DNA of 36,384 nucleotides, from NCBI GenBank assembly GCA_000388065.2, contig KB932202.1, one strand, 5' to 3'. Both the position numbers and the translations under genes were made by a program. Below, piece after piece: positions 1 to 36,384 of this stretch (within the stretch, counting starts at the first letter, position 1; each line of letters starts with the position of its first letter). The notes beneath the pieces were generated by a model. It was not told where the DNA came from. It did no database searches and was given only the letters and a program-made list of their open reading frames with translations. Origin of the DNA: Fonticula alba ATCC 38817. Taxonomy: Eukaryota > Protista > Nucleariida.

Positions 1-60
1 CACACACACTCGCACACACACTCGCACACACACTCGCACACACACTCGCACACACACTCG
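1..60. repeat. Intronic tandem repeat (CACACACACTCG)x5, perfect
   Basis: Five identical 12-mers at 1-60, directly upstream of the acceptor CACAG (AG at 66-67) of the pecanex exon. The array may extend left of the window. Confidence 0.95.
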
Positions 61-3000
61 CACACAGCTCCCTCAAGTACTTCATCTCCACCCCCCTGGG
101 ACACAACCCGTGCTCCTTCGCCTTCCGCATCCCGGCCAGCATCTCCCCCGGGGTGGCCTACGTCTTGGCCCGGGTGGACCGGTCGTACTGCTCCGGCGGG
201 ACCTTCTCCTCGCCGGATGGCGGTCTCATCCTGTCCTTCCGTAACTTGTCCAACATCCCCATGTGCCTGATGGTGCCCTCGACACACCCGCTGCTGCCAG
301 TGGTGGCCACCTGCGGGCAAGTCAGTCGCCGGGCCGGCGTCGACATTGTGCTGGCCCTGTGCTCGGCATCGCGCACTCTCAGCTCCTCGGCCCAGCAAAT
401 GTACCTGCTGCCGGAGTTCCGCTTCGAGTCTTCCTCCCTCCCCTCGGGCCCGGGCCGGTCGATGGACTTCCTGTCGTCGTCGTATGGCAGCCGGTCGGCC
501 GCCCGGGCGCCGGCCTTCCTCGGGGGCGGGCCCGCCAACACCTTCTCCTCCCATGCCCCTGGCTACGGGGACTCCGACAGCAATCCCAGCGACGTGGACA
601 AGGACCACGACCGGCTGACCCCCGACGGCGATCTTTCCCCGGGGTTCGGCAATGTCGGCCGGGTGGTGGTGCCCAACCGGCCGATGCGCGGGCCCCGGCG
701 CCTGGCCGATGACGGCCTGTCCGATGGCATCCGTGTCCAGGGCTTCGGCGAGGTGCCGTCCGAGCCGTCGGCCGCCGGCCGCCAGCCGGCCGCCAGGCGC
801 AGCACCTCCCCCGACTCCGACTCCGACGCCGACTCCTCCTCCTCCTCCTCCTCCCCCTCTTTGGACTCCTCCAGTTCCAGCTCCGACTCCACCTCCACCT
901 CGGATTCCTCCTCCGACTCCGGCAGCGATGACCCCTACCCCCGGGCGCGGGTGTATCCGCCGCCCCATGGCCGCGGCACTCGGCGCCATCAGCGACGCTC
1001 GCCCCGCCGGCGGCATGTCACCCCTCGCCTGCAGAGCGGTGCCCGAGTCCCGAATGCCTCGGGCCTCCTGGCGCCGGTGGCCGCACCCCCGCCGGTGCTG
1101 GCCTCCCCTCGCCCGGCCACCACGGCCACCGAGTCGTCGTCGTCGTCGTCATCGTCGTCGTCGTCATTCTCGGGATCCTCCGACGAGCTGTCTGACGGGG
1201 CGCCGGACGCGCCGGTGGCCGGCCCCGGGCCGAGCACCGAGCAGGCGCCCGCCTCGGCCGCGGCCGCGGCCCCGGCGACGAATGACCCCCCGCCGGTCGC
1301 CCCCCCGTCGGCCACCGGTGGCTATGGCTTCGACAATGACTCGTCCTCGTCCTCGTCCCCCTCCTCCTCGGACAGCGGGTCGTCCAGCCGCTCGGCCCCC
1401 TCGCTGCACAGTGTCTCCTCGCGCCGGCGGTCGGTGGTGATGCACGCGCCGCAGCGGTCGGCCCACATGGCCGATGCCGAGGCCGGCCACGGCGCCGAGG
1501 CCGGCCCCGGCGCCCGGTCGGACCACGATGACGCCGACACGGACGGGCCCGATGGCTCGCCGAAGCTCATGAACCGCTTCGACCTGTTCGAGCAGTTTTC
1601 CACCCTGCCGCTGGCCGTGCGCATGCTCGGGCACCTGGGCGCCCTGACCAAGAAGAAGCCCGGGCTGCCGGAGCGGCGGCTGCTCGGCCTGTTGCTGGAC
1701 CTCCCGGGCCCGATGACCTCGACCCTGGGCACGGAGCTGCTGGGGCTGTCGATGCTGGCCCCGGCCTCGCGTCAGGCCCGCAAGTACCAGCCCCTCCTGG
1801 CGGCCATGGACATTGCCATCCGCATGGTCCTCGGGTTTGGGTCCTTCCTGCTGGTGTACATGGCCTTCCTGCTGCCCGGGGGCTACGGCGCGGCGGCCTT
1901 CTCCTCGCTGGCCGCCAGCGCCGGGGCCCCGGAGAGCGCGGCCCACTTCACCTCCACCGCGGTGGGGCTCTTCATCTGCCTGGCCCTGGGGTTCAGCCAC
2001 TTCTCCCTCTTCCGGCATTTGCTGTCGGACTCGGGGCTCTTCATGCCGGAGTACCCGCTGTCGGCCCTGTCGCGGCCGTTCTTCCTGCTGGTGCTCGGGG
2101 CCATTGGTGTGGCGGTCCGCTTCACCCGCCCCGGGGTGGTTTTCTTGGTTCTTGTCCGTTTTGTTTCCTTTCCTTTTCCTGGTTTTTTTCCTTTTTTTCC
2201 CTCCTCCTTTTCCCCTTTTTTTTTTGTTTCTCTCGGTTCTCCCGACCATCCTGTGCCTTTTCTAACCCACCATCCCCCCCCCCCCCCCCCCCTGTTCTGT
2301 CCCCTTGTTGTCCCCTTTCGCCCCCCACGCCGCAGTCGCCACCGCCATCGTCCCTGCCCTCTTCGGCGCCGGGGCCATCCCCACGCCGGTGACCCTGATC
2401 TCGGTCCTGGCCGAGACCACGGACAACTTCTTCTTCGGCGCCGCGGCCGCCTCATCCACCCCGCGGGCCCTGGTGTCGCTGATGCTGAGCGGCGTCCTGG
2501 CCGGCGGCGTGGCCCTCTCCTCGGTGTACCTCCTGTCGGACCACTCCGGCCATGGGTGGGCCCATGCCCTCGGGGCCCATGCCGGCATCACGGTGGTCGT
2601 GGCCTACCTCGGGAGCTGGCTGCACCATTCGCTGGTGGCCGCGCGCACCTCGCCGGCCATCTTCCCGGTCATGCGCTCCGGGCCCCTGAAGCGGGTGCAC
2701 CTGAGCCCGTCCATCCGGCGGGCCTTCCTCCTGCCGGCCATCTTCGGGTTCTGGCTCGGCGTCGGGCTGGCCTGCTCGGAGCAGCTGTCCGACGATGCGG
2801 TCGAGGGGTTCCTCTTTGCCACCATCATCGCCTCGATCGTGGCCAATGCCACGGCGCGGCTGCTGCTGCCGCAAATCTCCCGGCTCTTCCCCTTCTCCTT
2901 CCTGGCCACCACCTACTCCTTCAACCAGCGTCTCAAGTCCGAATCCAAGCGCCTGCTGGATGCCTCGTCGGCCGGGGCCTTCAGCCTGACGTCCCTCCTG

Positions 3001-6000
3001 AGCCGGCCCTGGTCGCTGACCCTCTCCCTGCGGGGCATGCTCCGGCATGCTGGCCGCCTCGACGAGTGGATCCTCCTGCCGCTGGTGTGCCTGCTGTCGG
3101 TGCTGTACGAGCTCCGGACCGGGCGCCTGGTGGCCGCGCTGCCGGGCCTCCCGCCGCTGTGCGTTCCGCTCCCCTCTCCCCCCCTCCCCCGTATTTGCTC
3201 CCACTGCCGCCCCCCCGCCCCCCTGACACGCTGCTCACCNNNNNNNNNNNNNNNNNNNNNNNNNNNNNNNNNNNNNNNNNNNNNNNNNNNNNNNNNNNNN
3301 NNNNNNNNNNNNNNNNNNNNNNNNNNNNNNNNNNNNNNNNNNNNNNNNNNNNNNNNNNNNNNNNNNNNNNNNNNNNNNNNNNNNNNNNNNNNNNNNNNNN
3401 NNNNNNNNNNNNNNNNNNNNNNNNCCGCCCCCGCCCCCGCCCCGGCCTCCAGTGCCGTGCACATCCTGCTCAGCATGCTCGTCCTGCGCATGCTCCGGTC
3501 GTCCTTCGGCAATCTCTCGGCCCGCAGCCACTACATCATGCTCCTGGCGCTGCTGCTGTACCTGCCGTCGGTGAGCTTCCTGGCCGGCTCGCAGCCCACC
3601 CCGGCCGACCAGCTGTTCGGCATCCCCTACCTCTTCCCGAGGTCGGTGCGCGCCATGGCCCCGGTCGTGGTGGCCTCCTTCCCCATGACCTACTCGGTGT
3701 GCCAGCTGGTCATGACCTTCTTCTGGCGCTTCAGCGACAACATCTACATCTCGCTGCAGCTGTCCAGCTTCTCGCAGCTGAGCTTCCTCCACCTGCTGGC
3801 GCTGCCGATCTTCTCCGTGGGTGCGTCGGTCCCTCGACACGCGCCTCCCCCCTTCCCAGTGCTTGGGGTGTTGGCTTTTTGTTTTGTCTTCCTCCGCCCC
3901 CGCGGGGGCCTGGGCCGGTCTCCCCTCTCTAATCCTCGTCCCCCCCCCCACGACTCCCCTGCAGCCTCCTCTTCTACGGTCTTCTGCGCCCTGCTGTCGG
4001 TCATCTTCTTCGATGCCCCCTTCGCCGCCGTGCGCGGGCTCTTCCTGTATAAGGTCCTGCACCCTCGGCCGGAGCGCTTCTGGGAGGCCAATCGGGTGAT
4101 CCCCCCCCGGACCCATCTGGCCGCCTTGCGGGGCGTCTGCAGCGGGGCCCAGGGCTACGACCCGCGGCCGGCCTCCCAGCAGGCCATCAGCCTCAACAAC
4201 CCGGCGGCCTCCTGGACTTCGGAGACCTTCTACTCGGACCTGACGTACAACTTCGACGAGTTCACCTACTCGCTGATTGCCTTCGAGCTGGCCAAGGACG
4301 GGCGGCTGGGCCGTCTGCTGCGCAACATCCCGGCCCCGGGCCAGCCGACCGCCCTCGGCACCGGCGGTGTCTTCAACCAGGTGGTCGGCGGGGACATCCT
4401 GCTCATGCACAATGACAATGTGCGTTGCTCTTGTGGTGTGGCGGCCGGCTGTCGTCGGCCTGTTTGGCCGGGGCCCCGCGCACGGCNNNNNNNNNNNNNN
4501 NNNNNNNNNNNNNNNNNNNNNNNNNNNNNNNNNNNNNNNNNNNNNNCCCGCCCCCGATGGAGCAGTACTCCTTCCTGGTGCACATCATCCACATCTCCGA
4601 CCGGCACATCTCCTTCCAAATCCGCGGCCTGGAGACCGTGGGCACGGTGTGCCACTCGTCCGAAATTTCGTCGCTCGACTCGTCCATCGCCTCGGCCTCG
4701 CCCACCATCAATGTCGACAACCGGTCGCGGTACACCTACCTGCCGGGGCTGCGGCTGTATGTGCTGCGCGATGGGGACGGGAGCTTCCAGCTGGCCGAGC
4801 GGGACAACATCTCGGTTTTGTCCAAGAGCTGGACCCCCCTGTCGGTGGACACGGTCAGCATCCCCATCTACTCGATCAGCAGCATGCCCAGCAGCGGCTT
4901 GCTGACTTCCTACGACAGCAAGCAGGTCCTCCACCGGTACATCGCCATGAGCATCATCTACCTCCTGGCGACCCCCTTCTTCCGGCCGCTGCTCCGGGCA
5001 TGCATCGAGGCCTCCCGGGCCCCGACGCCCGGGGCCAAGTGCATGTGCATGCATGCGGCCCAGCGGCGGGGGAAGGCACACCGGCGGAAGGCCCCCTCGG
5101 GCCGTGCCACCACGGTGGCCACCATGCCCGAGGCGGTCAGCCCGGCCAGTGGCATTCCCGGCCCGGCGGAGCTGCTGGGCCCGGCCCGCCAGGCGCCGGC
5201 CGCCGCCCCCCCCCGGGACCTGCTCAACACCCCGGTCGATGTGTCGGACTCCGAGCTGCCGGAGGACGCCCCGGCGGCCGGCCCACTCGCCGGCGACCTG
5301 TCGGACATCGAGGCCGATCGCGATGACGAGGACCATGATGAGCACCTGCCGCACGACCTGCCCGAGGAGGCCGGGGCTTCGCCTGCCGGTGCGGCCGATG
5401 GCGGCCTCAGTGAGGCGGATCTGCTGGCGCCGGCCCGGCCGGCCGGCGGCAGCAGCAGCAACGGCAGCCCGCCACGCAGCCGGGCCGGCTCCATCGGCTC
5501 CTCGAGCAGCAAGGCCGGCGATTCGGCGGGCGATTCGGTGGCCGCGGCCACGGCGGCCGCCAGCCCGGCGGCCCAGCCCCCGGCCAAGACGCGCTTCGCC
5601 TCGCGCGCTGGGCTGCCCCCGGCGGCGCCCTTCTCGGCGCACTACGCTCGCGAGGTGTTCCACCGGCTGCCCTCGCCCTTCCTCAGTGGCTTCATGGAGT
5701 CGGTGGATGTGGAGTACCGGACCGCGCGCAAGCGCAAGGCCACCATCCCGGCCGAGCTGCTGGTCCAGCAGCCGGAGGCTGACGGTGCTGCGGCGGCCAC
5801 CGGCGGCGGCGGCGGCGGCGGCGGCCCCTGCGCCTCGTGCCGCGAGGCGCGCAATCGCCACCTGCGCGAGCAGCCGGTCCCCCTGGTCCGGTTCCTGGCC
5901 GTGCATGGTCCCTTCATCGCCGAGTGCCTGGAGCGCTCGGCACAGGCATGCGCCGAGGCCGGGCCCGGCGACGGCCTGGACGACATCACGGCCTTCGACC

Positions 6001-7628
6001 TGGGCCGGGTGGCGCACCTGCTGTATCTGGCCTGCCGGTTTGCCCTGCACTCGGCCTCCTTCTCCAGCTACTTCTACAACATCTTCAAGAACTACCGCAC
6101 CGATCGCAACATCTTCCCGCAGGTGTCGCTGCTGGCCAAGAATGAGACCAATGCCCCGGACACCACCTCCTGCATGGGGCTCTTCTATGTGTTCCGCCAT
6201 GGGCTGCGGCTGAATTCGGAGTTCTCGCTGCGCTTCCCGCGGGAGCTGCTGTGGCTGGTGGACTTCGCGGCGCCCGGCGCCTCGGACTCCAGCCAGAGCG
6301 CGCACAATTTGGTCCTGCTGGCCGTGCAGTACAGCCTCCAGCAGTACCTCAACCACTTCATCCTCTGCCCGACTTTCAATGAGCCGAGCGATGACGGGCA
6401 GGCCGACTTCGCCGGGCCCGGGTGCGCGGTGGATGCCCATGTTGCCGGGTGCCGGTCGTGCCAGGGCGGCCTGGAGCATGTGGCGCGGGCGACCGGGCGA
6501 CCGGCCCGGCGCGGGCCCGCCTGCCAGGCCACCCGGCTGTCGGGCTACTGGAATGGCGGGAAGTTCGACCGGGCGGACGCGTCGCAGCAATTCCGCGACA
6601 TGCGCCAGCTCATCAGCCGGCATCTGGGTGCCGGGGAGTCGCCGGCCCCGTCGAGCCTGTCCGCGGTGCGCACGCTGCCCCTGTATGGGGTGTCCATTCG
6701 CCGGCCCCGGGGCGTGCTCCAGTCGGCCGGGCTGCTCAATGACAAGGGGGCCCCTGCCGCCGGGCCGGCGGCCGGCGGTGGCGATGGCACCGGCGCCGGC
6801 GGCGGGCCTTCCGGCGGCATGCAAAAATTCGACCACATCATCGAGCCCTCGTCCACGATCTCGGTCAACATGCTGCTGGTGGCGGCGCCGGCTGCTCCCG
6901 CTGCGGGCCCGGGCCCGGCCCCGCCCGGGCCCGGGTCGGGCGTTGCCCGGACGCCGGTGGCCTCCGCGCCGGCCGGCAAGTACCTGGCCTGGCAGGCGCC
7001 GGGCCCGGCTCCGGCCGGCGGCCCCGGGGCCGATGACGGCCAGGCGCGGCCCATGTCCTGGGCCTCGGGCTCGGGGCACCGTTGCCCGGCCGAAGTGCTC
7101 GGCATGCGCACCATCGACCCGGCCAACCGGGCGGCCCCGGCCATGGGGGAGCTCCTGGCACAGGCGCTGGCCGAGGCCCATGGCGACGACTTCTCCGACT
7201 TCTCCGACGAGGACCTCCCCCCGAGCGAGAGCCAGTACCGCGGCCCGACGGCCGACGACGGCCCGGTGCTCATCTACTCGGACTCCGGGCCGGAGCTCTT
7301 CCGCCGGATTCGGTCCACCACGCCGCCCTGCCTGCTGACCTTCCGCATGTCGGCCAACCGCCGCGCCGGGTCCCGGGTCATGTCGCTGAATGTGTGCCGG
7401 TCGTCCTTGGCCGAGCAGAGCTTCAGCGTGTTCCAGCTCCACCGGAGCCTGACCCGGTCCATTTGGGCCGCCCAGATGGACGAGGTCCTCCACATCCAAA
7501 CCACCTCCTCCGAGCGCATGTCCATCCAGCAGCACACCGGTGCCCTGCGGAACATCGTCTCCCAGTCCGTCGACTCGCCCGTCGGCTATCCGACCTACGT
7601 GTCCCCTGTCCTTGAGTGTGAGCTCTGA
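1..7628 (+). CDS. PCNX: Pecanex-like multipass membrane protein with C-terminal Pecanex_C domain, 5'-partial. Exons 68-~2106, 2336-3158, 3453-3820, 3965-4419, 4566-7628 (~2250 aa within the window)
   Basis: The spliced translation has pecanex hallmarks recognised from memory of the family: LHPRPERFWE (cf. RPVKFWE); LMHNDN|YSFLVHIIHISDRHISFQIRGLETVGTVCHSSEI (cf. [31 protein letters not shown]); RSIWAAQMDEVLHIQTTSSERMSIQQHTGALRNIVSQSVDSPVGYPTYVSP (cf. [51 protein letters not shown]). There are many hydrophobic segments between ~1700 and 4050. GTGCGT donors lie at 3159, 3821 and 4420 with phase-matched AG acceptors, and the stop is TGA at 7626-7628. The first downstream donor (~2107) is uncertain, and an exon could be hidden in gap 3240-3424. 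Confidence 0.9.
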
Positions 7629-8099
7629 GAGGGGCGGCCCGGCGGCCAGAGCGCGAGGGGGGCGGCGGCGGCGGCGGCGGAAGGCAGGGTGACCGCACCC
7701 GGGCGCGCCCGTGTCGGACCTCGCCTCCCCCCCCCCCCCCCCCAGGGGGGCGAAGGCCTTCCCCTCTCGTCACTGTTGCCGGTCCTCCCAATCCCCGCCG
7801 CGCATGCCCTCGCGCGCGTGCGTGCGCTCCGTGTGTGTGCCCCGACGCCACAAAAATACACCCTCCCTAGATCTCCCCATTTGGCCCCCCCCCCGTGTCC
7901 CCCGTGTCCCCCGGGCACCTCCGTGCCCCACGCCCTGCCCCCGGCGCGTGCTCGCGCCTCCGGGCCTGGCAGCGGCCCGACCCGGGGGAGAGACCTCCAT
8001 GCGCGTGTGTGCGCATGTGCGCGCGCCGACCACCCGGGATCCCCCCTCCCACGGTGAGCCGCGCACGCGCGCGCGAGTAGGCACAACCATCGCTCGAGG

Positions 8100-8100
<1 letters not shown>

Positions 8101-8130
<30 letters not shown>
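8101..8130. repeat. (CA)15 microsatellite
   Basis: Read directly from the sequence; intergenic. Confidence 0.95.
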
Positions 8131-8133
<3 letters not shown>

Positions 8134-8887
8134 GTGGACACACGCACAGGCGCTTGGATCGCCTGAGGCCCGGCCGGGAGACTACATTGCAGGCGCGCGG
8201 GACGGGGCACGTGACTGTGCGATCGGGCGAACAGTCGTGCCAGATCGCACGCGCAGGCGCCCGGCCCCCGGAGTCGGGATGGTTGTGTTGCCCCCCGTCC
8301 CCCCACCCCCGGGCCCCCGGCCCCCACGAAACTCGGCCCCGCCCCCTGGCCTTTGAGCCTGGGCATCCCCCTTTTCGCGGTCCGGCCAGTGTGAGAGGGC
8401 CTCTTGCGGGCCGGGGCGCCCCGGCCCCGCCGGGCGGCCCCACGAGACACGCAGGACTGGCCTGGGATCCGCCGCCGCCGCCGCCGCGATCCCTTCGCAG
8501 CGTAGGGCGCGCCGTCCCAACTCCCAACCGTGGCAACTCCGCCGGGTACGGGCGCGGCTGCCGGCCCCCAACACGCACGAGATCGCAGCCGCCCTCCTCT
8601 CGCAGCACTCCCGGGGGGGGGGGGGGGGNNNNNNNNNNNNNNNNNNNNNNNNNNNNNNNNNNNNNNNNNNNNNNNNNNNNNNNNNNNNNNNNNNNNNNNN
8701 NNNNNNNNNNNNNNNNNNNNNNNNNNNNNNNNNNNNNNNNNNNNNNNNNNNNNNNNNNNNNNNNNNNNNNNNNNNNNNNNNNNNNNNNNNNNNNNNNNNN
8801 NNNNNNNNNNNNNNNNNNNNNNNCCCCGCCCCCCGCCCTGCCCCCTTTCTCCCCCTTCCGTCGTCCACCATCGTCTTGCCTGCCACC

Positions 8888-10053
8888 ATGGACAGCCAAT
8901 TCCTCACCGTGTCGGCTGACTTCTCCAGCACCCAGCCCGATGAGCTCCCCCTGACCAAGGGGACCATGCTGAAGGTGCTCTCGCAGTCCACCACCCCGGG
9001 GGATATTCGCATCCTCTGCAAGGACGAGCTCGGCCGCATCGGCCTCGTCTACCCGTACATGTGCGAGTCCCAGCCGGAACAGCAGGAGAGCCACGACCAC
9101 ACCATGTATAATGTTCCCCAAACGGCGGCCGCCGACAACCTGGCCGAGGAGACCCTCATCCGGGTGCCCCTTCCGGCCGACACTCCGAGCCCCCGGCCGC
9201 ATGGGCCCGGCGGGCGCCCGCTCAGCTCCCTGTCGCAGCCGCGCAACTCGCCGATCTACATGCCCGGCCCCGAGGGGGCCCCTCCGGCCATGCCGCCGGC
9301 TGCCGCCGCCCCCGCATCCTCGGCCGCCACGGTGCCCACCTGGATCGCCGATGACGAGAGCACCGAGGCCCGCCTCCCGCTGCCCATCCCCCTGGCCACC
9401 CTGCTGGTGTACTTCCCCTTCGGCGTCTTCGGCGCCCTCTTCTTCCTGCTGCTTGAGACCAAGAACGACTTCATCCGGTGCGTGTGTGTCTTTGCGTGTG
9501 CCGGCCCCGGGGGCCTCCCCCCCCCCCCCNNNNNNNNNNNNNNNNNNNNNNNNNNNNNNNNNNNNNNNNNNNNNNNNNNNNNNNNNNNNNNNNNNNNNNN
9601 NNNNNNNNNNNNNNNNNNNNNNNNNNNNNNNNNNNNNNNNNNNNNNNNNNNNNNNNNNNNNNNNNNNNNNNNNNCCCCCCGCCTCGGCGTTGCCCGGTCT
9701 CTGACCTCCCCCCCCCCCTCCGGCCTCGCACCTCGCTCCTCGCACCCTCGGTCTTGTCCCCTCGCCCGACGCACAGCTACCACGCCTGGCAGTGCATGAT
9801 CATCTCCGGCGCCCTGCTTGTGCTGCAGGTCATTTTCATCTGGACCTTCATCGGATCGGTCATCATCGCCGCCCTGCAGGGTGCCACCATCCTGGTCCTG
9901 GGTGTGGTGTGCATGGTCGGCTCGATGGTCACGCCGGTTCGCACCCGCGTCGAGGTGCCCGGCGTGTCCAACCTCGCGCGCACCATGCTCCGGAAAGACA
10001 ACAAGCCTGTCATCAGCAAGAAGGACCAGGAGCGCCAGGCCGGCGGCCAATAG
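8888..10053 (+). CDS. 288-aa protein: degenerate N-terminal SH3-like domain, Pro-rich linker, C-terminal DUF4870/UPF0132 (Tic20-like) membrane domain. Exons 8888-9477 and 9777-10053
   Basis: ATG in a CCACCATGG context. The SH3-like segment reads VSADFSSTQPDELPLTKGTMLKVL...GRIGLV. After splicing (GTGCGT at 9478, CACAG at 9776, phase 2) the protein reads FPFGVFGALFFLLLETKNDFIR|YHAWQCMII...VEVPGVSNLA, matching the DUF4870/UPF0132 pattern LLE-K-xDFVRFHAWQS...IP-IG-LA. Stop TAG at 10051-10053. The intron contains gap 9530-9673. Confidence 0.8.
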
Positions 10054-11902
10054 CCTGCTCCCGCGCCCCTCCTCTTCCCTCGTGTCCTTATCTCCCCCCC
10101 CCCTCCCCTTGCCCTTCCTTGTCCCCATTTTTGCCCTCCTCCCCCTCTCTCCTGCCACCCTCCGCGAGCGGGGCCGGACCTGTGCGTCGCCCCAGCTCGC
10201 TCGGCCGCCCGTGTGCATCCCTCGCCGCTCCCTCCCCCCCCCCCCAGTAATCCCCCCGAGCGCGGCGAGGGGCGGACACATGCGCCCGCCTCAAATATAC
10301 ACCTACATCCTCGCGTCCTCACATAGGAAAGCAAGAGAGAAAAAACGGAGCACCCGAGAATATGCCCCACGAAAAGGGCGCGACGCGGCCAGCGGGCAAG
10401 GGCAAGGACAAGGGCGAGTGCGAAGCGGGCGGGGGGGGGGGGGGCGGCATACGAGAGGGCAAGGTGACTGGAGTTGTGAGGGGGGGGGGGGGGGGGGGAG
10501 GCAGGCGGGAATATCTGGCCCTGCTGCGCTCCCCTTCTCACCGGCGAGGGGCCCCCGTGTATTTTGGGCTGGGGTCTTTTTTCCGCCCCTGCTTTTGGAA
10601 CCAACCTCAAACCGCAAGCAGGCCGGCGCCCCTGCGTCCTTGTGTGCACGCGCATCGGTGTGTATCGGCAGGCGGGGGGTGGGGTCGGCAAGCCCGTGGT
10701 TGGGGGAAAGCGGCGTTTTTTGTGGCCCCCCCGGCCCCCCCCCCCCCCCCCGGGTGAGGTGGCCTCCGATTGACTTCCCCACCTTGGCCCGGCGAACGAC
10801 CCCGTCCTGCGCCGCCCCCCGTGTGAGTGCGGGCGCTCCCCCCGCCCCCGTTGTCGCGCCCCACACCTCGCCGGCCACCTCCCCCCCCCGGAGCGCCCGC
10901 ACAAGTGAACCCAGGAAGAATGCCCGCTAGCCAGGAACAAATGAATGGACTCAGATTTGCACCGTGGGAATGTTCGCCGGCGATCTTACCCCCCGCCGGA
11001 CCGACGCCGAGCGGGCAAACGCCGGCCAACAGGCAAACGCCGATCACGCCCTTCCACAGGACTGGCATGTGAGATCACGCGCGTGGCGGCACTGCCAACC
11101 ATCTAGCCCCGGGCTCCTGCGCGCCCGCGACACTGCTCCCCTGCCCCCCGGCCGGGCGGGGCGATGTACCTGGATGCTTCGCTTGGATACGCCGGCGCGC
11201 GCCCATTTTGGAGCCCCCTCACCGGGGGGCCGGCCTCCGGGCGNNNNNNNNNNNNNNNNNNNNNNNNNNNNNNNNNNNNNNNNNNNNNNNNNNNNNNNNN
11301 NNNNNNNNNNNNNNNNNNNNNNNNNNNNNNNNNNNNNNNNNNNNNNNNNNNNNNNNNNNNNNNNNNNNNNNNNNNNNNNNNNNNNNNNNNNNNNNNNNNN
11401 NNNNNNNNNNNNNNNNNNNNNNNNNNNNNNNNNNNNNNNNNNNNNNNNNNNNNNNNNNNNNNNNNNNNNNNNNNNNNNNNNNNNNNNNNNNNNNNNNNNN
11501 NNNNNNNNNNNNNNNNNNNNNNNNNNNNNNNNNNNNNNNNNNNNNNNNNNNNNNNNNNNNNNNNNNNNNNNNNNNNNNNNNNNNNNNNNNNNNNNNNNNN
11601 NNNNNNNNNNNNNNNNNNNNNNNNNNNNNNNNNNNNNNNNNNNNNNNNNNNNNNNNNNNNNNNNNNNNNNNNNNNNNNNNNNNNNNNNNNNNNNNNNNNN
11701 NNNNNNNNNNNNNNNNNNNNNNNNNNNNNNNNNNNNNNNNNNNNNNNNNNNNNNNNNNNNNNNNNNNNNNNNNNNNNNNNNNNNNNNNNNNNNNNNNNNN
11801 NNNNNNNNNNNNNNNNNNNNNNNNNNNNNNNNNNNNNNNNNNNNNNNNNNNNNNNNNNNNNNNNNNNNNNNNNNNNNNNNNNNNNNNNNNNNNNNNNNNN
11901 NN

Positions 11903-13614
11903 CCGATTCAGGCCGTCGTGGACCAGGTGAACCCGGTGATCTATGCGCACCAGCTCCTCCTCCGGTGCCAGGCGGAGTTTGCCCAGGTGTACGAGGCTGA
12001 TCGGGCCAGCGGCGCCGACACCCCCTCGGCCGATGGTCTGCCCAGCTTCGAGGCCTTCACCGGGACCTTCACCCGGCTGGTGTATGACTTCGAGGACCTC
12101 GGCCCGCAGGCGGCCGGCGATGGCCCGGACGCGCCATTCAGCCCGGGGCCCGGGCGCCGTGGCCGCCGCGGCGCCCCCGGCCCGGTGGCTTCCCCCGCCC
12201 GGACACCCGGCGGCCCGACCGGGTGCGTGACTCCCCTCCTGCCCCCCTCGCCTTCCGGCGGTCATGGCCCCTGGTCGCCACTAACCAGAGGGGCTTCCCT
12301 CCCGCGCCTCCCCGCCCCCCCCCCCCCACCAGCGTGGCGGACACCCCCTCCAAGAAGAAGCGCATGGCCCCGTCCAAGCGGCCCAACTCCGCGTCGGCCG
12401 CCGCGCTGGACTTCTCCGACCACACAGGCTCCCTGGCGGAGGACGGCAGCGCGCCCGGCTCGCCGCAAACCCCCGGGCCCCCGGCCGTGGATCTGATCGG
12501 CCCGGCGCAGGAGGCCCTGCTGGCGGCGGCCCGGCAGCGCCGTGCCGGGCGCCCTGGCGACGTCCTCGACGCCCAGGACCTCGGCACCGGGCCCGCCGGG
12601 GCCGCCCCCCCCGCCAGCAAGCCGGCCTCCCTGCTGAATGGCCTGTTCGGGTCCTTCTCGGCGGCCCTGCGCGGGGACCTGACCGAGGCCCGGCTGGACC
12701 CGGCGCTGGAGGAAATCCGCCGGCATCTGGTGGCCAAGAATGTCCCAGCCGACCTGGCCGAGGAGCTGGTGGCCGGGGCCCGGGGGCGCCTGCTCGGCAC
12801 CCAGGTCGGGCCCTTCCAAAGCGTGCAGCAGGTCATCCGCGATGCCCTGGTGCCGAGCCTCCAGCGGATCCTCACCCCCGGGGCGTCGACCAACCTCCTG
12901 CGCGACATCCTGCTGGTGCGCGAGCGCGAGCGGCGCCCCTTCGTCATCACCTTCTGCGGGGTCAACGGCGTGGGCAAGTCCACCAGCCTGTCCAAGGTGG
13001 CCTTCCTGCTGCTGCAGAATGGCCTCCGGGTGCTGGTGGCCGCGTGCGACACCTTCCGGTCCGGGGCCGTGGAGCAGCTCCGCCGGCATGTGGACAACCT
13101 GTCGCAGTTGTCGGCCGACGCCGGGCTCGATGCCCAGGCCAGCCTCATCGAGCTCTTCGCCCAGGGGTACAGCTCGGACCCGGCGGAGGTGGCGCGCCAT
13201 GCCATCCGCCACGCCCGGGCCCACGCCTTTGACGTGGTGCTGGTGGACACGGCCGGCCGGATGCAGCACAATCGCAGCCTCATGCAGGGGCTGGCCCGGC
13301 TGGTGCAGATCAACCAGCCGGACCGGGTGCTCTTCGTTGGCGAGGCCCTGGTCGGGCATGACGGCGTGGACCAGCTCCGGGAGTTTTCCCGGATCCTGCG
13401 CCAGCAGACCGCCGGCGGCGGCGGCTCGGCCAATGCGCGCGGTATCGACGGCATCATCCTCTCCAAGTTCGACACGGTCGAGGACCAGGTGGGCGCGGCG
13501 CTGGCCCTCACCTGGACCAGCGGTCAGCCCATCCTCTTCGTCGGCGTGGGCCAGCACTATGTGGATCTGCGCAAATGCAGCGCGGATGCCATCTGCGCGG
13601 CGCTCCTGTCCTAG
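11903..13614 (+). CDS. SRPRA: Signal recognition particle receptor subunit alpha (SRX remnant plus NG GTPase domain), 5' end in or before gap 11244-11902. Intron 12223-12332
   Basis: SRP-GTPase motifs GVNGVGKSTSLSKVAF, AACDTFRSGAVEQL, DTAGRMQ, SKFDT and GVGQHYVDL. The segment after the gap, VVDQVNPVIYAHQLLLRCQAEF, resembles the SRX longin domain. GTGCGT donor at 12223, CTAAC branch at ~12281, acceptor AG at 12331-12332, phase 2. Stop TAG at 13612-13614. Confidence 0.95.
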
Positions 13615-13844
13615 TGGGGGCGTGTGCGTGTGCCCCGGCGCGCCCTCGGCCATGAAATGCACTCTTAGACCTTGCACATATGCGGGCTGTCCCCACGCTC
13701 GGGGCAGTGTGGGTGTTCTTGAGATGGGGAGTGTATTTGGAGGGGGGGCTCGCGCCAGGGGGAGGGGGGGAGGGACACACCAGCCAGCAGGCCGACGTGC
13801 GCGCGTGCGCGTACACACACACACACGGGCGGGCGGGGGCCCCA

Positions 13845-16800
13845 TCACTTCAGCAGGCCCAGCGACGACAGGTGCAAGTGGAGGAGCTGCTGCGCGCGCT
13901 TGGCATCCTCCGCCAGCAGGCTGACGCCCCCGAGGTCGGCCGTGTTGATCTTCAATGTCGGGGACAGGGAGGCGGCTGGGGCCACATTGGGCGGGGTCAA
14001 CAACCGGGACAGGTTCTCCGGGTCCGACACCTTGTGATGCAGGTGCTCGAAGAGGAAGAGCCGCCGGGGGCTTTGGGAGAACAGGAGCATCAGGTGCATG
14101 AGCTCCACACACAAGAGAGAGGGCACACTGCCGGCAAGCGGGGCGGCGGCCGAGCACGGGGTTAGCGCCCGACGCAGGGACGAAAGCGGGGCGAGCATGT
14201 CGGACAGGGGGGGGGGGGGGGGGGGGAGCGCGGGGTGTGCCCGCGGGGGGGGGGGGGAGGGAGGGCGAGGACGCACCGCGGGGCCAGGGCACTGATCAGC
14301 GCCTCGCGCTCGGCCGTCGGGAAGGCCAGCAGCAGGATGCGCGCGTCGTTGCCATCATTGATGATGGTCCGATCCAGGAGCGAGCAGTTGGCCGGCTGCG
14401 GCGGCGCCGGCGCCGGCGCCGGCGCCACGGGGACACCGCTGCCGGAGTGGAAAGCAGCAGGGCCGGCGGCGACCCTCCATCTCCGGAGGTCAGCCGGGCC
14501 AGACGCTGCGCCACCTTGTCCAGCTCGTCCTTGGTCGGGCCGGCCGGAGGCTTGCCGTGGGTGGGCGGCGGCACGGCAACCGGCAGCTGAGGCGACGCCG
14601 GTGGCGAGGCAGCCGGCAGCGGGCACACCATGTGCAGCAGGTATGACCGGGTGTTGAGCGGGCAGAAGGCCAGGAGTTCCGAGCAGTCCATCGCACTGAG
14701 GGAGTGCAGGCTACCGAGGTCATAGGTGCCGCCGAGGAGCGGGGAGGGGCAATCGACACGGGTTAGAAGCCATGGAAGGGGCCCATCATGGAGCAGGAGC
14801 TACAGGAGGGAGCCATGCATGTGGGCATGCGCGCGTACAAGGGGATCAGGCGGGTGACAACCTCGGCGGCCTTGGCCGCCTGCGAGGAGAGCACCCCGAG
14901 GATGGCAATGGCCAACGCCGGGGAGAGGCTGCCGGCCGGCAAAGCAAGTCAGTGGCCGAAGCAGGGGGCATCATGCGAGGCGGTGCCATATGGTGTGGGG
15001 GTGGGAAATGCCAGCGTCACGCACGGGCCATCCACCATGCGGATGAGTAGCTGGAAGACGTCCAGCCGCTGGGAGATGGGAAACAGCTGGAGCACATCCG
15101 TGAGGAGGTAGCCCTCGGGCACGCTGTCGGACCGTGCCAGGATGTCCTCCAGGAAGGCGCTCGAGCACTTGTGGAGGGCCACCAAGATCTGCGGGGGGGA
15201 GGGGGGGGGGTCAGCATTCGACAAGTACACCGGCAGGCGCTTGCGTGTGCGAGGACATGGGATGCGCGAGGGAGGGGGAGAGAGGGAGAGAGGGAGGGGG
15301 GGGGGGGGGGGGGCGGAGGGCAGCACGATGGCCGGCAGACGCACCGCCTGCAACTGGGGCGGGGACTTTCGAAGGCCCAGGAAGTGGTACCACTGGCGGA
15401 GGGAGGCCACCGGCGGGACGAAAAGATCAGGCGGGTGAGCTGCAATCTTGCCGCCCAGCAGCCCGGCCGGTGCGGGGGACAGCGTCCGCAAGATCATGTC
15501 GAGAGCAACAAGCAGATGGTCATCAACCTGGACGTCGGGGGGAGGGGGGGGGGGGAAGCGGCCGGAAGCAGAGTAAGTGGTGGAGAAAGGAAGAAGGAAA
15601 AGTAACATGTAGGCAGCCAAGCAGGCAAACAAGCAAGCGGGGAATCAAGCAAGCGGGGAATCAAGCAAGCGGGCGAGCAAGCAAGCAAGCAGGCGGGCGA
15701 GCAGGCAAGCAGGCGGGCGAGCAGGCAAGCAGGCGGGCGAGCAAGCAGCCAAGCGGGCGAGCAAGCAAGCGGACAGCCAAGCAGCCAAGCAGCCAAGCAG
15801 CCAAGCAGCCAAGCAGCCAAGCAGCCAAGCAGCCAAGCAGCCAAGCAGACACCCAAGCAGACACCCAAGCAGACACCCAAGCAACCACACGCACCGTGTG
15901 GCAATGCTGCAGAACCAGCTCCACCAGCCGGGTGGCTTCCTGATGTGCGAGCGGATCTGGAACATGGTGGTGCGCCAGGGCCCCGGCGAAGACCGTCTGG
16001 TTGGCCACAATGATGCACGTCTGGCCGACCGACCCGAGCGCAAAGCGCGACAGGCACGCCCCCCCGGGGAGGAGGAAGGCAAACTCCGTGAGGAAGGCCG
16101 CCAGGAAGACGGCCGAGTGCCCGGATGCACAGAGCCCGGCCACCAGCCGGTGCATGTAGGCATACGGGATCCGGGGGAAGTAGGTCTGCCGGGCGGCGGT
16201 GGCAGCGGCCCCGGGCCCGGGCAGGACCAGGCGCTGCAGCAGCGACCGCAGCACCAGGACCATCTGCTCGGAGCAGGGGCTGATCCAAAGGGCCAGCTCC
16301 AGGCAGGGCTCCAGGCCCAGGGGAACCGGGTCGATGGCCGGCAGCATGGCACACAGGGCCTGGGCCCGGTTGGAGTTGACCGACACCGTTTTCAGGACAG
16401 CCTGGATGTCATTGAGCGAGGTGAACTTCGTGGCCAGGCGCGGGGCAAAGGCATTGATGACGGCGAAGCTGGACCGACGGCGCATTGGCCCGGCCCACCG
16501 GACGACCGGCCCCGGGGACAGCGGCGTTAGAGCACATGGCGGCGAGGGGGCGGGGGGGGGGGGGGGTGGGGGGGGACGCAATTGGGCGCATGTGCGCGGC
16601 GCAACGCACCGCATCGAGTCCGAGGTGCACACGCCCTTGACGAACACCTGCAGCAGGAACTCCCAGGGGATGGCATACGGCGCGATGAGCTGGTTGACCG
16701 AGGCCAGCCAGCCGGGGTCCACCTTGTCCCCGAACGCGCGGCCCTGCACCAGCAGGGTCCACAGGGCAGTGGCCGCCTCGTGCGTGAAGGGCCGTGTCCC

Positions 16801-17055
16801 GCCGGGGGAGGGAGGCCCGCCGGGGGCCGATGCCCCGGGGACCGGCGAAGTGCCAGAACCGCCTGGCGCCCGGGCCGCCGGGGTGAGAAACCACTCCGAG
16901 CTGTCGGCCGTGTAGTGGCTCCCCCCGGCGGAGGGGGGCCCGACGGTGGGATACAGCGGCCTCGCCGGCGCCGGCGCCGGCGCCGGCACGCCAGTCAGCA
17001 CCGCCGGCGCCGGGTAGATCTCGCTGTAGGACGGCGGCGGGGGGTCGGAGGACAT
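13845..17055 (-). CDS. Uncharacterised ~710-aa helical protein with DUF4476-like repeats and an N-terminal PPxY/Pro-rich region. Exons 17055-16610, 16468-15895, 15527-15345, 15188-15025, 14928-14839, 14710-14277 (frame break inside), 14127-13845
   Basis: Six phase-matched GT-AG introns (five GTGCGT, one GTACGC), most with a visible CTAAC/CTGAC branch. The last exon, LLCVELMHLMLLFSQSPRRLFLFEHLHHKVSDPENLSRLL, fits the DUF4476 pattern (recalled as ...QL..LL..F.F...RL..L..L...IVDPENF). Similar but weaker units lie upstream (LTDVLQLFPISQRLDVFQLLIRMV; LNDIQAVLKTVSVNSNRAQALCAMLPAIDP). The gene's existence is solid; the domain call is tentative. Confidence 0.7.
15612..15883. repeat. Compound intronic minisatellite built on a CAAG/GCAAG core, including (CAGCCAAG)x9 at 15774-15845 and (CAGACACCCAAG)x3 at 15846-15881
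   Basis: Read directly from the sequence. It lies inside intron 15528-15894 of the minus-strand DUF4476-like gene. Confidence 0.9.
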
Positions 17056-17596
17056 TGTCGCGGCGGGGGGTGGCGCAAGGGCAGGCGAGGGGCGATGGGG
17101 AGGGGAGCGTGTGCCTCTGTGGACGCAAGGAGGGGGAGGGGAAAGAGGGAGAGATACGCCCGCCGGCCCGCCGGTCGCCTTCTTGAGGGAGGCTGCCCGA
17201 CCCGATCACCCGCCGGCGTGGGGGGGCGGGGGACCGATGTGGGTGAGGGGAAATCTACACCCACCTGCCATCGGGGCGACCCCCGCCCCCCGGGAAACCG
17301 CCGCCCGGCTGGAAGATGGTCACCTCCCCCGAGACGGCGAGGGGGGGGGGGGGGGCGGCAGGGGCGCACGAGCCCAGCCTCGGCCTGGCGGGCGCCGGCG
17401 CCTGCCAGCAGCGGGCCGAGAGAAGGCCCCCTTGGCATTCTCCAGGTCCCAGCGTGGCGGACATTCCCTCCGCCCGCCCGCCCGCCCGCGCGCCCGCCCG
17501 CGGCCGACAGAGACCGCCCCGGCGGGCCTCGGAAAGAGGCAACTTCCCCATTCGGAGGCGCGCATGTGACTCGCGCCGGATCACGGGGGCGTTATT

Positions 17597-17610
17597 TTTA
17601 AATTCCCGCC
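17597..17610. promoter_or_regulatory. Candidate E2F site abutting a CHR-like element (TTTAAA-TTCCCGCC; minus strand GGCGGGAA-TTTAAA) in a divergent promoter
   Basis: It is the only clearly AT-rich patch in the sequenced part of the 17056-18092 intergenic region. It matches the E2F consensus TTCCCGCC and the CHR variant TTTAAA, and lies ~480 bp upstream of a mitotic-exit-type kinase. Motif match only. Confidence 0.3.
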
Positions 17611-18092
17611 ATCGACCGAGACTGGCGCGACCGCCGGACCGTTGGCCCTAGGCCCGCCCCTGGGAAAGCTTGATAACCCGGCCCCCTGGGAGCCTCGGCG
17701 GCCCTGTGCCCTGAGGCTGCGGCATCTCCCCTCCCCTCCTCGCCTGTGCCGAGCACACCCACCCACCCACCCACACACGCCCACGCCCACGCACACGCAC
17801 ACGCGCGCCNNNNNNNNNNNNNNNNNNNNNNNNNNNNNNNNNNNNNNNNNNNNNNNNNNNNNNNNNNNNNNNNNNNNNNNNNNNNNNNNNNNNNNNNNNN
17901 NNNNNNNNNNNNNNNNNNNNNNNNNNNNNNNNNNNNNNNNNNNNNNNNNNNNNNNNNNNNNNNNNNNNNNNNNNNNNNNNNNNNNNNNNNNNNNNNNNNN
18001 NNNNNNNNNNNNNNNNNNNNNNNNNNNNNNNNNNNNNNNNNNNNNNNNNNNCCCCCCCCCCCTCGCGACCGTCCTCCCTCGCCTCCCTGGCC

Positions 18093-18950
18093 ATGGCGGG
18101 CGTTCCGACCGACTCGGGCGACCCGCCCGCGCCGCACCGGCGCCCGCCCGCGCCGCACGCCCACACCGCCGGATCGTCGGACTCCCTGGCCGGCGGCCCG
18201 GTGGCCGGCAGCACGGCCATCCCCATCCCCCGGCGCAAGGCCCCGGCGCCGCTGCTGTCCACGCTGCTCGCCTGCTCGGCCGAGTCCGGCTTCCTGGCCG
18301 AGGATCCGCCCCTGACGCCGTGCCACCGGTACCCGGGGCTCATGTCGCCGGCCGACTGGCTGCCGCCGGCCCTGGGCCCGGGGCCGACCCCGACCACCGG
18401 CTGGCCGGGAGGCGGCCTGCCACACGGGCCCCCCTCACTGCCAGACTCGGTGCTTTCCACCCCGGGGACGGTGCTGATCCGCCGGGGCCCGGCCGGGCCG
18501 GGGGGCTTGGCGCCGCAGACCCCGCGCCTGGCCACCCTGCCTCCGGGGCCGGGCCATGGTCCGGCCGCCGGCGAGCCCCTCTTCATGCGCATGCACCATC
18601 TCCGGGTGCTGGAAACGCCGGATCTGGCCTTCGGCCGGGCGCCGGCCATCTTGCCCCACCCGGCTGCCGATGAGGACGCCCTCTCGCCGCGGCCGCCGCC
18701 CGGGGCCAGCCTCTCGGACCTGCCGTCCAGTCTGCTGGCCTTCCCGCCGGCCGTGCTGGAGCGCGCGGCCGCGCCGGCCGACGATCCGACCCCCCGGTGC
18801 CCCGGCTGTCGGGCAGCCAGGCGGGCCTCGCTGGACGCGTGCGCGCCGCCGGCCGGGCCCGGCAGCCCGGCCCCCGGCCCCCAGCCCGAAGCCGCGGCCG
18901 GCTACGACGACGATGGGTTCCCGATGCCGGATCCGCTGGCGGCTCGGACG

Positions 18951-18983
<33 letters not shown>

Positions 18984-21900
18984 CTGTCGCGCAGCCACTC
19001 GGCCTGGTCAGATCTCGGATCGCCATCGGTGTCACGCTTCTCCTCGCCCAACCACCTCCTGGGCGACATGACCCTCTCGGATGAGAGCGATCTGGACCTG
19101 CTGCAGCGGGGCCTGCTCCTGTCCCCGGCGGCCGGGCTGGCCACGCCCTTCGGCGCGCGGCCGGGCGGGGTCTCGGCCGGGTCCTCGGTCGGGCGGACGC
19201 TGCTCTGCTCGCCCGGCGCCCCGGCCGGCGTCTTCCCGCTCAATGACCCGCCCTCACCCGGGTCACTGGGGCCGGCCGGCGGCCGGCTCTTTGACGAGTG
19301 GTCCTCCTCGCCGGAGCCGGCCCCGGCCCCGGCCCCGGCCGGCGGCGATGGCCCCCGGGCTGTGCCCGGCGACCCGGGGCCCGAGCTGATGCTCCACCCG
19401 GGGGCCATGGCTGACGGCCCGCCGGGCCCTGCGGATCTGATGCTGCATCCGGCGCTGTCGCCCAAGCGGCCCCTCTGCACGGCCTGCCACTCGGCCGACC
19501 TGCCGGCCCCGGCCGATGCATACACCACGCTCACCGGGACGCCGATTTCCAAGTCCACCGCTCAGAAGGTCCTGGCCGCCAAGGCTTGTGCGTCCTGCCC
19601 CCGACCGTGCCCGGAGCCCGGCGGGGACATGTACACCTGCGCCGCCGCCCCCCCCCCCCCCCCCCCCGCCCCGCACGCACGCGTGGACGCTTCTCCTGAC
19701 AACTGCCCCCCTCCCGCCCGGTCCCGGCTCGCCGGCTGGCATCCGGCCACCTGGCAGACTTCGCCACGCAATACTCGCAGCAGCTCCAGTATGCCACCCG
19801 CCGCCACGAGCGCCGCGCCGCCCTCGAGGAAGTCATGTCTGAGAACCATGTGCGTTGATTCCCGCCGGGTGTCCCTCCTGCGGCGCTTGGCCGGCTGCTT
19901 GCCCGCCTGCCGCCCTGGGCTTCCATCCCTCTGCCGGGCCCTCCGCTAATCAGCCTCCGCTCCCTGTCTCTCGCCTGCCCCCCCTCTCGCCGGCGGCCGG
20001 GGCCGCCTGCCCTGTGGGCACAGTTCACCGAAGAGCAGCGGGCCGAATTGCGCCTGCGCCTGCAGCACTACGAGACGCGCATGCTGCGCCTGGCCCGGCG
20101 CCGGCCGAAGGTCTCGGAATATCGCTTCCTCCGGCAGATCGGCCGCGGGGCATACGGCCGGGTGTTTCTGGCCGTGGACGAGTCGCTCGACCAACAGGGG
20201 GCCGACCCCTCCGGCGAGGGGGGCACCCCCAACATCTGCGCCATCAAGCGCATTCCCAAGCCCCGGCTCGGGGACGAGTCGCAGGTTCGTCGACCAGTGC
20301 TCCTTGCCCCCCCCCCCCCCCCCCCCCCCTCCCCTCGCCAGGTCCCCCGATGGGCACCTGCCACATGGACGCTTGCATGCTGACACCCGGCCATATCTTG
20401 TCTGTGCGCACATGCGACATGTGCGCGTGACCGCGCGCGCGCGCGTGCACGGCGGCCGCGGCGGCGGGCGGCTGGTGGGCCCGAAAAAAAAAAAACACCC
20501 TGCAGGTGTCGGCACTCATCGCCGAGAAGCAAATCCTCAGCTCGCTGTCGCACTCGCCGTGGCATGTTCGCCTGCATGGCACCTTCCAGGACGACCGGTA
20601 TCTGTACTTCGCCATGGAGTTCGTCCCGGGCGGGGATCTTCGCGGCCTGCTGGAGGCCCTCGGGTGCCTGGAGCATGCGCATGCGGCAACCTATGCGGCG
20701 GAAATGGTGTCGGCCGTGAGCGCCCTGCATGCGCATGGGTTCTTCCACCGCGATGTCAAACCGGAAAACTTCCTCATCTCGGCGGCCGGGCACCTGAAGC
20801 TCACGGACTTCGGCCTGTGCAGCGTGGCCACCGTCGACGGCTATGTCCGGGAAATGGAGCAGCGGGTATGCGCCCGGCCGGCCGGCATCCCTTCCTCGAC
20901 TTTCCCTTCCCTTCCCCGGCATGTGGCCCCCGTTCGCTGACTCTCTGCCCACGCCGGCCGCATGTCTGGCAGCTTGCGGCACGGCCTGCCCGGTCGCCTG
21001 GCCATGCGCGCACTGTCTCCCTGACGCCGATGGCCGTGCGCGAAATGGCCACCCCGCTGACGTTGCGGTCATCGCGCTGGGGCCCGGCCGGGCGCACGGT
21101 GCGCGTCGCCGCCCCGTCACACCCCAAACGCACGGTTCACCGGGTGCGCTCCGCCATCGCGCCATCGCGCCATTGGCCTGCCCCCTCCTCGGCCGCCCTC
21201 TTTCCCGCGCCCTTCTCTGCTCCTCTTTGCCTTGCCACACGCCTTCTCCCCCCACGCCCGTTGGTCGCCCTCTGCCCCCTGCGAGCCCCATGTCTGACCC
21301 GCCCTGTCCGCCCCCGTCCGCCCCCCCCCCCTCCCACAACCGGTGCCAGTCCTTCTCACTGGTGGGCTCGCCCAATTACATGGCTCCGGAGCTGCTGCAG
21401 CGCGGCGCCGGATACGACTACCTCGTGGACTACTGGGCCATCGGGTGCATCTTCTTCGAGCTGATTTATGGTGCGCCGCCCCCGGCAAAGGGGCTCCTCG
21501 CTTTTGGTGTGCCTGTCCCTTCTCTGACCTCAAGCCCGGGCGTCGTGGCCGCCGCCGGGAAACCCCCGACAATGGTCAGGCTTCCCCCCATTTACGGCTC
21601 CCAGCCCGGAGGAGATCTTCGACAAGGTGGTCCGGTTCTCCGGGCGCCTGTCACCGGCGGACTTCTCCGTGGATTCGGCCAACGAGGAGGACCCGGACGC
21701 CGGCCCGGTGGGCCTGTTTGTCGACGCGTCGGAGGCCGATGCCCTGGACTCGGTGCGCGCGCAGCGGGCCCGTTGGGTGGCCATGCTGCAAGCCGGCGGG
21801 CCCAATCCCCTCGGCTGTGAGCCAAGCGCCCCGGCCGATGCCGGGCCCGATGCCTGGGAAGCCGACTGGCTGGAGGAACTGCACAATCGCCTGGAGGCCG

Positions 21901-23051
21901 TGCGCGCCTGGCAGCTGATTCATGCGTGCGCCCTGGCTCCCCGCCTTTGTCTTCCCCCGCCCCCTGGTCCTCGTTTGGGCCTCCATCGGCCCTTGCCCGA
22001 TCCTCGCACCCCGCCTCCCTTTCCTTTCTGCTTCCTCTTTCTTGCCCCCCCCCCCCCTCCTGCCCGTGGTGGAACACCGCCCACCACCGCCATCCCTCGT
22101 CTGTGCACAAATGCACCCCCATGCATGTGCAGCCTGGTGGCTCTGCCCGAGGAACGCCTCGGTCGCGGCAAGGCCGGCCTCTTGGCCCTGCATGCGCTGC
22201 CCCTTTTCGCGGATATGGACTTTGGCAAGCTGCTCGATGCAGAGGTGCGTATGCTCGGCTTGCCGTACTTTAACCGGCCCCCCCCCCCACACACACACAC
22301 ACGCAGGCCCTCCAACACAAGACAATCGCCAACACGAGGGTCGCCCGCTGCCGACTGACATGTATTCATTCCCCCCGCCCCCCCTTCTGTTACTGCCACG
22401 GCGCAGCCTTTGTTCGTTCCCCAGCTGGCAGGGCCCTTGGACACATCCTATTTCACAGCCCCGGCCGGGGAGGAGACAGACCTCAGCGGGCAGGGCCTCC
22501 TCGGGGAGGGCCACGCCGCCACTTCGGCGCCCGGGCACGGCCCGCCGGCGTCACCGCCTGCACAGGCCCCGCTCACCCCCCAGGGTGGCCAGCACCGCAA
22601 GGTCATCGCCTCATTCAACACCATGGTCTGGGAACGCCGCGGAGTCGGGGGACCGGCCGGGTCTGGCAGCAGTCGCGACTTGTGGGCCGGTGTGCCGGCC
22701 GCCGCGGGGGCCGCCCAGCTGGACGCCCAGCCTGGCGGTTCGGCGGCTGCCATCCCCGGCGAGTCGGATCTCCTTGCGCGGGCCATTTCCCTGGGCGACC
22801 TGATCGGCAGCGACTCCGAACTCTTCCGGGTCCCGGACCAGGGGGCCCCGATGGGCGTGGCGGCCGCCGGTGCGGCGCCGCTGCCGGCGGCCACCACGCC
22901 GGACACCGCCAAGCCCCCCCGGAAGCAGGCCCGCCACTCGTCGTCCCCCTCCTCTTCCGACAACAACGACGACGAGGGCGGCGACGCCACTGACAATGGC
23001 AACCATGCGGGGGGTGCTTCTCCGCTGGCCGGAGGGTCGTCACCGCGCTGA
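18093..23051 (+). CDS. DBF2: NDR/LATS-family AGC kinase, Dbf2/Sid2 type, 1185 aa. Exons 18093-19587, 19758-19849, 20024-20284, 20506-20865, 20973-21098, 21350-21470, 21580-21925, 22133-22244, 22407-23051
   Basis: The spliced product has a Mob-binding NTR (STAQKVLAAKAYFATQYSQQLQYATRRHERR...ETRMLRLARRRPKVSEY), GRGAYGRV, CAIK, HRDVKPEN, LTDFG, an insert between subdomains VII and VIII typical of NDR kinases, SFSLVGSPNYMAPE (GSP as in Dbf2/Sid2), DYWAIG, PEERLG and PLFVPQL..PLDTSYF. All 8 introns are phase-matched, and the 3558-nt total is 1186 codons. Confidence 0.9.
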
Positions 23052-23168
23052 GGGGCCCTTCCCCACGACGGGCCAATACACCAAGCATGTATGTCGAGAA
23101 TCGCCGCACGGAAGGCCCCTGTGCAGCAGGGGAGTGTGACCGGGCCTCCGGCGGGGGCGGGACCAGCC

Positions 23169-24289
23169 TTATTCCGGCTCCGGGCGGTCCGTCGCCAGGG
23201 AAATTTCAAACAGCCGCAGATCCTCGAAGAGCCCGGGCGTCAAGTCCTCCGCGGCGCTGGAGGGCACGCATGCGCCCGAGCAGGGGCCCCCCGGGCAGGC
23301 TACCTCCCGGAGGGTGCCCAGATCGGCCGGCGGCAGGGGGACCTCCCGGCCGACCAGCCCCCAGAAGGCCAATGTCTCGGCCAGGGACCGGTAGGGGGAC
23401 CGGTTTTCATAGGCCATCAGGGCCAGGGGGTGGCAATCCCGGCCCCGGGCCTGGGCCTCATGCAGTAGCAGGGCCAGTGTCTGCACAAAGGGCACGAACA
23501 CTGGAGCCCGACCCCGGGCGGGGGGGAGGCGGGGGGGGGGGGGCACAGGAAACGGGCACGATCGCCAAACCAGTCAGAGCAAGCGTGTGGGCGGGCAGGC
23601 GCCCGGGCGAGTCGGCGGGCGTGCACGCATGGCGCGAAGGGTCAGAGCGAGGCCGAGAGGGGCGCAGGCCAAAGCCAGCAGCAACAACAGCATCCGACAA
23701 GGGGCCCGGCGGCACCGGGGCCGAGGACACGGCCGCACGCACTGTCAGGCTGGAAAACGCAGTCGGCCGCCAGCAGCAGGTCCGGGAAGGGGCTGCCCAG
23801 GCGGGCGACCATGGCCGGCGCATCGGCCGCGGCCCAGTCCAATGGGAGGACCTCGACACCGCCCGTGGCCGGCCTGGCCCGCGGGTTGAGGCGCACGCTG
23901 CGCTCGGCCGACTGGACACCCCCCTGGGGGAGGTCGGTCAGGACAACCCGCCGAGCACCGAGCAGAGCGGCCGTCAGCCCGGCCACCCCGGTCCCGGCGC
24001 CGAGCTCCAGCACGCTGTGCCCGGCGACCATGGCCGGCTGGTGGCGCAGGTGCAGGGCCAGCAGCAGCGACGAGCGCCACAGGGTGGTGGCGAATGGCGG
24101 CACGGCTCCCCGGCCTCGGCGGCAGGCCACGCTCAGGCAGGCCGCCGGCGCGGTGACGCCCGAGCCGAAAAGCAAGTGCACCACGTCCAGCGTGCCATCG
24201 GGGTGGCCGGGCTCTTCCGAGTGGCCGAGCGCCCCAGGGTGAGGGGCGCTGTCAGTGGCGGCGGCGGCGGCGGCGGCGGCGAGGGGCAT
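23169..24289 (-). CDS. Class I SAM-dependent protein-lysine methyltransferase, Methyltransf_16 (METTL21/EEF1AKMT-like) family, 292 aa. Exons 24289-23743 and 23500-23169
   Basis: Motifs TTLWRSSLLLA, VLELGAGTGVAGL, VVLTDL, LDW, LLLAADCVF and MAYENR. GTGCGT donor at 23742, CCAG acceptor at 23501, phase 1. Stop TAA at 23169-23171. An alternative in-frame ATG lies at 24358. The substrate cannot be assigned. Confidence 0.88.
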
Positions 24290-24940
24290 GGTAGGTGCGA
24301 GGGGCGGGGGACGGGGGGCGGGGGACGGGGGACGGGGGCGGGGGGGGGGGGGGGGCATTCCGGCGGTGCCAATCGTGCGCGATCCGGCGGCACTTCTTGA
24401 GTTTAAGACAATCCTAAAGCAATGCTGGGCATGTCACGTTCCACGGCGGAATGCAATTCCGGAGGGGTGATACACACGCCCGGCGAGCCGCTCGTCCCCC
24501 CGCCGCCGCGCGCAGTGCGGGGAGCCCTGTGCACGGGCGAGGGGCCTCGCACAAGGCCGCAGGGGGGGGGGGGGGGGGAAGGACACGCCCGCCCCGGGCC
24601 GGCAGGGCCGAGGGACATGGGGCCGGCCTGTGCCCTCCGGTCGGCCGGGCCGCGGGCCGGGACGAGGGAGCAAGCGCGCCGGTCCACCAACCCCCGAGCG
24701 ACAGAGGGAGAGAGAGAGAGAGAAAGAGAGGAAGAAAGAGCCCGCACGGTGTCTGTCTAGGCGTCTATTCCCGCGCGACCGGCGGGCCCTCGGCACCCCA
24801 CCGGGCCGGGCACCCGGCCCGGCGCATCTCTCGCGCCATGGCTGCGGACGGGCGCGAATCCCGCGGGAGGGCCGGGCGGGAGGACGCCCACGAAGGGTGT
24901 AACAGACGGACGCACACACACGCACCCACACACACACACC

Positions 24941-24974
24941 CACGCATATGTGTGCGCGCGCGCGCGCGCGTGTG
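24941..24974. repeat. 34-nt perfect purine/pyrimidine alternation with a (CG)n core (Z-DNA-prone) in a divergent promoter
   Basis: Sequence CACGCATATGTGTGCGCGCGCGCGCGCGCGTGTG, read directly. Confidence 0.8.
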
Positions 24975-25474
24975 ACCGTGCGCGCACCCACCTCTCCAGG
25001 CCGCCTTGGAGATGGGCCTCCCCCTGCTGCGCCCCTCCCTTGCTCTCTCTCTCTCTCTCTCCCTCTCTCCCTCGCTCTCTCTCTAGCGAGGGTGCCTCCC
25101 CGCGCCGGCGGCCGGCGACCGGACGGCTCCGGCACCGCAAAAGGCCACCAGATCGCTGCCGCCCCGACCGCCTGCCCATCGGCAGTCAACATCCCCCCCT
25201 CCCCCTCCCCCCNNNNNNNNNNNNNNNNNNNNNNNNNNNNNNNNNNNNNNNNNNNNNNNNNNNNNNNNNNNNNNNNNNNNNNNNNNNNNNNNNNNNNNNN
25301 NNNNNNNNNNNNNNNNNNNNNNCGCCGCCCATCGTCGTTCCCCTGTCCGCGCAGCGACCGTTGCTCTGCCCCTCCCCCCTCCCCGCCGCCCTTCCCTGGC
25401 CCCTCCTCTTGCCGCGCTCGCGCCCCTGACAGAGAGCCCGCTTCCGGCGCCTCTGTGCCTGAACCGCCTCGGCC

Positions 25475-26039
25475 ATGGTACGCTCACGCCATCCTTCGGG
25501 CCCCCCGCGCCCCGTCCCTCCGTGTGGCCTCCTGCGCCGAGGGGCCGGGCCCCGGGAAGGCATCTGCTCGCGCTTTTTCCGCCGCTTCGCCCGGTCGCCC
25601 GCTAACCCGGTGGGCTCCGCCTCGCATGCGCCTCCGCCTCCACCGCCGCCCCCGAACAGTCACGCATCTTTGCCCAGGTGGCCGTCCAGGCCGTCACCAT
25701 CGCGCTCAAGGGCTTCGTCCATGCCTACCGGAATGCCACCATGAGTGCGTGCCGCCGCCCTGTCCGGCCCCTTTCCCTGCGCCCCCTCGCTCCGCTGCTC
25801 ACCACCATGCCTGCCCCATGCGACTCGCAGCCGGTGGTGCTGCCGCCGCCGCCGCCGCGTCGGCCGCTTCCTCCCGGCTGGAACGAAACCCCGAGGAGTC
25901 CTTCTTCGCCCCGGGCAGGATGCCCATCGCCCAGGCATACCAGGTCCTTGGGATCAATGCGTCCATCCCGATCGAGGAGTTCCGTCAAGTGCGTTCCCAC
26001 CGGCCGCGCCCTCGGCCAGGGCCCCTCTCCCTGCCTGCC

Positions 26040-26086
<47 letters not shown>

Positions 26087-29000
26087 CCGCCGGTGCTCGT
26101 CCACTAATCACAGCTCCCTGCCTCTGGCGCATGGTCGCGCGCGCGCACACACACACACACACACACAGAGATACACGGAGCTCTACATCGCCAACTCCCC
26201 GGCCCTCGGCGGGAGTCCCTTCATGCACCGGATGATCCAGGAGGCCAAGGATCGCGTGGAGCTGGAGTGGGAATTCCGCATGGACCCGCGCCACGACTTC
26301 TGCCCGATCCCCGCGCCGGAGGTCTACGGCAGCGATGACGAAGACAACGAGGAGGGCATCAGCGACTTCGAGAGCGACGTCGAGGAGTACGACCCCAACT
26401 TCAAGGTGGCCCCGGATCCGAATGATCCGGAGAGCGCCGCGGAGGCTGGCGCGGCCGGGGCCGGCGCCGGCGCCGCCGCTGCTGCTGGCACCGCTGCCGG
26501 CGCCGCCGCCGCCACCGCCGCCGGCACCGCTCGCGACGAGAAGAAGCCCGGCTCCGAGGACTCGAAGACGGCCGGCCCCGACGCCGAGGCCGAGGCCGAG
26601 GCCCAGAAGCGCTTCGACCAGAAGAAGAAGAAGAAGAAGAGCCGCATCGGGTTTGACCTGCCCAACTTCATGGAAAACCGGACCGGCTACGTGCAGCAGG
26701 GCATGGACACCATGCACAAGTCCTTCGACCGGATGGTCCCCCACAAGGAGGCCCCCCTGGACCTGACCCTGCCATGGGTGCACCTGACCCCGGAGTATGA
26801 GGAGCTGCGGCAGCGGCGCGCCGAGGCCCGGGAGGACCTGGCGCCGATGTCGCGCTTCCAGCCGGAGGGCGGCCTGGACAGTGTGGAGGAGCCCTCGGTC
26901 ACGGCGGAGCTCCTGGTCAATGAGCTGTCCTGCGACAAGCTGGCCACCGACATGGGCATCGACCTGGAGAACCCGGAGCAGTCGCCGGTGCTGGTGGCCC
27001 GGCTGCGCCAGAGCATGGATCTCTTTGTGCCGGAGGACCAGCTCGATGACACGCCCATCGATGAGGCGCTGCTGGATTCGCCGGAGTTCCTGCACGCCGC
27101 CGCCCAGGCCGACTTGACCCCCCTGCTGGATCTCCTGTCGGAGGAGGAGCGCCAGGCCATGGCCGGCAAGTCCCCGGTCGAGATGCTGCGGGCCTTCCTG
27201 GCGGATCCGGCCGTGCGGGCCGGCCTGCTCGGGACGAGCACCGACGACGCGACCGCCGCCGCCGTGGCCGCCGTGGCCGCTTCCGCCGCCGCCGCCGCCA
27301 CCGCCGCCACCCCCTCCAAGGATGCCCCGGCCACGGACGCCGGCAAGCCGGGCCCCGAGCCGGGCCCCGGGCAGGATATGCAAAAGTCCGGCGCTGGCCG
27401 CCGCCGGCGCATGGGCTCCGCCTCCAGCACCCCCAAGCGCCAGGCCACGAAGCTGATGGAGCCGAGCGAGGTGCTGGCCGAGACCGACCGGTACTTCGAG
27501 TCCCTCGACCGGCTCCGGGCCAAGACCCAGGTCGAGCGGTCCGAGGCCACCAAGCAGGCCTTCCGCGAGGCGGCCGCCTCGAAGCTGGACGGCTTCGATG
27601 TGGTGTCGGCCACGGCGGCCGAGCGTGACGACGCGCCGGCCAGCCGGACCGGCCGCGGTGCCAGCTTCCGCCGGCAGGAGGTCCTGGCCCGGAAGCTGGT
27701 GGCCACCTTTGAGGAGCATGGCCTGCGGCGGATTTCCCTCAACGGAGCGTATGTCCTGGCGCAGGCGTGCGAAATGTACTACCGGCAGAAGCACGGCTCC
27801 CGCCGGGGCATGCTCGGCGCCCGGGGCCAAAAGCACACCTCCATGCCGCTGGCCTTCATGCCGCCCGGCATGGAAGCCCTGCCGGGGCTGGTGGCCAATC
27901 TCCTGACCGACGAGCATGTGACCATGTTCGGGACCTCCTTCAACATGGGCACCCTCGGGCAGGACGATCGCAACATCACGCAGGGGGTCTTCCGGCCGCG
28001 CGAGGTGGACTACCTGTCCAGGAGCACGGACATCGCCAATTGGCAGCCCTGCCGCTACCCGGGCGAGGACACCGAGTATGCGGTCATGACGTTGCACTAT
28101 GTGCGCGAGTATTTGTCCCTGGTGAAGCCGTACCTGGACCTGGCGGCTCGGCCGCCGGCCAGCGAGGACCAGCTCCACCGGATCCTGCACGAGCTGGAGC
28201 TCCTGCAGCTGCGCATGATCAACCGCTACCAGACCAGCCCGTCGATGATCGGGCCGCTGACCCCGGGCCAGGCCAAGTCCCTGGGGCGTTTGGTGGACCA
28301 GCTGCCGGAGCTGCTGGGCATGCATCCTCGTGGCCTGACCGTGCTCAAGTCGCTGAATTTGGCTCCCCGGGCGCCGATCGGCCTGTCCATGCGCATCCTC
28401 CGGGCCTACATGCGCACGGTCAACCGCTACCAGCGGATGTTCGCCAATGCGGAGTTCATGCCGCTCATCTTCTCGCACATCCCCCCGAAGGACCTGGAAT
28501 CGGCCATGCGTGCCCTGGCCCGGACCCACCATTGGGTGTACCCGGAGGACACGCCCCTGTCCGTCGGCCTGATGCGGCACATTGCCGAGCAGTGCGATGA
28601 GCTGGTCGAGAAGGCCCCGCGCCCCTTCGAGTATGGCCCGTCGGAGGAGAGCCTGGCGGAAATGTTCCCGCCCGATGTGGACCGCATGATGTTCGAGTTC
28701 ATCCGGCCGCTCGAGTGGCGTGGGGAGTTCACGCGTACCGACTCGCTGCGGCTCCACAGCCGGGCCCTGTGTCGGGTGGACTTCGAGCAGGTGGAGGCCC
28801 TGGTCGACCAGCTGGCCCTGCTGAGCTCGCACCTGGCCGTCGAGCCGCCGGCCGATCAGTATGTGGAGCGTGTCATTTCCCGCTTCGAGGCCATGGCGGC
28901 CGATGCCCGCGGCGGGGACTTCGCCTGGAAGGTTCGCCTGGATGAGGAGGGCCTCCCGGAGGACCCGGAGTGGGAGGCCCTGCTGGGTGACGATGAGATC

Positions 29001-29177
29001 CTCAAGGTGCCGATCTTCGACGACCTGCCCATCCTCACGGAGGAGGACCTCTTCGAGTCGGAGCCCTTCCAGTCCGGCGAGGAGCTCACCCCGGAGGAGA
29101 TCCGCGACATGCCGGAGGCCTTCCGCCCGAAGCCCAAGCCCAAGAAGGCCGAGGACGGGGCCATCTTCATGTTCTAA
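25475..29177 (+). CDS. PAM16: Pam16/Tim16 (MAGMAS)-like J-like N-terminal domain fused to a ~950-aa uncharacterised extension, 1084 aa. Exons 25475-25477 (ATG only), 25660-25744, 25831-25988, 26169-29177
   Basis: The spliced N-terminus M|SRIFAQVAVQAVTIALKGFVHAYRNA matches Pam16 N-termini (cf. MAHRAFIQVIITGTQVFGKAFAEAYRQA). It is followed by GRMPIAQAYQVLGINASIPIEEFRQ|RYTELYIANSPALGGSPFMHRMIQEAKDRVELEW, a J-like fold with no HPD motif. The frame then stays open for 3009 nt to TAA at 29175-29177, with no gap. Donors are GTACGC at 25478 and GTGCGT at 25745 and 25989. The symbol refers to the N-terminal domain only. Confidence 0.8.
26043..26085 (+). repeat. Poly-C homopolymer (43 nt) in an intron of the Pam16-like gene
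   Basis: Read directly. It is the longest of many C/G runs in the window. Homopolymer length may be inaccurate in the assembly. Confidence 0.8.
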
Positions 29178-29909
29178 AGGGGGTGCGTGCTGCTGGGCGA
29201 TGATGCTGCCGTGCGCGCGTGCGTGCGTGCGTGCGTGCGTCTGGCCATGTCGCCCGACGAAGCCCGGAAGGAGAACGACAGAGAGAGAGAGAAAGGGGCG
29301 GGGGGGGGGCAAGATCCAACGACCGGCAGACCCCCGGGAGAAGAGCGACCAAAGGTCCGGCACATCGAGAGACAGGGGGAGAGAGAGAGAGAGAGCCAGC
29401 CCCGGGGAGTGGCCGTCGTATTTGTGCCGACACACGAGGCAGATGTTGCTGCATCGGGCGAAGGGGGCCATCCCCTGTTCTGCTCTCTGTCTTTCCCTCT
29501 TCCTGCCCCCGGGCTCTCTGTGTGTTTCTCCTGCCCTGGCTCTGGTCGCGCGTCCTGCGCGCGAAATACCCGCACGCCGCCCTTGGCCCGCCCTCCTCGC
29601 CCCCCTGTGTCCTTGCCACCATTTCTCCCACTCCCCGGCCGGGGCGGGGTCGTGTGCGGCGCCGTGGCCCTTTTTTGCTCTCCCCCCCCCCCCTCTCTCT
29701 CTCTCTCTCTCTGTCCCGCCTCGTCCAACTCCCTACTCTTTTCTTTCTCTCTTTCCTTCTCCCTCTGTTTGTTTGCTTCGGTGGGGCGTTCCCCTTAGAC
29801 ATACGCCCTCCTCGCGGCTCCTCCTCCGTGGGAGGGCGTGTACGCCCCCACCTCGCCTCCCCCCCCCACCCCCCCCCCTCCTCACCTCCATACACACTCG
29901 CCGACCCCT

Positions 29910-29950
29910 TGCGCGCGCGCGCGCGCGCGCGTGTGTGTGCGTGTGTGTGT
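29910..29950. repeat. 41-nt (CG)n/(TG)n alternating tract (Z-DNA-prone) between convergent genes
   Basis: T(GC)10 GTGTGTGTGC GTGTGTGTGT, read directly. Confidence 0.85.
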
Positions 29951-30154
29951 CCGGCGACAATACACTTCCTCTATTTTTCATTGGCATGCCTCGGGGCCAG
30001 GGCGGGCACAGGTGTGGGCATGGGACTGGCCGGAGCACAGGGCGGGCAGCTCGGCCGGCAAGCTTGACCCCGCTGGCAGGAGGCCCCTGGCCCGAGGAGC
30101 GGAGGCAACAGGCGGCAAGTGGGACAGAGGGGGAGGCGCGGGGGGGGGGGGGGC

Positions 30155-31302
30155 CTATACCGGCAGCACTGACCGACCAACGGATGCGGCCCCCTTGAGC
30201 GCACCCATGAAGAACCCCAGTCCCACTCGGTAGACCAGCCAGCCCAGCAGGAGGATTTGCCCAACAAACAGCGGGAACACCAGGAGCACCGACTGCCGGG
30301 TCAGGCAGAAGACCACCGTCAGCAGGGTGATCGCCAGGTAGGCGATGCCCAGCGCGGCACCTGGCAACCGGATCCCTGGCCCGCTGCTGGTGCTGCCGCC
30401 GCCGCCGCCGCCGCCGCCGCTACTGGACAGTGCGGCCACAAGGGCCGACAGGGCCCCCCCGGCATATAGTGCACCGAGGAAGAGGAGGGACGCAGCGCTG
30501 AAAGCCAGCGCCGGTTTGGCCGGGCGCAGGATGAACATAGCCGGCAGCGAGAAGAGTGCCTTGAGTGGCGTGAGGGCGCGGCGGGGGGCGACGACAACGA
30601 CGGCAGCAGAGACCGAAAGGGAGGGGGGGGGGGGGGGGGGCGGGCGGGAAAGCGCCAGTGTTAGCCCACCCGTCACATGCGCGTGTGCATTACACGTGGA
30701 TGCGAGGGGAAGATCCCCAGCCACAGAGAGGCGCACACATGGGTTAACAAACCCACAGGAGTACACTGACGCACACACGCACATGTGAGCGCATCAACAT
30801 ACACACACACACACACAGACAGACAGGCAGACAGACAGGCAAGAACAGGCAAGGACAGAGACAACCATGCGCGCGTGGCCACACGCACCGTCACAAACAG
30901 GGCCGCCGATGACAGGAGCAATGCCGACATCAAGACCACCGAGTCGAACTTTCGCCGGCCAGATTGGTAAATGCGCCCGAAGAAGGAGTCCCCCGCCTCG
31001 GGAGCGGAGCCAGCACCGGGACCGGCAGCCGGCGTCGGGACCAGATGCTGCGGGAGGAGGGCCTGCTGCAGGCCGGACAGCATTGATCGGCTGCCACCGG
31101 GCAGCAGGGGATTCACGCGGGCCGTGGACGGCCCCGGGCCCGACCCGGGCCCCGAGCCAGATCCCGGTGCCCCCGCCGGCCGGGGACCATGGGGATCCCC
31201 CCCGGTCAGGGCGGATAGCTGCTCCGACAGCGAAAGACCGGAGACCGGGGCCCCCGACCCGGGCCCCGGCTCGCCGAAGAGGCGCGGCAGAGAGAAGGAC
31301 AT
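30155..31302 (-). CDS. SFT2: Got1/Sft2-family 4-TM vesicle transport protein (Sft2/SFT2D3-like), 272 aa. Exons 31302-30889 and 30559-30155
   Basis: A cytosolic N-terminus followed by four hydrophobic segments. FSLPAMFILRPAKPALAFSAASLLFL resembles the Sft2 pattern P.L..KPRKF.LLWT.GSLLF. There is an RLP motif and a C-terminal RSVLPV*. GTGCGT donor at 30888, CTAAC branch at ~30662, and the first AG downstream of the branch is at 30560 (phase 0). Confidence 0.78.
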
Positions 31303-32705
31303 GTGTGCCCGCCAGCCGAGGAGGAGGGGGAGAAAAGGGGAAAGGCGGGAGAAGGCGGCGAAAGGGAGGAGAAAAGAGTGGGGGTGACCAGGCGGGGGGG
31401 GNNNNNNNNNNNNNNNNNNNNNNNNNNNNNNNNNNNNNNNNNNNNNNNNNNNNNNNNNNNNNNNNNNNNNNNNNNNNNNNNNNNNNNNNNNNNNNNNNNN
31501 NNNNNNNNNNNNNNNNNNNNNNNNNNNNNNNNNNNNNNNNNNNNNNNNNNNNNNNNNNNNNNNNNNNNNNNNNNNNNNNNNNNNNNNNNNNNNNNNNNNN
31601 NNNNNNNNNNNNNNNNNNNNNNNNNNNNNNNNNNNNNNNNNNNNNNNNNNNNNNNNNNNNNNNNNNNNNNNNNNNNNNNNNNNNNNNNNNNNNNNNNNNN
31701 NNNNNNNNNNNNNNNNNNNNNNNNNNNNNNNNNNNNNNNNNNGGAGGGCCAGGAGGTTGCCGGAGAAAAGAGGGCCGGGGGGGGGGGAGGGGGACAATCG
31801 GGGGTGTACACGGCCAACCAGAGGCAAGCCCGGCCGTGGGCGGGGAAAAACCCGCCCGCCGGGTGCGCGATCTGCGCCGCCCACACCCCGCACAGGCGCC
31901 TCGCCCTAGCTACGAGTGTGCCCCTGGCGCTTAGCCGCGTCCGCACGGCCAAGATCGCGACTGGGCCCGCCGTGTGGGCCCGCTGCCCCGCAGTCCCTGC
32001 CCCGGCGGCGGCGGCGGCCAGTTGACATGTCACTGCACATGTGCCAACGAAAGGGTGCGATCGCCCGGGCTCCCGCGCTCGGCCGTGCCTTTTCCCCGGC
32101 CCGGGCCTGCCCCGCGCGTGGGCTCTGCGCTGCCAGGCACTTTCCTCCAGGGTCACTGGCCGTAAGCGTGTGCATGTGCATGTGTGTGCGGGGGGGAATA
32201 TGCCCGTGGCGAGCCTCAGTCCCGCATGCCCGCACGATGGACGCGGATGAATCAAAGGCCGAGGGGGATGCAAAGGCTGTGTATTGTTTTTTTGGGGGGG
32301 GGGGGGGCGCTTTTCTGGGCAGCACACACGGGGAGAGAAGGAGGCAACAAGATGGAGTGGCTGCTCTCCTCGGGGTGGGTGGCTGCCAGAGGGGCGGGGA
32401 AGATGGGCAACACGCCACAAATGCCTAGGGCAGGCGGGGGGAGGGATGGAGGGGATATGCCGAGGTGCATACCTCAGGTCCCCCTCTGGCGGGGAAGCGG
32501 GAAGAGGGAGGAGGCAGGGGAAACTGTGTGGGAGAAGGCGAAAGGGGGAGGCATCAGATACAAGGACGGTGAGGGGGCCGCCGAACCAGTGGGGAGGGAG
32601 GGGCGTCGATCGGGGGAAAGGGGGGGGAGGAGGGGAAGAAGGGAGAAGCAGCGGCGCCAGAACCAGGGATAGAGGGAAGGGACAAGGGCCAGTGGCGGGG
32701 CGCAA

Positions 32706-35700
32706 TTAACTGGACTGCGCCTTGCTGGCCTTGGCGGCGCGGATGACGAGCTTCAGCGAGCGGTTGGGCTCGGCCTTCTTGATGAAGTCATGCTGCACGC
32801 CGCAGAAGGNNNNNNNNNNNNNNNNNNNNNNNNNNNNNNNNNNNNNNNNNNNNNNNNNNNNNNNNNNNNNNNNNNNNNNNNNNNNNNNNNNNNNNNNNNN
32901 NNNNNNNNNNNNNNNNNNNNNNNNNNNNNNNNNNNNNNNNNNNNNNNNNNNNNNNNNNNNNNNNNNNNNNNNNNNNNNNNNNNNNNNNNNNNNNNNNNNN
33001 NNNNNNNNNNNNNNNNNNNNNNNNNNNNNNNNNNNNNNNNNNNNNNNNNNNNNNNNNNNNNNNNNNNNNNNNNNNNNNNNNNNNNNNNNNNNNNNNNNNN
33101 NNNNNNNNNNNNNNNNNNNNNNNNNNNNNNNNNNNNNNNNNNNNNNNNNNNNNNNNNNNNNNNNNNNNNNNNNNNNNNNNNNNNNNNNNNNNNNNNNNNN
33201 NNNNNNNNNNNNNNNNNNNNNNNNNNNNNNNNNNNNNNNNNNNNNNNNNNNNNNNNNNNNNNNNNNNNNNNNNNNNNNNNNNNNNNNNNNNNNNNNNNNN
33301 NNNNNNNNNNNNNNNNNNNNNNNNNNNNNNNNNNNNNNNNNNNNNNNNNNNNNNNNNNNNNNNNNNNNNNNNNNNNNNNNNNNNNNNNNNNNNNNNNNNN
33401 NNNNNNNNNNNNNNNGGGGGGGGGGGGGGGGGAGGCGCGAAACGCACCTGGAGCAGTTCCTCGGCGCTCGGGCGCTTCTCCGGGTCCACCGCCAAGCAGC
33501 AGTTGAAGAGGAAGTCCCGGAAGACCGGCGACAGACGCTCCGGGTTCTGGATGGTAGGAGTGCCCTGGGTGGCGATCAGATACAGGGCGCGCAGGACATT
33601 CTCATTGAGGTAGGGGGGTTCTCCCTCGATCATCTCGATGGCCATGATACCGAGGGACCAGATGTCGACCTGTGCCGTGAGGGAGGGAGGGGGGGCAGGG
33701 AGCGGCGGGAGGGAGAGGGGAGAGAAGGAGAAAGACAGGCAAGGATTGGCGGTTGGCAAAGACAGAGACAGGCAGACGGAGAAGCGTGAGTGGAAAGAGC
33801 ACAGCAGGAGGACAAAGCACCAGGGGGAAGGCAGCCCGCATGCAGGGCGGAAGAAGACAGGGACACATGCACGCACCTTGGGGCCGTAGTCTTTCCGGGT
33901 GACCACCTCCGGGGCCATCCAGTACGGCGTGCCGACCATGGTTGTCCGCTTGGTGCTCTCCTCGGAGAGCTGAGCACAGAAGCCGAAATCCGTGATCTTG
34001 ATGTCGCCCTCCATGCCGAGGAGGACATTGTCACTCTTGATGTCACGGTGGATGACATTGCGAGAGTGCAGGTGGGCCAGGCCGCGCAGGACCTCCCGGC
34101 AGACGGTGGCGATCTGACGCTCGGTCATGATGGTGGTGGTGACCACATCGGTCAGCGAACCACCCTCCATGTACTCCATGACCACCCACAGGTCGGCATC
34201 GTCATTGACCAGGAAGGCATTGATGTAGTTGACGATGTTCTCCTGCTGGGCGTTGCGCATGACCGCGATCTCGCTGACGATGAGCTCCTTCTTGGGCTGC
34301 TGCTCGAGCTTCATCTGCTTGATGGCCACCCGGCGACCGGTGGAGAGCTCCTGCGCGGAGAAGACACCCCCGGAGGCACTATTGGGAGAGGGTGAGAGGG
34401 CGAGAGGACGAGAGGACGAGAGGACGAGAGAGGACGAGGGAGGACGAGAGAGGACGAGAGAGGGCGAGGGGGAGCGAGAGGACGAGAGAGGACGAGAGGA
34501 CGAGGGAGGACGAGGGAGGGCGAGAGGACGAGAGAGAACGAGAGAGAACGAGAGAAGGCGAGAGGACGAGAGGACGAGGGAGGACGAGAGAGAGCGAGAG
34601 GACGAGAGGGAGAGGGAGACAGACCGCAGGAAGGGATGCCAAGTGTGGGTGTCAGCAATGGAAAGCAGGCAGAAGCAAGCCGAGGGAGCGGCGGCCAAGT
34701 GAATGCGCAAACAGGGCACACTGGCCCCGCCAGGCCGGGCGGGGCAATGCAAAAGCCAAAGACAGCGACGCACCCCTGACCGATCTTTCGGAAGTCCTTG
34801 TAGAAGTCGTTCGGGTCGCCGGGCGTGCAAATGGCCCGGAGCCGGGTCATGATGTCGTCCTCTAGTCCAGCCGGGCTGGATGGGCCGCCGGCGGTCGGGG
34901 AGGAGGTCTCCCGCCGGCGACGGGGTACCGCGGCCACCGCGTCGAAGTTGTCTTGCGAATCCGACGGCGAGGAGGGGGTAGTCGGCGAGGTGGGGCTGGC
35001 CTTGGGGTTTTTGGGAGGGGGGACCGGCGGGGCGGTGGTCGGCGGCGGCGGCGGAGTGAATGCATGGCCGGAAGCCATGACCGGTGCCTGCTGCTGGCCA
35101 GCGGTGCCCGAGGGGGGCCCGCGCCCGGGCGGCGTCGGGGGGAGCCGTGTGGGCGGCGTCGGTGGAGCGCCCTTGGGCAGTTGTGGCGAGCCAGCTGGCG
35201 TGGACTTGTCCTCGGACCCGGAGGACCCGGCGTAGAACTTGAGGGCTTGGATGACGGCCTGAGGAGTGGGAGGGGGGAGGGAGAGGGAGGAAGAGGAAAA
35301 GGAGGGAAGGAGAAAAGAAAGAGAAAGTGAAAAGAAGGGAAAACGAGGAGTGAGTTGGAGAGAGCATACAGAGAAGGGAGAACAAGAGAGAGAGAGAGAG
35401 AGAGGGGGGAGGGGGGAAGACGCACATCCGGGTTCTCACGCTGCTCCTCCTTACTGATGCCGGAGCCCTCCAGGAGCATGGTCCACTCGGAAGGAAGCCC
35501 GCTGAACTCGCCGGTCTCGGCATTGTAGCCAACATGCACCTCATGCCGGAAGGACATGGGCGCCGAGATGAGCGGGTGCGCGCCGCCGGTGTGGTTGTGA
35601 CTGGCCAGGGCCGCCACACCGGGCGACAGGCGCGAGTCATTGCCGCTGTTCGACGGGCGATCATTGGCTGTCGGGGGGGGGAGGGGGGGGGGGCGAGCAC

Positions 35701-36008
35701 CGGCCAGGGGCGGAGGGGGAAGAGGCGGAGGTGAGCAACTGGCCAGCGGAAAGCCGAGGCAAGAGAGACCGACGACGGCGCGAGCGCATGCCGGCAGCAG
35801 ACGCACACTTAAAGAGGGTGCGGAAGCGGTCCATGAAGGACGGGCCGGACTCCTCGGCGGTCACGGTGGGCGATGTGGCCGGGGGGGTGGACGAGGAGGA
35901 GGTCGTCGCCGGGACATTGGACACCATGGACAGAGAGGGCAGGGCAAGGCCAGCCGGGCCGGCACCACCGCCAGGGGGCGGAGGCGGGGGCGGGGGCTTC
36001 GGGGGCAT
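32706..36008 (-). CDS. PAK: p21-activated kinase (PAK group I/Ste20 type; CRIB plus kinase, no PH domain), 579 aa. Exons 36008-35807, 35667-35426, 35258-34774, 34378-33877, 33669-33448, 32792-32706
   Basis: [33 protein letters not shown]. Kinase motifs KIGQG|[45 protein letters not shown] and [23 protein letters not shown]. The C-terminal HDFIKKA...[10 protein letters not shown] resembles the G-beta-binding motif. All five donors are GTGCGT. The last intron contains gap 32810-33416. Confidence 0.95.
34394..34619. repeat. Degenerate purine-rich tandem repeat of GAGAGGAC/GAGGGAGGAC-type 8-10-mers in a PAK intron
   Basis: Read directly. On the transcribed (minus) strand it is a ~225-nt AG-free pyrimidine-rich tract ending ~15 nt before the TAG acceptor at 34379. 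Confidence 0.9.
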
Positions 36009-36384
36009 GGCGAGGGAGAGAGGGAAGGGCGGAAGGCGAGGCGATGCAGATGAGCGCGCGCGCGCGCGAGATCAATCAGTCGGAGGGGGGAGGTCCGGAG
36101 GCGCCGCTCATGCGCGAACGGGCAGGGACTGTACCACCGGCGATGGCCAGGAGCCAAGAGGCGGGGAGGGGGGGGGGTCAGGAGGCAGGGGCGAGGAACC
36201 GGTGTGAGAGGAGGGGGAGATATGAGGAGGCAGAGGACGCCGGCCGGCTGGCGGCGCGATTAAGTCGCTGGCTCGCGGGGCCGGCGGGGGCATGGCGCAT
36301 GCACGCACCGGCAAGCGGGAGCGCGGTGGGGGCGAACAGATCCGAGACGCGCGGGCGGAGGGGACGGGGCGGGAGAGAGGCAGG

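What the first reader, a model, noticed from the sequence alone, without database searches (positions are those of the whole stretch)
25475..29177. Pam16-like import-motor domain fused to a ~950-aa unknown polypeptide
Seen: a Pam16-type N-terminal segment and J-like domain (~130 aa) continue without a stop, intron or assembly gap into ~950 more residues. These comprise an acidic stretch (SDDEDNEEGISDFESDVEEYD), an Ala-rich linker, a Lys6 tract, a helical region and a complex ~400-aa block that looks folded (~27660-28900), ending in an acidic tail. Established: canonical Pam16/MAGMAS is ~125-150 aa and partners Pam18 at the TIM23 motor. In trypanosomes Pam16/Pam18 were repurposed for mitochondrial (maxicircle) DNA replication. 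Inference: this is either a giant import-motor subunit carrying a new matrix-side module, or a repurposed paralogue that tethers an unknown activity to the inner membrane. This is the best candidate for an undescribed system in the window.
Basis: partly seen in the sequence, partly recalled or inferred. Interest (0 to 1): 0.75.

Follow-up and report, generated by a model that had tools for sequence, protein, structure and literature searches.

The report
Giant Pam16 with orphan 960-residue tail
The amoeba Fonticula alba really makes one spliced mRNA for a protein about eight times longer than usual, in which the small mitochondrial import-motor subunit Pam16 runs on into 960 residues that resemble no other known protein, and what that added part does is still unknown.

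Summary
The window is Fonticula alba. The gene at 25475-29177 (+) is GenBank H696_01455, a 1084-aa "hypothetical protein". Splicing four exons from the window reproduces it exactly.

Assembled RNA contigs from two samples of one study carry all three introns removed. They then run colinear with the genome from the J-like domain to beyond the stop, so this is neither an assembly chimera nor two separate genes. Third-position GC is 0.86-1.0 along the whole extension and about 0.65 after the stop.

Residues 3-121 are a Pam16/Tim16-type module:
- Pfam PF03656 scores above its cut-off.
- HPD is replaced by SPA, and GGS is kept.
- There is an N-terminal hydrophobic segment.

Residues 125-1084 have no detectable relative. 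An exhaustive HMMER search of 1.84 billion proteins, a word search, metagenome contigs, Pfam, NCBIfam, PDB and the ESM Atlas all returned nothing. Single-sequence structure models were too poor to name a fold; they only suggest helices.

I could not search the rest of the genome for a second, short Pam16. A third reading is a composite precursor cut at an Arg-rich segment (aa 486-512).

It is a new variant of a known kind, of moderate interest. It is not described in the searchable literature.

The parts
25330..25474 (+). 5' UTR (at least). The RNA contig runs 59 nt further upstream, into the assembly gap 25213-25322.
   Evidence: X1 record 1 positions 3702-3848 lie on 25330-25476, and the record holds 59 more letters; no ATG in 25323-25474.
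25475..25477 (+). Start codon. This is the only coding part of exon 1 and is followed at once by the intron 1 donor (ATG|GTACGC).
   Evidence: (joint 25476/25659, GT..AG, cut +1).
25478..25659 (+). Intron 1, 182 nt, GT..AG.
   Evidence: table 5 (seen in all four runs).
25660..25744 (+). Exon 2, aa 2-30: Pam16-type N-terminal hydrophobic/amphipathic segment (SRIFAQVAVQAVTIALKGFVHAYRNA).
   Evidence: aa 1-57 alone hit Pfam Pam16 profile positions 4-47 (17.4 bits).
25745..25830 (+). Intron 2, 86 nt, GT..AG.
   Evidence: the record has 40 letters where the genome has 126..
25831..25988 (+). Exon 3, aa 30-82: Ala-rich linker and first helices of the J-like domain.
25989..26168 (+). Intron 3, 180 nt, GT..AG. 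It is in frame and stop-free, and holds a C43 run (26043-26085) and a (CA)11 repeat (26146-26167).
   Evidence: the record has 12 letters where the genome has 192..
26169..26285 (+). Start of exon 4, aa 83-121: rest of the J-like domain. The HPD position reads S92-P93-A94, GGS is at 96-98, and M101 sits at the position of yeast Pam16 L97.
   Evidence: Feature definitions from PMC3174187.
26295..26657 (+). aa 125-245: acidic stretch, Ala/Gly-rich low-complexity linker, K6 tract. pI 4.3; probably disordered.
26658..27242 (+). aa 246-440: acidic, Leu-rich region (net charge -22) predicted helical. No family or fold match.
   Evidence: (pLDDT 56).
27243..27467 (+). aa 441-515: Ala/Pro-rich linker. 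It holds an acid-free segment with 8 basic residues, aa 486-512 (27378-27458), which is presequence-like in composition but only weakly amphipathic.
27468..28922 (+). aa 516-1000: the complex block, which looks folded and is predicted all-helical. It has no internal repeats and no relatives.
28923..29177 (+). aa 1001-1084: acidic tail (net -16) ending KKAEDGAIFMF. Stop codon at 29175-29177.
29178..29364 (+). 3' UTR (at least). The contig holds 261 more letters beyond a (GA)n repeat.

Best explanation
This is one real, expressed Fonticula alba gene (H696_01455) for a 119.7-kDa acidic protein.

Shown:
- The first ~121 residues are a Pam16/Tim16-type module: an N-terminal hydrophobic segment, a linker and a J-like domain without HPD.
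- That module is joined in a single spliced mRNA to a 960-residue extension that has been a coding sequence for a long time.
- The extension has no detectable relative anywhere that could be searched.

Inferred mechanism:
- The Pam16 module takes the protein to the matrix face of the mitochondrial inner membrane.
- There its J-like domain pairs with the J-domain of Pam18, as canonical Pam16 does.
- The C-terminus of Pam16 points into the matrix, so the extension would be a matrix-exposed appendage held at the TIM23 import motor or at the inner membrane. It would consist of two flexible low-complexity linkers, an acidic helical region and a ~480-aa helical block.
- It would recruit a lineage-specific partner or activity to that site.

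The most probable origin is fusion of an ancestral short PAM16 with downstream coding sequence, the low-complexity linkers being former non-coding spacer.
For: - Gene and protein identity.
- Single spliced RNA contig over the whole CDS in two samples.
- Codon periodicity through the whole extension, lost after the stop.
- Pam16 assignment: Pfam PF03656 at 36.9/43.4 bits against a cut-off of 30.3. Both halves hit only Pam16 and there is no DnaJ hit. The 29 nearest ESM Atlas clusters are Tim16, 124-151 aa, score 0.91.
- HPD is replaced by SPA with GGS kept.
- Canonical organisation (membrane-association segment, targeting region, J-like domain, and a C-terminal extension that is dispensable in yeast): PMC2838536.
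- No relatives of the extension.
Against: - Localisation, Pam18 binding and the fate of the extension are untested.
- It is unknown whether Fonticula also has a normal short Pam16. If it does, a motor role for this protein is less likely.
- The residue at the position of yeast L97, which is needed for the Pam16-Pam18 contact, is Met rather than Leu.
- The closest solved structure by sequence is Tim14/Pam18, not Tim16.
- A 106-kDa extension with net charge -54 would have to be imported behind an uncleaved Pam16-type signal.
- With no relatives, there is no evidence that selection maintains the fusion as such.
Confidence: 0.45

Rival explanations
1. Composite mitochondrial precursor. The long protein is imported and then cut by the mitochondrial processing peptidase in a linker. 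This releases a Pam16-containing piece and a free matrix protein of ~570-600 aa, as happens with Arg5,6, Atp25 and Rsm22-Cox11.
For: - An acid-free 27-aa segment with 8 Arg/Lys and many Ser/Thr (aa 486-512) sits in the Ala/Pro-rich linker just before the folded block. It begins with Met and contains RRRRM|GS, which fits an R-2 type site (the motif reading is my inference).
- Known mitochondrial polyproteins carry an internal presequence-like segment and an MPP motif exactly at their junctions (PMC8734313; PMC5063612).
Against: - The segment has a low helical hydrophobic moment (0.1-0.5).
- Acid-free runs of this length are expected about once by chance in a protein of this size and composition (my estimate).
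- No targeting or cleavage predictor could be run.
- No known Pam16 is made this way.
Confidence: 0.2
2. Repurposed paralogue. Fonticula has a separate, ordinary short Pam16 for import. This long protein uses a Pam16-derived module only as an inner-membrane or Pam18-like anchor for another process, as TbPam16/TbPam18 were repurposed for maxicircle replication in trypanosomes.
For: - The module is divergent: word searches with aa 1-125 found nothing even at E<=10.
- Met replaces the contact Leu.
- The helix III motif GGSPF..IQEAKD is closer to Pam18.
- There is a precedent for repurposing (PMC11349236).
Against: - No second Pam16 has been seen, though none could be looked for.
- The module still passes the curated Pam16 threshold and keeps all three parts of the canonical organisation.
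Confidence: 0.2
3. The working product is a short Pam16 made from a minor isoform (alternative splicing, internal polyadenylation or early termination), and/or the C-terminal part is made separately from an internal start. On this reading the full-length fusion is a by-product.
For: - Contigs keep only the dominant path and cannot exclude rare isoforms (tool caveat).
- Contig depth is lower over the 5' part than the 3' part in X3/X4 (8.7 and 3.5-11.9 against 15). That could reflect extra 3' transcripts or simply 3' bias.
Against: - In all four runs, every contig listed (68 more rows were not shown) is colinear through 26169-29364.
- There is no excess of 5' coverage that would mark an abundant short form.
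- No in-frame stop exists for a short form without a frame-shifting splice.
Confidence: 0.08
4. Artefact: an assembly chimera, or an annotation that reads through non-coding DNA in a genome poor in stop codons.
For: Stop-free frames are common here: there is a 1248-aa antisense ORF and a mechanical sense ORF of 1409 aa. An N-run lies 150 nt upstream of the start.
Against: - Independent RNA contigs cross every junction.
- Codon periodicity is strong only in this frame and stops at the stop codon.
- Second-position GC of ~0.4 is that of a real protein, not of translated 70%-GC DNA.
Confidence: 0.02

Closest known systems
Pam16/Tim16 (yeast Pam16, human MAGMAS/PAM16), the J-like subunit of the TIM23 presequence translocase-associated motor
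   Same: N-terminal hydrophobic segment, linker and a J-like domain lacking HPD but keeping GGS. It passes the Pfam PF03656 cut-off, and its nearest language-model neighbours are Tim16 clusters.
   Different: 1084 aa against ~125-150 aa. The yeast C-terminal extension is ~30 aa and dispensable (PMC2838536), whereas here it is 960 aa with folded-looking parts. Met stands at the position of the contact Leu, and helix III is more Pam18-like.
Pam18/Tim14 (DNAJC19-type J proteins)
   Same: It is the best solved-structure match: 2guz_A, E 2.8e-4 over aa 59-113, sharing the motifs AN-x-P-x-x-GGSPF and I-x-EAKD.
   Different: The catalytic HPD is SPA, so stimulation of Hsp70 is not expected. There is no Pfam DnaJ hit at E<=10. 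The N-terminal segment carries Gln/Lys and is not a clear transmembrane helix (mean hydropathy 0.74 over aa 1-40).
TbPam16/TbPam18 of Trypanosoma brucei (PMC11349236)
   Same: J-like Pam modules whose sequences have departed from the import-motor consensus. They set the precedent that such modules can serve a process other than import.
   Different: The trypanosome proteins are small, integral membrane proteins with separate partners (MaRF11). Here an unknown polypeptide is covalently attached. No functional data exist for Fonticula.
Composite mitochondrial precursors (Arg5,6; Atp25; Rsm22-Cox11) processed by MPP at internal sites (PMC8734313, PMC5063612)
   Same: Two unrelated modules in one precursor, with a basic, acid-free segment in the linker before the second module.
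   Different: Cleavage here is only a conjecture. The first module lacks a classical cleavable presequence, and the junction segment is weakly amphipathic.

Membership tests
Pam16/Tim16 (Pfam PF03656) | Sequence match to the family profile above the curated threshold | tested here: met
   36.9 bits (whole protein) and 43.4 bits (aa 1-140) against a cut-off of 30.3, covering profile positions 4-114 of 127. The halves aa 1-57 and 55-125 each hit only Pam16. The nearest 29 ESM Atlas clusters are Tim16.
Pam16/Tim16 (Pfam PF03656) | Degenerate J-domain: HPD tripeptide absent, GGS of the helix II-III linker kept (PMC3174187 Fig S6 legend) | tested here: met
   S92-P93-A94 stands where Tim14 has H-P-D, followed by L95-G96-G97-S98 (alignment; sequence).
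Pam16/Tim16 (Pfam PF03656) | Conserved Leu (yeast L97), three residues after GGS, that stabilises the Pam16-Pam18 heterodimer | tested here: inconclusive
   The position is M101 (GGSPFM). This is a conservative change whose effect on binding is unknown.
Pam16/Tim16 (Pfam PF03656) | N-terminal hydrophobic segment for association with the TIM23 translocon | tested here: met
   aa 4-25 (IFAQVAVQAVTIALKGFVHAYR) match Pam16 profile positions 4-47. Association itself was not tested.
Pam16/Tim16 (Pfam PF03656) | Small size (~125-150 aa), single-module protein | tested here: not met
   1084 aa. The nearest Tim16 clusters are 124-151 aa.
Pam16/Tim16 (Pfam PF03656) | Mitochondrial matrix-side location, heterodimer with Pam18, and a role in presequence import | not testable with these tools
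   This needs fractionation, pull-down or yeast complementation. Fonticula Pam18 could not be retrieved.
Pam18/Tim14 (J-domain, Pfam PF00226) | Intact HPD motif and a match to the DnaJ profile | tested here: not met
   HPD is replaced by SPA, and there is no PF00226 hit at E<=10, although 2guz_A is the best PDB match.
Composite mitochondrial precursor cut by MPP | Internal presequence-like segment with an MPP motif at the junction of the two modules (PMC8734313) | tested here: inconclusive
   The acid-free, Arg-rich aa 486-512 lie in the linker, but with a low hydrophobic moment. No predictor or cleavage assay was available.
Any known family for aa 125-1084 | Detectable sequence or fold similarity | tested here: not met
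   - Only self in 1.84e9 representatives and in the word search.
- Nothing in metagenome contigs, Pfam at E<=10, NCBIfam, PDB sequences or the ESM Atlas.
- Models of pLDDT 35.5 and 56 gave no fold match.

The most novel reading that the evidence does not exclude
H696_01455 is the only Pam16 of Fonticula alba and works in the TIM23 import motor as an intact 120-kDa subunit. Its orphan matrix-side module would physically couple protein import to a second matrix process, such as assembly, mitochondrial gene expression or quality control. That would be a new architecture for an otherwise invariant motor.
Probability: 0.15. Interest if true: 0.7.

Novelty: new variant of a known kind. Interest (0 to 1): 0.42.

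Why it matters
Pam16 is one of the most uniform small subunits of the mitochondrial import motor across eukaryotes. A version carrying a 106-kDa appendage would show one of two things. Either the motor tolerates and perhaps uses a large matrix-side module, or Pam16 modules are reused as inner-membrane tethers outside trypanosomes too. It also offers a handle on an orphan protein: if the Pam16 module does take it to the matrix face of the inner membrane, that fixes where the orphan part would act. The caveat is that this is one gene in one poorly sampled lineage. Other notes of this scan, which I did not check, report further J-proteins of the same genome running on into orphan sequence. The fusion may therefore reflect a general tendency of this stop-poor genome rather than a special system.

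Tried and rejected
Searches for relatives of the extension, all blank:
- Word-based search with exon-4 residues 480-960: only self.
- Exhaustive HMMER with aa 125-1084: only self.
- Metagenome contigs with aa 580-1010: 109 pattern hits, none confirmed.
- Pfam at E<=1 and E<=10 on the whole protein and on six pieces, NCBIfam and PDB sequences: no credible family. The few hits listed were weak (E>=0.02, far below their curated cut-offs) and mostly fell on low-complexity stretches.
- ESM Atlas by features for aa 600-1040 and 240-445: no usable hit.

Structure:
- AlphaFold2 without an alignment gave pLDDT 35.5 for aa 600-1084 and 56 for aa 246-445.
- Foldseek against PDB and the Atlas shape search on the second model gave only E>0.5 and TM<0.4.
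- Self-BLAST of aa 241-1084 found no internal repeats.

Looking for a second Fonticula Pam16 or long Pam16 fusions:
- Word searches with aa 1-125 returned nothing even at E<=10. One search was a parameter slip.
- No tool here searches the rest of this eukaryotic genome.
- The scan's notes hold nothing under Pam16, Pam18, Tim23 or Tim44.

Literature: no paper holds Fonticula together with Pam16, or the locus tag.

Rejected readings:
- The antisense 1248-aa ORF as a gene. Its first codon position carries the GC3 signal of the sense frame, and the introns are GT..AG on the + strand.
- Assembly chimera.
- An ordinary long DnaJ family.

Full report
**What is there**

The window is from Fonticula alba. 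A protein search with part of the long frame returned one protein at 100% identity: P0001, GenBank H696_01455, "hypothetical protein". UniRef names it "J domain-containing protein". It is 1084 aa, with Pfam PF03656 precomputed, and lies on a 3.9-Mb contig.

I rebuilt the coding sequence from the window as four exons: 25475-25477, 25660-25744, 25831-25988 and 26169-29177. Its translation equals P0001 residue for residue. The three introns are 182, 86 and 180 nt, and all are GT..AG.

**Is it more than chance?**

A long stop-free frame means little in this ~70% GC genome. The mechanical ORF on the sense strand is 1409 aa, and the antisense strand carries a 1248-aa stop-free ORF over the same DNA. 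Two independent lines show that the extension is truly coding and truly joined to the Pam16 part.

- Codon periodicity. Along all of exon 4 the GC content at codon positions 1, 2 and 3 is about 0.6-0.8, 0.3-0.58 (0.76 in the Ala-rich stretch at 27249-27398) and 0.86-1.0. It flattens to about 0.75/0.55/0.66 right after the stop. Second-position GC near 0.4 is what real proteins give, not translated GC-rich spacer.
- RNA contigs. Four public runs of 2012 (two samples, one study) hold 83-86% of the sampled words of 25330-29400. Laid on the window, X1 record 1 (3907 nt) and X2 record 3 cover 25330-25476, 25659-25744, 25871-25988, 26181-26568, 26650-27245 and 27320-29364.

The record positions between those pieces account exactly for exonic letters that the tool masked as repeats (40, 12, 81 and 74 letters). 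They leave out exactly 182, 86 and 180 genomic letters. So the contigs are spliced RNA. All three introns are removed, and nothing else is skipped between the J-like domain and 187 nt past the stop.

In the second sample the same path is covered by overlapping contigs. This excludes an assembly chimera and two separately spliced genes as the main form. Contigs cannot exclude rare isoforms.

**The N-terminal module**

- Residues 3-121 match Pfam Pam16 above the curated cut-off: 36.9 bits in the whole protein and 43.4 bits for aa 1-140, against 30.3.
- Each half alone (aa 1-57 and aa 55-125) hits Pam16 and no other credible family. No DnaJ hit appears even at E<=10.
- By language-model features, the 29 nearest ESM Atlas clusters are Tim16/Pam16 clusters of 124-151 aa (score 0.91). 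DnaJ-type clusters follow at 0.79 or lower.
- The features that define Pam16 (PMC3174187; PMC2838536) are mostly present. The N-terminal hydrophobic segment is at aa 4-25. S92-P93-A94 stands where Pam18 has HPD. GGS is at 96-98.
- The Leu that stabilises the Pam16-Pam18 dimer in yeast (L97) is Met101 here.
- The only solved-structure match by sequence is yeast Tim14/Pam18 (2guz_A, E 2.8e-4, aa 59-113). It shares GGSPF and EAKD, and Tim16 of the same entry is not matched even at E<=10.

I therefore file the module as Pam16-type, with a helix III that looks Pam18-like. Word searches with aa 1-125 found nothing at all, which shows how divergent it is.

**The extension (aa 125-1084; 106 kDa, pI 4.8, net charge -54)**

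| Residues | Character |
|---|---|
| 125-245 | Acidic stretch, Ala/Gly-rich low complexity, K6 tract |
| 246-440 | Acidic, Leu-rich region predicted helical |
| 441-515 | Ala/Pro-rich linker with an acid-free, Arg-rich segment at aa 486-512 |
| 516-1000 | Block with ordinary protein composition, predicted all-helical, no internal repeats |
| 1001-1084 | Acidic tail |

None of it has a detectable relative:
- An exhaustive HMMER search of 1.84 billion cluster representatives returned only the protein itself.
- The word search and metagenome contigs found nothing.
- Pfam on six pieces at E<=10, NCBIfam and PDB sequences gave no credible family, only a few weak hits on low-complexity stretches.
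- The ESM Atlas gave no usable hit.

Without an alignment, AlphaFold2 gave pLDDT 35.5 for aa 600-1084 and 56 for aa 246-445. The fold searches on the latter were at noise level. The fold is therefore unresolved. This is a limit of the method, not evidence of a new fold.

The absence of relatives should be read with care. Very few genomes exist from Fonticula's kin, and I could not verify which of them are in the libraries.

**How it most likely works**

Shown: one mRNA, one frame, a Pam16-type module at the front and a long-standing coding extension behind it.

Inferred from what is established for Pam16 (PMC2838536; PMC3174187):
- The N-terminal segment and adjoining region direct the protein to the matrix face of the inner membrane.
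- The J-like domain pairs with Pam18.
- The C-terminus points into the matrix.

On that basis the extension would be a matrix-exposed appendage on flexible linkers, tethered at the TIM23 motor or at least at the inner membrane. I give this about 0.45.

Three rivals remain:
- Composite precursor cut by MPP in a linker (0.2). The acid-free aa 486-512, with 8 basic residues and an RRRRM|GS motif, sits just before the folded block. Known mitochondrial polyproteins have exactly such junction segments (PMC8734313). Against this, the segment is weakly amphipathic, and acid-free runs of this length are expected about once by chance.
- Repurposed paralogue beside an ordinary short Pam16 (0.2). The trypanosome precedent is real (PMC11349236). 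I could not search the rest of the genome, so this stands or falls on a simple HMM search that I could not run.
- Minor short or internal isoforms as the working products (0.08). Artefact gets 0.02.

**Context**

The neighbours are unrelated: a Methyltransf_16 protein, an unknown 272-aa protein and kinases.

Two unchecked notes of this scan report other Fonticula J-proteins joined to extra sequence. One is a mitochondrial DnaJ that can run on into a 242-residue orphan. The other is a J-domain fused to PPR repeats. I did not test them. If true, they suggest that appending modules to J-proteins, or to genes in general in this stop-poor genome, is recurrent. That tempers how special this case is.

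**Novelty and verdict**

The protein is in public databases as a hypothetical protein with the Pam16 domain already flagged. No searchable paper mentions Fonticula with Pam16, or the locus tag.

- It is a new variant of a known kind: a Pam16-type protein about eight times the usual size with an orphan extension.
- Interest is moderate at 0.42. It is unusual for a very uniform family and would give the orphan protein a predicted place of action. Against that, it is a single species, with no conservation evidence and no function yet.

Noticed in passing
window 25475-25479: The start codon is the only coding part of the first exon. ATG is followed at once by the donor GTACGC of a 182-nt intron, and this splice is confirmed in all four RNA runs.
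   Followed up: partly
window 25989-26168: Intron 3 is 180 nt, in frame and free of stops. It holds an uninterrupted C43 run (26043-26085) and a (CA)11 repeat. If retained it would add 60 residues without breaking the frame.
   Followed up: partly
window 25725-29471 (- strand): A 1248-aa stop-free antisense ORF lies over the whole gene. Its first codon position coincides with the sense third position, so it is a by-product of extreme GC3 and not a gene.
   Followed up: yes
window 27855: All four RNA runs read A where the genome has T. This is the first position of codon 645, changing TTC (Phe) to ATC (Ile). It could be a strain difference, an assembly error or editing; no DNA run was compared.
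   Followed up: no
window 25213-25322: This assembly gap (110 N) lies in or just upstream of the 5' UTR. The RNA contig X1 record 1 extends 59 nt beyond 25330 and could fill part of it.
   Followed up: no
window 26418-26553: Summed contig depth jumps to 124-200 here, against ~12-17 elsewhere. Other transcripts' contigs share the GC-rich Ala-coding repeat, and many loose ends start at 26477-26530. Such Ala-tract repeats appear to be shared by several transcripts in these runs.
   Followed up: no
window 26178-26285 (aa 86-121): The J-like domain's helix II-III region (AN-SPA-L-GGSPF...IQEAKD) is closer to Pam18/Tim14 than to Tim16 in the PDB search, although profile and language-model searches both say Pam16. 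A Pam16/Pam18 tree was not possible because no homologue sequences could be retrieved.
   Followed up: partly
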